64,000 bases of DNA, from assembly GCA_039937655.1 (NCBI GenBank), contig JBDTGA010000006.1:20680-84679 (forward strand), read 5' to 3'. Made by a program: the position numbers and the translations under genes. The number at the start of each line of letters is the position of its first letter. Position 1 is the first letter of the stretch. This DNA comes from Ginsengibacter sp. (GTDB lineage Bacteria > Bacteroidota > Bacteroidia > Chitinophagales > Chitinophagaceae). The notes under the pieces are model-generated. The model made no database searches. It was not told where the DNA came from and saw nothing but the letters and a program-made list of their open reading frames with translations. This document shows positions 1 through 64,000 of this stretch, in pieces.

Positions 1-254
1 GCACAATACAAATACAATCCGTGACCCGCTTCATCCTGTACTTTGGCAAGTAAGATGGCTTTCCTTCTCAAAGAGGGTGCACGGGTAATCCAATTAGCCT
101 CGGGTAGCATACCCACAATTTCACTGTGAGCGTGTTGACTCATTTGCCGTATCAACGTTTTCCGATAATTATCGGGCATCCAGTCTTTCGGCTCTATCCT
201 TATCTCCTGCTCTATCTTATCGTCAAATATCTTTTGTAATTCTTCTGTATTCAT
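1..254 (-). CDS. paaA: 1,2-phenylacetyl-CoA epoxidase subunit A (PaaA), N-terminal part; the gene runs off the window start
   Basis: Not in the ORF track. My own reverse-strand translation from the ATG at 252-254 gives [83 protein letters not shown]. This is near-identical in pattern to the PaaA N-terminus as I recall it. Confidence 0.85.
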
Positions 255-368
255 AATGAAACGTTATACTCAAAGTTACTGATTCCATCAGGGATTCTAT
301 ACAGGGTACCGTTAAATATTGAAAAATAAAAACAATAGTAAATAAAAGATAAAAGCGTTCAGGAATGT

Positions 369-1442
369 TTATTTAATGTCATAATCAACTACCACCTTTT
401 TGCTTCGCGGATGCGACTGGCAGGTGAGAATATACCCGTCTTTCACTTCGCTTTTTTCCAGCCCGTAATTGGCATCCATTTCTACTTCACCCTCAATGAG
501 CTTAGCCTTACAGGTGCAACATACGCCGCCTTTACAAGCGAATGGCAGATCAGCGCCCTCTGCAAGAGCCGCATCAAGGATTACTGCACCATCATAATCA
601 AGTTTAAAATCAAAACTCCTTCCATCTATTTTAACCGTGATGTCGCTTCCTTCTTCAGAAACCTTCTTAACTATAGTTTCTGTTTTGACAATCTTTCGAA
701 CAGGGGTGGTAAATAATTCAAAATGAATTTGTTCGGGCTCGATACCCCAGCCTTCGAGGAAATCTTTGATCGTAAAAATCATTTGCTCAGGACCGCAGAT
801 AAAGAAATCATCAATGATATTAAAATTGATAAGCTTTGACAGGTGATTACACTTAGAAACATCTATTCTCCCATAATTAAAATCAGTTTCTGTTTTTTCC
901 CGGCTCAGAATATGATAAACCCTGAACCTACGGAGGTATTTGTCTTTCAGTGCCTCAATTTCTTCTTTAAAAATAATAGAGTGAAGGTTTTTATTGCCAT
1001 AGACAAGGGTAACTGCACTATGTTCTTCAGTACGAAGAATGGTTTTTATGATAGAAATAACCGGAGTAATCCCGCTTCCGGCAGCAAAGAATACATAATC
1101 TTTTCTGTGGGAAGGATTCACCTTAGTAAAGAAAGCTCCTGTTGGGGGCATTACCTCTAGTACATCCCCTCTTTTAAGTTTCTCATTGGCAAAAGTCGAG
1201 AATAAACCACCTGGAACTTTTTTCACCGCCACTCTCAGCTCATTTTCAAGAGGGCTACTACAGATGGAGTATGATCTTCTGAATTCTTCCCCGTCTGCCA
1301 CGATTTTTATAGTAATATTTTGTCCGTGAGTAAAAGCAAAATCCGTTTGTTCTTCCGCGGGAACATCAAATGCGACCGAAACGCAGTCAGGGGTCTCTTG
1401 TTTTATCTCTTTTACAGTAAGTTTATGAAAATGTAAAGCCAA
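369..1442 (-). CDS. paaE: Phenylacetate-CoA oxygenase/reductase subunit (PaaE/PaaK): FAD/NAD-binding ferredoxin reductase with a C-terminal 2Fe-2S ferredoxin domain
   Basis: 357 aa. It has an RxYS flavin motif (RRSYSICS), a GSGITP NAD motif and the C-terminal plant-type ferredoxin cysteines CKGGVCCTCK...C. It lies directly upstream of paaA. Confidence 0.85.
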   Translation of the reverse strand: MALHFHKLTVKEIKQETPDCVSVAFDVPAEEQTDFAFTHGQNITIKIVADGEEFRRSYSICSSPLENELRVAVKKVPGGLFSTFANEKLKRGDVLEVMPPTGAFFTKVNPSHRKDYVFFAAGSGITPVISIIKTILRTEEHSAVTLVYGNKNLHSIIFKEEIEALKDKYLRRFRVYHILSREKTETDFNYGRIDVSKCNHLSKLINFNIIDDFFICGPEQMIFTIKDFLEGWGIEPEQIHFELFTTPVRKIVKTETIVKKVSEEGSDITVKIDGRSFDFKLDYDGAVILDAALAEGADLPFACKGGVCCTCKAKLIEGEVEMDANYGLEKSEVKDGYILTCQSHPRSKKVVVDYDIK

Positions 1443-1792
1443 GTGATATTATTTTAAAATGTCTGTAAAGTTACGCCAACAATGGCTTTGGATTATTGTC
1501 TTTTTAAAAAATTACCGTTTACGTAAGGGTTTGGAACATTCAACTATTACAATGCTCTTGAGTGCGAGCTGGAAAATAATAAAAAAGGTATCACCCGTTA
1601 CCGGGAAGGAACCATTTAAATCTTTCTACTTTTTATCAATTATCAAGTTAGCCTTTCCTCAACCCATTACCCGATTAAATGGGGTCTCTGGTGGTGTTTG
1701 ACAGCTATCTTTCAATTTTATCATACCATTTTGAAATTCATCATCAATAAGAGGTTAGAATCCCTAATTTTGCAGGCCAAAATGGTTTGTAT

Positions 1793-2680
1793 ATGCAATT
1801 ACATTCAATAGATACGGTAGAGAATATATCGCCCGAAGATTTCAAAAATAATTACTATATCCCGAATAGGCCATTGGTAATTACAGGGCTTGCAAAAGAA
1901 TGGCCTGCTTTTAAAAAATGGAACTGGGATTATTTTAAGGAAATAGTAGGCGATAAAAAAGTAGGTCTTTACAACAATGTAAAGAGCGATGCTTATACAC
2001 CTATCAATACGGCGGACGATTATAAAACTTTCGCCGAATATGTGGACATGATTCAGAAGGGGCCGGCTGCATGGCGTATCTTTCTCTTTAATATTTTTGA
2101 CCATGCGCCACAACTTATCAATGATTTTACATGGCCGGAACACTTGATGAAAGGCTTTGTGAAGAAATATCCCATGCTTTTTACAGGTGGCGAATCGTCT
2201 ATTACACACATGCATTTCGACATAGACCTCTCCCACATATTGCATACACAATTTGCAGGGCGTAAAAGAGTATTGCTCTTTCGTCATGAAGAACAACATA
2301 AATTATACAGAAAACCTTTTGAGGTATTGAGCCTTGCTGACTTCTCAAACTATAGTAAGAATAATGGCACTCCGGATTATGAAAAATTTCCCGCGCTGAA
2401 ATATGCCACAGGATATGATTTGATCTTGAATCCGGGCGACACACTTTTTATGCCTGCAGGATACTGGCACCACATGGAATATATTGACTGTGGTTTTGCC
2501 ATGAGCTTACGTGCACTTCAAAGTTCACTTTCCGGCAAAGCCAGAGGTGTATGGAACCTCTTTGGCATGAGAAGTATTGATACCGTTTTAAAAAAGACAG
2601 CCCCAAAATGGTGGTACGATTATAAAATCAAAAAAACTGACCTGTTTGCTTCCCGTGAGTTAGAGAAATTTTCAAACTAA
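1793..2680 (+). CDS. JmjC/cupin-like (cupin_8) domain protein, putative 2-oxoglutarate/Fe(II) oxygenase
   Basis: 295 aa from the first ATG; the track ORF starts 6 nt earlier at TTG. The HxD...H pattern (HMHFD ... YWHHM) and overall layout are typical of bacterial JmjC-like cupins. Confidence 0.7.
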   Translation: MQLHSIDTVENISPEDFKNNYYIPNRPLVITGLAKEWPAFKKWNWDYFKEIVGDKKVGLYNNVKSDAYTPINTADDYKTFAEYVDMIQKGPAAWRIFLFNIFDHAPQLINDFTWPEHLMKGFVKKYPMLFTGGESSITHMHFDIDLSHILHTQFAGRKRVLLFRHEEQHKLYRKPFEVLSLADFSNYSKNNGTPDYEKFPALKYATGYDLILNPGDTLFMPAGYWHHMEYIDCGFAMSLRALQSSLSGKARGVWNLFGMRSIDTVLKKTAPKWWYDYKIKKTDLFASRELEKFSN

Positions 2681-2798
2681 CCACCAAAAAATTGTTTTTA
2701 TCAATAAATAATTACTAATTTAGCATTCCATCCTTTCTTTCCTTTTCCTATCAGTAAAAAAGACCAACCAACACTCCAATAGCCGTAATTAAGTATAA

Positions 2799-3128
2799 TT
2801 AAGGTAGGAATTTGTGTACAATCATTTTTAATATATAATTACCTATTTGTAAATTTTTTTCAAGAAAATCCATAAATTTTTCTTGTGGTTTCAGAGGTAA
2901 GCAAGGCCGGTGATTTTTATCACTGGCCGTTTTTTTAAACTCTTTCAGTTGCTCTACAATACATTTATTATCGAAATAAAATCTCCTGTATGCTTTTAAA
3001 AAAAGTTTATTGGGACCAGCGAGGCTTGGCCACAATTGAAAAAGTAAAGACTTTCCTAATTTAAAGAGATTTCTAATGTGGTTGTCTGAGGAATTATAAT
3101 TTGCAAATTTCCCTATTTCACAATTCAT
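2799..3128 (-). CDS. Hypothetical protein (109 aa), weak call
   Basis: The ORF fills most of an otherwise empty gap and has no recognisable motif. Confidence 0.3.
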   Translation of the reverse strand: MNCEIGKFANYNSSDNHIRNLFKLGKSLLFQLWPSLAGPNKLFLKAYRRFYFDNKCIVEQLKEFKKTASDKNHRPCLPLKPQEKFMDFLEKNLQIGNYILKMIVHKFLP

Positions 3129-3180
3129 ATACCTTCACATTACCCTGTATGTAGTAACTTTGATGTCCTAATTTTTAGAA

Positions 3181-4215
3181 ATGAACGACATTGCTATAGC
3201 TCCGAAAACATTAACCGCAAAGGATTTTGCAACCGACCAGGAAGTGCGTTGGTGTCCCGGTTGCGGAGATTATTCTATATTGGCACAAGTACAAAAGGTG
3301 TTTCCCACTTTAGGAATACCACGGGAGAATTTTGTGATCATCTCCGGAATTGGCTGTAGCAGCCGTTTTCCCTATTATATGAATACCTATGGCATGCACA
3401 GCATTCATGGAAGGGCCACCGCCATTGCCAGTGGATTAAAAGCTACCCGCCCCGAATTAAGTATATGGATCGTAACGGGCGATGGTGACTGTTTAAGTAT
3501 TGGAGGAAATCACACAATTCATTTATTACGGCGGAATTTTGATGTGAACGTATTGCTTTTTAATAATGAGATCTACGGATTAACGAAGGGACAATACTCT
3601 CCTACCAGTGAACAGAAAAAGATTACCAAGAGTTCTCCAATGGGCAGCATAGACCATCCATTCAATCCGGCAGCTCTTGCTTTGGGAGCAGATGCTACTT
3701 TTGTAGCACGTACAATGGATAGGGATCCAAAACATTTACAGGAAATGCTGTTAAGATCAGCACATCACAAAGGTTCCTCTTTTCTTGAAATTTATCAGAA
3801 CTGTAATATTTTCAATGACGGTGCATTTGAGATCTTCACAGATAAAAAATCAAAAACCGAAGAAACACTATTTTTCGTACAAGGCCAGCCACTGGTCTTC
3901 GGAGCAGAAAAAAATAAGGGAATCCGGCTGAACGGATTGAAACCGGAAGTAGTAGAGCTAAATGGAAATGTAAGCGAGAATGACCTGTGGATTCACGATG
4001 AAAAAGATTTTTACAAAGCGCAGATACTTACAAGGTTTTTTGATGATCCAAAACTGGAACATCATTTTCCTCGCCCTTTCGGTGTTTTTTACGAAGGAGA
4101 AAGGCCCTGTTATGAAGATATCATGACGGGTCAAATCGCTGAAGCGAAATCAAAAAGTGAAGGAGAATTAGACAGACTGTTTCGGGGGAAAGAAGTCTGG
4201 ACTATTACGGAATAA
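3181..4215 (+). CDS. korB: 2-oxoglutarate/2-oxoacid:ferredoxin oxidoreductase beta subunit (TPP-binding)
   Basis: 344 aa. It has the N-terminal RWCPGCGDYSIL motif and a GDGD TPP-binding region (VTGDGDCLSIGGNH), the usual KorB size and pattern. Confidence 0.85.
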   Translation: MNDIAIAPKTLTAKDFATDQEVRWCPGCGDYSILAQVQKVFPTLGIPRENFVIISGIGCSSRFPYYMNTYGMHSIHGRATAIASGLKATRPELSIWIVTGDGDCLSIGGNHTIHLLRRNFDVNVLLFNNEIYGLTKGQYSPTSEQKKITKSSPMGSIDHPFNPAALALGADATFVARTMDRDPKHLQEMLLRSAHHKGSSFLEIYQNCNIFNDGAFEIFTDKKSKTEETLFFVQGQPLVFGAEKNKGIRLNGLKPEVVELNGNVSENDLWIHDEKDFYKAQILTRFFDDPKLEHHFPRPFGVFYEGERPCYEDIMTGQIAEAKSKSEGELDRLFRGKEVWTITE

Positions 4216-4220
4216 AAAAG

Positions 4221-4466
4221 TCAGTTCTTGTTATTCAGGAAAACGAAAGGTTTTAATACTTTGTTTCCGAGCGTCTCGCTAACCACCATCTTCTTTGAAG
4301 ATACCTTGTAGGTGTTTACATTAATTACTTCATAAACCGTAACAAGATTTTCAATCTTCTCAACATAGAATAGCATTTCGTGCAGAAGTTCTACTTCATG
4401 TTCGATTGATTGGGGATTAGACTTCTCTTTGAACAAGACCAACAAATCACGATTGAATTTGTCCAT
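4221..4466 (-). CDS. Hypothetical small protein (81 aa)
   Basis: The ORF starts 12 nt after the stop of the upstream mini-ORF at 4479-4604 on the same strand. No motif recognised. Confidence 0.4.
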   Translation of the reverse strand: MDKFNRDLLVLFKEKSNPQSIEHEVELLHEMLFYVEKIENLVTVYEVINVNTYKVSSKKMVVSETLGNKVLKPFVFLNNKN

Positions 4467-4478
4467 TTTGATTGGTTT

Positions 4479-4604
4479 TTAATAGCCCACCATGCCAGTC
4501 TTTGCAGGACACCCACATTTGTTCTTGCGTGAAGCACTACAACTCATTGCAACAACAGACAGAATCACCAGTAAAACTAACAAGGACTTGGTTATGTTTT
4601 TCAT
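4479..4604 (-). CDS. Putative 41-aa exported or lipoprotein-like peptide, below the ORF-track cutoff
   Basis: My own translation is MKNITKSLLVLLVILSVVAMSCSASRKNKCGCPAKTGMVGY. It has a hydrophobic signal-like N-terminus, a lipobox-like AMSC and a Cys-rich basic tail. Confidence 0.4.
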   Translation of the reverse strand: MKNITKSLLVLLVILSVVAMSCSASRKNKCGCPAKTGMVGY

Positions 4605-4735
4605 TACAGTATATTGAGAGATATGTTTTTAATAAACAAACGCTTTTGTTACCGTTTACTAAATGAGTCATACCAATTAATAAATCATAACACCAAATTA
4701 AACTATTTTCACCAATAAATATTGCAAACTTTTTG

Positions 4736-5860
4736 ATGAGTGAAAATAATTTTAACAACCACAATTATACACTCCGTGTTTTAATAGCCCCGCTCGATTG
4801 GGGATTGGGGCATGCAACTCGCTGTATTCCAATTATTAATGATCTCATGGAAAAGGGTTGTGAAGTGTGGATCGCAGCCGACAAACAGGTGCTTTCGTTA
4901 TTAGAAAAAGAATTCCCTTATGCAGTATTTTTACGGTGCAAAGGCTACGAAATCAGGTACAGCAAGCAGAAAAGATTTCTCTCATTAAAAATTATCTCAC
5001 AGATACCCCACCTGTTTTTTTCAATATGGCATGAAAAAGAATGGTTGAAAAAGATGATAAAAGAGTACAGTATTGATGCAGTGATTTCTGATAATCGTTT
5101 TGGAATGCACAACAAAAAAATCCCATCTATTTACATTACTCATCAGCTTTGTATCAAAACAGGGAATAGGATCAGTGATTTTTTTGCTCGAAAAATTCAT
5201 TCCTGCTTTATTAAAAAATATACTCAATGCTGGGTTCCGGATTCTGAGAAATACGAATTGGCGGGAGAACTTTCTCACCCGGGAAAAGTACCTCCCAATA
5301 CTGTTTACATAGGTCCGTTATCAAGATTTTCCCCACTTACACCAGCTCACAAAAACTATGATCTGCTCATCACCATTTCTGGCCCCGAGCCCCAACGAAC
5401 TATTTTCGAAAGAACTCTATTGAAAGAGCTGGAAAGTTTTTCGGGGACCGCTTTTTTGATAAGAGGCTTGCCCGGCGAGCACAATGTATTATCCTTCTCT
5501 AATAAATTTGTAACGATCGTGAACCATCTTCCCGCAAAGGAATTAAACAGGATAATAGAACAATCCGAAATGATCATAAGTAGAAGCGGTTACACCTCTG
5601 TGATGGATTTGGCTGCGTTGAACAAGCATGCTATTTTGATCCCTACTCCCGGGCAAACGGAACAGGAATATCTAGCGAAGTATTTATACGAAAAAAGATT
5701 TTTTTATTCTACAGAAGAAGAAAATTTTTCGCTCAAAAAAGTATTAGAAGACGTGAAGGATTTTGAGTTTAGAAGTATTCCGGTTTCGCACGATGACTAC
5801 AGGAAAACAATTGATGAATTTGTGCTGTCATTAAAAACATTGAAATTTGCACCTCAATAA
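4736..5860 (+). CDS. Glycosyltransferase, GT28/MGT (MurG- or UDP-glucuronosyltransferase-like) family
   Basis: 374 aa. The N-terminal glycine-rich loop (PLDWGLGHATRC) and the C-terminal RSGYTSVMD...PTPGQTEQEYLA region are typical of GT-B family 28-like enzymes. Confidence 0.75.
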   Translation: MSENNFNNHNYTLRVLIAPLDWGLGHATRCIPIINDLMEKGCEVWIAADKQVLSLLEKEFPYAVFLRCKGYEIRYSKQKRFLSLKIISQIPHLFFSIWHEKEWLKKMIKEYSIDAVISDNRFGMHNKKIPSIYITHQLCIKTGNRISDFFARKIHSCFIKKYTQCWVPDSEKYELAGELSHPGKVPPNTVYIGPLSRFSPLTPAHKNYDLLITISGPEPQRTIFERTLLKELESFSGTAFLIRGLPGEHNVLSFSNKFVTIVNHLPAKELNRIIEQSEMIISRSGYTSVMDLAALNKHAILIPTPGQTEQEYLAKYLYEKRFFYSTEEENFSLKKVLEDVKDFEFRSIPVSHDDYRKTIDEFVLSLKTLKFAPQ

Positions 5861-5866
5861 TCTATT

Positions 5867-6757
5867 TTGAATTCACAACTGAAGGCACATCTGGGGCTGC
5901 TGGGCACTAATCTCTTCTTTGCAATTAATTATAGCGCTATAAAATATTTCACGCACAATCATTATGCAGGCCCTTTTGGAATCAATATTATACGGCTAGC
6001 AATCAGCCTCATTTTATTCTGGACCTTATTTTTATTCAGCAGGCCTGTTACAAAACTTCAGCGTAAAGACATTCCTGCCTTTCTTCTTTGTGCAATTACA
6101 GCTATTGGTCTCAATCAAATGTTGTTTATAAAAGGCCTTGCCTTTACTTTCCCCATTCATGCGGCGCTTCTTACTTTGACCACACCAATACTTATCACCA
6201 TCATTGCAGCAAGGGTACTGAGAGAGAAAATCACGATCGGCAAATCTTTTGGTCTATTGCTCGGAGCTTTGGGTGCAGGTTTATTAATTGGAAACAGGGT
6301 AGTGAGCCCTCCGGGTGAAGATGCTACACTCGGTGACATTTTAGTCATTTTAAGTTCCATTGCCTACACCTTTTACTTCATACTGGTAAAGCCTCTCATG
6401 AAAAAATATTCTCCGGTACAGGTGATCCGATGGATCTTTACATTTGGTTTTTTTATGACTCTACCATTTTGTTTTGAAGAGTTTTCAGCTATTACCTGGC
6501 AGGTTTTCACGCCAAAAGACTGGTTTCTATTGTTTCTTATCGTAGTACCGGGAACCTTTTTTGCTTATATATTCAATGTATATGGGATCCAAAAGCTAAG
6601 CGCTTCAACGGCGGGAATTTATATTTATTCGCAACCTGTTTTCGCAGTGGCGATTGCGATGATCTTTTTAAAAGAAGAACTATCACTCTCTAAGATCATT
6701 GCCGCCGCATTGATTTTTTCAGGTGTGTTCTTGTCAAACAGAAAGAAAGATGATTGA
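5867..6757 (+). CDS. EamA/DMT-family transporter (10-TM permease)
   Basis: 296 aa, hydrophobic throughout, with two EamA-like halves. It has a non-ATG (TTG) start 7 nt after the glycosyltransferase stop. Confidence 0.8.
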   Translation: MNSQLKAHLGLLGTNLFFAINYSAIKYFTHNHYAGPFGINIIRLAISLILFWTLFLFSRPVTKLQRKDIPAFLLCAITAIGLNQMLFIKGLAFTFPIHAALLTLTTPILITIIAARVLREKITIGKSFGLLLGALGAGLLIGNRVVSPPGEDATLGDILVILSSIAYTFYFILVKPLMKKYSPVQVIRWIFTFGFFMTLPFCFEEFSAITWQVFTPKDWFLLFLIVVPGTFFAYIFNVYGIQKLSASTAGIYIYSQPVFAVAIAMIFLKEELSLSKIIAAALIFSGVFLSNRKKDD

Positions 6758-6765
6758 CGGGCTGA

Positions 6766-7242
6766 TTAATCACGATCTTCACTCACACGTACACTTCTGT
6801 TAAAGCTTTCAGCAAGAGAGATCAATGTTTCGGTACGCTCAATCCCTTTTATTTTTTGAAGGTCGTCGTGAAGCACACGACGAAGCTGGTTAATATCTTT
6901 ACAGACAACTTCTATGTACATGCTATAATTTCCTGTTGTATAATTAAGACGTATGATCTCAGGAATCTTCTCAAGTTCTTTGGCTACAGCATCATAAAGT
7001 GAACTTTTTTCAAGGAAAATTCCTACAAAAGCAGTAATATCATACCCAAGTTGATTGAGATTTACTTTTAATTTTTTTCCTTTAACGATACCTAATTCCT
7101 CTAATTTTTTTATTCTTACATGAATGGTACCACCGCTCACAAAAAGTTTCTTACCCAGCTCGGCATAAGGCGTTTCCGCATTTTCGAGCATTTCTTGAAT
7201 AATTTTCAAATCTAATTTATCAATGCTTAACTTAGCTGCCAT
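6766..7242 (-). CDS. Lrp/AsnC-family transcriptional regulator
   Basis: 158 aa with an N-terminal HTH (LDLKIIQEMLENAETPYAELGKKLFVSGGTIHVRIKKLEE) and a C-terminal RAM/AsnC_trans_reg domain. Confidence 0.85.
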   Translation of the reverse strand: MAAKLSIDKLDLKIIQEMLENAETPYAELGKKLFVSGGTIHVRIKKLEELGIVKGKKLKVNLNQLGYDITAFVGIFLEKSSLYDAVAKELEKIPEIIRLNYTTGNYSMYIEVVCKDINQLRRVLHDDLQKIKGIERTETLISLAESFNRSVRVSEDRD

Positions 7243-7330
7243 AATTAATTTATATTTTAGATGAAAATTACAATAATACTAAATTTTTTAGATAAAATCT
7301 AAATTTTAATCATTTTAATTAAAATATTTT

Positions 7331-7358
7331 TTTGATATTGGCATTATTATTAGATTTG
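7331..7358 (+). promoter_or_regulatory. Bacteroidota-type promoter candidate for the tRNA-like gene
   Basis: TAGATTTG at 7351-7358 matches the TAnnTTTG -7 consensus. TTTG at 7331-7334 is a possible -33 element. The predicted TSS is about 7365. Confidence 0.4.
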
Positions 7359-7380
7359 CATCATAATCGTTCTTTAACAT

Positions 7381-7552
7381 TGTGGGGTGATGAAATTTTT
7401 GGCAGACATGCCCTCTTGTCTCGGGGGTGAGGATCACAGGATAAACATAGCATAGAGCCGGATTGATAGCAATATCAGTCCGACCAGGGTCGACCACTGA
7501 ACTTTGTGTTATGGCTAACTGCCTCGTGAAGGTTCGAACCCTTCCCCTACAG
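7381..7552 (+). ncRNA. tRNA-Asp-like RNA (anticodon GUC) with a ~100-nt structured insertion at the variable-arm position; not a canonical tRNA
   Basis: Hand-folded cloverleaf. The acceptor 7381-7387/7545-7551 is 7 bp with one G-U. U8 is present. The D arm is 7390-7393/7406-7409 with GG in the loop. The anticodon stem 7411-7415/7423-7427 is 5 bp with loop UUGUCUC. The T arm GAAGG-UUCGAAC-CCUUC is at 7528-7544, and the discriminator is G7552. The 7428-7527 insert is closed by a 5-bp helix (7428-7432/7522-7526) and holds a 10-bp GCAA-capped hairpin (7459-7482). Confidence 0.6.
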
Positions 7553-7558
7553 CTTTTA

Positions 7559-7596
7559 AAAAAGCCTTTGTACCATCCTACAAAGGCTTTTTTATT
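7559..7596 (+). terminator. Rho-independent terminator immediately after the tRNA-like gene
   Basis: A 12-bp stem AAAGCCTTTGTA / TACAAAGGCTTT (7561-7572 / 7579-7590) with loop CCATCC, followed by a T-run. An A-run upstream makes it potentially bidirectional. Confidence 0.75.
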
Positions 7597-7724
7597 TGGG
7601 TGATCTATTTACTCTGATCCTATCAAATAATTTTTATAAAAAAGATTGTATCAGGCTATCTTGCATTTTCTTTTCCCTTTATTGACCGAAAGCGTATCTC
7701 GGTTGATTATAATAAATCGTTTGA

Positions 7725-8339
7725 ATGTTCAGTATCATTACCGGTAGTATTATTTTGAGTCTTTTGCATGCTACTATTCCCAATCATTGGTTACCGGTAA
7801 TAGCCATCGGCAAAAAAGAAAAATGGTCGGTATCTGAAGTTACACAAGTCACTTTTATTTCTGCAGTAGCACATGGATTGAGCACCGTCATCATAGGATT
7901 TATACTGGGATTCCTGGGCGCGCAGCTTGCGGATAGAATCGAGTATTTCACTCATTTCATAGCACCCGTTATACTCATTTTACTTGGGCTGCTTTTCATT
8001 TACCGCCATCACCATCACAAGCACTTCCACCTTGATGATAATATTAAAAAGAAGCTATCTAAAAAGAAAATTATTATAGCATTGGTGCTGGCCATGTTCT
8101 TATCTCCCTGTATGGAAATTGAAGCGTATTTTTTACTGGCAGGTACACAGGCCAAATGGCTTATCTGGTTTATTGCCGCATTATACCTGATCATCACTAC
8201 AGCAGGAATGGTTATCCTCGTGAGAGTGGCCTATCTTGGTATATTAAAACTGAACTGGCATTCATTGGAGCACAATGCAGGAATTATCACTGGTATTACC
8301 CTTGTAGCAACAGGAATACTGGCCTTTTTTATTCATTAA
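7725..8339 (+). CDS. NicO/RcnA-like metal (Ni/Co) transporter family membrane protein with a His-rich loop
   Basis: 204 aa with about 6 TM segments. TM1 carries LLHATIPNHW (H-x4-P-x-H type, compare RcnA LHGLEPGH). The central loop is RHHHHKHFH, and an SPC motif sits in TM4. Family assignment is from recalled RcnA architecture only. Confidence 0.6.
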   Translation: MFSIITGSIILSLLHATIPNHWLPVIAIGKKEKWSVSEVTQVTFISAVAHGLSTVIIGFILGFLGAQLADRIEYFTHFIAPVILILLGLLFIYRHHHHKHFHLDDNIKKKLSKKKIIIALVLAMFLSPCMEIEAYFLLAGTQAKWLIWFIAALYLIITTAGMVILVRVAYLGILKLNWHSLEHNAGIITGITLVATGILAFFIH

Positions 8340-8452
8340 AAGAGTTTTTGAAACCGGCAGCAGATATGGGAAAAGCAAATGAGAAACACGCAATATTTCA
8401 TTTCTTTGTGTGTTTTCTTTTTAGCGCTTAAGTTTGCATCTATTTTTATAAA

Positions 8453-9406
8453 ATGAAAGTTACCGACCACATTAAAGAATCACAAGGAACTGTAGTTTCT
8501 TTTGAAATTCTTCCTCCCTTAAAAGGAAAGACGATTGAATCCATTTACAATCATCTGGATCCGCTAATGGAATTCAATCCTGCATTTATAAACGTAACCT
8601 ACCATCGTAGTGAGCAGGTTTTTAAAAAGAAAGCCGATGGGACTTTTGAAAAAATAGAGATCAGGAAACGTCCGGGAACTGTCGGTATTTGTGCTGCCAT
8701 TATGAATCATTATAAAATAGATGCGGTCCCTCATCTCATCTGCGGAGGATTCAACTTGCAGGAAACAGAGAACGCTTTGATAGACCTCGCCTTTTTGGGA
8801 GTGGATAATATATTGGTGTTGCGAGGCGATGCTGCCAAAAATGAAACAGTGTTTGAACCGGAAGAAAACGGGCACTCTTATGCGATTGAATTATTGAAAC
8901 AGGCAGTGAACCTCAATCATGGCATTTATCTGGAAGAAGATATTCGCGATGGAAATAAAACCAAATTTTGTATAGGAGTTGCGGGCTACCCCGAAAAACA
9001 TTTTGAAGCACCTAATCCGCAAAGTGATTTACGCTATCTGAAAATGAAAGTAGAAGCGGGGGCTGATTATATAACCACACAAATGTTTTTTGACAATAAA
9101 AAGTACTTTGAGTTTGTAAAGAATTGTCGCACAATGGGCATTGAAGTTCCTATCATACCGGGGCTGAAACCAATTACTTCCAAAAGGCAACTTACTGTGT
9201 TGCCACGCACTTTTCACGTGGATATCCCTACCGAACTTAGTAATGAAATTATGAAGTGCAAGACAGATGCAGAAGTAGAAATTGTAGGGACAGAATGGTT
9301 ATTGCAGCAATCAAAAGAATTGAAGGAAGCGAATGTTCCCGTACTCCATTACTATACATTGGGGAAACCCCATATAGTAGTGAATGTGGTAAAAGAAATA
9401 GTGTAA
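8453..9406 (+). CDS. metF: 5,10-methylenetetrahydrofolate reductase
   Basis: 317 aa. The pattern SFEILPP...INVTYH...VPHLIC...LVLRGD...YPEKH...GADYITTQMFFD is typical of MetF. It has its own TAAGTTTG -7 box upstream. Confidence 0.9.
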   Translation: MKVTDHIKESQGTVVSFEILPPLKGKTIESIYNHLDPLMEFNPAFINVTYHRSEQVFKKKADGTFEKIEIRKRPGTVGICAAIMNHYKIDAVPHLICGGFNLQETENALIDLAFLGVDNILVLRGDAAKNETVFEPEENGHSYAIELLKQAVNLNHGIYLEEDIRDGNKTKFCIGVAGYPEKHFEAPNPQSDLRYLKMKVEAGADYITTQMFFDNKKYFEFVKNCRTMGIEVPIIPGLKPITSKRQLTVLPRTFHVDIPTELSNEIMKCKTDAEVEIVGTEWLLQQSKELKEANVPVLHYYTLGKPHIVVNVVKEIV

Positions 9407-9604
9407 CACTTTGTGTATGACCCTAAATAAAAAGACCACTGGAAACAATTGCAGGTATCCCTATTTACCCTTCGTTCAAAAAAATATTTTTATAAATCCG
9501 GTAGATTTTCAAATCCTTTACTAATATAGTAGAATGGAAAAAAAAACCAATCAATCTCTGGAAAGAGAATTCTTCCATAATCTCTAGACAAAATATCCGA
9601 ACGT

Positions 9605-11530
9605 TTATTTCAATAATCCCTGGAAGACCTTTTCATTTATTTTCACCGGGTATTTCTTCTCCAGTTGTGATACCCACTTTTGTTCCAGATAACTTTGATA
9701 ATCATTGATGACCAATCCACGCGCATCTTCAAAACTTCTTTGCTGATGATCAGGATATAATTTAATAATCTGTGCAAACACAGCGGTGCCATCGTTCTTA
9801 TTAATAACCGGAGCAGTTATGAGTCCCTTTGTAAAGTACGTCCTGTCCACTACAGGTATCTGACCCAATTCATATCTACCCGAATCTGCCTGCACTTTCG
9901 AGGGACTCTCACTTAAAATTTCTTTCCATGTTTTTCCGGCTCTTAATTGTTGCATAGCATCGGTCGCAACGTCTTTATTGGAACAGGAAAAAATAATTGC
10001 CTCAGCACTCGAATTCCAGAAATATTTTTCTTTATGCTGATTATAAAAGTCTTTAAGCCCCATGGTGTCTGAGGAGGCTTTACCCCATACCTTTCGTTGC
10101 ATTACTTCAAAGAGCATATTGCCTTCTGTAAATTCGCGAATCTGACTCTTAAATGCAGGGCTAAACTCTTCCAACCTTGATGCATAGTTTGAAACCGCGG
10201 AAGCATCGGAGAATCTTTTAAACTCCGTTTCATAATAAGCAGCCCTATTGCCAGAAATAGTACTATTCAAATTTCTGAGATACAATATCCAGTCCCGTAC
10301 TTTTACGGAAGTATTGTTATTATAAGTAAACAAAGAGGTATTTTCATTTATCTTATCAATGGTAACATTTTTATCTCTCATAAGCGAGCTGTCTGTTACG
10401 ACCCATAGATCTTTCTGATTTACATTTAATTTTTTAGATCCGATTATCGGTACTATTTCAGTAACAAATTTTTTCTGTGCTATATGAATCCGGCTATCAT
10501 TGGCAACATCTTGTTTCAGGTTATACATAAACGCTTCGTCTTTCTGTGTAGCGGGTACGGGAGCCGCAGAGACACGCTCGATAATATGATAACCAAATTC
10601 AGTTTCGAAAGGTGCTGAGATTTCTCCGTCTTTTTTTAAAGCGAAGGCATGATCTTCAAAAATGGAATCATATTTAGCCGTTCCAAATTCAGGCAATTTA
10701 CCACCGTTATAAAAAGTAGATCTGTCGTCACTGAATTGTTTGGCAAGATCTCCAAAGTCGGCACCATTTCGTAATGCATTATAAACAGAATCGGCTGTTT
10801 TCTTTATCCGATCTTTTCCTTGCGAATGTCCTTCGGGAATGGCAAACAGAATTTGTGCAATCGTTATTTTTCCTACGGCGTGCCTCTCCCCCGTATTCTT
10901 AAAAATAAACCACCCCTTTTTAGTACGGTACGGAGCGCTTACGTGCCCCGGTTTTAAATTATATACTATGTTTTCAAATTCATACGGCAAGGTAAAGGCG
11001 GTTATATATCCGGCATCATTTTTTTGTATCTGCACAGAACCTTTATTTAATTGTGCGATGATTTCCTCATCACTCAACTGCTTCTTTTTTAATTCCTGAT
11101 ATAATTCCTTAATCGCGTTATAAGTTATTGAAGTATCACTGTCCACTCCTACGGGTTCAAAAAAATAAACCACATGAATATCTTTCTGGCTGCGTTCAAA
11201 TGCCTCATCTGTCAATCTTTTGGTTTCCTTATCATCCTTCAAATAATTACCTTCAATCTGAGAACGGAAATTATGAAGGTCGGCTTCAAGAGAGGGCAAT
11301 GTATCAAGATGAAGGTCTTTAGCTGCCTGAACTTTCAATTTGAATTTTACATACAAGTTGAGATAATCACGAAGGGCCTGTGAACTATCAGCGACGTTCG
11401 TCTTATTTTTATTGTATGCATCAAGAAATTCGGTGGCAGCCACCTTGTGATTACCATAAGTAAAAAGTGTTTGACCATAAGAAATAAAAGTAACCGTAAG
11501 AGTGATCAGTAGGAGAAACAGTTTTTTCAT
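9605..11530 (-). CDS. Periplasmic peptidyl-prolyl cis-trans isomerase (parvulin/PpiC-type, SurA/PpiD-like chaperone)
   Basis: About 641 aa from MKKLFLLL (signal peptide); the track ORF starts 9 codons earlier. Parvulin motifs GWFIFK and GYHIIE are present. Confidence 0.8.
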   Translation of the reverse strand: MKKLFLLLITLTVTFISYGQTLFTYGNHKVAATEFLDAYNKNKTNVADSSQALRDYLNLYVKFKLKVQAAKDLHLDTLPSLEADLHNFRSQIEGNYLKDDKETKRLTDEAFERSQKDIHVVYFFEPVGVDSDTSITYNAIKELYQELKKKQLSDEEIIAQLNKGSVQIQKNDAGYITAFTLPYEFENIVYNLKPGHVSAPYRTKKGWFIFKNTGERHAVGKITIAQILFAIPEGHSQGKDRIKKTADSVYNALRNGADFGDLAKQFSDDRSTFYNGGKLPEFGTAKYDSIFEDHAFALKKDGEISAPFETEFGYHIIERVSAAPVPATQKDEAFMYNLKQDVANDSRIHIAQKKFVTEIVPIIGSKKLNVNQKDLWVVTDSSLMRDKNVTIDKINENTSLFTYNNNTSVKVRDWILYLRNLNSTISGNRAAYYETEFKRFSDASAVSNYASRLEEFSPAFKSQIREFTEGNMLFEVMQRKVWGKASSDTMGLKDFYNQHKEKYFWNSSAEAIIFSCSNKDVATDAMQQLRAGKTWKEILSESPSKVQADSGRYELGQIPVVDRTYFTKGLITAPVINKNDGTAVFAQIIKLYPDHQQRSFEDARGLVINDYQSYLEQKWVSQLEKKYPVKINEKVFQGLLK

Positions 11531-11588
11531 TAAAATATTTTTTTTAAAGAGGATCATTGCCCCTGAGAGTGAATTCTTTTGGGGAATA

Positions 11589-13043
11589 TTATTTCATCAC
11601 GTTATTAACAGGTTTAAGCGCCTGGTTTTTAATTTTCACCTGTAACACATCGTTCATTTGTTCCGGTGTCAATTTCTTGGCAATTATTTTTTTGTCCTTA
11701 TCCAAAAGATATAATGTGGGTGTTTGTATCACATCGTACAATTGTTTGTAAGAAGGCTTTTTTGCATCTTCCGTTATTTTTTTTTGTGCTTCGGTTTCAT
11801 AAACGTTGATCCAGCCGCCCATGTTGTGTTCTTTAATAAACTGTATCCACTGAGCTTTGTCACTGTTTTCGGTAAGTACCCCATACATTTTTACACCTTC
11901 TTTCTCCCAGGTGGCATTATAAAGGGAATCGAGTATGGGCACTAGTACACGGCAATGGCCACAGGTGGGATCCCAGAAACAAATAACGGTATAGTTTGAC
12001 TTGATATTATATAATGGCATACTCTTGCCGGTGGAGTCCACCATTTCAAGGTTGGCGGCTTGTTCGCCTATTAAATTCGACATGAGCATATAGGCCCTGT
12101 TAGAAATAGTAGTCAGTTGCTTCTCATTCAACCAACTGGAAACTCCCTTGGAATGATACTTTTCAAAAAGATGAACAAATACAGCATCCTGTCCCATATA
12201 TTTTGGATTGATGTATTCATCGGTAAGCCAGTTGAGCAAAAATTTATACATCTCAGGAGAAGACCTTGCAAGCAGTAACAAATAATCGGCTTCTTTGATG
12301 GTTGAATCAGGAACCGGTGAAACTACATTCCTGAAATACTGTTCTACTTTTGGCACAAAGAAAGGTGTACGAATGATACGGTCATCCATAAACGTGATTC
12401 CGTCCCAATAGTGCTTTTTATAATACTGGAAGTTTGCGAGAGAGTCCTGCCTGGTTACCGGATGTAAATTTAAAACTTTAGGCTCTTTCATACTGGTGAA
12501 TAATGCCGCCAGCATAGATTCGGGATGTTCTTTAATTATTTTATTCCGATAGTCATTCAGTTCTCCATTGAGTTCTCTGTACTTTTTCTCATGGAGAGTA
12601 CTGTCTCCTTTAGTGGCGGAGATTCTGTATGCTTCCAGTTCCTTTTGTAAAAAAATTCCTTTAGCAGCCACATATTTTTGATACTGTTGGAAGAGAATAT
12701 TTCCTTTATCGCCCGTTACTTCTGTCTTATTAATCAGATCAGAGGTGTCGGCTTTAATAGTAATAGTTTGTCCTTTATCAACCAGGAAGTCGTACAATTT
12801 ATTTTTACCGGGAAACACAATAGAATAAACGCCGGGAAGAAGTTTGCCTTTTCCCTGGAATATGGCAGTTCCTTTTGAACTCACCACAGCCGAATCCTGT
12901 ATATTCATGTTTTTACCGTAATAATAGATAAGATAAGTAAGCCCACTGGTATAATCAGGCGTTTGTAAAGTAACTTTATAGCCTTGCGCATAGGAGCCGG
13001 AGGATGCGAAAAGGAACAGAAAGAGAGAAAAAATTATTTTCAT
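11589..13043 (-). CDS. TlpA/thioredoxin-like thiol:disulfide oxidoreductase with a large N-terminal domain
   Basis: It has a signal peptide from MKIIFSLF and a C-terminal thioredoxin fold with CxxC (FWDPTCGHC). Confidence 0.75.
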   Translation of the reverse strand: MKIIFSLFLFLFASSGSYAQGYKVTLQTPDYTSGLTYLIYYYGKNMNIQDSAVVSSKGTAIFQGKGKLLPGVYSIVFPGKNKLYDFLVDKGQTITIKADTSDLINKTEVTGDKGNILFQQYQKYVAAKGIFLQKELEAYRISATKGDSTLHEKKYRELNGELNDYRNKIIKEHPESMLAALFTSMKEPKVLNLHPVTRQDSLANFQYYKKHYWDGITFMDDRIIRTPFFVPKVEQYFRNVVSPVPDSTIKEADYLLLLARSSPEMYKFLLNWLTDEYINPKYMGQDAVFVHLFEKYHSKGVSSWLNEKQLTTISNRAYMLMSNLIGEQAANLEMVDSTGKSMPLYNIKSNYTVICFWDPTCGHCRVLVPILDSLYNATWEKEGVKMYGVLTENSDKAQWIQFIKEHNMGGWINVYETEAQKKITEDAKKPSYKQLYDVIQTPTLYLLDKDKKIIAKKLTPEQMNDVLQVKIKNQALKPVNNVMK

Positions 13044-13162
13044 TTGAAAGGGAATAAAAAACAAAAATATTCAATTTGTTCTGTAAACAAAGATGCTGCA
13101 AAATCCTTAACATTTTTGTTGGCATTTAATAATCCACCCTAACATCATTTACTTTTGCAACT

Positions 13163-14608
13163 GTGAAAAGAAAAAAACTCGTTTTAGAAAATATTCCTGT
13201 TACAGGATACGCTGCCCAGGGCAAGGCTCTTGCCCGTATTGACGGGAAAGTGATTTTTATAGAAGGCGCCGTTCCTGGTGACGTGGTGGATGTGGTACTT
13301 ACAAAAAACAAAAAAGATTGGGCAGAAGGGAAAGCTATTAAAATAAAAGAATACAGCAAAGAAAGAGTTACCCCTTTTTGTATTCACTTCGGGATTTGTG
13401 GAGGATGTAAATGGCAAATGCTTCCATATCAGAAGCAATTGGAATACAAAGAACAAGAGGTAAGAGACGTGTTTCAAAGAATCGGTAAACTAAAAGATAT
13501 TATCGTATTACCAATTTTAGGTTCTGAGAAAACAATTCATTACCGGAACAAACTGGAGTTTACATTCAGCAATAAAAAATACCTGACTGAGAATGAATTT
13601 AAAGAAATGGGGGAAGACCAATGGCCCGGCGGTGCACTGGGATATCATGTTCCCAAATTGTACGATAAAATCATTGATATTAATGAATGTTGGTTGATGG
13701 ATGATGTCAATAACGTAATAAGAAACAGTCTTCGCGAATTTACTCAAAAAAATAATTACAGCTATTACGATATTAAAGAACACAAAGGATGGCTGAGAAA
13801 TTTTATTATACGTTACTGCACTACAGAAGAGTTAATGGTAAATCTTGTTTTTGGATATGAAGACAAAGTGGAAAGAGAAAAAGTTTGTAATTTTTTACTC
13901 CAAACCGTTCCTCAAATCACCACCTTATTTTATACCATTAATCCTAAATGGAATGACAGTTTAAATGACCTTGAACCTAAAGTTTTTTACGGGAAAGGGT
14001 ATGTAATGGAGAAATTAGGTGATTTTAATTTTAAAATTTCCCCTAAATCTTTTTTTCAAACCAATACCATGCAAGCGGAAGTTTTATACAATGTGGTAAA
14101 AAAATTTGCATCACTTAGTGGTAACGAAACCGTGTATGACCTTTATTGCGGCACCGGGAGTATCGGTATCTTTTTGAGTGGGAATGCCGGGAGGATAATT
14201 GGAGTAGATGTGATAGAAGATGCCATCAATGATGCGAAAGAAAATGCCCAACTTAACAATCTCGATCAAACTTCTTTTTACTCTGGTGATGTAATTGAAA
14301 TATGTAATGATGCATTTTTTGAATCGCATGGCAGGCCGGATGTGGTGATTGTAGATCCGCCACGCGCAGGGCTTCATAATAAATTAGTGAATAAACTTCT
14401 GGAGATTGCTGCTCCTGAAATAGTGTATGTAAGTTGTAATGTAGCTACACAGGCCCGAGATCTGCAGTTACTCAATGAAAAATATTCAGTTGAAAAACTT
14501 CAGCCGGTTGATATGTTTCCCCACACGTATCATATAGAGTGTGTGGCCTTATTGAAACTGAAAAAGGAGCAAGTAGAGTGCTCCGAAGGCCAGGCCGTGG
14601 GTAACTGA
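13163..14608 (+). CDS. rlmD: 23S rRNA (uracil-5)-methyltransferase RlmD/RumA family (TRAM + Fe-S + SAM MTase)
   Basis: GTG start. It has an N-terminal TRAM domain, the Cys cluster C-x6-CGGC-x-WQ, the SAM motif DLYCGTGSIG and a catalytic-region DPPRAG. Confidence 0.85.
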   Translation: MKRKKLVLENIPVTGYAAQGKALARIDGKVIFIEGAVPGDVVDVVLTKNKKDWAEGKAIKIKEYSKERVTPFCIHFGICGGCKWQMLPYQKQLEYKEQEVRDVFQRIGKLKDIIVLPILGSEKTIHYRNKLEFTFSNKKYLTENEFKEMGEDQWPGGALGYHVPKLYDKIIDINECWLMDDVNNVIRNSLREFTQKNNYSYYDIKEHKGWLRNFIIRYCTTEELMVNLVFGYEDKVEREKVCNFLLQTVPQITTLFYTINPKWNDSLNDLEPKVFYGKGYVMEKLGDFNFKISPKSFFQTNTMQAEVLYNVVKKFASLSGNETVYDLYCGTGSIGIFLSGNAGRIIGVDVIEDAINDAKENAQLNNLDQTSFYSGDVIEICNDAFFESHGRPDVVIVDPPRAGLHNKLVNKLLEIAAPEIVYVSCNVATQARDLQLLNEKYSVEKLQPVDMFPHTYHIECVALLKLKKEQVECSEGQAVGN

Positions 14609-14625
14609 AATAAGAATAAATTTCA

Positions 14626-17268
14626 TTACTCCTCTCCCAAATCGAGAATTAAATTAGCAATCAATCCTGTCCATCCTGTCTGATGGCTTGCTCCCAGTCC
14701 ACGCAGGGTGTCCCCGTGAAAATATTCATTAAAAAGAAGAAGATCTGCATTCTCTTCCTTTTTATAAAACCAATTATATTCACCGAACGTAATCCGCTCA
14801 TTCTGTTCATTCTTTTCAAAAATATGCAACAAGCGTGAGGTAATTTCTTTTCCAACTTCGGTGAATGTGAGGTACTTACCTGAACCAACGGGGCATTCGA
14901 CTTTTATATCTTCTTCATAAAAATATCCGAACGTTTTGAAAGCATTTATGAACAAATAATTAATAGGCATCCACACAGGGCCACGCCAATTAGAGTTGCC
15001 CCCAAACATGCCGGAGGTAGAATCTCCGGGATCGTACTGGATGGAATAACTGGTACCTGCATAATTCAAATGATATGGGTTTTCCTGGTAGTATTTTGAC
15101 AAGGCCCTGATTCCTCCCCCAGATAAAAATTCTGTTTCATCCAATATTTTTTCACACAAAGATTTCAATCGTTCCTTATCAACCATAGACAGTAAAGTAC
15201 ATTCATAATTACTTTTTTCCTGACTCGGCAGATACAAGTTATTGGCCTGACGATAATCCTGAAACCATTTCATTCGTTTAGTAAAATCGGGAAGCTTATC
15301 AAAAATTTCTTTTTCAATAACAGTAACTGCAAACAAAGGGCTAAGCCCCACAATAGAACGTATCTTCAAAGGAAATGCTTCTGATTTATTTAGCGAAAGC
15401 ACATCATAAAAGAACTTATCCTCTTCATTCCATAAGCCCAATTCATTCAAAGCCTCCGCGATGATGACAAAATGTTCGTAAAACTTTGTTGCCGTATCTT
15501 CAAACGAAGTATCATTCATTGCAATTTCCAGAGCAATGTTCATCATATCCAACGCATACATTCCCATCCAACTGGTACCGTCAGCTTGCTCCAGCAGCAT
15601 ATTACCCGGTAGTACCATACTTCTATTGAAAAGCCCTATGTTATCAAGTCCAAGAAAACCTCCTTCAAAAATGCTGTTGCCATCGGCATCTTTTCTGTTG
15701 ATCCACCAGGTAAAATTGATGATCAGTTTTTGAAAAATACTTTTTAGAAAAACAATATCTTTCCTTCCATATAATTTCTCTTCAGTTTTATAAACCTGCA
15801 GAGCGGCAAAAGCGTGTACCGGCGGGTTCACGTCATTAAAATCCCATTCGTAAGCAGGCAATTGCCCACGCGGGTCCATATACCATTCGCGCATTAACAG
15901 CGTTAATTGATGCTTGGCAAAAGAAGGGTCAATCACAGCAAAGGCAATACAATGGAAGGCGGTATCCCAGGAGGCATACCACGGATACTCCCAGTTGTCG
16001 GGCATTGACAAAATATCCTGGTTTTTAAGATATTTCCAGTTATGGTTTCTTCCGTTTTTTCGTTCATCCGATATCGGGGTAATGCCATCACTGGTGTCAA
16101 GCCATCTTACCACATCGTAATGATAATATTGCTTATTCCACAGCAATCCTGCAAACGCCTGTCGTAAAATGTTTTTTTGATCAGAGCTGCAGGAGGCGGG
16201 TGTTACGGAATCATAAAAATCATCCGCTTCCTTCTTCCTTACATCAAAAATATTCTTGAAATTTTCAGGGAAAGGGATGTCTGATTTCTTATTGGTAAGA
16301 CGAAGAGAAATACTTTCAGATTGACCGGCATCTATGTTCAAATGATAAACAGGAGCGCATTTCGTTCCTTCCTTTTTATCTTTTAACTTTTGAAAATCAG
16401 TACCGTGTATAACCGCTTCATGAAAAGCATCTTTTAGAAACTCACTTTTATTAGGTTTGTTATAAAGCCGTTGAAAATTGGTTTCATTTTCAGTAAAAAT
16501 AACATCATCGGTTTCTTGAAAATACAGATAATACTCACCAAGCCCTTTGTGATTGGTTACAACAGATTGATTGTTTAAAAAATGAATTCCCGGCTTATTT
16601 TTTTCTCCGGCATATTGCCAGTTATTATAAAACCAAAGTGTAGGCAATACAGTAATGGTAGCCTTTTCATTGCCTCTGTTTACAATTTCTATTTTTATAA
16701 AAACATCTTCATCGTTCTCTTTTGCATATTCTACATACACATCAAAATACTTATCATCATTAAAAACTCCTGTGTCCAGAACTTCATATTCAGGCTCCTC
16801 TTTGCTTCTGTTCTTATTAGTGTTAAGCAGGTCCAGATAGGGAAAGGCTTCCTGTGGATATTTATACAGGTACTTCATGTAATAATGCGTAGGAAGGTTA
16901 TCAAGATAATAATACAATTCCTTTACATCTTCGCCATGATTTCCTTCGTGGTTCCCCAATCCAAAAAGCCTCTCTTTTAAAATAGGATCTTTACCATTCC
17001 ATAACGCTACCGCGAAGCATAATTGTTGATTGATGTCTGAAATTCCGCCTAACCCATCTTCGCCCCAGCGATACACCCTGCTTCGTGAATGGTCGTGAGG
17101 AAAATAATTCCATGCATCGCCGTTTTCACTATAATCTTCACGTACCGTTCCCCATTGCCGCTCACTCAGGTATGGCCCCCATTTTACCAGAGGAACTTCT
17201 TTTTTGGAATTATCGTCTAATCTTTTTTGTTCCGCATTATCCATATTTTTCATAGTTGCTTTTTTCAT
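14626..17268 (-). CDS. GH63-like (MGH1-like) glycoside hydrolase / glucosidase
   Basis: About 880 aa. Its size and the C-terminal (alpha/alpha)6-barrel-like region resemble bacterial GH63 or mannosylglycerate-hydrolase-like proteins. The start was chosen at the internal MKKATM and is uncertain. Confidence 0.65.
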   Translation of the reverse strand: MKKATMKNMDNAEQKRLDDNSKKEVPLVKWGPYLSERQWGTVREDYSENGDAWNYFPHDHSRSRVYRWGEDGLGGISDINQQLCFAVALWNGKDPILKERLFGLGNHEGNHGEDVKELYYYLDNLPTHYYMKYLYKYPQEAFPYLDLLNTNKNRSKEEPEYEVLDTGVFNDDKYFDVYVEYAKENDEDVFIKIEIVNRGNEKATITVLPTLWFYNNWQYAGEKNKPGIHFLNNQSVVTNHKGLGEYYLYFQETDDVIFTENETNFQRLYNKPNKSEFLKDAFHEAVIHGTDFQKLKDKKEGTKCAPVYHLNIDAGQSESISLRLTNKKSDIPFPENFKNIFDVRKKEADDFYDSVTPASCSSDQKNILRQAFAGLLWNKQYYHYDVVRWLDTSDGITPISDERKNGRNHNWKYLKNQDILSMPDNWEYPWYASWDTAFHCIAFAVIDPSFAKHQLTLLMREWYMDPRGQLPAYEWDFNDVNPPVHAFAALQVYKTEEKLYGRKDIVFLKSIFQKLIINFTWWINRKDADGNSIFEGGFLGLDNIGLFNRSMVLPGNMLLEQADGTSWMGMYALDMMNIALEIAMNDTSFEDTATKFYEHFVIIAEALNELGLWNEEDKFFYDVLSLNKSEAFPLKIRSIVGLSPLFAVTVIEKEIFDKLPDFTKRMKWFQDYRQANNLYLPSQEKSNYECTLLSMVDKERLKSLCEKILDETEFLSGGGIRALSKYYQENPYHLNYAGTSYSIQYDPGDSTSGMFGGNSNWRGPVWMPINYLFINAFKTFGYFYEEDIKVECPVGSGKYLTFTEVGKEITSRLLHIFEKNEQNERITFGEYNWFYKKEENADLLLFNEYFHGDTLRGLGASHQTGWTGLIANLILDLGEE

Positions 17269-17347
17269 GAACCCACTTGTCGGGATGTTGCATACCAAGA
17301 GTATTTACTCTAACCACGTATTGCTCTTTTATTCATCTCTTATACTA

Positions 17348-18157
17348 TTATCCGTTAGTAGAAAATCCCGGATAAAGCAGCATGCCCCCATCTGCAAAGA
17401 TGGTAGTGCCAGTAAGATAATCCGATTCATCGCTTGCCAGCCAAACGGCTACTTTACCAATATCTTCCGGTTGCCCTATGCGCCCATAAGGAATAAGGGT
17501 AAGTAATTTATTAAGAGCTTCAGGAGTACTCCAGGCCGCCTTGTTGATAGGGGTTTGTATTGCACCCGGCCCTATGCTATTTACTCTTATTTTTTTAGGT
17601 GCCAGTTCCTGTGCCATACTTTTCATCATCATTTCGATTCCTCCTTTGCTGGAAGCATAATTTACATGGCCTCCCCAGGGAATTACCTGGTGTACACTGC
17701 TCATACAAATAATTTTACCCAGTGCACAGCTTCTTTCAGGCACCATTCCTCGTCTCAAAAATTCCTTCACAGCTTCTCTCGAGCATAAAAATTGTCCGGT
17801 AAGGTTCACATTAACTACCAATTGCCAGTCGGCAAGGCTCATGCTTTCCAGTGGTGAATCTTTTTGTAATCCGGCATTGTTTACCAGAATATCTATTGTA
17901 CCATACTTTGTAATCATTTGCTGAAACATGGATTGCACTTCATCTTCTTTGCTTACGTCGGCTTTGACAGCGATGGCGTTTCCTCCATTGCTTTCAATTT
18001 GCTTTACTACTGCGTCAGCATTTTCAGGATGACTCACATAATTTACCACTACATTGGCACCGTCACCGGCCAATGCGATGGCTACGGCCATTCCTATGCC
18101 GCTATTAGCACCGGTCACAAGTGCACTTTGTCCTTTTAACCTCTGGTTGGGATTCAT
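17348..18157 (-). CDS. SDR-family oxidoreductase (glucose 1-dehydrogenase-like)
   Basis: 269 aa with the TGANSGIG cofactor motif, NNAG and the catalytic YASSKGG. Confidence 0.85.
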   Translation of the reverse strand: MNPNQRLKGQSALVTGANSGIGMAVAIALAGDGANVVVNYVSHPENADAVVKQIESNGGNAIAVKADVSKEDEVQSMFQQMITKYGTIDILVNNAGLQKDSPLESMSLADWQLVVNVNLTGQFLCSREAVKEFLRRGMVPERSCALGKIICMSSVHQVIPWGGHVNYASSKGGIEMMMKSMAQELAPKKIRVNSIGPGAIQTPINKAAWSTPEALNKLLTLIPYGRIGQPEDIGKVAVWLASDESDYLTGTTIFADGGMLLYPGFSTNG

Positions 18158-18430
18158 TTTAAAATTGTTTTAAAAAGGTTACTAAATATGATGCTCTTAC
18201 ATATACATAAAAAATATATTATCCTTTAATCCAGATTAACATTCTCAAAAGAGAAATTACCTCCCATATAAAATAAAAAACATCTTATGATGCAAGGAAA
18301 TGAATTTCTACTATAGTACCATCATGGAATTGTTAATAAATCGATCGGGAAGGGCTCAATATTTATTTACTTCTAACGTTCTGATTAAGCTAATCCCGTT
18401 AAAAAATAAATTTTACCCTAATCTTTTTTT

Positions 18431-18910
18431 ATGAAAAATTTATTACTCTTACTCTTTATCCCGTTCTCAATAACCAGTTCTGCGCAAGTAACCTCTGTAA
18501 TACCACAAGAAGCCAATACATTTTATAATCATGCGATGCGTACAATAAAACCTGTCATTAAAGAAATTGTACAAAAAAATGCTCTCTTATTACGGGGTAG
18601 AAAGATAAATTCAGACAGTTTATCCAAAGCACTACATAATGAGAAATTACTCAAAAATGCCTCACAGCATGATGCAGAGGCAATCGCTGTCCTTATAATG
18701 GTACAGGTATCGAGAAACGCAGATGCCGATTTAAAATACCTTGTGGTTAATATGCACAAAAAAGGAGATTCAAGTGATGGTATATCTGATAACTCTTCCG
18801 GGGAAGTGGAAACCATCATGGCTAATAAGAGTCTGATAGCCGAAAATGTAAGCCTCGCAATGAAAAAAATGCCCGCTCTTCCTGAAAGAATACTTGATAA
18901 TTTAAGGTAA
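18431..18910 (+). CDS. Hypothetical exported protein (159 aa)
   Basis: It has the signal peptide MKNLLLLLFIPFSITSSAQ and no recognised domain. Confidence 0.55.
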   Translation: MKNLLLLLFIPFSITSSAQVTSVIPQEANTFYNHAMRTIKPVIKEIVQKNALLLRGRKINSDSLSKALHNEKLLKNASQHDAEAIAVLIMVQVSRNADADLKYLVVNMHKKGDSSDGISDNSSGEVETIMANKSLIAENVSLAMKKMPALPERILDNLR

Positions 18911-19097
18911 AACCATGCTGGCGGGTAATTTATATTTTCATTTCACTTTTACATCGTCTTGGCTAATCTTTCTTTTTACTTACAATAAGGCTTTCTATTT
19001 TAAGTAATTGATATTGCCTCTTTTCTTTAACCTCTTTCTTGAGATTTTTTATATTTCTTTAGGGAAATGGCACGAATAGTTTTATACTTTTGCACAC

Positions 19098-20402
19098 ATG
19101 GTCAAAAAACATTTTTACAATGTACTTTTTACAGGTTTAATGTTGCTCTTGTTTGTTACTTACGCAAAAAGCCAGGTAATTGACAGTGTTCATTATTCAA
19201 AAGATACTATCTATTTAAAACCGGAAGATACCCTTTTTATAAGGCCGGTTGACACTCTTTTGCGAATCAAGAATTTTAGCCCCTACTTTACTTTGCATGT
19301 AGATTCTACACTTGATTATCAGTTTGAGATCAATAAAAATCCAAATGAATATTACTGGTATTTAAAAAATTCTCCGGTAGGATTAAGAATCAATAAAGAC
19401 AATGGGGAGCTTCATTTTAAAGCAACAAAATCTTTTTTCTTATCTGGAAAACTGAAATATGATAATGAGTATAAAGTAAAGCTCGGTGTTCAAAACTTAA
19501 ATGATCCCAATGACAAAGTGGACACTACGTTTACACTTCTCTTCTATAATACAGATATCATACCTTCTGTCATAAAACCTACAATAGGCAATGACCTTTC
19601 TATAGACGAAGGAGATACACTTAATTTTAAGCTACAATGTGAAAACGGAAGTTTTCCAATTGAATCCATTACCTATTTCTGCAATTATCCTATACGGTCA
19701 TCCACTCCTATTACTCAATGTGGTGATGACTTTACATGGGTGATACCTTACGATTTTATTAAAGAAGATGAAAAGGTAAATCAAAAAACGCTCATCATTA
19801 AATTTATAGGTGTAGATAAATTCTACAATCGGGATACTACAATTGTAACAGTTCTGGTAAACGAAAGCATCAATTATCCGAGAAGATTGATTGAATATAA
19901 TAAGATAAGTGACAATATTGAAACCTATATCACACAGTTAAAAAACACATTCAGGTATCTGGATAAGCAAATAAAAAGCACTAAAAATACAAGAACCACC
20001 TTCGATCTTACATCAGCTACAACTGCTCTGGGAGGTACTGTTTTCTCCTCTTTGCCTAATGATGGTTCACATACAGTGGGTAAGATCTTACCAAGTGTTG
20101 GTGTTGCACTCGTTCCTGTAAAAGAAGCCGTGGCTCCTAATAAGAATGATGAACTGAATTCCGCCTCCCTGGTCAGGAATAGTATTAAACGACTACAATA
20201 TTTACTTAATAACAATTCGTTAATCGGAGACATAGACCCTGACATTGTTAAAAAAGCAGCCAAAATGAGAGACGAATTACAACAGGTACAACTTCAATTA
20301 ATAGACGTTCCCCTCGTAGATGATACTACGGATAGCGAAGCCCTCGATAAGTATTTTAACGATCCTAAAGTGAACAAAAAATATCGCTTAAAAGCTAAAT
20401 AG
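19098..20402 (+). CDS. Hypothetical exported protein with a cadherin/Ig-like N-terminal region (434 aa)
   Basis: It has a signal peptide and a YWYLKNSPVGLRINKDNGELHFKA segment resembling putative-Ig/dystroglycan-type cadherin-like repeats. The C-terminal part looks helical. Confidence 0.6.
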   Translation: MVKKHFYNVLFTGLMLLLFVTYAKSQVIDSVHYSKDTIYLKPEDTLFIRPVDTLLRIKNFSPYFTLHVDSTLDYQFEINKNPNEYYWYLKNSPVGLRINKDNGELHFKATKSFFLSGKLKYDNEYKVKLGVQNLNDPNDKVDTTFTLLFYNTDIIPSVIKPTIGNDLSIDEGDTLNFKLQCENGSFPIESITYFCNYPIRSSTPITQCGDDFTWVIPYDFIKEDEKVNQKTLIIKFIGVDKFYNRDTTIVTVLVNESINYPRRLIEYNKISDNIETYITQLKNTFRYLDKQIKSTKNTRTTFDLTSATTALGGTVFSSLPNDGSHTVGKILPSVGVALVPVKEAVAPNKNDELNSASLVRNSIKRLQYLLNNNSLIGDIDPDIVKKAAKMRDELQQVQLQLIDVPLVDDTTDSEALDKYFNDPKVNKKYRLKAK

Positions 20403-20405
20403 ATC

Positions 20406-20636
20406 TTACGGAACAGGGTCGTGACCATGGCCGCCCCAGGGATTGCAACGGACAATTCTTTTCAAAGTGAGCCAGAATCCTTTTATAGGCCCATATTTTT
20501 TAAATGCTTCCAGCCCATATTGAGAACAGGTCGGCGTATAGCGGCACGATGGACCGAGCCAGGGAGAGATTATCCACTGATATATCTTTATCAATGCTAT
20601 AAAGGGAAAGGAAATTATTTGTTTTGCACTGGGCAT
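20406..20636 (-). CDS. yidD: Membrane protein insertion efficiency factor YidD
   Basis: 76 aa. The [26 protein letters not shown]...[14 protein letters not shown] signature matches YidD. Confidence 0.85.
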
Positions 20637-20704
20637 ATTGTTACTTCAAAGATAAGGATCATGGGTTAATTTATTTTTTAGCAGGAGTCAATCAAATTCC
20701 GGAG

Positions 20705-20740
20705 ACAAAAAACAGGGTTAAAAAAGTTTTCATCCCTGTG
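20705..20740 (-). terminator. Rho-independent terminator downstream of the DoxX-like gene
   Basis: On the minus strand the stem ACAGGG/CCCTGT (20734-20739 / 20712-20717) is followed by a U-run (plus-strand A-run at 20706-20711). Confidence 0.6.
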
Positions 20741-20753
20741 AAGCGAAATCCTA

Positions 20754-21131
20754 TCAATGTTTTGATAAATTTCCGATCACAATGGCTCCCATGGCGATTG
20801 CCGTATCTTTTAAAGCATTGGTAAGAAAAAGCATTTTTACTTTCAGCAAAGGGGCATGGATGATTCCGGGAATATGAACCCCCAAAACAATAATCAAAAG
20901 GAGAAAAGCGATCAGATACCCTGCAGGCTTTGCAAAACGGTCAATGATGAAGGCGACAGCACCGATTATCAGCCCGACACCGGACAGGTAAATAAACACC
21001 TTGGGCGCAGGCAGGAATTTGGGCGCCGCAGCTACTAATTTATCCGCATTCAATAGTTGATTGGCACCAAAGAAAGCTATGATCAAAGCAAAAATAATGA
21101 TAGCAATTACCGTATAATTTGAATTCTTCAT
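20754..21131 (-). CDS. DoxX-family small membrane protein
   Basis: 125 aa with four hydrophobic segments; size and topology are typical of the DoxX family. Confidence 0.6.
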   Translation of the reverse strand: MKNSNYTVIAIIIFALIIAFFGANQLLNADKLVAAAPKFLPAPKVFIYLSGVGLIIGAVAFIIDRFAKPAGYLIAFLLLIIVLGVHIPGIIHAPLLKVKMLFLTNALKDTAIAMGAIVIGNLSKH

Positions 21132-21271
21132 GCTGGTATTTTTAATTAAATATAGAGTATCCTGAAAATATGTAAAATGAAAATGAAAAATAAATTATTT
21201 ATTCCACCGAATTACTACATCAGCAATTCTCTCCTCAAAAGTATTTACAGAGATTTCGGCTCCATAGTCTT

Positions 21272-23248
21272 TTACTTAGCTTTCGTATTATGAAGTGAGC
21301 GATCCTGCCGCAATTCATTATTCTTAAACAAAAAATAGGCACTCTGATAAAAAGCAATGGCTTCATCTACGATAGCACTTCCTAATGGTGCGGATTCCTG
21401 GGTGTCAGTGTCTTTTTTATACAAATAACTATCTGTTTTTTGCAAAAGGCTTAAGATAACCAGACTGTCATTTTTTAAATAGGCCAGTTTTTCATAAGTA
21501 CCAAGAAAAGCTCTGGGAGTATAGTTATCAGCGCGCACATCTTTTCCATATCCATTGCTTTCATAACTCCAGTTTAAGAGCCCGAAAAGAGTAGGGTACA
21601 AATCTATTTGTGAGCAGGTCTTTTCAATTTTCATTTTCATTTTTTGGGATGGATAGTAAATGATGCACGGAATATGATATTTTGCTACATCTATTTCATC
21701 TTTTCCGGCACTACTGGCACAATGGTCTGCTACAAAAATAAAAACGGTATTGGAGTACCATGCTTTTTGACTTGCCTCTTTCAGAAATTCGCCAATAGCA
21801 AAGTCAGTATATTTTACGGCTGCATCTCTGCTGCCAGTCGGGAGGTTAATTTTTCCCTGAGGAAATGTAAAAGGCCTGTGATTTGAGGTCGTCATCACGA
21901 AATCATAGAATAGTTGCTTTTTTTCATGCAGGCTATCTGCATTTCTAATTACTGCTTCATAAAGATCCTCATCACATACACCCCAGGCATTTCCAAAATG
22001 GATATCTTTATCAGGGATACTGGTACGTGTAACAGGAAATTTATCTTTTATTAAAAGGTTTCTGCCCTTATCGGTGATGTTATATCCGTTATTTCCGAAG
22101 AAATTATTCATATTGTCGAAGTATCCGTCTCCTCCATAAATAAAATTGCGACTATAACCTGCCTTCCCAAAAATATGGCCGGTGGTGGTAAGGTTCTCAT
22201 TATTGGGGCTACGTACAATACTGTTCCCGGGAGTCGGGGGTATGCCGAGAGATAAGGCTTCCATGCCCCGAACGGTACGGGTACCGGTAGCATACATATT
22301 GGTAAATAAAACTCCCTGTTGAGCCAGCGAATCCAGGACAGGGGTAAGGTGGCTGGTATTCCCAAAAGCCCCCATGAATTCTGCACTGAAACTTTCTATA
22401 GTAATCATGATCACATTGGGCTTTAGTGCTGTAGAATCATGGTGTATCCACCTTCTGATACTTCTCCCAGGTTCTGTGTATTTCATGCCTGGTTCTACAA
22501 GATCATTTCTCACAATAGCAAACGCGGTATCTGTATTAATGAGCCGATAGAAGTGATCATAGTTAAGTTCATTATTCTTAAACGCCGCGAAGAATGAAAA
22601 GATACCGGATTTAGAAAGTTCGTTTTTATAATGATTCTGGCTTTTTTCTGCCATATTGTTACTTAAAAAAGAGATGCCTCCAAGAGCGATAAAGGCGACT
22701 ATACCGGTATATAGGAGCCTGGCAGAGAACCTTGTATCGGAATGGAAGCTATTTTTGAAGATTCCCGTTTTATTCAAAATCCAGGTAAGCAATAAACAGG
22801 CTGATACCATACCCCCGATCAACAGAGGCAACGGGTAAGATTCATCAATATTATGGATCACTTCGTACGTATATACCAGATAGTCAACCGCTATAAAATT
22901 AAAGCGGTTTTTAAATTCAAGCCAGAAGGTTACTTCAGCAAAAAAAGAAAAAATGACGAGGAATGAAACAAACACAAACCCTGCATAAGTTAGTATGCGG
23001 TTAAAGAGGCTTTTATTAATCTTTTGAGGTAATAATAGCAGGTAAACAGAATAAAGTAATACTATCAAACAAGCAACTACCAGATCAAAGCAAAAACCGG
23101 TAAGGAAGATGGCCGGTATGTCAATCAAATGTAGGCCCGACCTCGAAAATGACAAGATAAGGAGGCCTGCCCTCAATAGAAAGGAGGCACCCAAGAAGAA
23201 GAGAAGAAACCCTGTGAGTACACTGTATCTCGAACGTAACAGACGCAT
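21272..23248 (-). CDS. LTA synthase / phosphoglycerol-transferase family sulfatase-domain membrane protein
   Basis: 658 aa with an N-terminal multi-TM block and an extracytoplasmic alkaline-phosphatase/sulfatase fold (ITIESFSAEF, TSNHRPF, ADHC). Confidence 0.8.
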   Translation of the reverse strand: MRLLRSRYSVLTGFLLFFLGASFLLRAGLLILSFSRSGLHLIDIPAIFLTGFCFDLVVACLIVLLYSVYLLLLPQKINKSLFNRILTYAGFVFVSFLVIFSFFAEVTFWLEFKNRFNFIAVDYLVYTYEVIHNIDESYPLPLLIGGMVSACLLLTWILNKTGIFKNSFHSDTRFSARLLYTGIVAFIALGGISFLSNNMAEKSQNHYKNELSKSGIFSFFAAFKNNELNYDHFYRLINTDTAFAIVRNDLVEPGMKYTEPGRSIRRWIHHDSTALKPNVIMITIESFSAEFMGAFGNTSHLTPVLDSLAQQGVLFTNMYATGTRTVRGMEALSLGIPPTPGNSIVRSPNNENLTTTGHIFGKAGYSRNFIYGGDGYFDNMNNFFGNNGYNITDKGRNLLIKDKFPVTRTSIPDKDIHFGNAWGVCDEDLYEAVIRNADSLHEKKQLFYDFVMTTSNHRPFTFPQGKINLPTGSRDAAVKYTDFAIGEFLKEASQKAWYSNTVFIFVADHCASSAGKDEIDVAKYHIPCIIYYPSQKMKMKIEKTCSQIDLYPTLFGLLNWSYESNGYGKDVRADNYTPRAFLGTYEKLAYLKNDSLVILSLLQKTDSYLYKKDTDTQESAPLGSAIVDEAIAFYQSAYFLFKNNELRQDRSLHNTKAK

Positions 23249-23398
23249 AAAGTTGAATTATTTGTTTTTTCTAGAAGTAATGCTGCAGGTTTACCCTTAT
23301 CATTTCAAGGATTTTTTAACATTGATTTTTCTGCAAATATTAGAGGTAAAATTAGATAAAATTTGTCTTTACGTTAAAAGAAATGCTGTTCCCTATTC

Positions 23399-23615
23399 TC
23401 ACCCATTCCTTCCGTCTGGATATATTATAAAATCGAATGGCTTTTTTCCTTCTTGTAATTTTCCGGCTAGTTGAAGGCTGTCGCCAAAATGGGTATTATC
23501 ATCAACCTCCTCCATACACAATCCGTAATTTTTCTTTTAGTGAACCAGGAAAAGAGAAGAAAGTAAAAACAGCCAATGGAGCGAAGTAAAATCTTGTCGT
23601 CGGAAGCCGCAGGCC
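23399..23615 (-). pseudogene. Frameshifted C-terminal remnant of an S9B (DPP-IV-like) serine peptidase
   Basis: My own translation of one frame gives GLRLPTTRFYFAPLAVFTFFSFPGSLKEKLRIVYGGG*. The next frame gives MEEVDDNTHFGDSLQLAGKLQEGKKPFDFIIYPDGRNG*. Together they mimic the ...MGLPT...LLIHGTADDNVHF...YPDxxHG C-terminus of S9 peptidases. No upstream catalytic part remains. Confidence 0.5.
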
Positions 23616-23780
23616 TTTTTAATAAAACACCACAAGATGTCCATCGGGATTAAAAAAAATTACCCCTCAAATAGGGAGTGAAACAAATTTCTAAAAAGCA
23701 ACCGGTTCCCAAAAATAATGCTCATTCCCTTTCATATCATGCCTCAAACCCCTTATCTTTGCGCAAAATTTAGGAAACGT

Positions 23781-24875
23781 ATGGTTTCGAAGAGCATGAA
23801 ATCTTTATTGGTAGCGGCTTTTAGCCTTACACTGGCACTTTTTTCGCCTGCAGCCTTTTCTCAGGAAAAACCGGCTGAACACACACAGCCTACTGAAAAG
23901 TTTGATCCTACCACCGTAATTCTTGACCACGTACAGGATGCTTATGAATTTCATTTCTTTTCGATAGGTGATTTTCACGCAAATATTTATCTGCCTGTAA
24001 TTCTATATTCTCCCGAAAAAGGATGGTCTTTTTTTTCCTCTTCTAAGTTTGGCCACGAAGGCACAGAGATATATGATGGTTATAAACTTGCAGGTGGAAA
24101 AAGCATTGTAGCTGTGGAAGAAGGTGCAAAGATTTACGATTTTTCTTTAACCCGTAATGTAGTGCAAACATTTCTTGCTCTGGCTCTCTTCATTGTTTTC
24201 ATGATTAAAATCGCCAATAAATATAAAAGAGGTGAAGGCGTAACTTCCGCTCCCTCCGGATCACAGGGTTTTATGGAACCAATCATCATTTTTATTCGCG
24301 AAAATGTAGCTAAAGTAAACCTTGGCGACCGTTGGGAAAAATACATGCCCTATTTGCTTACCCTGTTTTTCTTCATTCTGATAAACACTCTTTTTGGCCT
24401 GATCCCCGGAGCAGCGAACGTAACCGGGAATATCGCTTTCACCTTAATATTAGGAATCATTTCTTTGATTATAATCTTAGGTAGTACAACCACCCATTTC
24501 TGGAAACACCTTTTCTGGCCTCCGGGAGTACCGTTTCTGGTAAAACTTATTTTAGTTCCGGTGGAACTTTTTGGTGTATTCGTTATCAAACCCGGAGCCT
24601 TGATTATTCGTCTTTTTGCAAACATGATCTCAGGCCATATCGTGGTCCTCGCTTTCATTTCACTCATCTTTATTTTTGGAGAAATGAATAAGGGAATCGG
24701 ATGGGGCTTCTCACCTTTTTCTGTGTTATTTATTGTATTCGATTATTTTATAGAATTATTAGTAGCATTTATCCAGGCATTTATATTTACGGTACTTACT
24801 GCCATATTTATAGGCCAGGGATTTGAAGGAAGTACACATGATGTACACCCAGGCTCTCACGACGGACTTTTATAA
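23781..24875 (+). CDS. atpB: F0F1 ATP synthase subunit a
   Basis: The C-terminal LRLFANMISGH motif (conserved Arg) is present and the gene heads the atp cluster. The start was taken at the ATG 63 nt inside the track ORF. Confidence 0.9.
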   Translation: MVSKSMKSLLVAAFSLTLALFSPAAFSQEKPAEHTQPTEKFDPTTVILDHVQDAYEFHFFSIGDFHANIYLPVILYSPEKGWSFFSSSKFGHEGTEIYDGYKLAGGKSIVAVEEGAKIYDFSLTRNVVQTFLALALFIVFMIKIANKYKRGEGVTSAPSGSQGFMEPIIIFIRENVAKVNLGDRWEKYMPYLLTLFFFILINTLFGLIPGAANVTGNIAFTLILGIISLIIILGSTTTHFWKHLFWPPGVPFLVKLILVPVELFGVFVIKPGALIIRLFANMISGHIVVLAFISLIFIFGEMNKGIGWGFSPFSVLFIVFDYFIELLVAFIQAFIFTVLTAIFIGQGFEGSTHDVHPGSHDGLL

Positions 24876-24891
24876 ATTTTTTTATTCATAA

Positions 24892-25158
<267 letters not shown>

Positions 25159-25171
25159 GCACAAAAAATAT

Positions 25172-25216
25172 TACTGTATCCAAAGCACAGGGCGGAGGGT
25201 ACAGTATTTTTCTTTT
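25172..25216 (+). terminator. Hairpin plus U-run between atpE and atpF (intra-operon attenuator or partial terminator candidate)
   Basis: TACTGTATCC (25172-25181) pairs with GGTACAGTA (25198-25206), giving 9 bp with one bulge, followed by TTTTTCTTTT. Confidence 0.55.
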
Positions 25217-25278
25217 AAAAATTAGTTTTAGATATAAAATTCAGCATAAGCTGATTTTCAAATTTTCAAATTTTTTTT

Positions 25279-25773
25279 ATGGAACTTTTAAATCCTAAGC
25301 TTGGTTTGATCGTATGGACACTCATTGCGTTCGGTATTACTTTATGGATCCTTGGCAAATTTGCCTGGAAACCTATTTTAAAATCTCTGGACGACAGAGA
25401 GAAAAATATCAGCGACTCTATTCTTTCTGCTGAAAATGTACGCAAAGAAATGGCTGCCATGAAAAATGAAAACGAAGCATTGCTCGCCAAGGCGCGTGAA
25501 GAAAGATCACAAATGATGAGGGATGCGAAGGAAACCCGTGATAAGATTCTCCAGGAAGCCAAAGAGCAGGCACGTAAGGAAACCAGTAAAATTGTCGCCG
25601 ACGCACAAAGCGTGATCAATCAGCAAAAGATGGCTGCGATCACAGATTTGAAAAACCAGGTGGGAAATCTTGTTCTGGAAGTAAGTGAGAAAGTATTGCG
25701 CCGCGAACTCAACAATAAGCCCGATCAGGAAAAATACATTCAGCAACTTACGGAAAATGTTGAGTTGAATTAA
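25279..25773 (+). CDS. atpF: F0F1 ATP synthase subunit b
   Basis: 164 aa with a single N-terminal TM segment and a long charged coiled coil, in the expected position in the atp cluster. Confidence 0.85.
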   Translation: MELLNPKLGLIVWTLIAFGITLWILGKFAWKPILKSLDDREKNISDSILSAENVRKEMAAMKNENEALLAKAREERSQMMRDAKETRDKILQEAKEQARKETSKIVADAQSVINQQKMAAITDLKNQVGNLVLEVSEKVLRRELNNKPDQEKYIQQLTENVELN

Positions 25774-25788
25774 TTAAAGAAAAGAGAC

Positions 25789-26352
25789 ATGAACAATCCA
25801 CGTTTAGCACAACGGTATGCAAAAAGCCTGATAGACATTGCGACAGATATGAAGCAACTGGACGAGGTGCATAATGATGTTTTATTCCTGGAAGCGGTAG
25901 TAAAAAAGAGCCGTGAATTTGTTGTAATGCTGGATAGCCCCATCATTAATCCTAACAAAAAATATAAAGTGATTACGGCAGTTACCGGAGGAAAGATTTC
26001 TAAGATTACAGACACATTTCTAAAATTACTCTGCAATAAAAGCAGGGAAGCTAATCTACCCGGAGTAATTACTTCCTTTCTTCAACAATACAATACTGTC
26101 AAAGGATTGCATAGTGCAAAACTTACCACAGCGGCCCCCATCAGTAAGGAGCTTACCGATTCTTTTATCTCCCGTATCAAAACCTCAACCTCCTTCGACC
26201 ACGTTGAACTTGAATCTGTGGTAGATGATAGGATCATCGGAGGATTCATTCTTGAAATGGAAGGGAAACTAATTGACAACAGCATCTTACGAAACCTCAA
26301 TGATGTGAAAAAGCAATTTGCTAACAACGACTATCTTCATAAATTAAGATAA
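25789..26352 (+). CDS. atpH: F0F1 ATP synthase subunit delta (OSCP)
   Basis: 187 aa. The N-terminal RYAKSLIDIA is typical of OSCP/delta, and the gene sits between atpF and atpA. Confidence 0.85.
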   Translation: MNNPRLAQRYAKSLIDIATDMKQLDEVHNDVLFLEAVVKKSREFVVMLDSPIINPNKKYKVITAVTGGKISKITDTFLKLLCNKSREANLPGVITSFLQQYNTVKGLHSAKLTTAAPISKELTDSFISRIKTSTSFDHVELESVVDDRIIGGFILEMEGKLIDNSILRNLNDVKKQFANNDYLHKLR

Positions 26353-26519
26353 TTTTTTTGCTGCTGTATTTTACTGCAACTTTTCTACCTCTCATTTCCT
26401 GTTCAAGGCTTCTGCTTTTCTATTACCGGAAAGAATGAATTTCTTTTGATTTACCCGGTCTTTACTTTTGTATTTGCAATTGCTTTCCATACCTTTGCAG
26501 CCTCAAAAAAACTAATAAT

Positions 26520-28097
26520 ATGGTTGATATAAAACCTGATGAAATTTCGGCGATTCTCAAAAGCCAGCTTAGTAATCTGGATGTAGAATCCAACCTCGAA
26601 GAAATAGGAACTGTATTACAGGTGGGTGATGGCATCGCCCGTGTGTATGGACTGAATAACGTAAGTTCCGGAGAATTGGTAGAATTCGAAAACGGAGTGA
26701 AAGCCATTGCACTTAATCTCGAAGAAGACAATGTGGGTGTGGTTCTGATGGGAGATAGCGGCGATATCAAAGAAGGCGGAATGGTAAAGCGCACCGGAAT
26801 GATCGCTTCTATAAAAGTAGGTGATGGGCTGGCGGGCCGTGTCATTAATACGCTGGGGGATCCTATTGACGGAAGAGGCCCTATTACCGGAGATTTATAT
26901 GAAATGCCGCTTGAGCGTAAGGCACCCGGTGTAATTTTTCGTGAGCCGGTAAAACAGCCTTTACAAACAGGTATCAAAGCGATAGACGCCATGATCCCTA
27001 TCGGCCGTGGGCAGCGTGAACTGGTAATCGGCGATCGCCAGACCGGAAAGAGTGCTATTTGTATTGATACCATTATTAATCAGAAAGAATTTTATAAAGC
27101 AGGAAATCCTGTTTATTGTATTTATGTTGCTATTGGCCAAAAAGCCTCTACCATTGCCAACGTAATGAAGGTATTGGAAGATCATGGCGCGATGGAATAT
27201 ACCACTATCGTAGCGGCTTCTGCATCAGAGCCTGCGCCACTTCAATTCTATGCCCCATTTGCGGGTGCTGCAATCGGAGAATTTTTCCGCGATACCGGAC
27301 GTCACGCTCTGATCATTTATGATGATTTGAGCAAACAGGCGGTGGCTTACCGTGAAGTTTCTCTCTTGTTAAGAAGGCCCCCGGGACGTGAAGCTTATCC
27401 GGGAGATGTATTCTATTTACACAGTCGCTTACTGGAAAGGTCTGCGAAAATTGTATCGAAAGATGAGATCGCCAGAAAGATGAATGATCTTCCTGAAAAC
27501 ATTAAACATCTGGTAAAAGGTGGAGGTTCATTGACTGCTTTGCCGATTATTGAAACTCAGGCAGGCGACGTATCTGCTTATATTCCTACCAATGTAATTT
27601 CTATTACCGACGGCCAGATATTTTTGGAAGGTAATTTGTTCAATGCCGGTATTCGTCCCGCTATCAACGTGGGTATTTCTGTAAGCCGTGTAGGTGGTAA
27701 TGCACAGATCAAATCAATGAAAAAAGTAGCCGGTACTTTAAAACTTGACCAGGCATTATACCGTGAAATGGAAGCGTTTTCTAAATTCGGCGGAGATCTG
27801 GACGCAGCTACAAAATCTGTTCTGGACAAAGGTGCAAGAAACGTTGAAATCCTAAAACAGCCTCAGTTTACTCCATACTCTGTAGAAAAACAAGTGGCTA
27901 TTATTTACCTCGGTACATTCGGCCTTATAAGCAACGTTGCCGTAAAAAATGTTCAGGATTTTGAAGAACAATTTTTATTGGAAATGGAAAATAAATTACC
28001 AGAAGTTCTTATGGAATTCAAGAAAGGAAGTTTACCTGAAGAAGGAATTAAGAAGATGGTAGAACTGGCAAAGGAAATATCACATCAGTTTCAATAA
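26520..28097 (+). CDS. atpA: F0F1 ATP synthase subunit alpha
   Basis: 525 aa with the Walker A motif GDRQTGKS and a highly conserved alpha-subunit sequence throughout. Confidence 0.95.
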
Positions 28098-28120
28098 TTG
28101 TATTATTTTATTTGATTATA

Positions 28121-28148
28121 AAGGGAGAAAAATTTCTCCCTTTTTTTA
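28121..28148 (+). terminator. Rho-independent terminator after atpA
   Basis: GGGAGAA/TTCTCCC stem (28123-28140) followed by TTTTTTT. Confidence 0.7.
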
Positions 28149-28195
28149 TTATTTATTCTCAAAAGGGTTGGGTATTACATCCGGATACAGAGAGA

Positions 28196-30058
28196 TTATC
28201 TTCCAAACATTTTATTCAGTTCTTCTTTTTTAAACTCAAGGAAAACGGGTTTTCCGTTAGGGGTGGTATTGTTGATCTTGCAGTTGAATAAGTCTTCTAC
28301 TAAAGCCTTCATTTCCTTTGCTGTTAAAAATACGCCGGCTTTTATGGATTGCTGCCAGGCCATCGAGCGAAGGAGTTTTTCCCTATTACTGAAACTAATG
28401 TCTATATTGAAATGCTTATATTGCTCTATCACCCTTTCCAGAGTTTCTTTTTCATTTCCATCCGGCACATCACCCGGAGAGCCTTGTATTACGAAGGTAT
28501 TGCTGCCAAAAGGTTCTACTTGATACCCTAAAGCAATCAGATCGGGAAGCAGGTCTGTAAGTAAAACGGCATCGGCAGGGGTGAGTTCAAGCGTTACGGG
28601 AAACAGATTTCTCTGTATTGCGATAGGCTTGCCTTTCAAAGCTTCGGTAAAACGTTCATACAAAACACGTTCATGTGCATTTTGTTGATGGATCACTATA
28701 AATCCATTTTCGTTTTGTGCGAGAATAAAACTTTTGTGTATTTGGATATGATCATCTGACGTAGGTTTCCTGTCGGGGTGAGGTTGCACCGTACTCTGAA
28801 AAGGAGAAGGATATAAATCTTCTTTGATGGTTTCCGTGTTCTCAAAAGTTTTTCCAGAATAGGTGTCCCGTAAATTCTGCCTTGTAGGGTCGTCCCATGT
28901 AGTGAGGTCACTTTTATTTTCTATAAAATGTGCCTGATTTTTTTTGGTAAAAGTCTGGTACAAAGAACTCCCTTTTGCAGAAAATTGTTTTTCGGCTGTA
29001 AACGGTTTGCTTACTGCATCCGTCTGCTGAATAGAGGCATCCAGTTCGAAATCAAGCGTAGGTGTTACACTGTATTGAGCGAGCGCATGCTTCACCGCGG
29101 ATTGCACAAAAGCATAAATGATCTTTTCGTCTTCAAACTTTATTTCCTGCTTGGTAGGATGTACATTGATATCAAGACGGGAAGGATCAATATCAATGAA
29201 CAAGGTGTACATCGGAAAACTTTCTTTGGAGATCATTTCGCTGAAAGCATTCATCACTGCATGATTGAGGTAAGCACTTTTAATAAACCGGTTATTTACA
29301 AAAAAGTACTGATCACCCCGTGTTTTTTTCGCAGTTTCCGGTTTACCCACAAAGCCATAAATATTCATGTAATCCGTTTCCTCTTTTACACTTACCAATT
29401 TCGCATTGTAATTATTTCCCAGTATTTGAATGATTCGTTGTTTGAGGGATCCTTTTTCCAAATGAAAAACTTCCTGCCCATTGGAAGTGAGGGAAAAAAA
29501 CAAAGAAGGGAAAGCCATTGCCACACGAATAAATTCATCCACAATATGCCTCATTTCGGAAGCATTGCTTTTTAAAAAATTCCTTCTTGCGGGCACATTG
29601 AAAAATAAATTCTTCATGGAGAGGTTGGTACCTTCACTCGTAGCTACAGGCTCCTGAACAGTTACAATGCTGTTTTCGATTTCGATATAGGTTCCAGCGG
29701 TTTCACCTGCTTTCTTTGTTTTCAATTCCACCTGCGCCACACCGGCTATGCTGGCGAGCGCCTCTCCGCGAAACCCCATAGTTTTAATACGGAACAGGTC
29801 GTCAATATTTTTTATTTTTGAAGTGGCGTGGCGCTCAAAGCACATTCTGGCATCGGTTTCACTCATTCCTTTTCCGTTGTCAATTACCTGGATCAATGCC
29901 TTGCCGGCATCGTTTACAAAAAGTTTTATCTCTGAAGCACCGGCATCCACCGCATTTTCCAGCAGCTCTTTTACGGCACTCGCCGGACGCTGAATTACCT
30001 CGCCGGCAGCAATCTGATTGGCAATATTTTCCGGTAATAAATTAATGATATCAGCCAC
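28196..30058 (-). CDS. mutL: DNA mismatch repair protein MutL
   Basis: 620 aa. The N-terminal GHKL ATPase motifs are IAAGEVIQRPASAVKELLENAVDAGA, DNGKGM and GFRGEAL. Confidence 0.9.
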   Translation of the reverse strand: MADIINLLPENIANQIAAGEVIQRPASAVKELLENAVDAGASEIKLFVNDAGKALIQVIDNGKGMSETDARMCFERHATSKIKNIDDLFRIKTMGFRGEALASIAGVAQVELKTKKAGETAGTYIEIENSIVTVQEPVATSEGTNLSMKNLFFNVPARRNFLKSNASEMRHIVDEFIRVAMAFPSLFFSLTSNGQEVFHLEKGSLKQRIIQILGNNYNAKLVSVKEETDYMNIYGFVGKPETAKKTRGDQYFFVNNRFIKSAYLNHAVMNAFSEMISKESFPMYTLFIDIDPSRLDINVHPTKQEIKFEDEKIIYAFVQSAVKHALAQYSVTPTLDFELDASIQQTDAVSKPFTAEKQFSAKGSSLYQTFTKKNQAHFIENKSDLTTWDDPTRQNLRDTYSGKTFENTETIKEDLYPSPFQSTVQPHPDRKPTSDDHIQIHKSFILAQNENGFIVIHQQNAHERVLYERFTEALKGKPIAIQRNLFPVTLELTPADAVLLTDLLPDLIALGYQVEPFGSNTFVIQGSPGDVPDGNEKETLERVIEQYKHFNIDISFSNREKLLRSMAWQQSIKAGVFLTAKEMKALVEDLFNCKINNTTPNGKPVFLEFKKEELNKMFGR

Positions 30059-30237
30059 AGGGTATTCTCGTTTTTTAGAAGGTAAAATTAATGTTTATTT
30101 TGCGTAGAAAGAGGAGAGGTTCCCTGTGGGTATATTTCAAAAAGTTTATGCAACTTCCGTTCTTTTCACTATTCATTCTCTTTTAAATCATAAACTTTAC
30201 TGTAAATTTGTTTCAGTAAATCAAAATAATTTTTCTT

Positions 30238-30525
30238 TTGAAATATAATCAGTCCACCTTAAATAAATTAGAGAAAATACTGGAAGAAGCCGGGTATATT
30301 GTACGTTATGAACGCGGATCTTTTCAAAGTGGCTATTGCATCCTGGAGCACAAAAAAGTGGTAGTACTCAATAAGTTCCTGATCCCTGAAGGAAGAATCA
30401 ATACCCTTACAGATATTATTCCGACAGTAAATATCAATTACGATTCTCTTACCCTTGATTCACAAAAACTGTATGACGAATTAATTTCTAAAGTGGAAAC
30501 CGAGAAGCAAGGCTCTTTGTTTTGA
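30238..30525 (+). CDS. Hypothetical protein (95 aa, TTG start)
   Basis: The ORF is preceded by a TAAATTTG -7 box (30203-30210). No motif recognised. Confidence 0.45.
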   Translation: MKYNQSTLNKLEKILEEAGYIVRYERGSFQSGYCILEHKKVVVLNKFLIPEGRINTLTDIIPTVNINYDSLTLDSQKLYDELISKVETEKQGSLF

Positions 30526-30572
30526 TTTGATAACTTACATTTTATTGAGGTACACCAGTCAAATTTTCTAAT

Positions 30573-31592
30573 CTATTTCCCCACCAAAGTATCCAGCACC
30601 ACCCTCGTTCCTTCCTTCGCATTTTTTGCCTTCTTCTTAAAAAATCCGCGTAATAAAAAATTATGCTGTACCGCCTCGAGGTCTTCGTCCAATTTTTTAC
30701 TCGCCGATTGTAAATTCTGTAAAGTAATTTTTAGGTTAGAGGCTGTTTTTTCATCTCCCAATAACATTCCAACAGGTGTATTTTTATTATTTAATCCATC
30801 ATTCAACGTAGAGGTGGTGGTTTTCAAATTGCTCATTATTTCTTTCGACTGGTCAGCTACTTCCTGCAATCTTGATACGGTTGAACGCAGCCTGCTGAAG
30901 ACGACGGTATCTGTTACCAGATCATTTGCGAGAGAACCTTTATCATTCAGTCTGGCGGTATAAGCACTTACATTTCCGGATAGGCTTTCAAGGTTAACAG
31001 ATGTTCTTCTCAAGGCAATAACGGTATTGTTCAATTCATCGGCCAGTGTATCGGAAGAGAGGAGTCTGCCTATAGAACCTTTCCCTCCTACAATCCGGCT
31101 ACTAACCACTTTAAAATCATTGGTGATCGCGAGCAGGTTGTCGTTATTTTTAGAAAGTGTACTCATCATTTCATCGGTACTTAATAACTTATCATTGGCC
31201 AGTTGATCGCCCTGTGCTATCAGGGAAGTCTTTAATGTACCGCCATATATTTCAATGATTTTATTCCCTATTAATCCGTCTGTACCTAACTTGGCCCTTG
31301 CATCTTTATGGATAAAAGGAACGGATTGTTCTCCAATATTCATATCCACTTCTACCTTACCGTTTTCGATAAGAGTTATTTTCTTTATGGTACCAACTTT
31401 TACACCCGAAAACCAAACATTGTTTCCCCTCTGTAATCCATTTACATTATCAAAAACCGATTTTACCGTTACAGAATCTCCAAAAGATTTTTTCTGAGAG
31501 CCTAATGTAAGAATGGTAACGATAAAGATGGCGAGGCCGAGGAAAATAAATATTCCTACAATAACTGCTCTCCTGGTTCCCGTTGATCTCAT
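30573..31592 (-). CDS. mlaD: MlaD/MCE-domain protein of an Mla-type lipid ABC transporter
   Basis: 339 aa with an N-terminal TM anchor and an MCE domain (VKSVFDNVNGLQRGNNVWFSGVKVG). It is the last gene of the mlaE-mlaF-mlaD unit. Confidence 0.8.
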   Translation of the reverse strand: MRSTGTRRAVIVGIFIFLGLAIFIVTILTLGSQKKSFGDSVTVKSVFDNVNGLQRGNNVWFSGVKVGTIKKITLIENGKVEVDMNIGEQSVPFIHKDARAKLGTDGLIGNKIIEIYGGTLKTSLIAQGDQLANDKLLSTDEMMSTLSKNNDNLLAITNDFKVVSSRIVGGKGSIGRLLSSDTLADELNNTVIALRRTSVNLESLSGNVSAYTARLNDKGSLANDLVTDTVVFSRLRSTVSRLQEVADQSKEIMSNLKTTTSTLNDGLNNKNTPVGMLLGDEKTASNLKITLQNLQSASKKLDEDLEAVQHNFLLRGFFKKKAKNAKEGTRVVLDTLVGK

Positions 31593-31598
31593 AACTAT

Positions 31599-32372
31599 TT
31601 AATTTATAAAATTATATTTATAAAAATCCCTTATTCTTTCATCATCAGTCGTAAATACTTCGTCAAAAGTACCCTGCTTTATAAACTTTCCCTCAAAAAG
31701 CATAGCAACTTTGTCGCCTGTGGTTTTAGCGCAGGTAAGATCATGCGTTATGATGATAGAGGTGGTATTAAATTTATGCCTTACCATGTTTATCAGATTA
31801 TTAATTTCAATGCTGGTGATAGGATCCAATCCTGATGTAGGCTCGTCGTACAGCATAATCTGCGGGCGCAAAATGAGTGTACGTGCGATGCCTACCCTCT
31901 TTCTTTGTCCACCGGACAATTCCGATGGCATTTGATTAATTGTTTGCAGCAGACCCACATCGTCCAACACAGTTTCTATCTGCTCTTTTACTTCCTTCCT
32001 TGATAATTGCCTCGAGTGGCGTACTAATGGAAACGCAAGATTTTCTCTCACCGTCATACTATCATATAATGCGCTGTTTTGAAAGGAAAATCCAATCTGC
32101 AGTCTCAGCTTCTGTAATTCCTTATCATTTAGCTCATCCACTTCTTTCCCTAAAACATTTACCATGCCACGATCCGGTTTTAACAAGCCACAAATAATTT
32201 TGATAAGTACCGACTTTCCGGTTCCGGACCTACCCAAAACCGCGACATTTTCTTTGTTATGAACCTCTAAATTAACTCCCTGCAACACATGATTATCCCC
32301 AAAAGATTTATATAAATCAGCAACTTTAATTAAAGCTTCCCCCTTATTAATATGTTGTCTTTCTATCTCCAT
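31599..32372 (-). CDS. mlaF: ABC transporter ATP-binding protein (MlaF-like)
   Basis: It has Walker A GRSGTGKS, the signature LSGGQRKRV and Walker B MLYDEPTSGLD. Confidence 0.85.
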   Translation of the reverse strand: MEIERQHINKGEALIKVADLYKSFGDNHVLQGVNLEVHNKENVAVLGRSGTGKSVLIKIICGLLKPDRGMVNVLGKEVDELNDKELQKLRLQIGFSFQNSALYDSMTVRENLAFPLVRHSRQLSRKEVKEQIETVLDDVGLLQTINQMPSELSGGQRKRVGIARTLILRPQIMLYDEPTSGLDPITSIEINNLINMVRHKFNTTSIIITHDLTCAKTTGDKVAMLFEGKFIKQGTFDEVFTTDDERIRDFYKYNFIN

Positions 32373-33166
32373 TATGGCCTGAAACTATTGGTGATTTGAA
32401 CAATAAGGATTTCCTCTACAAAAATTAAAAACATAGAAAGTACTACCGATAAATTAGCCGCCTTTCCTACCCCTTGCGTTCCGTTTGTTGCATGGAAGCC
32501 TTTATAACAGCCCACAATCCCGATCGTGAAACCATATACAACACTCTTGATCAGTGAAGAAAAAAGATCGAGGAAAGAAATTTTTTCAAATGCCTGCTGA
32601 AAAAAAGTAATAAAGCTGGTCATTTCATTTTGATGTACATTCAAATAGGCCCCAAGCATGGCTACCAGGCCAGTGTAACACATCAGCATGGGAATCATCA
32701 GGGTAGTAGCCAATACCCTGCTTACCACTAAAAACTTAAAAGGGTTTACCGCTGATACTTCCATAGCGTCTATCTGCTCCGTCACTTTCATAGAGCCCAA
32801 CTCCGCTGCAATATTAGAACCCACTTTTCCTGCACAAATTAATGCCGTAACCAACGGAGCCAACGCTCGTATAATAGCAATAGCAACCAGGCTCGGAATC
32901 CACGAAGTTGCACCCACTTCGGCCAGAGAAGGCCGCGATTGTTTAGTAAAAACAAGGCCTGTAATGAACCCGGTGAGTGTAATCAAAAAGAGGGATTTGT
33001 AACCTACCTCATAGCACTGCCTTATAATTTCTTTGAATTCATAAGGAGGTTTGAATAGCTCTTTGAAAAACCGGATAATAAATTGAAGCGCCGAATAAAG
33101 GTCTATAAAAAACCCATCTATTTTTTTTGAAATAAAATTTTTTTCAGCCGGTTCAAGATTCATCAT
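32372..33166 (-). CDS. mlaE: MlaE-family ABC transporter permease
   Basis: 264 aa hydrophobic permease. Its end overlaps the mlaF start by 1 nt. Confidence 0.85.
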   Translation of the reverse strand: MMNLEPAEKNFISKKIDGFFIDLYSALQFIIRFFKELFKPPYEFKEIIRQCYEVGYKSLFLITLTGFITGLVFTKQSRPSLAEVGATSWIPSLVAIAIIRALAPLVTALICAGKVGSNIAAELGSMKVTEQIDAMEVSAVNPFKFLVVSRVLATTLMIPMLMCYTGLVAMLGAYLNVHQNEMTSFITFFQQAFEKISFLDLFSSLIKSVVYGFTIGIVGCYKGFHATNGTQGVGKAANLSVVLSMFLIFVEEILIVQITNSFRP

Positions 33167-33349
33167 ACCTGGTCGTATCTTTTTTATTGCAACGCAAAGA
33201 TGGAGCCTGAAATTTAAAATTCAGAAATTTTTATTGAGAATACTGGAACTATCCTTAAAAAAGATGTCAGTAAGTAGCCTTATAAGAAGATTTTTACGGA
33301 TTTTCTACACAAAAATGTATCGTTCCCGCCTTGTTTCATAGAAAAGGAG

Positions 33350-33802
33350 CTATTCTTCTTTTTTCTCTGTTGCAGAATTGAAATCAAGGACTACCGAGTT
33401 GATACAATAACGCACACCCGTTGGTAAAGGGCCGTCGTCAAATACATGCCCCAGATGAGAATGGCATTTTCCACATTCCACTTCCGTACGTTTCATTCCG
33501 TAAGAATTATCAGACAGATAAATCAGGCTTTCTTTGGTGATAGGTTCAAAGAAACTTGGCCATCCGCAACTGCTATTGAACTTCCCATCACTCTTGAAAA
33601 GAGGATTGCCACACACAGCACAATGATACGTTCCCTCTTCTCTATGTTTAAAAAAGATTCCCGATCCAGGCCTTTCCGTTCCCTTTTCACGGGCGACATG
33701 ATATACCTCTGCAGGTAAAATCTTCTTCCACTCTTCATTGGATTTTTCAACGGGGTTTTCACCTTCTGTTGAAAAAATCGTATTTTTTTTATCAGAAATC
33801 AT
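33350..33802 (-). CDS. msrB: Peptide-methionine (R)-S-oxide reductase
   Basis: 150 aa with two CxxC pairs (CAVCGNPLF, CGKCHSHLGHVF) and GWPSF. Confidence 0.9.
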   Translation of the reverse strand: MISDKKNTIFSTEGENPVEKSNEEWKKILPAEVYHVAREKGTERPGSGIFFKHREEGTYHCAVCGNPLFKSDGKFNSSCGWPSFFEPITKESLIYLSDNSYGMKRTEVECGKCHSHLGHVFDDGPLPTGVRYCINSVVLDFNSATEKKEE

Positions 33803-33961
33803 GATATTTTAATTGAATTTAAAAATGACAGGATTGACATCCATAAAATTACGCAATGATATTGGCATGAATTGCTAAAAAAATAGAATGTTTTTTTATT
33901 GATACGACCGATTTTTAAATTCCATCCATTATATTTGATGTTCACAAGGAGTTAAAAGCCA

Positions 33962-34552
33962 ATGTTCAATCTTATATTATTTGGTCCACCGGGTAGCGGC
34001 AAGGGTACACAGTCAGAAAAATTGATTGCAAAATATCATCTCAAACATCTTTCAACAGGTGATTTGCTAAGAGGTGAAATATCACGAAAAACCACTTTAG
34101 GTTTAGAAGCCAAAACGTTTATGGACAAAGGCAATCTGGTACCAGACAAGGTAGTGATAGGAATGATCAACGATGCTCTTGACACCAACCGCGATGTAGA
34201 GGGTTTCTTATTTGACGGATTTCCGCGCACAGCCATCCAGGCAGAAGAATTAGATAAATTACTCACAAAAAAGAATACCTGTATTGATGTAATGCTCGCA
34301 CTGAACGTAAGTGAAGAAGAGCTGGTAAAACGCCTTGTAAAACGCGGCGAAACAAGTGGCCGTTCTGACGACAGCAATGAACAGATCATCAGAGCACGTA
34401 TTATCGAATATCACAGGAAAACCGCTACAGTAGCCGATCATTATCAAAAGGCTCATAAAGTGGTAATGGTAAAAGGAGAGGGAAGCATAGACGAAATTTT
34501 CGGAAGGCTTTCCGCTGAAATTGACCGCCTGAAAAAACAGGACAACTGCTGA
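33962..34552 (+). CDS. adk: Adenylate kinase
   Basis: 196 aa with the P-loop GPPGSGKGTQ and the motifs LSTGDLLR and DGFPRT. Confidence 0.9.
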   Translation: MFNLILFGPPGSGKGTQSEKLIAKYHLKHLSTGDLLRGEISRKTTLGLEAKTFMDKGNLVPDKVVIGMINDALDTNRDVEGFLFDGFPRTAIQAEELDKLLTKKNTCIDVMLALNVSEEELVKRLVKRGETSGRSDDSNEQIIRARIIEYHRKTATVADHYQKAHKVVMVKGEGSIDEIFGRLSAEIDRLKKQDNC

Positions 34553-34783
34553 TAACTTTCATTATTCTTTTCGAAAATCGTCCATTTTAAATAGCGATCT
34601 TTTTTCTGCTTCCTGTAACTTGTTTCTATTTATGCCCTGGCGAAGCCCGGAGATGTAAAGTATTTCCTGATCTTAGAAATTTCCATTCTAAAAAACATAA
34701 TTCTTTATCTTTAAACTGATTTCTCCGGAATTGATTTTATTTCAGAGAAACAATTTTTGAATTATTAAAACTTAGACTGAATT

Positions 34784-37510
34784 ATGAGATCCAATTACAT
34801 GCTCGCTACATGCTTCCTGTTTCTTATTGCCTTAGGCATTCATGTTGGCGCACAAACTATCCCTACACCCAAAGAACATTTCGGATTCAACATCGGAGAC
34901 GATTACATGCTTGCCAATTATACGCAGGCCGAAGCCTATTATAAAAAAGTGGCGAATGCATCTGATCGCGTACTACTGAAAGAAATAGGGAAAACAGAAG
35001 AAGGGCGTGATCAGTACATTATTGTCATCTCCTCACCACAAAATATTCTTCAACTTGCAAAATACCAATCAATTTCACAAAAACTTGCCAGGGCCGAAGG
35101 GTTGAGTGATGAAGATGCAAAGAAAATGTCACTTGAAGGCAAAGCCGTGGTATGGATAGATGGTGGGCTTCACGCCACTGAAACGGTAGGAAGCCATGAG
35201 ATGATAGAATTGCTATATCAACTGGCAAGCAGGAATGATGCTGAGACAAAACGAATCCTCAATGATGACATCATCCTGCTTTCACAGGTAAATCCTGATG
35301 GACAGGAGTTAGTAGCTAATTGGTACATGAGAAATCAGGATGTCAAAAAAAGAAGTATGGACATCCCGGGGCTTTATCAAAAATATATAGGGCACGATAA
35401 CAACCGGGATTTTTATATGAACAACATGAGCGAGAGTAAAAATATCTCGCGTGTTCTTTACATTGATTGGATGCCGCAAATTTTATACAACCATCACCAG
35501 ACAGCGCCTGCAGGGGCTGTAGTAGCCGGACCTCCCTATCGAGATCCTTTTAATTTCGTATATGATCCACTGTTAGTAACCGGTATTGATGCAGTAGGTG
35601 CAGCTATGATCAACAGATTAAACACCGAAAACAAGCCTGGCTTCACACGTTTGTCCGGCTCCGTTTATTCTACATGGTGGAATGGCGGACTACGGACCAC
35701 CGCTTACTTTCACAACATCATTGGCCTGCTTACGGAAATCACCGGCAACCCGACTCCTTCTGAAATTCCACTGGTACCCGATCGTCTGATACCCAACGAA
35801 GCAACACCCTTCCCGGTAACACCACAAAAATGGCATTTCAAAAATTCCATAGATTATTCTATTTCTCTTAATTATGCCGTACTCGATTATGCAAGCCGCT
35901 ATAAGGATGAACTACTCTATAACATATATCGTATGGGGAGAAACAATATCGAAAAAGGTAACAGGGATAACTGGTCATTCTTTCCAAGATATGTAGATTC
36001 TGTAAAATCTGTCATTGCACGTAACCAAAAGAAAACTTCAGATAAAGAAAATAAAAACACACGAGATAGTCTAAATGAAATTTATTTTGATTCTGTATTC
36101 AAAGCGCCTCAAAACCGTGATGCACGTGGGTACATTATCGCTGCCGATAATCAGGATTTCTTTACGGCTACGAAATTTGTCAACGCCCTGATAGAATCAG
36201 GAATACGTGTAGAAAAAGCTACTGCCGCATTTAGCGTTGAAGGCAAAAAATATTCAGCTGGCTCTTACGTAATCAAAACAGACCAGGCCTTTCGTCCTCA
36301 TGTGATTGACATGTTTGACCCACAGGATCACCCTAATGACTTTCAATATCCCGGAGGTCCGCCAGTAAGGCCTTATGATGCTGCAGGTTGGACACTCGCT
36401 TACCAGATGGGCATTCAGTTCGACCGGATTTTAAATAAATTCGAAGGGCCATTCCAAACAATTCCTTATGGCGAAATTCAATCGCCGGCAAAAGAAGTGG
36501 TTCCCTCTCCAAAAGCCGGATATATTTTATCACCTTCTCAAAATAATTCCTTCCTCGCCATAAATGAATTATTAAAAAATGGCATTGAAGTATTCCGGTT
36601 GCCACGGCAAGAGGGTAGCTTCGAGGCCGGATCTATTTACGTTCCATCCAAAGGTTCTGATATTCTGAAAAAAGCCGGACTACAATGGGGGGTGCAGTCC
36701 AAAACCATCAATACAACTCCGGTTTCGAAAATCAAAATAACTCCAGCCAGAGCCGCACTGTTTGATCAATACGGAGGCTCCATTCCTTCAGGATGGGTAA
36801 GATGGTTGATGGAACAATTTCATTTTCCTTTCCGGTTAATTTATCCTCAGGAAATTGATAAGGGCAACCTGAATGCAAAATACGATGTCATTTTATTTAT
36901 AGATACTTACATGCCAAATGGTACCCGCGAATATAAACCACGCCAACCAAAAGCTGATGATATACCCTCAGAATACAGAGATCGGCTGGGTAGCATCACC
37001 AAAGAAAAAACAATCCCTCAATTAAAATCATTCCTTGAAAAAGGTGGCAATATTGTAACTATCGGAAATAGTACTTCACTTGCTTACCTACTTGACCTAC
37101 CTGTAAAAAATGCGCTGACAACAAAAAACTCAGAAGGAGATATCAAACCCTTGTCGCCTAATGATTATTACATCCCCGGAAGCCTTCTTACCGCATTAGT
37201 TGATAACAATCAGCCGGAAAATTGGGGAATGGCTCAAAAAGTTGATATGGTATTTAATAATTCAAATGTTTTCAGCCTTAATCCCGATGCCATTAAAAAA
37301 GATTTAAGGCCATTGGCATGGTTTGGAAACGACAAACCGCTGAAGAGCGGCTGGGCATGGGGACAATCCTATATTGAAGACGGGGTTGTTGCCTTTGTTG
37401 CTCCTATTGGCAAAGGAAGATTTTATGCCTGTTCTACCGAAATAACATTTCGTGCACAGCCTTATGGCACCTTTAAGATGCTATTCAATCAATTGTATTT
37501 ACACAAATAA
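34784..37510 (+). CDS. Large secreted M14-family metallocarboxypeptidase-like protein
   Basis: 908 aa with a signal peptide. The Zn motif region is GGLHATETVGSHE, with NPDG and HDNNRDF downstream. Confidence 0.8.
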   Translation: MRSNYMLATCFLFLIALGIHVGAQTIPTPKEHFGFNIGDDYMLANYTQAEAYYKKVANASDRVLLKEIGKTEEGRDQYIIVISSPQNILQLAKYQSISQKLARAEGLSDEDAKKMSLEGKAVVWIDGGLHATETVGSHEMIELLYQLASRNDAETKRILNDDIILLSQVNPDGQELVANWYMRNQDVKKRSMDIPGLYQKYIGHDNNRDFYMNNMSESKNISRVLYIDWMPQILYNHHQTAPAGAVVAGPPYRDPFNFVYDPLLVTGIDAVGAAMINRLNTENKPGFTRLSGSVYSTWWNGGLRTTAYFHNIIGLLTEITGNPTPSEIPLVPDRLIPNEATPFPVTPQKWHFKNSIDYSISLNYAVLDYASRYKDELLYNIYRMGRNNIEKGNRDNWSFFPRYVDSVKSVIARNQKKTSDKENKNTRDSLNEIYFDSVFKAPQNRDARGYIIAADNQDFFTATKFVNALIESGIRVEKATAAFSVEGKKYSAGSYVIKTDQAFRPHVIDMFDPQDHPNDFQYPGGPPVRPYDAAGWTLAYQMGIQFDRILNKFEGPFQTIPYGEIQSPAKEVVPSPKAGYILSPSQNNSFLAINELLKNGIEVFRLPRQEGSFEAGSIYVPSKGSDILKKAGLQWGVQSKTINTTPVSKIKITPARAALFDQYGGSIPSGWVRWLMEQFHFPFRLIYPQEIDKGNLNAKYDVILFIDTYMPNGTREYKPRQPKADDIPSEYRDRLGSITKEKTIPQLKSFLEKGGNIVTIGNSTSLAYLLDLPVKNALTTKNSEGDIKPLSPNDYYIPGSLLTALVDNNQPENWGMAQKVDMVFNNSNVFSLNPDAIKKDLRPLAWFGNDKPLKSGWAWGQSYIEDGVVAFVAPIGKGRFYACSTEITFRAQPYGTFKMLFNQLYLHK

Positions 37511-37524
37511 AAAAGTAACCAGAA

Positions 37525-39936
37525 ATGATAAGAAAACCACTCTTACTCCTTTTTACCACCCTTATGTGGTTGACAGCTACTTCTCAAATTAACCAGAAAT
37601 ATCAATTGCCTCCACAAAGTATTGTGGAACTTGCAGATGCCACTTTTCCAATTGTACAATTTAGTAAAGATGGAAAATATATGCTGGTTCTCCAATCGCC
37701 CGGATTTGAAAGCATAGAACAAATCTCACAACCTGTGCTCGGACTTGCCGGACTAAAAGTAAATCCTGCCAACAGTTCTTTAGAACCTGAAACATTCGGA
37801 AGCTATAGCAGCCTATTTATCAAAGACCTAAAAAGCGGTTTGGTACATTCACTAAAGGGGCTCTCTGACAAAATAATGATCACAAGCATCACCTGGAATC
37901 CTGATAATACAAAATTTGCCTTTGCCAATAAAACATTTAATGGGATTGAATTGTGGCTGGCAAACCTGTCTGACTTCTCCGCAAAAAAGCTAATCAGCGA
38001 ACCATTAAATGCCACTTATGGCAACCCTATTCAATGGCACCCTTCCGGCAAATATTTATTGGTGGAAACGATAAAAAAAGATCGTGGAAATCCACCTCAG
38101 CAATCTGTGGTACCCGAAGGGCCGATCGTGCAGGAAAATCTTGGGGTAAAAACTCCTTCAAGAACCTATCAATATTTATTGAACAGTCCCTATGACGAAG
38201 AATTAATGAATTATTATCTCACCTCCCAGTTGCAACAGGTAGATATGGAGGGCAATATGAAATCCATCTACAAACCAGCAATTTTTTCAACTGCTGATTT
38301 TTCACCAGATGGGAAATATTTGATGGTACAAACCATTGAACGTCCATACTCCTACCTGGTTCCAATTTATTATTTCCCCAAAAACACTTATATCCTTGAT
38401 ATGGAGGGCAACCTTGTGAAAGAATTATTCAAGGCGCCATTGGCTGATAAAATACCCATTGCTTTTGATGCTGTAGCTCCGGGGCCACGATCTTACCAAT
38501 GGAGAAAAGATGCTCCCGCCACTTTGTTTTGGGTAGAAGCACAGGACAATGGAAATTCAAAAATGAAAACGGATTTTCATGATGCATTATATTCTCTTTC
38601 AGCTCCATTTGCAGATCAGCCTCAAAAGGTATTCTCCATAAAATTGCGCTACGGTGGTATGGAATGGATCAATAATGAATATGCCATCGTAAAGGAAAAC
38701 TGGAGAAGCACCCGCACCTCAGTAATGACACTAATCAACCCATCAACAGGAACCGTAGTGAAGGAAATTTCGAACAGAAGTTCTGAAAATACTTATGCTG
38801 ATCCGGGACGCTTTATTAAAAGCAATGATGGAGAAAATGAGGGTATATTGTTAGTAGAAAAAGGGAAGAGCCTTGTCGTATTCACTACCGGCAATGGCGC
38901 TTCCGCCCAGGGAGACAGACCCTTTATCATGAAATGGGATTTGCTTAAGAATAAACAAGACACTCTTTTCAAATCCAATGCACCCTTCTACGAGCAACCT
39001 TTATTTTTTAATAATACAGGGATGGTTTTTATTTCAAGAGAATCAACTGAAACACCCCCCAATTATTATAGTATCCTTTTAAAAAATAAAAAAGCAACTG
39101 CTCTGACCCAATTTGCTGATCCTTATCCCGGACTAAAAGGAGTTCAAAAATCTTTGATTTCCTATCCAAGAAAAGATGGAATCAGACTGAGCGGAACTTT
39201 GTATCTGCCTAAGGATTACAAAAAAGAAGACGGCCCGTTACCGGTATTAGTTTGGGCTTATCCAAGAGAGTACAAAACGGTGGAAGCCGCCGGACAGGTA
39301 AAAGGATCTCCCTATCGCTTTCCTCGCCTGGCATTGCGTTCGCCAGTTTTTTGGGCTACAAGAGGATATGCAGTAGTTGATAATGCGGATATGCCAATTG
39401 TGGGTGTAGGTAAAGAAGAACCGAATGATTCCTTTGTAGAGCAAATTACTGATAATGCCACCTCTTTAATTGATTATATAGTAAGCCTTGGGGTTGCCGA
39501 CCGAAATCGCATTGCGGTTGGCGGCCACTCTTATGGAGCCTTTATGACTGCCAATTTACTGGCACATACTAATTTATTTGCAGCAGGCATTGCGCGCAGT
39601 GGTGCATACAACCGTACTTTGACTCCCTTTGGATTCCAGGGAGAAGCGCGCACTTTTTGGCAAGCTCCCGATACTTATGGGAAGATGTCACCTTTTTATT
39701 ATGCCGACAAAATCAAAACGCCCATTTTACTCATACATGGTATTGACGATGACAACTCCGGCACCTTCCCTGTGCAAAGTGAAAGATTTTACAGTGCTAT
39801 TAAAGGCTTTGGTGGCACAGTAAGGCTTGTGATGCTACCCAGGGAGTTTCACGGTTACAGAAGCCGTGAGTCGGTATTACATACCTTTTGGGAGCAGGAT
39901 CAGTGGCTTGAAAAATATGTGAAGAATAAAAAGTAA
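37525..39936 (+). CDS. S9-family serine peptidase (prolyl oligopeptidase / dipeptidyl-peptidase type) with an N-terminal beta-propeller
   Basis: 803 aa with a signal peptide, the catalytic GGHSYGAF and the C-terminal IHGIDDDN...FHGY. It starts 14 nt after the M14 gene. Confidence 0.85.
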   Translation: MIRKPLLLLFTTLMWLTATSQINQKYQLPPQSIVELADATFPIVQFSKDGKYMLVLQSPGFESIEQISQPVLGLAGLKVNPANSSLEPETFGSYSSLFIKDLKSGLVHSLKGLSDKIMITSITWNPDNTKFAFANKTFNGIELWLANLSDFSAKKLISEPLNATYGNPIQWHPSGKYLLVETIKKDRGNPPQQSVVPEGPIVQENLGVKTPSRTYQYLLNSPYDEELMNYYLTSQLQQVDMEGNMKSIYKPAIFSTADFSPDGKYLMVQTIERPYSYLVPIYYFPKNTYILDMEGNLVKELFKAPLADKIPIAFDAVAPGPRSYQWRKDAPATLFWVEAQDNGNSKMKTDFHDALYSLSAPFADQPQKVFSIKLRYGGMEWINNEYAIVKENWRSTRTSVMTLINPSTGTVVKEISNRSSENTYADPGRFIKSNDGENEGILLVEKGKSLVVFTTGNGASAQGDRPFIMKWDLLKNKQDTLFKSNAPFYEQPLFFNNTGMVFISRESTETPPNYYSILLKNKKATALTQFADPYPGLKGVQKSLISYPRKDGIRLSGTLYLPKDYKKEDGPLPVLVWAYPREYKTVEAAGQVKGSPYRFPRLALRSPVFWATRGYAVVDNADMPIVGVGKEEPNDSFVEQITDNATSLIDYIVSLGVADRNRIAVGGHSYGAFMTANLLAHTNLFAAGIARSGAYNRTLTPFGFQGEARTFWQAPDTYGKMSPFYYADKIKTPILLIHGIDDDNSGTFPVQSERFYSAIKGFGGTVRLVMLPREFHGYRSRESVLHTFWEQDQWLEKYVKNKK

Positions 39937-40015
39937 GACAATTTCGAAATGAGTTTAGTAAGACATAATGAGTTTAGAAACAATTCCTAAATAAAACTTC
40001 GCGACCTTTACCACG

Positions 40016-41002
40016 ATGGAAAAAACAAATTTTATTGATCTCATCAAGATCTTTTGCAGAAGTGGGCATGGTGGAGCAGGAAGCAAACATTTTTTACGTA
40101 ATAAACTCACCGCATTTGGTGGCCCTGATGGCGGCGATGGTGGGCGCGGTGCACACATTATTTTGCGGGGTAATAAAAACCTGTGGACACTCATACACCT
40201 ACGCTATTATAAAAACATATTTGCAGATGATGGAGAAAATGGGAGTAAAAATAATTGCACCGGGCGTGACGGAAAAGATGTCTTCATTGATGTACCACTC
40301 GGCACCATCGCCACACTTCAGGATTCAGGGAAAAAGGTAGAGATTATGGAAGATGGTGAAGAAAAGATTTTAATGCGTGGAGGCCGTGGTGGACAAGGTA
40401 ATTTTCATTTCGCTACTCCCACCAATCAAGCGCCTGAACACGCCCAACCCGGCGAATCCAGCGAAGAAAGTTTCGTTTCCCTGGAGCTAAAAGTCCTCGC
40501 CGACGTAGGGCTTGTAGGTTTCCCCAATGCCGGAAAATCAACACTACTTTCTGTGATCACCGCCGCAAAACCCAAAATAGCCGATTATGCTTTTACCACC
40601 CTCACACCGCAACTCGGTATCGTAGAATATCGTGACCAGAAGAGCTTTTGTGTAGCAGACCTCCCAGGAATCATAGAGGGAGCTGCAGAAGGGAAGGGGC
40701 TGGGGCACCGGTTTCTGCGCCATATAGAACGCAATCCCGTATTGCTTTTTGTGATACCAGCAGATAGTAACGGCCATGCCGAAGAGTTCAAGATACTGTA
40801 CAACGAATTAAAGGAATACAATCCCGAATTACTTGATAAAAAATTTGTACTGGCCATCAGCAAAAGTGATATGCTGGATGATGAATTGAAAGAAGCCATA
40901 GAAAAGGAATTGCCCAAAGATATTCCTCACCTTTTCATTTCATCAATAACCAACAAAGGACTGGCGGAATTAAAAGACCTGCTCTGGAAAACATTAAACT
41001 AA
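40016..41002 (+). CDS. obg: GTPase Obg/CgtA
   Basis: 328 aa. The Gly-rich Obg fold ([21 protein letters not shown]) is followed by G1 GFPNAGKST and G3 DLPG. Confidence 0.9.
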
Positions 41003-41058
41003 AAAAAGTTCCTTACAAAATTTCATAAGATCCAATCACCTTTGCCTTTTAATTTTTT

Positions 41059-41958
41059 ATGAACCGTAAATTTCTTTTTTTTATAAATCCCATCTCCGGC
41101 ACTAAAAGCAAACTCCATTTGGTAGAAAAGATCACAAAAGTTTGTGAAGAAGAAAATCAGGCATTCGAGATATTGCCTACATCAAAAGAGGGGGATTATC
41201 GTTTTCTACCCAATAAAATTGACAATGACCATATTACTGATGTCATAATTTGCGGTGGAGATGGTAGCCTCAGCCCTATCATATCGGCGACCTTACACAA
41301 ACCCGTTCAAATCGGAATCATTCCACTCGGTTCGGGAAACGGTGTTGCAAGGACTGCCGGTATCCCCCAATCTGTGGACAGAGCACTCAAAACAATTATG
41401 CAGGGAAAAGCGCATTATGTAGATGCGTTTCTCATTAATGATACTTTCAGCAGCCATGTGTGTGGACTGGGTTTTGATGCAAAGGTTGCCCACGACTTTT
41501 CAAAAGTAAAAAAACGAGGTGCTAAAAGTTATGGAAAACTCATTCTGAAAAATTTTCTTTCGGCAAAGTTTTATCCTTTTACTATTGAACTAAATGAAAA
41601 AAACTTCCATACAGATGCCTTCCTTATCTGTATTGCGAATAGCAACCAGTTTGGAAACAATTTAAAAATAGCTCCCAGAGCTAGTCTCAGCGATGGTTTG
41701 CTCGATATTGTGATTCTGAAGAGAACAAGCAAGCTTCAAATATTGGTATCGTTTGCCAAACAAATCCTTCAGGGAAAAGTGAAAGATATACAGGCTAAAA
41801 ATTTTCAACAAAAAGACATCCTGTATTTTCAAACAGCGAAAATAAAAATACAAAATCCTCAAAAAGCACTCTTGCACATTGACGGCGATCCGGCACCCAC
41901 CGCTGAAAAATTCTTAATTGAAATTTTACCTTCAGCATATAAACTTATTCAGCCTTAA
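41059..41958 (+). CDS. Diacylglycerol kinase-family lipid kinase (YegS/BmrU-like)
   Basis: 299 aa with the motifs FINPISG, ICGGDGS and PLGSGNG. Confidence 0.8.
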   Translation: MNRKFLFFINPISGTKSKLHLVEKITKVCEEENQAFEILPTSKEGDYRFLPNKIDNDHITDVIICGGDGSLSPIISATLHKPVQIGIIPLGSGNGVARTAGIPQSVDRALKTIMQGKAHYVDAFLINDTFSSHVCGLGFDAKVAHDFSKVKKRGAKSYGKLILKNFLSAKFYPFTIELNEKNFHTDAFLICIANSNQFGNNLKIAPRASLSDGLLDIVILKRTSKLQILVSFAKQILQGKVKDIQAKNFQQKDILYFQTAKIKIQNPQKALLHIDGDPAPTAEKFLIEILPSAYKLIQP

Positions 41959-44176
41959 GTTGCATTATCTTTTTTATTTGTTCGATACCATCCACATTAT
42001 TTCTCCTCCTCAAAGAAGATCCCACCTCTTTCTTCTCGCTTGCCGTTAGGTGAAAATTGATGGGGGCTTCTCCCTCCGGGTCATCGGGTATATACATGAG
42101 GGAAACGCGATGAAGCTTTGTGCCAAAATCATTTTGCAAATAAGAGATTTCATCATCCTGAAAATAATCCTGCAACCTGAACCAGTTGGTTTGCATCATG
42201 GTGAAAGGGTTGGTAAGTAATTCGGAAATACCGCCATTTTTATAGTTTGCCTCCCAGCTCCCTTTCTTATGAGAGCGTATCTGAATAATCAAGACTCCGC
42301 GTGTGTTTTCATTGATCCAGTCTTTAAACACATGTAAAAAGCGATAGCAGGTTTCAGCGCCTATATTATCACGCAATCCCGCATCCATTACATCTATTAC
42401 AGGCTTAGAAGGCAACCATACGCTTGGTAATACATACGGATACGTTGCATTCATACGCAGAGCGGTTAGCATTCTTAAATTCATGGGATCCATATTCTTA
42501 AAAAGTGCTCCAAAATCAATCGCATCAGGTCCCGACATTTTCGAAGAACTGTCTTCAAACTCCGATTGCATTAAGAAACTCAGTGGCTGCGATGATACCA
42601 GCATCTTTTTAAAATCGCGTGTTACGGTAGAGCTCAATATCATCAAAGGGATACGGGCATCACTTTCTGGTTTTTTATAAAATCCAATCGCTTTATCAAG
42701 AACCTTTTTTGTATTCTGATTGAATTTTTCTTCAAAGGCATAACCCCGGTCTTTGACATAACGGTAATGCCCAAACGTAAATTTTTCCGAAGGAGAAACC
42801 AGATCTCTTGCAATCAATGAAGAAAAAACAGGATTTAATAAATCCTCAGAAATATTATCAAGATATTCTCTATCCTGAAGATGAATGAGTGCTCCATTTG
42901 ATTCCATGCGGGCAAGCTCACGAAAATAAGCCGCAGCAAGCATTCCACCCGATGCCCCACTCATCAGCATCGTCTTTCTCATAAGCGTACCTTGAGAAAT
43001 ACTATCCAATTCCTGTAATACATTCATACTAAAGCAAGCACTCCTCACACCACCACCGCTAAAGTTTAGCATTACCATCAGCGGCTTTTCCTCTTTTTGA
43101 TTTTCTTTCCAACGATTCAATATGGAAAGCATATTATTTTTATCGGAGTCCACTTTGGCTCGTGTATTCAACGATTCAAGACTCTTAAGAGAATATTCCG
43201 GTCTGTCGGCATTAGAATAATTAAGGCCATACGCTTTGTTTCTGGGATCTATGATATCATACTTATAAAGCACGTTGAGTGTGGCGTACAAAAAAATCAT
43301 GAAAAGTAAACTCCAGCTCCGTAAAAAATAAGACAACGCTCCAATCACCGCCACCATGATAGCAAAGAAGATTAGAATACTGGCGGCAGCCGGAATCTGA
43401 AATATTCTGTTGTCAAGAAAAAAGGCAGTGAAGATCAGAAAAATAAAAGCCAGAAAAACAGAGAGCATTGCGGAAACATGATGTCTTTTGAAAATAATAT
43501 CCAAAAAGTTCTGACTGTAATGCCCCACCGGCCTAACCTTTTTAATTTTGAACCGTGTGCTTAAATAGTGCTCAACCGGTAAACCAAAATTATCTTCCAT
43601 TGCACGAGGGTCTGAAGGCTCTGCTATTTTATTTTCGTCGAAATCCCCAAATCCCGGTTTGAAGGTTCGTATGATCCTTCTATCTGCACCAAAAAAATAA
43701 AGGAAAGAAACAAGAACCAAAAGAAAAAAACCACCCAGGAACCCTGCGGCATTCAATAGGAACTGCTCGGGCTTAATCAATTCTTTTACTATATCAAAAT
43801 AAAGAGCTTCCGCAAAATAGAGTACTAAAAAGGCAATGGGAATAATACTATTGTTCAAACAATATTTCAGAAATGGCTTGGAGCTCGTGGCCAGAAAACG
43901 AAACCGTACACTGTGCAAAATAAAAGTGGTAATATTCCAGCTCATAATAAAAATACCGGCACATACTCCTACAATGGCTGCGCCACCGGCATTTACAGTC
44001 CCCAGATATTCCGGGGCGAGAAACAATGCATTGGCGCCGAAAAACTCCATGAAATTCCCCGATACGGTGAGAAACAGAATAAGCCATAAAATCAATAAGA
44101 CCTGCGATTTCTTGAAATGCAACAGCAATAATTGGATGGGAAAAAAATGATAAAAATTATGGAAAATCTTTTTCAT
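41945..44176 (-). CDS. Patatin-like phospholipase with an N-terminal multi-TM domain
   Basis: The start was taken at MKKIFHNF; the track ORF extends 43 codons upstream into ctaA. It has the oxyanion motif FSGGGVRS and the nucleophile elbow GASGG. Its 3' end overlaps the convergent lipid kinase gene by 14 nt. Confidence 0.8.
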   Translation of the reverse strand: MKKIFHNFYHFFPIQLLLLHFKKSQVLLILWLILFLTVSGNFMEFFGANALFLAPEYLGTVNAGGAAIVGVCAGIFIMSWNITTFILHSVRFRFLATSSKPFLKYCLNNSIIPIAFLVLYFAEALYFDIVKELIKPEQFLLNAAGFLGGFFLLVLVSFLYFFGADRRIIRTFKPGFGDFDENKIAEPSDPRAMEDNFGLPVEHYLSTRFKIKKVRPVGHYSQNFLDIIFKRHHVSAMLSVFLAFIFLIFTAFFLDNRIFQIPAAASILIFFAIMVAVIGALSYFLRSWSLLFMIFLYATLNVLYKYDIIDPRNKAYGLNYSNADRPEYSLKSLESLNTRAKVDSDKNNMLSILNRWKENQKEEKPLMVMLNFSGGGVRSACFSMNVLQELDSISQGTLMRKTMLMSGASGGMLAAAYFRELARMESNGALIHLQDREYLDNISEDLLNPVFSSLIARDLVSPSEKFTFGHYRYVKDRGYAFEEKFNQNTKKVLDKAIGFYKKPESDARIPLMILSSTVTRDFKKMLVSSQPLSFLMQSEFEDSSSKMSGPDAIDFGALFKNMDPMNLRMLTALRMNATYPYVLPSVWLPSKPVIDVMDAGLRDNIGAETCYRFLHVFKDWINENTRGVLIIQIRSHKKGSWEANYKNGGISELLTNPFTMMQTNWFRLQDYFQDDEISYLQNDFGTKLHRVSLMYIPDDPEGEAPINFHLTASEKKEVGSSLRRRNNVDGIEQIKKIMQLKAE

Positions 44177-44199
44177 TACAAATATTGCTTCGGGGTTTT

Positions 44200-45267
44200 T
44201 TAAAAATATCTCCTCTGCCTCGCCGCCACCCGCACGAGGTACAGCATAAATACTACTGACATCAAAAATAATATTGCTACTAACTGATGTGCAACGCCCA
44301 ACCATACCAGGTTATTGCCATAGGGCGAGAGAAGCACCGTTGCAATTCCTAATGCGACCTGCAATAATACAAGGATCAAAGGAATAGACCTTGTTCTCGT
44401 AAATAAGATACTCCCTATTATTTTAGTTGCTCTGATACGCCAGATAATTATGAGTACCAAAAGTGTGTAAGCAAATCCGCGATGAATAAATTGAACAGCA
44501 ATTTTATTGTCCAGCAAATTCTTCCAACCCGGCGAAAGACTGTTGATAGTGTCGGGAATCCATTGTCCATTAATAGTAGGCCATGTGGGTGCTGCGACTG
44601 CGGCATGAAGCCCTGCCATAAAAGCGCCGTACATCAGTTGAAAAAAAAGAATAATAATAATTGCAACCGTCCATTTTTTCAATGGCCTGTTTATCACTTT
44701 CATTCTTGCCGGAACTGAAATACTCAATGCGAACCAAAATGTATAACAAAGTAATACCAATGCCGTCATAAAATGGGTGGCGAGCTTTATATGATCTACA
44801 AACATCCTCTCTGGAACCAGTCCGCTTTCCACCATGACCCATCCTATGGCGCCCTGTATCATGCCAAGAAGGAACAAGATGATCAACGGTATGATCATAT
44901 CCTTCTTGAACTGTTTTTTTAATAAAAAATAAAAGAACCCTACCAAAAAAACCACCCCCATCAAACGTGCCCAAAGCCGGTGAAACCATTCCCAGAAAAA
45001 AATAAACTTAAAATTACTCAAAGAAAAATCAGCATGAATAAACCGAAATTGATCTGTTCCCTTGTACTTATCAAACTCTGCCTGCCATTGCATAGTATTC
45101 AATGGTGGCAATACTCCTGTTATTGGATTCCATTCGGTAATACTTAATCCGGATTCTGTAAGGCGGGTAATACCGCCAAGAATAATTTGTATCACCAGCA
45201 TAAAAACTCCGAGGTAAAGCCATTTTGCAATATTCCTATCCGATCTTTTTAAAACAATATCGTCCAT
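44200..45267 (-). CDS. ctaA: COX15/CtaA-family heme A synthase
   Basis: 355 aa with about 8 TM segments, conserved His-containing helices (WFHRLWAR, FIHRGFAY) and ITRLTESGLSITEW. Confidence 0.8.
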   Translation of the reverse strand: MDDIVLKRSDRNIAKWLYLGVFMLVIQIILGGITRLTESGLSITEWNPITGVLPPLNTMQWQAEFDKYKGTDQFRFIHADFSLSNFKFIFFWEWFHRLWARLMGVVFLVGFFYFLLKKQFKKDMIIPLIILFLLGMIQGAIGWVMVESGLVPERMFVDHIKLATHFMTALVLLCYTFWFALSISVPARMKVINRPLKKWTVAIIIILFFQLMYGAFMAGLHAAVAAPTWPTINGQWIPDTINSLSPGWKNLLDNKIAVQFIHRGFAYTLLVLIIIWRIRATKIIGSILFTRTRSIPLILVLLQVALGIATVLLSPYGNNLVWLGVAHQLVAILFLMSVVFMLYLVRVAARQRRYF

Positions 45268-45428
45268 TATCTTTTCTTTTGGATTTAAAACTATTTACTT
45301 TCCGGAAAGAACAAAGGTAATCCCACAATGGCATACATTCTTTTCTCAGATTAGCATAAAACACTATGTTGAAAAATTCATTCTCAATAATTGAACCACT
45401 ATATTACTTTTGAAAAAAATAACCAGAT

Positions 45429-46016
45429 TTGCTTCTTCCTTTTTTTCATAATAAATTTCTTGAAGCCGGAGTAGATGAGGCTGGCCGGGGATGCTATGCC
45501 GGCCCGGTATATGCAGCCGCAGTAATTCTTCCAAAAGACTTTTATCATCCGCTATTGAACGATTCAAAAAAACTTACAAAGGAAGAGCGCAATTACCTGC
45601 GCCCGATCATTGAAGAAGAGTGCATTTCCTGTGCGGTAGCCAGGGTAAGCAACACAGAAATTGACCGTATCAATATTCTACAGGCTTCGTTTAAAGCAAT
45701 GCACCTCGCAATCAACAAACTATCTATTTCACCCGAGCTTCTGTTAATTGACGGCAACCGGTTCAGACCTCATAAAAGATTCCCATATCAGTGTATTATT
45801 AAAGGGGATGGCATATATGCTTCCATTGCGGCAGCGAGTGTGTTGGCCAAAACTTATCGTGATGAATACATGGAAGAACTGCACAATAAATATAAAATGT
45901 ATTGCTGGAATAAAAATAAAGGGTATGGCACGCCAGAGCACCGGTCTGCCATTGAAATCAATGGCCTTTGCCGCTATCACCGCAAGAGCTTCAACATAAT
46001 GCCCCGCGGAATTTAA
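45429..46016 (+). CDS. rnhB: Ribonuclease HII
   Basis: 195 aa with AGVDEAGRGCYAGPV (DEAGRG catalytic motif) and DSKKLT. Confidence 0.85.
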   Translation: MLLPFFHNKFLEAGVDEAGRGCYAGPVYAAAVILPKDFYHPLLNDSKKLTKEERNYLRPIIEEECISCAVARVSNTEIDRINILQASFKAMHLAINKLSISPELLLIDGNRFRPHKRFPYQCIIKGDGIYASIAAASVLAKTYRDEYMEELHNKYKMYCWNKNKGYGTPEHRSAIEINGLCRYHRKSFNIMPRGI

Positions 46017-46022
46017 AAAGAA

Positions 46023-46631
46023 TCATTCTGTCCACACTCCAAGCCCCTCACGTATTACAGTCCATTCATCGGTAGTGCAATCAATTACCGTAGAAGGAAT
46101 AATCCCTCCGGGGCCTCCATCAATCACAAAATCCACCCGGTTCCCAAATTTTTCTTCAATTATTTCCGGATCTGTAAATTCTTCTGCCGTGTCTCCGGGA
46201 AGTGAAGCGCTCAAAATAGGATTCCCTAATTCTCCCAGAATCGTTTGGCATATAACATTGTCGGGTACACGCAAACCAATTGTTTCTTTCTTGCTTTTCA
46301 AAATCTTAGGCACCTGCTTACTGGCTGGAAGGATAAACGTATAAGGGCCCGGCAGGGAGGCTTTAAGAACTCTGTAAAGAGGTGTGTCAATACTTTTGGA
46401 ATAATCGCTTAGGTGACTTAAATCCCTGCAGATAAAAGAAAGTTGCGATTTTTTCGGATCCACATTCTTTATTTTACAGATCCGCTCGACCGCTTTCGGA
46501 TGATGAATATCACATCCCAGTCCATAAATGGTATCAGTAGGGTAAATAATAATACCTCCATCTCTCAAACAATCAATCACTTGCTTCAGCAACCGTACTT
46601 GAGGATTTACAGGATGTATTGATAAAAGCAT
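46023..46631 (-). CDS. tsaC: L-threonylcarbamoyladenylate synthase (TsaC/YrdC type)
   Basis: The start was taken at MLLSIHPVNPQ (codon 20 of the track ORF). YPTDTIYGLGCD and the YrdC-fold pattern are present. A CAAAGGTA box (minus-strand TACCTTTG) lies at 46657-46664. Confidence 0.85.
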   Translation of the reverse strand: MLLSIHPVNPQVRLLKQVIDCLRDGGIIIYPTDTIYGLGCDIHHPKAVERICKIKNVDPKKSQLSFICRDLSHLSDYSKSIDTPLYRVLKASLPGPYTFILPASKQVPKILKSKKETIGLRVPDNVICQTILGELGNPILSASLPGDTAEEFTDPEIIEEKFGNRVDFVIDGGPGGIIPSTVIDCTTDEWTVIREGLGVWTE

Positions 46632-46684
46632 ATTAAAAAAATATTTTAAGGAAATACAAAGGTAACCGTAATAGTATTGTAAGC

Positions 46685-46790
46685 GCATCGTCCCCTTCGG
46701 GAGACGATGCTCAACTAAAAGGGAAACGATGCTCTATCCTGAGATCTGTCGCACTGTAATCACACCGCCCCTTTCGGGAGACGACGCTCG
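46685..46790 (+). repeat. GC-rich structured island: a cUUCGg-capped hairpin plus three copies of GGRRACGAYGCTC
   Basis: The hairpin 46685-46710 is 10 bp with one C-A mismatch and a UUCG loop. The copies are GGAGACGATGCTC (46700-46712), GGGAAACGATGCTC (46721-46734) and GGGAGACGACGCTCG (46776-46790). Confidence 0.5.
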
Positions 46791-46885
46791 AGCAGGAAAA
46801 GGCCAAACTAATTAACCACCTAACTAATAAACCAATAAACTAATTACTATTACATTTGCAGCGATTAAAAAAATTAAAATCTTTT

Positions 46886-47809
46886 ATGGCTATCATTACA
46901 TTGGGCACTATGGCTTTCGACGCTATTGAAACTCCGTTTGGAAAAGTGGATAAAATCGTAGGTGGTTCTGCTACTTACGTGGCTTATGCGGCGAGCCACT
47001 TAATGCAACCTATTCAACAAATTTCTATTGTGGGAAATGATTTTCCTGAAGAAGAAATGGCTGAACTGAAGAAACGGGGCGTGCAACTAACAGGAGTGGA
47101 AATTGTTCCCGACCAAAAATCATTCTTCTGGAGCGGCAAATACCATCTCGATATGAACAGCCGCGATACTTTGATCACAGATCTGAACGTGCTTGCGAAT
47201 TTTAACCCAAAAGTTCCGGAAGAATACCAGGGAGCAGAGTTTCTGATGCTGGGAAATCTTATGCCAAGCCTGCAATTAAGTGTAATTGAGCAATTAAGAA
47301 CCAGGCCTAGGTTGATCGTACTTGACACAATGAATTTCTGGATGGAAAGTGCTATGGAAGATCTGAAAAAAGTACTTTTGAAAGTGGATGTATTATTGAT
47401 CAATGACAGCGAAGCACGGCAATTGGGTGGTGAATATTCACTCGTAAAATGTGCCAAAAAAATTCTCCAAATGGGACCTGCATTTTTAATCATAAAAAAA
47501 GGAGAACACGGGGCATTATTATTCCATGAAAATAAAGTTTTCTTCGCTCCTGCATTACCACTGGATGACGTTTTTGATCCCACCGGTGCTGGTGATGCTT
47601 TTGCAGGCGGATTCATCGGCCATCTTGCACACACAGGAAACATCAGTTTTGAAAACATGAAGACAGGAATTATCGTGGGATCGGCAATGGCAAGCTTTTG
47701 CGTAGAAAACTTTGGCCCTCAGCGATTAAAAGAAATCACAAGAAAAGATATAGATTCTCGTCTGGCCGAGTTCGTACAACTGTCTAACTTCGATATTTCC
47801 TTAGTATAA
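46886..47809 (+). CDS. PfkB-family carbohydrate kinase
   Basis: The start was taken at the ATG (MAIITLG). The C-terminal DPTGAGDAFAGGF motif is present. A TACATTTG -7 box lies at 46851-46858. Confidence 0.8.
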   Translation: MAIITLGTMAFDAIETPFGKVDKIVGGSATYVAYAASHLMQPIQQISIVGNDFPEEEMAELKKRGVQLTGVEIVPDQKSFFWSGKYHLDMNSRDTLITDLNVLANFNPKVPEEYQGAEFLMLGNLMPSLQLSVIEQLRTRPRLIVLDTMNFWMESAMEDLKKVLLKVDVLLINDSEARQLGGEYSLVKCAKKILQMGPAFLIIKKGEHGALLFHENKVFFAPALPLDDVFDPTGAGDAFAGGFIGHLAHTGNISFENMKTGIIVGSAMASFCVENFGPQRLKEITRKDIDSRLAEFVQLSNFDISLV

Positions 47810-47861
47810 TGAATAAAGCCGTACATTCTATAGCGTCTTTCTTTTTAAAATTATTATAGGA

Positions 47862-48155
47862 ATGCTTGATTTAATTCTCCTCATTTTTCTGGCAAGAGAC
47901 ATCGGCAGGATAGCCGCACGTAAAGGGCTCAAGCATTCTACCTGGAAAATATACACGGTGGCCTCTTGGCTTATCGCGGAGGTATTGGGTCTAATCGTGG
48001 GCGTGATCATCTTCGGCCCCAACAATCTTTTTTCCATAATCATGGTTGCCATTACCTTTGCCATTACCAGTTACTTTATCATAAAAGCACAACTCGGTAA
48101 ATTACCCGATCAGGGCATTGATGATGATATTAATAATATCGGACAAAATCATTAG
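47862..48155 (+). CDS. Small membrane protein (97 aa), hypothetical
   Basis: Three hydrophobic segments and no known motif. Confidence 0.5.
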   Translation: MLDLILLIFLARDIGRIAARKGLKHSTWKIYTVASWLIAEVLGLIVGVIIFGPNNLFSIIMVAITFAITSYFIIKAQLGKLPDQGIDDDINNIGQNH

Positions 48156-48227
48156 AAGTCTTTTTCAACAACCTTTTGAAAAACACTCCTTTAGCCGTTA
48201 TCGCTTCAACTTTTTAAAATAAATTTT

Positions 48228-48569
48228 ATGTCAGATCTTATCAAAGAATTTAATGACTATCGTGAAAAAATGAACGAGGTTATTTTAAGCAAAAACAATC
48301 TTGTAATAAAGCGCCTGTGGAATCTGGATACCAATACTTATGAAGACGGATCGCTGGACAAAAAAACGAAAGAGATGCTGGGGCTGGTAGCCAGTATGGT
48401 TTTACGTTGTGATGATTGTATAAAATATCATTTGGGAAAAACACACGAGCTGGGGGTTACAACCAAAGAGATGTATGAAATATTTTCAGTGGCCAATATC
48501 GTGGGGGGTACCATTGTGGTTCCTCACACACGCCGTGCTGCAGAATACTGGGAAGAGTTACAGAAGTGA
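48228..48569 (+). CDS. Carboxymuconolactone decarboxylase / AhpD-like family protein
   Basis: 113 aa with a CxxC in an AhpD-like context (LRCDDCIKYH). Confidence 0.75.
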   Translation: MSDLIKEFNDYREKMNEVILSKNNLVIKRLWNLDTNTYEDGSLDKKTKEMLGLVASMVLRCDDCIKYHLGKTHELGVTTKEMYEIFSVANIVGGTIVVPHTRRAAEYWEELQK

Positions 48570-48703
48570 TTCCTCTTTGCAAATTCTATCCGGATTTCCC
48601 TAAACCTCGTCAACGAATAGCGATTTTCGAATCCCGGCAGAATTCGCCAATCATTATGAATTTATTTTGCTTATTTTTAAACAACTAAAGACTAAGATCA
48701 AAA

Positions 48704-49411
48704 ATGGATTTGTTTAAAAACATTTTTTCAGGTGGTCCTAAACGGAATTTTAAAAGACAACTCCATAATGTACTTGGTTTTTCTCCTCATCATTTAAATC
48801 TGTATAAAACCGCATTAAGTCACCGATCGGTAAGAGAAGGTGCCGACGAAAACAATGAACGCCTTGAGTATCTCGGAGATGCTGTGATCAGTACCATTGT
48901 CGCACATTATCTTTTTATGCGTTACCCCTATAAAGACGAAGGCTTTCTTACAGAGATGCGAAGCAAAATGGTAAACAGAAATCAATTAAACGATATCGCA
49001 GTGAAGATCGGATTGAAGAAAATCACCCTATACAACCACTTTGATCACTCTTTAAAAGCCTCGCAAATTTTTGGTAATACTCTGGAGGCACTAACAGGGG
49101 CGGTATATCTCGATAAAGGATATTTGCAAACCCAAAAATGGGTAACACAAAGAATCATCGCCCCCCATCTATTCATGCAGGAACTTGAGAATCTTGACAT
49201 CAATCAAAAAAATAAACTGTACGGCTGGGCTAATAAAAACGGAAAAACGCTTGAGTTTGAAACCATTGACGAAACTATAGAGAACGGAAGGCGCTTGTTC
49301 ACTATTGGCGCCGTGCTGGATGGAAAATTAGTTGCAGAAGCCAAAGCCTTTAATAAAAAAGATGCCAGCCAGGTGGCTGCACAGATCGCTATCGAAAAAC
49401 TAAACCTATGA
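48704..49411 (+). CDS. rnc: Ribonuclease III
   Basis: 235 aa with the signature NERLEYLGDAV and a C-terminal dsRBD. Confidence 0.9.
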   Translation: MDLFKNIFSGGPKRNFKRQLHNVLGFSPHHLNLYKTALSHRSVREGADENNERLEYLGDAVISTIVAHYLFMRYPYKDEGFLTEMRSKMVNRNQLNDIAVKIGLKKITLYNHFDHSLKASQIFGNTLEALTGAVYLDKGYLQTQKWVTQRIIAPHLFMQELENLDINQKNKLYGWANKNGKTLEFETIDETIENGRRLFTIGAVLDGKLVAEAKAFNKKDASQVAAQIAIEKLNL

Positions 49412-50451
49412 TGAAATTCGGGATAATAGGAAGTGGGAGCTGGGGTACCGCACTTGCCAAAATATTAACGGATAATAAAAACAAAATCAACTGGTGGTTG
49501 CGCAGTGATTCAAATATCAATAGCTTTAAACGGCGCCACCACAATCCCCAATATTTAAGTTCAGCCCTTTTTGACACAGGCCTTATTAACTTTTCTACCT
49601 CTGCAGAAGAAGTAATTCAGCAGAGTGATGTCATTATTATCGTAGTGCCTTCAGCCTTTGCAGCCAACGCGCTTTCAAACCTTCCGTCAAAAACTTTTGA
49701 CGGAAAGAAAATTGTTTCCGCAGTGAAAGGGATTCTTCCCCAGCAAAATGTACTGTTGAATGATTTTCTAAAAAAAGAATTCGATGTGTCGCTCAATAAT
49801 TATTTCACCGTGCTCGGTCCTTGCCATGCCGAAGAAGTAGCTGCAGAAAAACTATCCTATTTAACGTTCTCTGGTATTGATGAAGAAATGACAAAAGAAA
49901 TTTCTTATCATTTTAAAACACCTTACTTAAATACTCTTCACAATACTGATATATACGGAGTGCAGTATGCCGCTATTTTAAAAAATATTTATGCAATCGG
50001 CGCTGGTATCGCTCATGGCCTCGATTATGGAGATAATTTTTTAAGTGTTCTCATTGCCAACAGCGCCGATGAGATGGCGGGTTTCTTAAGAAAAGCAGGA
50101 ATACAAAATGTGGAAGTAGGCTCTATAGAACATAAACCCAAAGGCACAGACGTAAAGCCACGAACTAATTATGCCGCTTCCGTTTATCTCGGCGATCTGT
50201 TAGTTACCTGCTATTCATTGTACAGCCGCAACCGTACCTTTGGAACCATGATCGGTAAAGGGTATTCGGTACAATCAGCGCAATTAGAAATGAGCATGGT
50301 AGCCGAAGGATATAATGCCAGCAAGTGCATGTATATAATTAATCAAAAAGTAAAAGCAGAAATGCCGATTGCGGAAACCATTTATAAAATATTATGGAAT
50401 GAATTACGGGCAGACAAGGGGTTTGAAGAGATTGAAGGCGTGCTGGTTTAG
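49408..50451 (+). CDS. gpsA: NAD(P)H-dependent glycerol-3-phosphate dehydrogenase
   Basis: 347 aa with the N-terminal Rossmann motif GSGSWGTALA. It overlaps rnc by 4 nt (ATGA). Confidence 0.9.
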   Translation: MMKFGIIGSGSWGTALAKILTDNKNKINWWLRSDSNINSFKRRHHNPQYLSSALFDTGLINFSTSAEEVIQQSDVIIIVVPSAFAANALSNLPSKTFDGKKIVSAVKGILPQQNVLLNDFLKKEFDVSLNNYFTVLGPCHAEEVAAEKLSYLTFSGIDEEMTKEISYHFKTPYLNTLHNTDIYGVQYAAILKNIYAIGAGIAHGLDYGDNFLSVLIANSADEMAGFLRKAGIQNVEVGSIEHKPKGTDVKPRTNYAASVYLGDLLVTCYSLYSRNRTFGTMIGKGYSVQSAQLEMSMVAEGYNASKCMYIINQKVKAEMPIAETIYKILWNELRADKGFEEIEGVLV

Positions 50452-50533
50452 CGTAGATAGAGGGCTGCTTTGTGCGTACGACTGGTTTAAAAATTTATTC
50501 TTCATTCCCCAAAAAGAATGAGTATATCAATTC

Positions 50534-51997
50534 ATGGAAAAAAGGATGAAAAAAAAAGAAATTTTAAAAGAACCGTTGCCGGATAGTATTCGTAGCAGGA
50601 GACTGGGGATATTTATTTCTCTTTTTGTTATCTTTTCTGCCTCTCTATTTTTTTCCTGCAAAAAAGATTCTTACATCACAAGCCCGGATGCAAGTTTATA
50701 TACCAGTGCCGACACATTATCTTTTGATACTGTTTTTACAAGCGTTGGTTCCGTAACACAATCTTTCAAAATATTTAATAACAATAATCAAAAACTTCGT
50801 CTATCCCGGGTTGCGCTTTCAGGAGGGTTGTCATCACCATTCAAAATAAATATAGACGGAACGTCTGCCCCCGAAGCAGATAACATAGAAATAAATCCAA
50901 ACGATAGTATGTACATCTTTGTACAGGTAAATGGGAACCCTAACGGAGCTACTCTTCCTTTCATCCTCAGCGACAGTATCCGGATAGATTATAATGGGAA
51001 TAAAAAATTTGTACAATTACAGGCCTACGGCCAAAACGCCGTTTTTCTGAAAAAGGCACAACTCACAGGAAATGTGACATGGGACAAGACGCTGCCTTAC
51101 GTGATCATCGGAGGAATACAAATAGACGCCGGTTCCACACTCACAATCTCTGCCGGAACAAAAATCTTTTTACACGCAGATGCTCCATTTCTGGTGGATG
51201 GTACATTAAAAATAAATGGAACGAAAGAGGGGCCCGTTATTTTCACGGGAGACAGAATGGACGAAGATTACAAAGACCTACCAGCGAGTTGGCCCGGAAT
51301 TTATTTTCGTGGTACGAGTGAAAATAATACTCTGAAACATACCATCATAAAAAATGCTTACCGGGGAATCATTGTACAAGACCTTTCTTCAACACCTAAC
51401 CCAAAACTCAATTTATCCCAATGTATTATTGACAACATTTATGATGCAGGAATCACAGGGATCAATACCAATATCTACGCAGATAATTGTCTCATCTCTA
51501 ATTGCGGAAGCAATCTGTCGCTTGCCATGGGCGGTGATTACCGTTTCATAAACTGCACGGTTGCCTCCTATAATAACACATACATTACTCATAAAAATCC
51601 TGTTCTGCAATTATCAGATTCTTACATAGAAGGTGCCACCGTTTATTATGCGGCATTAAATGCTCTTTTTCAAAATTGTATTTTTTGGGGAGATGGCGGA
51701 ACCGTTGATGATGAAATCACAACAAATAAACAAGGCCCAAACGCATTCTCCGTTTCTTTCGATCACGTTTTGTACAAAGCTAAAAATGACATCAGCAACG
51801 CGACATTCATTTCTTCCATAAAAAACGAGCAACCTATGTTCGACAGCATTGATGCATCAAGGAACATTTATGATTTTCATTTTAATAATCATCCCAACTC
51901 GCCTGCTGTAAATGCAGGAGTGGTTACCCCATTTCTTTATGACCTGGAAGATAAATTAAGAGGAGCAACGCCAGATATTGGGTGTTACCAGAGATGA
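50534..51997 (+). CDS. Lipoprotein with right-handed parallel beta-helix-like repeats, function unknown
   Basis: 487 aa with a lipobox-like LFFSCKKDS and repeated N/G/I-rich beta-helix-like segments. Confidence 0.65.
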   Translation: MEKRMKKKEILKEPLPDSIRSRRLGIFISLFVIFSASLFFSCKKDSYITSPDASLYTSADTLSFDTVFTSVGSVTQSFKIFNNNNQKLRLSRVALSGGLSSPFKINIDGTSAPEADNIEINPNDSMYIFVQVNGNPNGATLPFILSDSIRIDYNGNKKFVQLQAYGQNAVFLKKAQLTGNVTWDKTLPYVIIGGIQIDAGSTLTISAGTKIFLHADAPFLVDGTLKINGTKEGPVIFTGDRMDEDYKDLPASWPGIYFRGTSENNTLKHTIIKNAYRGIIVQDLSSTPNPKLNLSQCIIDNIYDAGITGINTNIYADNCLISNCGSNLSLAMGGDYRFINCTVASYNNTYITHKNPVLQLSDSYIEGATVYYAALNALFQNCIFWGDGGTVDDEITTNKQGPNAFSVSFDHVLYKAKNDISNATFISSIKNEQPMFDSIDASRNIYDFHFNNHPNSPAVNAGVVTPFLYDLEDKLRGATPDIGCYQR

Positions 51998-52157
51998 TGT
52001 TTCAAAAAAGAAATCTTTAATAATCGTTCACTTGCCGTTTATCTCTTCGCAATGCTGCCTGCTACTATTTAAAAAAATAATTATATCCTCTGCCCCTTTG
52101 TCATCAGATTTATAGGTATATACATTGTCTTTTTCATAAGCTGCACTTCAGATTATT

Positions 52158-52656
52158 TGTATTTAGGGTCTGCTGATTATGTCAAGAACTAATCATAAAC
52201 ATGAAATGAGCCGATATCTCACAGCTATTCATATTTCAGCTCATGTTATATGAAAAGCTAAAAATAGGGCCTAAAATTTCTTGATAAGGTACGGTCTGTA
52301 TTATGAGATAGAAAGTATGCTATTCAGCTAAGAGTCCCCGTGGCGCGGGCCGGACAAATCCCGAAAGCTTTCGGAAGAGCGATCAGGTCCATTGATTTTT
52401 TTGCCTGCCCCGATTACCTTCGGGGTTTCTTCTGAGCGAAGTCGAAGTGCATCAAGGCAAAAGAAAAAACAAAGAAACAGCAATAACAAAAGAGATTTTC
52501 GAAACCCTCAGGGATTACCTTCACTAGATATAATCTGAGATTAGGTGTAAAGGTTTTCGATGCAATCATAGTATTTCCTTGCACTCGATTACGGTGAAAT
52601 TCAACGGGAAGCAAGACTGTAAAAAATTCTCATTTAATCGGCAGACCCTATTTACA
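52158..52656 (+). ncRNA. Candidate large structured ncRNA (~490 nt) of unknown class; the alternative reading is a MITE-like element with terminal inverted repeats
   Basis: A 715-bp ORF-poor gap between convergent genes. A 16-bp closing helix pairs 52164-52179 with 52635-52650; its single U-G fits only the plus-strand RNA. Several internal helices and a GC-rich island (52331-52460) lie within it. Confidence 0.4.
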
Positions 52657-52714
52657 TGACGAAAATATTGCTTGTAGTATCTTCTCATAAACCAATCCCG
52701 GAGAAATTTTTTGT

Positions 52715-53410
52715 TTAAAAATTCATATAATCATCCACAATCATGTCCGCAATTGAAAGCTCTTCTCTGGTTTGTGTCGTAGCAATAGCGATCACTTTCA
52801 TCCCTGCGGCTTTTGCAGATTTTATCCCTACAACCGCATCTTCAAAAACCAGACAGTTTTTTGGTAAAACATTCAATAAGGACGCCGTTTTGAGATAGAT
52901 TTCTGGATCGGGTTTCCCTTTGGTAATATGTGAAGAGTTGACAACTGCTTTAAAATATTTTTGGATCGGGACATTTTGAAACATAAAATCTATATTTGGC
53001 TGAATGCCAGATGTGGCAATTGCCATCGGAATATTTTTATCCTTCAACATTTCCAAAAAATCAAGTAATCCTTTTACCGGCTTAATAAAGGGTTCATATA
53101 TTTTTCTGTAAACCGCTTCTTTTTCCAAAGAGTATTTCAATATTTCTTCCTCACTCAATTTTCTTTCGTAGATATACTCAATTACGTCTTTATTGGTGCG
53201 GCCGTTGATGTTTTTATTGTATTCTTCTTCCGAAATATGTCGTCCGATATTCTTTAAATATTCCAGCCAGCTTTTAAGATGGTACGGGTTATTGTCCAAT
53301 AAAGTTCCATCAAGGTCAAAGATTACCGCTTGAGTGTCAAACCTCTTCAAAATCGTGTTTACCCTTTTCTGCAGCCCGTTCTCAGTAGTTTCTGTCATTA
53401 ATTCAATCAT
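52715..53410 (-). CDS. HAD-superfamily hydrolase (beta-phosphoglucomutase-like subfamily IA)
   Basis: 231 aa with motif I (FDLDGTLLDN), TSG, and KGKPDPEIY followed by FEDAVVG. Confidence 0.8.
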   Translation of the reverse strand: MIELMTETTENGLQKRVNTILKRFDTQAVIFDLDGTLLDNNPYHLKSWLEYLKNIGRHISEEEYNKNINGRTNKDVIEYIYERKLSEEEILKYSLEKEAVYRKIYEPFIKPVKGLLDFLEMLKDKNIPMAIATSGIQPNIDFMFQNVPIQKYFKAVVNSSHITKGKPDPEIYLKTASLLNVLPKNCLVFEDAVVGIKSAKAAGMKVIAIATTQTREELSIADMIVDDYMNF

Positions 53411-53595
53411 TTAAGCACGCAAAGTTCGGATAAAATATCATGGAATCTTTAGCAGAGCATTTTTTTGCGAATCCGTATCTTTATAAAAGTTTTATAAAAC
53501 GGAACATACAAATTATCGGGTAGTTTAATTAAAATATGAAGATACTTTTTATGTAAAATCCTACTTAGACCTAAAAAAACAATAAAAAATCAGAC

Positions 53596-54189
53596 ATGAA
53601 AAAGATATTTTATGCAGTTATTGCCCTGCTATTGTTTTCTTTTATTATTCCCACATCAACTTCAAATATCATGAAATCTGAAACCATCTATCAATTTAAA
53701 GTACCAGGATTAACCGGTGGTACCATTGATTTCTCTCAATTTAAAGGAAAAGTGTTACTGGTGGTAAATACCGCTTCCAAATGTGGCAACACCCCTCAGT
53801 ATGATGACCTGGAAAATTTATACAAAAAATACAAAGACAAACTGGTTATTGTGGGTTTCCCTGCCAATAATTTTGGTGGCCAGGAACCCGGCACCAATAC
53901 CGAGATCGAAGAATTTTGCAAGAAGAATTACGGGGTTACTTTCCCGATGGCAGCGAAGGTTTCTGTAAAAGGAGAAGACATGGCACCTATCTATAAATAT
54001 TTGGTCGCAACAGCGGAGAGCAATGGTTTTTCTGATCCTATCAAGTGGAATTTCACAAAATTTCTATTTGATGAAAATGGAAAATTCCTCACTGTGTTTT
54101 TTAACAGAGACAGGCTGATACCTAATAACCCTAATGAAAAAGGAAAGGAAGCTTATGAGAAATTATTAAATTACCTGAATTATTTTTAA
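53596..54189 (+). CDS. Glutathione peroxidase (Cys-type)
   Basis: 197 aa with a signal-like N-terminus and the motifs NTASKCG, FPANNFGGQEPG and WNFTKFL. Confidence 0.85.
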   Translation: MKKIFYAVIALLLFSFIIPTSTSNIMKSETIYQFKVPGLTGGTIDFSQFKGKVLLVVNTASKCGNTPQYDDLENLYKKYKDKLVIVGFPANNFGGQEPGTNTEIEEFCKKNYGVTFPMAAKVSVKGEDMAPIYKYLVATAESNGFSDPIKWNFTKFLFDENGKFLTVFFNRDRLIPNNPNEKGKEAYEKLLNYLNYF

Positions 54190-54336
54190 AAAAGTACTCT
54201 CAAATTAAAATAAAAGAGTAAGCCTTTTACATTTCGCTTTTGATAGCGAGCTTACCATTTTATAGTTATTTTGTACCAATCTATAATTCAGTATTACTCC
54301 ATATTCACCCTATAAGGTTTCTGCAATACACGTTTC

Positions 54337-55575
54337 ATGCAATTCGAAAATATAATAGCCCAACAACAAGTAAAACACCAATTAAAAGAACTGGTGCTAA
54401 GGAATCGCCTTTCTCATGCACTTCTTTTTCTTGGTAAGGAGGGAAGTGGCGCATTGCCACTGGCCATTGCTTTCGCTCAATATGTTCTTTGTGAAAAAGT
54501 AAATCCGAAAATGCAGCAGCCCAACGCCAATCCTCTATTTGGCACAGAAGAAACGGATACCATTGATGCAGGTTTGGAAGATAGTTGTGGTGTATGTGCC
54601 TCTTGCAATAAAGTAAATCAATTGATTCACCCCGATTTGCATTTTTCTTATCCCGCCTTAAAAAGAGACAGCAAACATGACCGCGTTTTAAGTACTGATT
54701 ATATCACAGAGTGGCGCGAATTCATTGCCCAACAACCTTACGGGAATGGAGCAGATTGGATCAATTTTCTGAAAGAAAGTCCGTCGGCGAAAATAGAAAA
54801 TCCCGTCAATAAACAAGGTAATATCACCGTATCAGAATGTGACGACATCTCACATAAGCTTAGCCTGAAATCATTTGAAGGCCAGTACAAGATATTGATC
54901 ATGTGGATGCCCGAATTTTTAGGCCAATCAGGAAATAAATTACTGAAACTAATCGAAGAGCCGCCACCCAATACCTTGTTTCTTTTTGTTGCTGAGGATG
55001 AGAGTGCCATTTTACCAACCATATTGTCAAGAACCCAATTGATAAAAATCCCTTTGCTTTCAAATGAAGGAATAAAGGGTGCTTTAATAAACAACTACCA
55101 CATCTCTCCAGAAAAAGCCGCACAGGCAACTGCTATTTCAGAAGGCAATTTTAGAGAGGCACTCCTGTTGTTACAGAACAATGATGAAGACTTTCAGGTA
55201 CAAATAAGGGAATGGCTAAACCATATAGTGAGAAACAATATAAATGCGCAAATAAAATGGATAGATCAGATAAGTAAAACAGGACGTGAAAAACAAAAAC
55301 AGTTCTTGAAATACTTTATCCACCTTATACGACAAGCAGTACGTGTACATTATTTGAGTGAAGAAGACATCGCTTCTATTCCCGAAGCCGAAAGGGATTT
55401 TGCCATTCGCCTGAACAGGATGTGCGGAACAGAAGCACAGGAAGCCATTGCAAAAGAATTGGACAATGCGATGTACTATATTGAAAGAAATGCCCACGCA
55501 AAAATGCTGTTTCATGCGCTCACCATTCGCTTTTTCCACATTATTAAAGATAATTCACTACTTTTGGTTTACTGA
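54337..55575 (+). CDS. holB: DNA polymerase III subunit delta-prime
   Basis: 412 aa with an AAA-like N-terminus (LSHALLFLGKEGSGALPLA), the Zn module CGVCASCNKV and the SRT motif (ILSRTQ). Confidence 0.8.
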   Translation: MQFENIIAQQQVKHQLKELVLRNRLSHALLFLGKEGSGALPLAIAFAQYVLCEKVNPKMQQPNANPLFGTEETDTIDAGLEDSCGVCASCNKVNQLIHPDLHFSYPALKRDSKHDRVLSTDYITEWREFIAQQPYGNGADWINFLKESPSAKIENPVNKQGNITVSECDDISHKLSLKSFEGQYKILIMWMPEFLGQSGNKLLKLIEEPPPNTLFLFVAEDESAILPTILSRTQLIKIPLLSNEGIKGALINNYHISPEKAAQATAISEGNFREALLLLQNNDEDFQVQIREWLNHIVRNNINAQIKWIDQISKTGREKQKQFLKYFIHLIRQAVRVHYLSEEDIASIPEAERDFAIRLNRMCGTEAQEAIAKELDNAMYYIERNAHAKMLFHALTIRFFHIIKDNSLLLVY

Positions 55576-55822
55576 GGAATATGAAATATAGTGGCAATAT
55601 AGGGCTGATAACTTTTTTGAACCAATTTAATCAATATACGTTTTTCTCCGATCGGTTGCCTGTCTGCACGGCAGGGTCTTCTAATTTTACAATTTATTTT
55701 TTTGCTAACCATTTTCCTGTTTTTGTAAAATTGACGGAGCATTGATACAAGAAAGTTGTGCTGCTGCTCGGTGAGCCACTCCTCATTGAACAATATTAAT
55801 TTACTTATTTTAACTACATAAT

Positions 55823-57079
55823 ATGGGCTGTACGAGTTGTGGTGGCACCGGAAAATCAAGTTGTAAAGGTAACGGTGGCTGTGCTACCGGAGGATGCAAC
55901 AGGTTGAATGTTTATGATTGGCTCGCCGACATCCCTTTAGCCGATTCTGAAGACCGTTGTCAGGTAATGGAGATTTCTTTCAACCAGGGAAGTCGCAAAG
56001 ATTTCTACAGAAATAATACATCCAATTATTTTACAAAAGGAGATGTGGTAGCCGTAGAAGGCGTAGGAGGTTTTGATGTAGGTACTATTAATCTTGCCGG
56101 TGAGTTAGTAAGGTTACAATTGAAAAAAAGGAATATCCAGGAAAATAGCCCCGAGATTAGAAAAATTCTGAGATTAGCTTCTGATAATGATATTGCTAAG
56201 TGGAAAGAAACCAAGGGAAGAGAGCGAGAGGTCTTAATAAGAAGCAGGGCCTTAGCCCGGCAGTTGAACCTCAACCTTAAAATGTCGGAAGTGGAAATAC
56301 AAGCCGATGCCAGGAAAGCCACTTTCTTTTATATCGCCGACGAGAGAGTTGACTTTCGTGAATTGATAAAAATTTATGCTTCCGAATTCAAAGTAAAGGT
56401 AGAAATGAAGCAGATCGGCGCCCGCCAGGAAGCCGGAAAAGTAGGTGGTATAGGCAGCAGTGGACGTGAACTCTGCTCCAGTACTTGGCTTACCTGTTTT
56501 AAAAGTGTAAATACCAACGCAGCCCGTTATCAAAACCTAAGTATAAATCAAACTAAACTTAGTGGTCAATGCGGGAGACTTAAGAATTGTCTCAATTTTG
56601 AATTAGACACTTATCTTGATGCGCTACAGTATTTTCCCGATAATGCAGAAGTATTAGAAGTGGCAAAAGGGCGTGCTTTTTTAGTAAAAAAAGACATTTT
56701 CAGGAACCTGATGTGGTATTCTATGGCAGATAATACCAAACATTATCCACTCAGTCTTGAAACCGTAAAAAAAATAAAAGCCTTAAATAAAGAAGGCATA
56801 AAACCGGAAGCGCTTGAAACTGAAGAAGTTGTAAGTGGTAAACTCAAAGAAGTAGAACCTGAATTCGTAGATGTAGTGGGGCAGATAAGCCTTAGATCCC
56901 TGGAGAAAAGCAGCCGGAAACACAAGAGCGGTGGCAATAATGACCGTAGGAATCAAAAAACACCCCAGGCATCAAGAAATCAACAGCACCAGGCGCCGAG
57001 GAATCAGGGAAATTCTCCGCGACCCAATAATAATAACAGAAACAGGCCTCCTCAAAAACCTAATAGGGATCAGCCATAA
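55823..57079 (+). CDS. ricT: PSP1-domain protein (RicT/YaaT homolog) with a Cys-rich N-terminus and a basic low-complexity tail
   Basis: 418 aa. The PSP1-type core follows holB, as in the B. subtilis holB-yaaT arrangement. The N-terminus is MGCTSCGGTGKSSCKGNGGCATGGC and the tail is rich in R, N, Q and P. Confidence 0.75.
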   Translation: MGCTSCGGTGKSSCKGNGGCATGGCNRLNVYDWLADIPLADSEDRCQVMEISFNQGSRKDFYRNNTSNYFTKGDVVAVEGVGGFDVGTINLAGELVRLQLKKRNIQENSPEIRKILRLASDNDIAKWKETKGREREVLIRSRALARQLNLNLKMSEVEIQADARKATFFYIADERVDFRELIKIYASEFKVKVEMKQIGARQEAGKVGGIGSSGRELCSSTWLTCFKSVNTNAARYQNLSINQTKLSGQCGRLKNCLNFELDTYLDALQYFPDNAEVLEVAKGRAFLVKKDIFRNLMWYSMADNTKHYPLSLETVKKIKALNKEGIKPEALETEEVVSGKLKEVEPEFVDVVGQISLRSLEKSSRKHKSGGNNDRRNQKTPQASRNQQHQAPRNQGNSPRPNNNNRNRPPQKPNRDQP

Positions 57080-57642
57080 TACTGCTGACTTTCGATTTCT
57101 TCTTTCACCACATCGGGCACTAAAAACCGGATTGATTTCTCCTGTCGTATCATATCACGGATATGCGTAGACGAAATTTCAAGAAGAGGTGCATGAAGGG
57201 TATTTATTCTCTCCGTGATCATATCGGACTTTACTTTAAACCCCGGGCGGTTATAAATGTAGATATCATAGTTCCTTAACAATACTTCATAATTTTTCCA
57301 TTTCTTTATATTGCTGAAACTATCGCTTCCCATTATGATGGAAAACCTGTGTTGGGAAAATTTGTCGTTCAGATAGGCTAGTGTATCCACGGTGTAGGAA
57401 GGCTTGGGAAGTCTAAATTCAATATTGGAGGAACGTAACTTTTTTTCACCGTCTATTGCCAGGTCAATCAAATGTTTTCGATGATTTTCATTGATCAAAG
57501 TATTGCTCTGCTTTAAAGGGTTCTGAGGAGAGATCACAAACCATATTTGCTGTAGAGACGTATAATTTGCAATATGATTTGCAATAATTAAATGACCATT
57601 ATGAACTGGATTAAAAGAGCCAAAATACAAGCCGATATTCAT
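57070..57642 (-). CDS. nadD: Nicotinate-nucleotide adenylyltransferase
   Basis: 190 aa with GSFNPVHNGHL (the HxGH motif) and the SSTxIR motif ISSTHIR. Confidence 0.9.
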   Translation of the reverse strand: MNIGLYFGSFNPVHNGHLIIANHIANYTSLQQIWFVISPQNPLKQSNTLINENHRKHLIDLAIDGEKKLRSSNIEFRLPKPSYTVDTLAYLNDKFSQHRFSIIMGSDSFSNIKKWKNYEVLLRNYDIYIYNRPGFKVKSDMITERINTLHAPLLEISSTHIRDMIRQEKSIRFLVPDVVKEEIESQQYYG

Positions 57643-57657
57643 ATAAGAGAATGATTT

Positions 57658-57888
57658 TTAATTACTTATAATTTCTTCTACGATTATCTGATCCGCCTCA
57701 TCCAATCGAAGGCTCAACGAATAACCTGCCACCAACACATAAATAGGATCTCCGAGAGGAGCTTTTTTCCAAACGGTAATCTCTTCTTCGGGAAGGCAAC
57801 CCATTTCCATCAATTTCAAAATAATCTCATGATTTTCAAAAGACTTAATTTTTACTTTTGTACCGGGCTTAACTTGCGATAATTTCAT
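57658..57888 (-). CDS. feoA: FeoA-family small protein
   Basis: 76 aa with an SH3-like FeoA pattern (LSQVKPGTKVKI...LMEMGCLPEEEI). No feoB is nearby. Confidence 0.7.
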   Translation of the reverse strand: MKLSQVKPGTKVKIKSFENHEIILKLMEMGCLPEEEITVWKKAPLGDPIYVLVAGYSLSLRLDEADQIIVEEIISN

Positions 57889-57948
57889 CTGCTATAAATA
57901 TATTATTCCTTCACAACAATGAGTTGCTAAATTAGTAAAAACACAATT

Positions 57949-58368
57949 TTGGGTACAATTTCTTTCAATAACCACGACATTTCTCCTAAATTAAAGGACA
58001 AACTTCTTATAAAGAGTTTCCTGGCTTCTGTATTTGCTGAAGAAGGGTTAGAGTTTCATTCTCTTTCTTATATCTTCTGTACCGACGATTATCTACTAAA
58101 GTTAAACAAGCAATACCTTAACCACGATACGTTTACAGATATTTTAACTTTCACCCTTTCAGAAACCTCTCTTCCCCTTGTTGCTGAAATCTATATCAGT
58201 GTCGAAAGAGTAAAAGAGAATGCCAGTAAACTGAACGTCAACTACGTGGACGAGTTACACCGCGTAATGATTCATGGTATTCTTCACCTCTGTGGGTACG
58301 AAGACGGAACTCCTTTGCAAAAACAAGAAATGCGTAATATGGAGAATCACTATCTCTCTGAGTTATAA
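57949..58368 (+). CDS. ybeY: rRNA maturation endoribonuclease YbeY
   Basis: 139 aa with a TTG start and the H-x-x-x-H-x5-H motif HGILHLCGYEDG. Confidence 0.85.
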   Translation: MGTISFNNHDISPKLKDKLLIKSFLASVFAEEGLEFHSLSYIFCTDDYLLKLNKQYLNHDTFTDILTFTLSETSLPLVAEIYISVERVKENASKLNVNYVDELHRVMIHGILHLCGYEDGTPLQKQEMRNMENHYLSEL

Positions 58369-58372
58369 TCCT

Positions 58373-58388
58373 TGTTTCACGTGAAACA
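58373..58388. repeat. Perfect 16-bp palindrome TGTTTCACGTGAAACA
   Basis: Read directly from the sequence. It begins 5 nt after the ybeY stop codon. Confidence 0.95.
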
Positions 58389-58430
58389 TTCCGTGAGCAT
58401 TACAACAAAACACCTCCTGCATTACCCCAG

Positions 58431-58452
58431 ATATGTTTCACGTGAAACATAT
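58431..58452. repeat. Perfect 22-bp palindrome ATATGTTTCACGTGAAACATAT, with the same 16-bp core as 58373-58388
   Basis: Read directly from the sequence. Its centre is 61 bp from the first copy and about 50 bp upstream of the mnmG ATG. Confidence 0.95.
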
Positions 58453-58491
58453 TCTTCAGCCATAAATTTTCAATTTCGGTATTTTTGCAAA

Positions 58492-60354
58492 ATGTTTTCA
58501 GAATACGACGTAATAGTAGTGGGGGCCGGACATGCCGGTTGCGAAGCAGCAGCAGCGGCTGCTAATCTTGGTAGCAAAACCCTTTTAATAACCATGAATA
58601 TGCAGAATATGGCTCAAATGAGTTGTAATCCTGCTATGGGGGGAATTGCAAAGGGCCAAATAGTAAGAGAAATAGATGCTTTGGGTGGCTATTCGGGAAT
58701 TGTTACCGATGAAACCATGATTCAATTCAGGATGTTAAACAAAAGTAAAGGCCCAGCTATGTGGAGCCCAAGATCACAAAGCGATCGAATGCTATTCTCA
58801 TGGAAATGGCGATTAATGCTTGAAAATACTCCAAACTTAGATTTTTATCAGGATTCGGTAATAGGACTTACCAAAAAGGACGATCTCATAACAGGGGTCA
58901 AAACAGCGATGGGCCACACCATCCTTTCTAAATCAGTGGTATTAACAAATGGAACTTTCCTAAATGGCATTATTCACATCGGTAAAAAGCAATCAATAGG
59001 AGGTAGAATAGCGGAGAAAGCTTCTACCGGCATTACCGAACAATTGGTAGAGTGGGGTTTTGAAAGTAACAGGTTAAAAACGGGGACCCCCGCCCGGGTA
59101 GATGGGCGCTCTCTTGATTACTCTAAAATGGAAGAACAAAAGGGTGACGAAGAAATCACCGGTTTTTCATTCCTGGATACGAAAAAGCCCATTAAGCAAA
59201 AAAGTTGCTGGATCACCTATACAAATAAAGAGGTTCATGAAATTTTGAGAACCGGGTTTGCTGATAGCCCTATGTTTCAGGGAAGAATAAAAGGAATCGG
59301 GCCGAGATACTGCCCAAGTATAGAAGATAAAATAAACAGATTTGCCGGAAGAGAAAGGCACCAACTCTTTATAGAACCAGAAGGATGGGAAACTGTAGAA
59401 GTCTATGTAAATGGCTTTTCTTCCTCTTTGGCCGAAGAGATCCAATATAAAGCACTTAAAAAGATTCCTGGCTTCGAGAATTGTAAGATGTTCCGCCCGG
59501 GTTATGCCATAGAATATGATTATTTTCCTCCTACACAGTTGAAATTTAGCCTTGAAACAAAATTAGTAAAAAACTTGTTTTTTGCGGGGCAGATCAACGG
59601 TACTACCGGATATGAAGAAGCGGCGTGTCAGGGAATTATCGCAGGAATTAATGCCCATTTGAATATTGCACAGCAACAACCTTTTGTGCTAAAGAGAAAC
59701 GAGGCTTACATTGGTGTACTCATTGATGACTTGATCAATAAAGGAACCGAGGAACCATACAGAATGTTTACCAGTAGGGCAGAATACAGAACTTTACTGA
59801 GGCAGGATAATGCCGACATTCGCCTTACTGAGAAGAGCTACAGAATAGGCCTCGCCTCACAGGAAAGAATGGAGAAAGTGTTGGAGAAGAAAAAGGAGAT
59901 CAGCCAGATCATCCAAAAATTACACGAAATAAAATTGGACCCACACGAAATAAATCATTTCCTTTCAGAAAATTCATCAACACCTGTTTCTCAAAAAATG
60001 AGGGCTTCGCAAATTCTCTTACGTCCCGGCATTAATATGGAAAATATGGTGAAATCTATTTCATCCATCGAAAAGAGTATTGGGTGTTTTTCAAAAGAAG
60101 CACTCCAACAGGCAGAGATTCAGTTAAAATACGAAGTCTATATTCAGAAAGAACAGGAGATGGTAACCAAAATGAGTGCACTTGAAAACCAGATTATTCC
60201 TGACAACTTCAACTACGAAAATATTTCTTCTATCTCCAATGAAGCACGGCAAAAGTTTAAAAAGATACGTCCGCAAACCCTGGGACAGGCCAGCAGAATC
60301 AGTGGTGTAAACCCAAGTGACGTACAAATCCTGATGGTTTATATGGGAAGATAA
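58492..60354 (+). CDS. mnmG: tRNA uridine-5-carboxymethylaminomethyl modification enzyme MnmG (GidA)
   Basis: The start was taken at MFSEYDVIVVGAGHAGCEAA (FAD motif). The 40 upstream codons of the track ORF cover the palindromes and are not GidA-like. A TATTTTTG -7 box at 58480-58487 implies a very short or absent leader. Confidence 0.9.
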   Translation: MFSEYDVIVVGAGHAGCEAAAAAANLGSKTLLITMNMQNMAQMSCNPAMGGIAKGQIVREIDALGGYSGIVTDETMIQFRMLNKSKGPAMWSPRSQSDRMLFSWKWRLMLENTPNLDFYQDSVIGLTKKDDLITGVKTAMGHTILSKSVVLTNGTFLNGIIHIGKKQSIGGRIAEKASTGITEQLVEWGFESNRLKTGTPARVDGRSLDYSKMEEQKGDEEITGFSFLDTKKPIKQKSCWITYTNKEVHEILRTGFADSPMFQGRIKGIGPRYCPSIEDKINRFAGRERHQLFIEPEGWETVEVYVNGFSSSLAEEIQYKALKKIPGFENCKMFRPGYAIEYDYFPPTQLKFSLETKLVKNLFFAGQINGTTGYEEAACQGIIAGINAHLNIAQQQPFVLKRNEAYIGVLIDDLINKGTEEPYRMFTSRAEYRTLLRQDNADIRLTEKSYRIGLASQERMEKVLEKKKEISQIIQKLHEIKLDPHEINHFLSENSSTPVSQKMRASQILLRPGINMENMVKSISSIEKSIGCFSKEALQQAEIQLKYEVYIQKEQEMVTKMSALENQIIPDNFNYENISSISNEARQKFKKIRPQTLGQASRISGVNPSDVQILMVYMGR

Positions 60355-60388
60355 TTTCGTCTATGCATAACTGTTATATACTATAAAA

Positions 60389-60904
60389 ATGAAATTGAAT
60401 TTATCCATTGACTTAGAAAAGAAAGGAGTCTTTGAAGAAGTGAAACGCTTTCTTGATGAGGACCGCTTTAGAATCATCAACCAGGACGACAACCGCCCCT
60501 GGGGAGGGTTCTACGTGATTGATGAAAGTCAGTCACAGAAATTTATTGATCATTTTTTCAGCGATGTACCCGATTCTGAAAAAAGAAGTACCGGAAAAAT
60601 AAGTCCCAAAATATTAATTGTAGAAAAGGGAAAAAGGCTTAGCTGGCAATACCATCATCGCCGCGCGGAACTCTGGAAAGTCATTGCGGGAGAGGTGGGG
60701 GTAATTACAAGTGATACCGACAAAGAAAAAGAGATCCAATTAAAAAAGGAAGGCGATATAATCACGTTAAAACAAGGAGAACGTCATAGGTTGGTGGGTC
60801 TCAAAAGCTGGGGTATAATAGCCGAAATTTGGAAGCATACCGATAAAAATCAACCGAGCGATGAGCACGATATTGTGAGGGTACAGGATGATTTTGGAAG
60901 GTAA
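60389..60904 (+). CDS. Cupin-domain protein resembling the C-terminal cupin of type II phosphomannose isomerase
   Basis: 171 aa with the motifs RPWGGFYVI, SWQYHHRRAELW and GERHRL. Confidence 0.7.
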   Translation: MKLNLSIDLEKKGVFEEVKRFLDEDRFRIINQDDNRPWGGFYVIDESQSQKFIDHFFSDVPDSEKRSTGKISPKILIVEKGKRLSWQYHHRRAELWKVIAGEVGVITSDTDKEKEIQLKKEGDIITLKQGERHRLVGLKSWGIIAEIWKHTDKNQPSDEHDIVRVQDDFGR

Positions 60905-60951
60905 TTTTCGTAAATACCTATTTTACTTTTACACATTACCCCCTCAGATAA

Positions 60952-60982
60952 AAATTAAAAAAAACCCCAATTAAGGGGTTTT
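60952..60982 (-). terminator. Rho-independent terminator after tRNA-Phe, potentially bidirectional for the cupin gene
   Basis: AAAACCCC AATTA AGGGGTTTT hairpin; on the minus strand it is followed by a run of 8 or more U. Confidence 0.7.
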
Positions 60983-60983
60983 G

Positions 60984-61056
60984 TGGTGTGGGGCGGGATT
61001 GAACCGCCGACACAAGGATTTTCAGTCCTTTGCTCTACCAACTGAGCTACCGCACC
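60984..61056 (-). tRNA. tRNA-Phe (anticodon GAA)
   Basis: Hand-folded reverse complement: GGTGCGG TA GCTC AGTTGGTA GAGC A AAGGA CTGAAAA TCCTT GTGTC GGCGG TTCAATC CCGCC CCACACC A. All arms are canonical except a C5-A68 mismatch. CCA is not encoded. Confidence 0.9.
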
Positions 61057-61067
61057 ATATCTTTAAA

Positions 61068-61125
61068 TCCTCATTCTACTCTTTTGCTCTACCATCCCGA
61101 TGACTATCAGCAGAACTACCGCCCC
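61068..61125 (-). pseudogene. Decayed 5'-half tRNA-Phe-like fragment inside the tRNA-Phe leader
   Basis: The reverse complement GGGGCGG TA GTTC [23-nt loop] GAGC A AAAGA GTAGAAT GAGGA parallels the acceptor, D arm and anticodon-arm start of the adjacent tRNA-Phe. There is no T arm and no pairing anticodon stem. Confidence 0.5.
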
Positions 61126-61203
61126 AATTTTCATTTCCTATTCTAACCTTTTGGTTTACCATAAAGGCAAATATCGGTACAGCACCCTAACCTTCAAGGC
61201 GTG

Positions 61204-61211
61204 CAAAAATA
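61204..61211 (-). promoter_or_regulatory. -7 box (TATTTTTG on the minus strand) for the tRNA-Phe transcription unit
   Basis: Plus-strand CAAAAATA at 61204-61211 is an exact TAnnTTTG match on the minus strand, about 150 nt upstream of the mature tRNA 5' end. Confidence 0.4.
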
Positions 61212-61250
61212 GAATTATTCATCTAAAATAAAAATTCATTTTTTAGTAGT

Positions 61251-63527
61251 CTAATTACCGTACTCGCAAAGGAATTTAATACGCATAATTTTTAATTGTT
61301 CAAGAGAATAGTTCCCATCAGAAAGCTCCTCGCGGGCAATCTCAAGGCTAGAGGTCTGGCAACCTTTAAAATAATCTATGATTTCGTCTCTTTCATATTC
61401 TTCCATAATATCATCAATGGCATAGTCAAGATTGAGCTTTGTACCGCTTGCCACAATGGTCTCCATCTCCTCAAGCAGCTCCTCAAGTTTGAGGGTTCTG
61501 TTCTTCGCTATGGTTTCCAATGGCATCTTTTTATCAACATTCTGAATGATAAAAATCTTATTGCTGTTTTTATTTACCACACTTTTCATCACAAAGTCAT
61601 CCGGCTTTTCAATGTTATTCTCTTCCACATATTTTTCAATAAGACTTACAAAAGATCTCCCGAATTTCATTGCCTTTCCAACACTAACACCCTGGCATTT
61701 TTCCAGTTCCTTTAATGTAGTAGGATACAAGGTTGCCATATCCATCAGGCTGTTTTCAAGAAAGACCACAAATGGCGGAAGATTTTTCTTTTTCGCTTCC
61801 TGCTGGCGCAAGTCTTTTAATAATTCAAAAAGTTTCTGATCTGCCGCCACCCCCTCCGCATCATCAGATACATTATCATCCTCATCACCATCTGTCTCAT
61901 AAACATGATTTAATGCAATCTTGAATGACACAGGCTTTTTCATAAAAGCTTCTCCGCTCTTTGTTATCTTTAAAACACCGTAATCTTCAATATCTTTTTG
62001 AATGAAGTTTTCAAGAATCATTTGCCGTATTAATGAATTCCAAAAAAGTTCATCTTTTCCTTTTCCTGACCCAAACTCGGGCCTTTCTTCGTGACGGTAC
62101 ATCTTTATCTGAGGGTTCAATTTACCCATAATGACCGGAATCATATATGTGATTGGAAATCTTTCTTCCAGAGCCCGCACGGCTTTCAGAGCGATCAACG
62201 CTTCCTGTTTTGCTTCGATATGCTCCTTAGGATTTTTACAATTATCACATTTGCCACCACAATTATCTTCAGTATATATTTCGCCAAAATAATTTAAGAG
62301 CATCTTCCTTCTGCAAACCGCACTTTCAGAATAGGCAACCGTTTCGTTAATTAACTGTGCACCAATTTCTCTTTCACTTAATGATTTATCTCTCATCAAA
62401 TGTTCAAGTTTTGCCACATCTTTATGAGAGTAATAAAGTAAGCACTTTCCTTCCAATCCATCTCTCCCTGCCCTTCCGGTTTCCTGGTAATAATTTTCTA
62501 TAGATTTCGGAATGTTATAATGAATCACAAATCGTATATCCGGTTTATCTATACCCATTCCAAAGGCAATTGTGGCAACGATTACCTGTATCTCCTCTCC
62601 GAGAAACTGATCCTGTCTTCTTGCCCTCACTTTCGTATCTAGCCCAGCATGATAGGCAACCGCTTTAATACCATTTGCCATCAAGGTCTGCGCAAGTTCT
62701 TCAGTCGTTTTCCGGTTAAGGGTATAAATGATCCCACTCTTTCCCTTATTATGAGAAATAAATTTTACAATGCTTTTAATGGCCTGTTCTTTCTTCTCTT
62801 TAGGTATTACTTCATAATATAAATTAGGGCGATTAAATGAAGAAATAAATATTTTGGGATCCCGTAAACCAAGATTTTTTAAAATATCACTTTGTACTTT
62901 AGGGGTAGCTGTAGCTGTTAGTGCAATTACGGGAATTTTGTCATCTATTATATCCATAATTTCGCGAAGGCGGCGATATTCTGGTCTGAAATCGTGCCCC
63001 CACTCACTAATACAATGGGCTTCATCCACAGCAAAAAAGGAAATCTTTAAATCTTTAAAGAAATCTACGTTTTCATCTTTTGTCAACGTTTCAGGTGCTA
63101 CATAAAGAAGTTTGGTAGCTCCCGAAAGGAGATCTTCCTTTACCACTTTTTGCTGTCCCTTGTTTAAGGAACTGTTCAGGAAATGAGCAATATTATCTGT
63201 ACTACTGTATCCCCTTACAAGATCTACCTGATTTTTCATCAACGCAATCAGGGGCGATACAATAATTGCACATCCTTCACTGATAATGGCGGGTAACTGA
63301 TAGCAAAGGCTCTTACCTCCACCCGTAGGCATTATTACGAAAGTATCCCTTCCAGAAAGAAGGTTGTTAATGATTTCTTCCTGAGGATTTTTAAAAGATT
63401 TAAATCCAAAATATTTTTGAAGTTGCTGTTTAAGAATTTTATTTGTTTCTGATTTTTCCGTTATAGTCTTATCGGAAGATTGGACAGGTGTTTCTTTGGT
63501 AGTTTTTTTCTTTTTTGTTGTTGGCAT
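61251..63527 (-). CDS. recQ: ATP-dependent DNA helicase RecQ
   Basis: 758 aa. It has the helicase motifs TGGGKS and DEAH (VDEAHCISEWGHDFRPEY), the RecQ-Ct Zn-binding Cys cluster and a C-terminal HRDC-like region. Confidence 0.9.
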   Translation of the reverse strand: MPTTKKKKTTKETPVQSSDKTITEKSETNKILKQQLQKYFGFKSFKNPQEEIINNLLSGRDTFVIMPTGGGKSLCYQLPAIISEGCAIIVSPLIALMKNQVDLVRGYSSTDNIAHFLNSSLNKGQQKVVKEDLLSGATKLLYVAPETLTKDENVDFFKDLKISFFAVDEAHCISEWGHDFRPEYRRLREIMDIIDDKIPVIALTATATPKVQSDILKNLGLRDPKIFISSFNRPNLYYEVIPKEKKEQAIKSIVKFISHNKGKSGIIYTLNRKTTEELAQTLMANGIKAVAYHAGLDTKVRARRQDQFLGEEIQVIVATIAFGMGIDKPDIRFVIHYNIPKSIENYYQETGRAGRDGLEGKCLLYYSHKDVAKLEHLMRDKSLSEREIGAQLINETVAYSESAVCRRKMLLNYFGEIYTEDNCGGKCDNCKNPKEHIEAKQEALIALKAVRALEERFPITYMIPVIMGKLNPQIKMYRHEERPEFGSGKGKDELFWNSLIRQMILENFIQKDIEDYGVLKITKSGEAFMKKPVSFKIALNHVYETDGDEDDNVSDDAEGVAADQKLFELLKDLRQQEAKKKNLPPFVVFLENSLMDMATLYPTTLKELEKCQGVSVGKAMKFGRSFVSLIEKYVEENNIEKPDDFVMKSVVNKNSNKIFIIQNVDKKMPLETIAKNRTLKLEELLEEMETIVASGTKLNLDYAIDDIMEEYERDEIIDYFKGCQTSSLEIAREELSDGNYSLEQLKIMRIKFLCEYGN

Positions 63528-63761
63528 GGTTTTTCTTTTCTACTCTGCGGTACTGTTTAAGTGTTCCAAAGTTAATTATTGCAATCAAAAGTCAAGGTTA
63601 AATAAATTCAACACCTGTATTTCTATCTATTTTCTTTAGGACATTGACTTTGTTAAGGTACGAAATTTATGGTTACAAAATAAAAACCTTAGTTTGTTCG
63701 TCCGTTCATTTGAAGTAGGTTTGTATCATTTTAATGCTATTTATGTTTTTTTACGTAATAA

Positions 63762-64000
63762 ATGGAAGACAAAATAATCAATACCGCTAAGCATCTTATC
63801 CTATCGGAATCTCGTTCTGTTGCCGCTCTCGTTGATTTTATAAACGCTGATTTTGTAAAAACCATCACACTAATTAACTCCACCAGAGGAAGGCTTGTTA
63901 TCAGCGGAATCGGGAAGAGTGCAATCGTCGCACAAAAAATAGTGGCCTCTCTCAACAGTACCGGAACCCCCTCACTTTTTCTTCATGCTGCGGACGCTAT
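63762..64000 (+). CDS. kdsD: KpsF/GutQ-family arabinose-5-phosphate isomerase (SIS domain), N-terminal part; runs off the window end
   Basis: My own translation is MEDKIINTAKHLILSESRSVAALVDFINADFVKTITLINSTRGRLVISGIGKSAIVAQKIVASLNSTGTPSLFLHAADA. It contains the SIS motif GIGKS. Confidence 0.8.
   Translation, partial: MEDKIINTAKHLILSESRSVAALVDFINADFVKTITLINSTRGRLVISGIGKSAIVAQKIVASLNSTGTPSLFLHAADA

Follow-up and report, generated by a model that had tools for sequence, protein, structure and literature searches.

A 64,000-nucleotide stretch of Ginsengibacter sp. DNA (the window) contains a stand-alone small RNA gene that combines a tRNA-Asp-like fold with a large extra domain, and comparison with its relatives indicates that this gene is real and strongly conserved. 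A complete cloverleaf at positions 7381-7552 of the plus strand carries a structured insert of 99-100 nt in its variable region. More than 150 homologues, 123-184 nt long, were collected from genomes and metagenomes of Chitinophagales and Cytophagales. Our best reading is that they form a new family of stand-alone, non-decoding tRNA mimics, and it appears very likely to us that the RNA is a stand-alone mimic functionally coupled to AsnC. An initial annotation, made from the window sequence, had located a promoter box, the cloverleaf, the insert, a hairpin and a terminator, all of which we found in place. The gene is laid out as follows:

7351-7358, plus strand: -7 promoter box TAGATTTG of the Bacteroidota type (TAnnTTTG), read from the sequence.
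7369-7374, plus strand: GTTCTT motif in the predicted 5' leader, found in most homologues.
7381-7553, plus strand: tRNA-like body, with tRNA positions 1-73 at 7381-7552 and an invariant C74 at 7553.
7381-7387 with 7545-7551, plus strand: acceptor stem UGUGGGG/CCCUACA, 7 bp with one G-U.
7390-7409, plus strand: D arm, a 3-bp stem (7390-7392/7407-7409) plus A.A, and a loop with A14, A15 and G18G19 (7401-7402).
7411-7427, plus strand: anticodon arm, stem 7411-7415/7423-7427 and loop UUGUCUC at 7416-7422.
7528-7544, plus strand: T arm GAAGG-UUCGAAC-CCUUC, stem 7528-7532/7540-7544 and loop UUCGAAC.
7559-7596, plus strand: intrinsic terminator, a 16-bp hairpin followed by a U run (RNAfold).

Within the body, U8 lies at 7388, the GUC anticodon at 7418-7420, U37 at 7421, C38 at 7422 and the discriminator G73 at 7552. 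A10 stands in place of the usual G10, and the D loop has four nucleotides between G19 and C23, the canonical number being three, so that the extra one is a possible equivalent of U20A. TAnnTTTG is the established consensus of Bacteroidetes promoters, and a box of this type lies upstream of most homologues; the GTTCTT motif is shifted in some of them by inserts of 20-40 nt. Downstream, the terminator stem differs in sequence between homologues but retains its pairing. A simple terminator scan did not report the 7559-7596 hairpin, probably because its A/U extension consumes the T tail. The 3' flank, G73-C74-(A/U), resembles the flanks of the genuine CCA-less tRNAs examined here.

The fold is supported by covariation throughout the cloverleaf and insert. 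Across 103 distinct sequences aligned with MAFFT, 97.2% of cells are paired and 22 of 50 pairs show compensatory changes; none of 500 shuffles matched this pairing, and slid controls reached 42-53%. Because the metagenome set was retrieved by a search with ACCAGGGTCGACCAC...GTTCGA, conservation of the searched bases is claimed from protein-anchored loci only. The 36 distinct protein-anchored sequences are 97.3% paired, with compensatory changes in 26 of 49 pairs. Over the alignments together, each of the four arms has at least one compensatory pair and 97-100% pairing. In the acceptor stem, where all cells (100%) are paired, compensatory changes occur at 3-70, 6-67 and 7-66, and pair 4-69 varies between G-U, A-U and G-C. 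In the D stem, 98 of the 103 sequences have UA at 7391-7408 and the other 5 have CG, with no breaks. Similar exchanges are seen in the anticodon stem (7413-7425, CG in 96 and UA in 7; 7414-7424, UG, UA or CG with no breaks) and in the T stem (7529-7543, GC in 63, AU in 38 and GU in 2), three of whose five pairs are compensatory in the protein-anchored set.

Superimposed on these changes is a set of fixed nucleotides. Invariant in the 36 protein-anchored sequences are U8, G9, the D-loop nucleotides A14, A15, G18 and G19, the anticodon-loop positions U33 to C38 (family loop YUGUCUC), U48, the T-arm nucleotides G53, U54, U55, C56, G57, A58 and C61, and, at the acceptor end, U1-A72, G2-C71, G73 and C74. 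The entire canonical tertiary set of tRNA (U8, A14, R15-Y48, G18G19, G53-C61, U54U55C56, A58 and U33) is thus present. The body scores 209.9 bits with the family covariance model R1, which also matches, through its cloverleaf part, the window's genuine tRNA-Phe and tRNA-Cys in L209-L211. Together with a fold z-score of -4.6 against shuffles and the compensatory changes, these matches to genuine tRNAs bear out the view of the initial annotation that so many tRNA constraints in register lie far beyond chance.

Energy-based prediction, by RNAalifold as well as by minimum free energy, favors another arrangement, with a GGCA/UGCC hairpin and a shifted anticodon stem. This alternative D/anticodon fold was rejected, as it leaves 16 non-pairing cells and gains no compensatory changes across the 103 sequences, whereas the cloverleaf shows compensations and at most two breaks; the rejection rests on this larger set, the smaller protein-anchored set by itself being compatible with either fold. 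A protein-coding reading was likewise discarded, since length differences between homologues are not multiples of three and substitutions follow the pairing. Among the database matches, one from IMG/VR that would have implied a viral origin (L083) and three from high-GC metagenomes (L104, L119 and L132) proved to be chance matches within coding sequences.

The insert has its own architecture, in which the helices of the initial annotation were recovered as listed and one further short stem, P5, was added:

7428-7526 (to 7527 in the other count), plus strand: insert of 99-100 nt, with a three-way junction bearing P4 and P5.
7428-7432/7522-7526, plus strand: P1, UGAGG/CCUCG, which closes the insert; compensatory changes.
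7437-7439/7519-7521, plus strand: P2; compensatory changes.
7440-7445 opposite 7515-7518, plus strand: internal loop GAUAAA/CUAA, nearly invariant across both orders.
7446/7514, plus strand: pair C7446-G7514; compensatory changes.
7448-7457/7502-7511, plus strand: P3; compensatory changes.
7459-7482, plus strand: P4, a variable 10-bp hairpin with a GCAA tetraloop.
7485-7499, plus strand: P5, a stem of 2-3 bp (7485-7487/7497-7499) with the 9-nt loop GGUCGACCA.

The insert helices, whose behavior in relatives the initial annotation had proposed as a check, are conserved and covary, and the insert sequence is as conserved as the tRNA body. The heaviest covariation falls on P4, where nine of ten pairs have changed on both sides; this hairpin is short or absent in several Cytophagales (absent in L206, L212, L214 and L216). 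The P5 pair 7486-7498 is AU in 68 sequences and GC in 5. The P5 loop GGUCGACCA is a quasi-palindrome of the GGUYGACCA type, with GGUCGACC at 7488-7495, and is conserved among protein-anchored loci but missing in L216. Across the family, the insert ranges from about 47 to 100 nt and retains P1, P2 and the internal loop throughout, with the GGUYGACCA loop, P3 and P4 all dispensable in L216.

Some copies of the gene are truly disrupted, by a transposase-bearing insertion (L195), by truncation (L140) or to the point of a remnant (L028), as one would expect of a decaying tRNA pseudogene broken by a repeat or mobile element. This explanation is refuted by the intact copies, which hardly vary across two orders and in which every helix shows compensatory changes, and we give it practically no weight; the insert, which the initial annotation had considered as a possible repeat, has no second copy elsewhere in the window. 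A genuine decoding tRNA-Asp, with the insert either kept or removed as an intron, would account for the GUC anticodon, the full cloverleaf and all tertiary nucleotides, and the tandem copies found at some loci resemble tRNA gene arrays. However, the insert is under strong purifying selection and covaries like a mature structure, there is no group I intron signal, and linkage to a regulator sets the gene apart from housekeeping tRNAs. We know of no splicing system in bacteria for an intron at the variable position. Moreover, the family invariably has U1-A72, against the strict G1-C72 of bacterial tRNA-Asp (PMC9976931), as well as a pyrimidine at position 37, and a decoding role appears highly improbable.

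Searches for known families gave a consistent picture. At default thresholds, ARAGORN called no tRNA at the locus, in its homologues or in three insert-deleted variants, and no tmRNA at the locus, in keeping with the expectation in the initial annotation that tRNA finders would pass over it. When the thresholds were lowered to 80-90%, the program reported a 'tRNA-His (atg)' that takes the GGCA/UGCC hairpin as its anticodon arm, which is not the fold supported by covariation. Rfam 15, searched with the window and divergent homologues at gathering thresholds and at E<=10, returned terminator-driven noise only, including a weak 'Thr_leader' match that stems solely from the terminator hairpin; the tRNA (RF00005), tmRNA (RF00023), cobalamin (RF00174) and Intron_gpI models had no match at E<=10. 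The initial annotation knew of no described family with this architecture, and Rfam indeed holds none for the locus or its divergent homologues. No description of this RNA was found in the literature, a search whose coverage mostly excluded subscription journals, and the family is apparently undescribed. Sequence comparison thus supports the initial proposal of a non-decoding tRNA-Asp-like RNA with a structured variable-arm insert: none of the contrary outcomes named there, such as a known family for the whole locus or insert helices that fail to covary, was found.

The most constant feature of the genomic context is a regulator gene on the other side of a short intergenic region:

6766-7242, minus strand: AsnC-like regulator gene (Lrp/AsnC family), divergent from the RNA gene and its sole conserved neighbor.
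7287-7303, no strand assigned: operator-like inverted repeat TTTAGAT-AAA-ATCTAAA between asnC and the RNA gene, read from the sequence.

According to Pfam, the regulator has AsnC_trans_reg and HTH_24/HTH_AsnC-type domains. Its best NCBIfam match is NF008384 AsnC, at 163.6 bits (E=2.8e-48), which is below the equivalog cut-off of 227, Lrp scoring 50 bits; among solved structures, E. coli AsnC is the top match (2cg4, E=5.5e-34). The effector of E. coli AsnC is asparagine, and its classical target is the divergent asnA gene (PMC2504300). A divergent AsnC homologue was found at 64 of 65 RNA-anchored metagenome loci, at a distance of 131-697 nt (median 146). Conversely, of the asnC-anchored loci, the 16 whose upstream sequence is long enough all have the RNA; those of Fibrella aestuarina, Rhodocytophaga rosea and Rhabdobacter roseus are among them. 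Loci anchored on the NicO-like gene show the same association, in that all 19 with a full RNA have the asnC-like gene and the RNA-less ones have none; two further loci, cut at a contig end, hold only the 3' part of the RNA. In homologues, the intergenic region contains a pair of TGAAWWWWWWTCWAT-type boxes spaced by about 31 bp (roughly -92/-87 and -62/-56 relative to RNA position 1), a putative AsnC binding site. This adjacency in two Bacteroidota orders suggests a tRNA look-alike that works outside protein synthesis, perhaps in asparagine metabolism.

Downstream of the RNA, by comparison, genes belong to more than 50 unrelated families in both orientations, as expected for the stand-alone gene that the initial annotation had described. 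That annotation had placed the RNA between an Lrp/AsnC regulator and a NicO-like transporter. The regulator proved to be the constant partner, a significance that had been missed; the transporter is not constant and has no Pfam match, 'NicO/MntP' being a name given by JGI only. In the window, the RNA runs into a terminator and is followed by the NicO-like gene and metF, a layout that could indicate a cis-regulatory leader or riboswitch for these genes, or else for asnC. Synteny refutes this: wherever asnC is missing from this transporter/metF locus, the RNA is missing too. Because the downstream genes differ freely, many of them being on the opposite strand (at L078-L082 the next gene is convergent), the RNA is not a leader, and its constitutive-looking terminator is followed by a further 128 nt. 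A leader of asnC is contradicted by the G-U pairs, which place the RNA on the strand opposite to that gene. We regard a leader function of either kind as close to negligible in probability.

What the mimic does may be encoded in its fixed nucleotides. Aspartate identity consists of G73, G34, U35, C36 and C38 (PMC9976931), and bacterial GatCAB requires U1-A72 and rejects G1-C72 (PMC1635274, PMC2811023). The RNA carries both the AspRS determinants and the GatCAB first-pair determinant; the aspartate set listed in the initial annotation (G73, G2-C71, G34 U35 C36 and C38) is present and invariant. That annotation had also listed U1-A72 as an oddity. The pair is indeed there, in 76 of 76 and 36 of 36 distinct sequences, and what had escaped notice is this invariance and its role as a positive determinant for bacterial GatCAB (PMC1635274). 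In bacterial tRNA-Asp, G1-C72 is strictly conserved and helps to place the 3' end in E. coli AspRS (PMC9976931); the RNA has U1-A72 instead, which may therefore lower charging. An extra nucleotide at 20A acts as a GatCAB antideterminant (PMC1635274), and the additional D-loop nucleotide of the RNA may correspond to it.

These elements can be assembled into a possible pathway. An AsnC-type sensor would bind the AT-rich palindromes between the two genes and set transcription of the RNA by amino acid supply, probably that of asparagine. The transcript would mature as a CCA-less tRNA, with RNase P cleavage at U1, 3' trimming at G73/C74 and CCA addition. G34, U35, C36 and C38 together with G73 would recruit AspRS for charging with aspartate, the GUC anticodon making this possible even for a discriminating enzyme, and U1-A72 would let GatCAB act on the Asp-charged product or bind it. 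The bulk of the variable-arm domain, together with U37, would bar the RNA from EF-Tu and the ribosome. The result would be an AsnC-regulated, RNA-dependent route to asparagine that replaces asnA. A part in AsnC-controlled aspartate-to-asparagine chemistry is what we infer from this combination. We consider it plausible, if short of probable, that the mimic takes part in aspartate/asparagine homeostasis without decoding, be it as a carrier, a sensor or a decoy, and put aminoacylation by AspRS at somewhat below an even chance; the complete asparagine role through AspRS and GatCAB is unlikely.

Geometry and gene content bear on this pathway. Class II AspRS approaches its tRNA from the variable-loop side. 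An arm of 47-100 nt could clash with AspRS or with the GatB tail, which lies near the variable loop (PMC2811023). Relatives from the two orders, for example Chitinophaga, Niastella, Spirosoma, Dyadobacter, Runella and Emticicia, have gatCAB, asnS and glnS but not asnA, and the listed Flavobacteriia and Bacteroidia lack gatCAB (PMC4206432, Table S1), a correlation at the level of orders that is drawn from other genera. None of the approximately 25 large ORFs scanned in the window is aspS, asnS, gatCAB or asnA/B. A separate scaffold would be superfluous if these organisms have a non-discriminating AspRS.

That the insert is so strongly conserved suggests a specific partner, one that the AspRS/GatCAB model leaves unnamed. 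This conservation also matters for an alternative in which the tRNA-shaped molecule never becomes aminoacylated and has a regulatory or scaffold function: the body would ensure processing by RNase P and at the 3' end, confer stability and offer an L-shaped platform, and the insert, the anticodon loop or both would do the work, as a decoy for AspRS, GatCAB, tRNA-guanine transglycosylase or another partner, or by dimerization through the palindromic loop. The insert is conserved like the tRNA body, with an internal loop nearly invariant in both orders, and GGUCGACC/GGUUGACC within the 9-nt loop is self-complementary; U37, A10 and the giant arm are unfavorable for normal tRNA function, and YrlA and other bacterial tRNA mimics act as protein-binding modules (PMC4201824). 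On the other hand, G73, C74, U1-A72 and G2-C71 are fixed while the remainder of the acceptor stem covaries, the pattern predicted if an enzyme recognizes the acceptor end. In addition, the GGUYGACCA loop, P3 and P4 can be lost, as L216 illustrates, and complementary targets are not enriched in the window (12 matches to the GGGUCGACCAC core, 12.3 expected). Such a scaffold is a minority possibility, which we rate as rather doubtful.

A complete AspRS identity set combined with features that exclude decoding (PMC9976931) would equally suit a dedicated aminoacyl donor for another non-ribosomal reaction, such as envelope or lipid aminoacylation or the synthesis of peptide natural products, comparable to the non-proteinogenic tRNA-Gly of Staphylococcus. 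The surroundings of the RNA show no conserved transferase or biosynthetic gene, asnC being its sole constant neighbor, and this function seems very unlikely.

If the reading as an asparagine-linked mimic is true, it explains a long-noted oddity, the retention of GatCAB in Chitinophagales and Cytophagales despite the presence of AsnRS and GlnRS, and makes a tRNA-like molecule a metabolic cofactor outside translation. If the family is real, a widespread new class joins the short list of bacterial tRNA mimics (tmRNA, YrlA), as the first with a complete cloverleaf, a conserved anticodon loop and a large structured variable-arm domain, and the first tied to an amino-acid-sensing transcription factor. 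Even as a decoy or scaffold, its conserved insert motifs would be new structural targets. Cultured strains that allow a direct test of the hypothesis exist in Hanamia caeni, Fibrella aestuarina BUZ 2, Rhodocytophaga rosea and Rhabdobacter roseus, and an Rfam entry for the family would stop its being missed in annotation.

Among known systems, tRNA genes with a group I intron are interrupted in the anticodon loop, and the group I core spans about 200 nt or more, whereas the insert described here occupies the variable position and measures 47-100 nt. Riboswitches and leaders have a conserved downstream gene in the same orientation and match an aptamer model, neither of which applies here. The closest architecture is that of class II tRNAs (Leu, Ser and bacterial Tyr, as well as tRNA-Sec and allo-tRNAs; PMC5389517), which share the cloverleaf, a helix between the anticodon and T stems, an unpaired position 48 and all core tertiary nucleotides. 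Their arm is about 10-24 nt long, in contrast to the 47-100 nt with internal loops and a three-way junction seen here, and, unlike them, the present RNA has U37, is missed by tRNA finders and is linked to a regulator gene. By the canonical description of tRNA, the variable region is 4-5 nt, or an arm of up to about 24 nt, and position 37 a purine; the RNA departs from it in both respects.

Several RNAs use tRNA shape or charging outside normal decoding. The Staphylococcus non-proteinogenic tRNA-Gly, viral tRNA-like structures and mascRNA do so in other organisms and contexts, with neither a variable-arm domain nor linkage to AsnC. YrlA and other bacterial Y RNAs (PMC4201824) also mimic the D/T elbow of tRNA and are genetically linked to a protein partner; their ends, however, form a Ro-binding stem, they have no anticodon arm and their neighbor is Ro60 (rsr), as opposed to the acceptor stem and AsnC-like neighbor found here. 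Like tmRNA (RF00023), the RNA is a stand-alone bacterial molecule in which a tRNA-like acceptor/T-arm module is joined to a large internal insertion. tmRNA is aminoacylated and not a normal decoder. It differs in having no anticodon arm and in its G3.U70 alanine identity (pair 3-70 is U-A here), tag reading frame, pseudoknots and length of about 350 nt, all of which are absent here.

The tRNA-Asn/tRNA-Asp transamidation system (ND-AspRS and GatCAB; PMC1635274, PMC2811023, PMC4206432) shares G73 and a GUN anticodon, U1-A72 and a link to asparagine supply, which here runs through AsnC. Unlike its tRNAs, the RNA, known here from its sequence, combines the Asp anticodon GUC and C38 with an Asn-type acceptor end, and has a giant arm, U37, A10 and a longer D loop. 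The genetic arrangement has its counterpart in E. coli asnC-asnA, where a regulator of the AsnC type likewise diverges from its presumed target across a short AT-rich region; there the target is the gene for asparagine synthetase A, whereas here an RNA gene takes that place, opposite a regulator that scores 163.6 bits against the 227-bit AsnC cut-off.

The tRNA-Asp-like gene has its body at 7381-7553, and all of the elements listed for it by the initial annotation were recovered when the sequence was read again:

7351-7358 (+), -7 box TAGATTTG
7381-7387 with 7545-7551 (+), acceptor stem, 7 bp
(+), U8, then a 3-bp D stem with GG in its loop
(+), anticodon stem, 5 bp, with loop UUGUCUC
7428-7527 (+), 100-nt insert with its own closing helix
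(+), T arm GAAGG-UUCGAAC-CCUUC
G7552 (+), discriminator
7559-7596 (+), terminator from folding: 16-bp hairpin, then a U run

The fold of the RNA region beats 200 of 200 shuffles (z = -4.6). The terminator hairpin, which a simple terminator scan did not list, is preceded by an A run and followed by a T run, so that it could stop transcription from either direction. A GTTCTT hexamer in the predicted 5' leader (7369-7374) is kept in most homologues, usually 7-9 nt before RNA position 1 and sometimes displaced by 20-40 nt inserts.

Homologues were collected by three routes. Scanning species-representative genomes with the neighbouring transporter gene (7725-8339) gave 77 loci, with a full RNA in 19 and a cut copy in 2; in this set, the RNA is near-invariant except for the hairpin at 7459-7482 and the terminator, which change in sequence yet stay paired. 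A metagenome scan with the pattern ACCAGGGTCGACCAC N{26,50} GTTCGA added 120 further loci. About 116 of these are genuine homologues, and the remaining four, in high-GC or coding sequence, were dismissed as chance along with a single viral-contig match. The third search, free of ascertainment bias, used the most divergent AsnC protein (from locus L149) as query and fetched contigs by protein. Wherever upstream sequence suffices in these loci, asnC has the RNA divergently upstream; among them are Fibrella aestuarina BUZ 2 (L204), Rhodocytophaga rosea (L206), Rhabdobacter roseus (L213), and Cytophagales or unclassified MAGs (L207, L209-L212, L214-L216).

When 103 distinct sequences are aligned by MAFFT without structural information (A3), 97.2% of cells pair under the cloverleaf and insert helices, with two-sided changes in 22 of 50 pairs. 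None of 500 shuffles equalled this on four of five measures; on the fifth, the number of further pair types, 32 of them did. When the 3' partner was slid by 1-3 columns, pairing was only 42-53%.

Pair types and their counts in alignment A3
7391-7408, D stem: UA 98, CG 5
7413-7425, anticodon stem: CG 96, UA 7
7529-7543, T stem: GC 63, AU 38, GU 2
7430-7524, insert helix P1: AU 74, GC 17, GU 10, UA 2
7452-7507, insert helix P3: AU 78, GC 25
7446-7514, isolated pair: CG 90, UA 13

The two-sided changes in P1, P3, and pair 7446-7514 answer the check proposed initially, namely whether the insert helices are conserved and covary in relatives. The thermodynamically preferred alternative, a GGCA/UGCC hairpin with a shifted anticodon stem, was rejected on A3, where it has 16 broken cells and no compensatory change. 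The RNA is assigned to the forward strand because of its G-U pairs, several of which never vary.

Among the 36 distinct protein-anchored sequences (alignment A5), compensatory changes occur in 26 of 49 pairs, of which three belong to the T stem and two to the acceptor stem, and 97.3% of cells pair; being fitted to a covariance model, A5 leans towards structure, a bias from which the MAFFT result is free. Invariant in A5 are U1-A72, G2-C71, U8, G9, A14, A15, G18, G19, and G26 on the acceptor/D side; U33, G34, U35, C36, U37, C38, U44, and U48 on the anticodon/variable side; and G53, U54, U55, C56, G57, A58, C61, G73, and C74 in the T arm and 3' end. With a covariance model derived from A3, the window copy reaches 209.9 bits; by skipping the insert, the model also matches the genuine tRNA-Phe of the window (23 bits) and the tRNA-Cys in L209-L211.

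Helices P1 and P2 of the insert are present in every family member, as is an asymmetric, near-invariant internal loop (5'-GAUAAA / 5'-CUAA, closed by C7446-G7514), which may resemble the UAA/GAN motif. The distal part is variable. In Chitinophagales, it forms a three-way junction of P3, P4, and P5, where P4 is a hypervariable hairpin, commonly with a GNRA cap, and P5 a short stem around the 9-nt loop GGUYGACCA; several Cytophagales are missing P4. The shortest member (L216 2228-2350, reverse strand; 123 nt) has a plain hairpin in place of the whole distal part, its insert being reduced to P1, P2, an internal loop (GAAAAA/CUAA), and a hairpin of 6 bp. Thus, neither the GGUYGACCA loop nor P4 is universal. 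Both GGUCGACC and GGUUGACC are self-complementary, and loop-loop dimers might possibly form through them.

Among the transporter-anchored loci, all 19 with a full RNA have a divergent upstream AsnC/Lrp gene, and none of those without the RNA carries it in the 77-locus set; in the two cut loci, the sequence stops within the RNA. Genomes whose transporter is without the RNA encode the same AsnC protein at another place on the contig, next to the RNA, and at these displaced loci the gene past the RNA 3' end is convergent. Membership of the RNA in a transporter unit is ruled out, since it tracks the asnC-like gene across the 77 loci. Metagenome loci anchored on the RNA agree: of the 65 with 750 nt or more upstream, 64 have a divergent AsnC homologue (62-93% identical) at a distance of 131-697 nt (median 146). 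One intact RNA (L137 262-438) has no asnC within 5.7 kb. The genes downstream represent over 50 unrelated families and lie on either strand; given these varied genes and the constant AsnC, the RNA is a stand-alone gene, as initially claimed, with the regulator as its one constant partner. Of the two neighbours first named, the Lrp/AsnC gene is therefore constant, whereas the transporter is not conserved beside the RNA.

The transporter, a highly conserved His-rich membrane protein named NicO/MntP by JGI and 100% identical to an NCBI protein of Ginsengibacter sp., has no Pfam or NCBIfam match; metF usually follows, and its own upstream motif CTATCTTGCA (7600-7724) is conserved with or without the RNA. 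In many Cytophagales (L206, L209-L212, L216, L217), the asnC-like gene lies directly upstream of sufB-sufC-sufD (Fe-S cluster assembly) in the same orientation, a link found in no Chitinophagaceae, and tRNA-Cys sits just past the RNA in L209-L211. The genes asnC, mioC, and gidA stand side by side in E. coli, as the KEGG name for AsnC reflects; here gidA/mnmG (58372-60354, +) is 51 kb from the asnC-like gene, hence not adjacent. An EamA-family transporter gene (5867-6757, +) and the asnC-like gene are arranged tail-to-tail in the window and likewise in L002, L003, and L057, a pairing not kept beyond close relatives; in Pseudomonas, an Lrp/AsnC regulator controls an adjacent EamA gene (PMC8707732).

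The regulator scores 163.6 bits against NCBIfam NF008384 (AsnC), under the 227-bit equivalog cut-off; the next best family reaches 65 bits and Lrp 50 bits. Its best solved-structure match is E. coli AsnC (2cg4, E = 5.5e-34), and by these comparisons it is specifically AsnC-like. E. coli AsnC, as cited in PMC2504300, has asparagine as its ligand and activates asnA, the gene divergent from its own. Imperfect palindromes like TGAAWWWWWWTCWAT are found repeatedly between asnC and the RNA, in pairs spaced by about 31 bp (7287-7303 in the window; at other loci roughly -92/-87 and -62/-56, counted from RNA position 1). They look like cooperative Lrp/AsnC operators, a pattern that is not very specific in AT-rich DNA.

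Tandem arrays of two to three near-identical RNA copies, about 45-80 nt apart as in tRNA gene clusters, occur at L212 1831-2365 (-), L152 8294-8725 (+), and L141 1-334 (+). Decay is also seen: at L195 (~1548-1722), the D loop is interrupted by a transposase-like ORF, a copy in L140 (~2180-2350) is truncated at its 5' end, and L028 retains only a 3' remnant upstream of the transporter (CCCCTACAGC and the terminator).

The RNA combines tRNA architecture and all core tertiary nucleotides with its asnC linkage, and both functional ends of the "tRNA" are strictly conserved. We are highly confident that it is a new AsnC-coupled tRNA mimic. Aspartate identity resides in G73, G34, U35, C36, and C38 and persists when the D and T arms are removed (PMC9976931). 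All five are invariant in A5, as is G2-C71, which bears out the aspartate set first read from the window. Bacterial GatCAB, the amidotransferase, needs U1-A72 and rejects G1-C72 (PMC1635274, PMC2811023). Genera with gatCAB, asnS, and glnS but no asnA are found in Chitinophagales and Cytophagales (Chitinophaga, Niastella, Haliscomenobacter, Dyadobacter, Spirosoma, Emticicia, Runella, Leadbetterella), while the Flavobacteriia and Bacteroidia listed have no gatCAB (PMC4206432, Table S1). The RNA would then be a non-decoding mimic put under AsnC control and engaged by the aspartyl-tRNA synthetase AspRS, perhaps also by GatCAB, with U37 and the giant arm excluding it from translation. Aspartylation is plausible from the identity nucleotides, if slightly doubtful; the full AspRS-GatCAB asparagine model appears improbable. 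Against this reading stand A10 in place of G10 and a D loop that, past G19, is one nucleotide over canonical; GatCAB is blocked by an extra nucleotide at 20A (PMC1635274). Moreover, the variable-loop side is where both the GatB tail and class II AspRS come in, the gatCAB correlation is one between orders, drawn from other genera, and the conserved insert suggests a further partner. The main rival, an uncharged protein-binding decoy or scaffold, is somewhat unlikely on balance.

As had been guessed, standard finders are blind to this RNA: the sole ARAGORN call in the window, and the sole Rfam 15 match at gathering thresholds, is the tRNA-Phe (60983-61056 in ARAGORN). Rfam 15 at E<=10 on a 451-nt slice around the RNA gave weak terminator-driven matches only. 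With the insert deleted in silico, ARAGORN made no call at default settings and picked a different fold at lowered thresholds. By tRNA-finder standards, the RNA is thus not a tRNA. The protein-anchored RNAs, those of Cytophagales included, match no Rfam family either, so that the claim of no described family holds for Rfam 15; full-text searches of incomplete literature coverage found no description of this RNA.

Compared with known systems, its invariant first pair U1-A72 differs from the G1-C72 of bacterial tRNA-Asp. Its 3' flank, G73-C74-A/U, in turn follows the pattern of two genuine tRNAs here in which CCA is not encoded and C74 precedes A-rich sequence: tRNA-Phe (window 60984-61056, -; ...A73-CAAAA), which has a C5.A68 acceptor-stem mismatch, and tRNA-Cys (L209 1745-1816, +; ...U73-CAAAC). 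The RNA departs from canonical tRNAs in variable-region size, R37, and detectability, and it lacks the defining features of tmRNA, YrlA, intron-bearing tRNA genes, and riboswitches. Its most fitting place is among the tRNA-like RNAs.

Follow-up and report, generated by a model that had tools for sequence, protein, structure and literature searches.

The closest described parallel to the element analysed here is the group of short MITEs of Porphyromonas gingivalis. The families BrickBuilt, MITE239, MITE293/700 and 464/PgRS have TIRs in common with IS5-family ISPg elements, are intergenic and contain no transposase remnant; the families comprise ~10-20 copies per genome, and some carry tandem repeats (PMC4596501). 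The element at positions 52162-52652 of the window (the whole 64-kb stretch of DNA that was analysed) fits this kind. It comes from the same phylum, is short and intergenic, and has IS5-family terminal inverted repeats (TIRs) around an unrelated interior without a transposase remnant. TIR and interior differ, however: the P. gingivalis MITEs have a TIR of the GAGACCTTTGCA type and a different interior, and the internal tandem repeats of some of them have no counterpart in the window element.

Further groups were considered for comparison. Full-length insertion sequences (IS) of the IS5 family in Bacteroidota (NF033578; DUF772 + DDE_Tnp_1_2; loci L047, L057, L083 and L084) share with the element the 16-nt TIR core, a homologous 5' leader with the transposase start, and the TA flanks, whereas the element measures 491 bp instead of ~1660 bp, has no transposase gene and contains, at the corresponding position, an unrelated stretch of ~300 nt. 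Large bacterial RNAs (RNase P RNA, RF00010/RF00011; GOLLD, ROOL, HEARO and OLE) have only a size of ~500 nt and the lack of an ORF in common with it; unlike these, the element gives no covariance-model match, shows no excess interior structure and is unconserved in relatives. It is not an autonomous IS, since it has no transposase, and it is not in any Rfam family. Very probably, 52162-52652 is a 491-bp transposase-less, non-autonomous (MITE-like) derivative of a Bacteroidota IS5-family IS.

The element is situated in the interval 51998-52714, which is the largest stretch without ORFs of ≥ 80 aa or ≥ 100 aa in the whole 64-kb window and is bounded by the stop codons of a 487-aa ORF (p487, plus strand) and of a gene for a HAD-family hydrolase (minus strand). 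GC content climbs to ~0.5 around 52300-52450. The features of the locus are as follows:

50534-51997, plus strand: p487, the 487-aa ORF, without a Pfam family.

52160-52161: left flanking TA, either a target dinucleotide that was duplicated or the outermost part of the element itself; TA is found at -4,-3 outside TAGGG in 91/121 family ends.

52162-52179: left TIR, TT-TAGGGTCTGCTGATTA; the 16-mer also ends the full-length IS copies L047, L057, L083 and L084.

52180-52186, minus strand: left subterminal bases TGTCAAG, matching the IS 3' end, the site of the transposase stop codon in full copies.

52187-52487: orphan core of ~300 nt with a GC-richer island and an A-rich stretch, without transposase remnant.

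52396-52466, plus strand: imperfect hairpin domain, delimited by fold z and inverted repeat, with a terminator-like stem-loop at 52407-52426 followed by TTCTTCT; its function is putative.

52488-52634, minus strand: right subterminal region, a homologue of the IS 5' end (leader plus ~25-30 degenerate transposase codons) according to blastn and alignment.

52569-52567, minus strand: vestigial transposase ATG within the right subterminal region.

52635-52652: right TIR, TAATCGGCAGACCCTA-TT, one transition off the family consensus.

52653-52654: right flanking TA, in keeping with the family-wide flank pattern.

52715-53410, minus strand: HAD-family hydrolase gene, convergent with p487.

The ends of the element lie in an inverted repeat (52158-52179/52635-52656) with arms of 22 nt, which are 86% complementary and have 455 nt between them. 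The 16-nt core TAGGGTCTGCTGATTA is present at only two places in the 64-kb window, the second time with one mismatch. An earlier note on this DNA, made from the sequence alone, had described a long-range 16-bp pairing of 52164-52179 with 52635-52650; the repeat is real, includes one mismatch and is the sole such pair in the window. Several other observations of that note were reproduced, namely the largest gap of the window at 51998-52714 by the ORF-length scan, its position between convergent genes, the GC-rich island, a second long-range pairing (located at 52201-52210/52629-52638) and a repeated decamer, GATTACCTTC, which occurs twice in the element. Short pairings as such are commonplace here, since the 900 nt examined contain 15 inverted pairs of ≥ 10 nt.

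The origin of the repeat was traced by scanning one genome per GTDB species for the 16-mer TAGGGTCTGCYGATTA, which yielded at least 118 loci (L001-L118). Among the matches listed, the loci belong overwhelmingly to Bacteroidota MAGs (Hanamia, other Chitinophagaceae, Bacteroidales and Saprospiraceae), and many of the matches are ~100-140 nt away from a contig end. The 16-mer recurs many times per MAG in Hanamia SMAG_U7776, Chitinophagaceae CTOTU1239, Bacteroidetes Umea_bin-01667 and Bacteroidales metabat2.99. Matches close to contig ends and in many copies per MAG are the signature of a dispersed, assembly-breaking repeat. The few exact matches in non-Bacteroidota genomes among those listed look like chance.

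In four loci, two inverted copies of the 16-mer bound elements of ~1.66 kb (L047, 428-2093; L057, 200-1858; L083, 433-2087; L084, 2-1660), each of which has a single ORF of 522-528 aa. The ORFs of L047 and L057 carry the Pfam domains DUF772 and DDE_Tnp_1_2 and pass the NCBIfam equivalog NF033578 'IS5 family transposase' with 368-386 bits at a cut-off of 275; both fail the IS1182 and ISNCY models. Because it bounds ~1.66-kb elements with ORFs of this type, the 16-mer TAGGGTCTGCYGATTA is the TIR of an IS5-family insertion sequence. The TIR string was not found in a literature search. Full IS copies from different genomes have 65-72% DNA identity along most of the transposase gene. Shorter derivatives with the same TIR core were seen in Bacteroidales MAGs, i.e., L041 (2-291, 290 bp) and L103 (5849-6468, 620 bp); in neither was a transposase remnant detected, and between the TIRs they have nothing in common with the core of the window element.

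Similarity between the window element and the full-length IS extends beyond the TIR on both sides. In the orientation of the window, the transposase of the full copies is encoded on the minus strand and runs from the right end to the left end. When the right end was aligned with the IS 5' ends, the CAT at 52567-52569 came to lie under the transposase start. Using blastn, positions 52572-52656 were 73-75% identical to Hanamia/Chitinophagaceae IS ends over 85-88 nt, and with permissive scoring positions 52488-52650 matched the IS of L083 with 64% identity over 168 nt (E 3e-12). At the left end, 52163-52186, a match of 23-24 nt to full IS copies has 92-96% identity with their left ends; it consists of the TIR plus TGTCAAG, and neighbouring family ends read TGTCAAG or TGTCAG. 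Within the TIR core, the left arm is identical to the ends of the full IS, and the right arm has one mismatch. Hence, both TIRs have been retained in the element, together with ~24 nt from the 3' end of the IS and ~165 nt from its 5' end, in which the vestigial transposase ATG lies. No intact DDE transposase ORF is present between the TIRs of the window element, the longest interior ORF encoding 66 aa (52614-52414, minus strand), and its length of 491 bp is within the range of MITEs (about 50-1000 bp). In the shared end, the window element has no more than 64-74% identity to the nearest full-length IS that was found. A closer parent IS was not detected in the genome collection with the 20-mer CGGTGAAATTCAACGGGAAG from the IS-homologous end, which gave seven chance matches of 20-24 nt (Neobacillus, Mycobacterium and others). 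The 24 nt at 52588-52611 are found exactly in four Neobacillus loci (L151, L153, L154 and L156) without similarity beyond; most likely, this is a chance match which is repeated because the four genomes are related.

The sequence of the insertion site is TG-TA-TT-[TAGGG…CCCTA]-TT-TA-CA, of which the element comprises 52162-52652. The outside flanks of 121 family ends were aligned. T is found at -4 in 94/121 and A at -3 in 103/121 ends, and both together, i.e., TA at -4,-3, in 91/121; positions -2 and -1 vary between A and T, and no conserved bases follow farther outside. All four elements that are readable on both sides have flanks of the form xTA…TAx', in which x' is complementary to x: TTA/TAA in L047 (428-2093), CTA/TAG in L057 (200-1858), CTA/TAG in L103 (5849-6468) and GTA/TAC in the window (52158-52656). 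Between TA and TAGGG lie two bases which, when both ends of an element are compared, do not always complement each other. These flanks suggest a TA-centred palindromic target preference, in which this IS5-family lineage targets NTAN' sites and duplicates TA, the duplication being read from the family-wide flank pattern; alternatively, TA could be the outermost bases of the element. A TA within a palindromic target would account for the imperfect extension of the pairing to 52158/52656 (TGTA…TACA). The previous remark that no target-site duplication is to be seen is probably wrong, given the TA at both ends as in 91/121 family ends. A 4-bp YTAR duplication as in IS5 proper was considered and rejected, because in none of the complete copies do the 4 nt on each side form direct repeats. 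Several IS5-family subgroups generate 2-4-bp duplications at TA-containing targets. For the window, the predicted empty site before insertion is CTTCAGATTATTTGTACATGACGAAAATATTGC.

Conservation of the locus was determined in related genomes. The HAD protein retrieved 27 loci, with 80% aa identity for the best full-length match and 86% for one partial match (Ginsengibacter, Hanamia). The gene order gpd–p487→←HAD–gpx is conserved in 13 loci of Hanamia, Ginsengibacter and other Chitinophagaceae, and the convergent spacer in these 13 loci is mostly ~10-220 nt long. None of the 13 syntenic spacers has detectable similarity to the window spacer, the relatives being distant (HAD 57-86% aa identity), and absence in relatives at this distance shows no precise empty site. 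A single syntenic copy in related genomes, which, with compensatory changes, had been named as the mark of a structured RNA, was therefore not seen at any of the 13/13 conserved gpd–p487→←HAD–gpx loci. Absence from all of these spacers indicates that the element is lineage-specific at this site and is not a syntenic RNA gene.

The long-range pairing had led the earlier note to propose, as one possibility, a large structured ncRNA gene on the plus strand, either undescribed or a rearranged RNase P-like relic, which would be closed by a helix of 16-22 bp. Folding of the whole element against dinucleotide shuffles is in line with this proposal at first sight, with z -4.77 for the plus strand and -2.95 for the minus strand. 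When the repeat arms were left out (52185-52630), the values fell to z -0.94 (plus) and -0.26 (minus), so that the signal of the whole element stems from the terminal repeat. The many internal helices which had been drawn are thus no more than expected by chance. The local domains 52256-52329, 52331-52380 and 52513-52590 fold no better than expected by chance (z +0.4 to -0.6); the domain 52396-52466 reaches z -3.53 (plus) and -2.65 (minus) and the domain 52198-52260 about -2.6, both having been picked after the fact. The mismatch in the helix is a G-U pair on the plus strand, which had been taken to favour that strand. It carries no weight, since any single transition turns a pair into a wobble on one strand and into a C-A mismatch on its complement, and the right arm is merely one transition off the family consensus T.

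All 4227 families of Rfam 15 were searched in the whole window at gathering score and in 51900-52800 at E ≤ 10. RNase P (RF00010/RF00011), GOLLD, ROOL, HEARO and OLE gave no match in 51900-52800 even at E ≤ 10, and the perceived resemblance to the S-domain and the P1/P4 topology of RNase P was not substantiated. The permissive scan of this region returned only eukaryotic snoRNA/miRNA models (E 4.5-9.5) and IS009, all far below gathering scores. In addition, the arms of the supposed helix are the TIRs of an IS which encodes a transposase and occurs at more than 100 loci, and the right third of the element is recognizable as an IS leader plus the beginning of the transposase gene, read on the opposite strand. 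The syntenic spacer of 13 relatives does not contain the locus, and no homologue of the core for a covariation test was found by exact 20-mer scans and blastn on the fetched loci. The ncRNA gene is largely refuted already and highly improbable. As far as can be told from sequence comparison, the 'closing helix' is a DNA-level inverted repeat, i.e., a transposase binding site, and not an RNA structure under selection. The other possibility raised in the earlier note, a non-autonomous element with TIRs of ~20 bp, agrees with the TIR being that of full IS5-family IS ends, with the IS homology of the right ~165 nt and with the absence from the syntenic site in relatives.

The part of the element which is not explained by the IS is the core at 52187-52487. 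It resembles no part of the IS, either in DNA sequence or at the protein level, and no transposase remnant was detected in the interior by tblastn with five family transposases, down to word size 2 and E ≤ 100. Four interior ORFs belong to no Pfam family, and an exact-protein look-up of two interior ORFs gave no copies on record. The exact core 20-mer GCCCCGATTACCTTCGGGGT had one chance match (L119) in the collection of one genome per GTDB species, and GAGCGATCAGGTCCATTGAT had one chance match of 23 nt (L149) in the exact 20-mer scan of metagenome contigs; with these two interior 20-mers and blastn on the fetched loci, the search of the collections has low sensitivity, and diverged homologues could be missed. 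In blastn of the element against the fetched genome loci, the core gave only chance matches of 20-24 nt, and a blastn search of plasmids in distant mode gave no match to the element.

These results bear on the history of the element. A full-length IS5-family IS could have lost its transposase in situ by deletion or replacement and decayed in place, leaving a single-copy relic rather than a member of a true MITE family. Blastn of the element against the 64-kb window gave the self match only, i.e., one copy, the interior was not found elsewhere (exact 20-mers in the genome and metagenome collections; blastn of plasmids), the remnant of the transposase start is degenerate, and one TIR has drifted from the consensus, all of which is compatible with a dead IS. 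Decay in place is opposed by the ~300-nt core, which has no collinear trace of a transposase, whereas full copies keep 65-72% DNA identity to one another. A MITE is defined by multiple copies, and further copies elsewhere in the host genome would be expected for the MITE-like element.

An independent assembly of the same strain is relevant to this point. The Logan contig L147 (SRR26386579) is 100% identical to 54920-52576 of the window and carries the HAD gene (from M5) and GPx. Exact-protein look-ups of HAD from M1, of p487 with two alternative starts and of gpd gave no record. It ends inside the element, 4 nt from position 52572, where the ~74% similarity to IS ends begins. Contigs from a de Bruijn graph end where the graph branches. 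The break at an IS-homologous end, taken with this rule, suggests that a second sequence in the SRR26386579 sample shares the right end of the element, which speaks against a single relic; the break could instead reflect low coverage and not a repeat. As a variant within the main explanation, the dead IS is possible though doubtful, and it differs from the MITE-like element in history and copy number only, not in kind.

For the MITE-like derivative, the following course of events is proposed. The element would have inserted at the TA of a TGTACA palindrome situated between the convergent genes for p487 and the HAD hydrolase, a position in which no gene is disrupted, and TA would have been duplicated on insertion. 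Having no transposase of its own, the element could move only with that of a full-length relative, which would be located elsewhere in the genome and would supply the DDE transposase in trans. The conserved TAGGGTCTGCYGATTA ends would be bound and cleaved by this enzyme, and the element, excised or copied, would be inserted at a new TA. The ~300-nt core would sit in the place of the transposase gene.

The MITE may also contain a functional module in its core, either a plus-strand terminator (52407-52426) ending read-through from p487, or a small RNA or short ORF expressed on the minus strand from a retained IS promoter. In a pattern scan, a terminator-like hairpin followed by a T-rich tail was found on the plus strand at 52407-52426 inside the element, and no other terminator-like site is present between the p487 stop codon and the element, so that transcription of p487 may terminate within it. 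A pattern match of this type is no evidence on its own, with ~0.6 terminator-like sites expected by chance in the stretch scanned. As regards the minus strand, the 66-aa ORF (52614-52414) has its start within the retained IS leader, in frame with the vestigial transposase ATG and 45 nt upstream, and P. gingivalis MITEs show promoter activity (PMC4596501); the ORFs of the element have no family and no exact copies on record. Overall, a functional module is considered unlikely. A stronger version, according to which the core, including the GC-richer island and the 52396-52466 hairpin domain, is functional cargo spread by the MITE (e.g., a terminator of transcription, a small RNA or a regulatory module of another type), is very unlikely; if true, the element would be a mobile regulatory cassette and not junk.

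For annotation, the non-autonomous IS derivative flags a family of IS5-family elements, autonomous and non-autonomous, which fragment Bacteroidota MAG assemblies; much of the fragmentation of such assemblies appears to be due to this IS. The locus also calls for caution, as the TIRs of small mobile elements can be mistaken for a helix that closes a large RNA, and helices can always be drawn in an AT-rich interior. No long-standing question is opened by the element, and the only residue of novelty is the ~300-nt core.

Some further observations were made on the locus and its surroundings. The sole Rfam match at gathering score in the window is a tRNA gene at 60984-61056 (minus strand, 68.7 bits). 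The spacer between p487 and HAD is enlarged in three relatives, i.e., to ~1000 nt in L125 (~4680-5684), ~470 nt in L130 (~3230-3700) and ~330 nt in L131 (~4650-4981). These three spacers have no similarity to the window element, and no convincing TIR-bounded insertion was recognized in them; the spacer may tolerate independent insertions or hold small unannotated genes. The p487 protein is kept at 66-75% identity in Hanamia, Ginsengibacter and other Chitinophagaceae MAGs, in synteny with gpd upstream and the convergent HAD gene downstream. At its N-terminus, a Cys follows a hydrophobic segment (…LFFSCKKD), which gives the protein a lipoprotein-like look.
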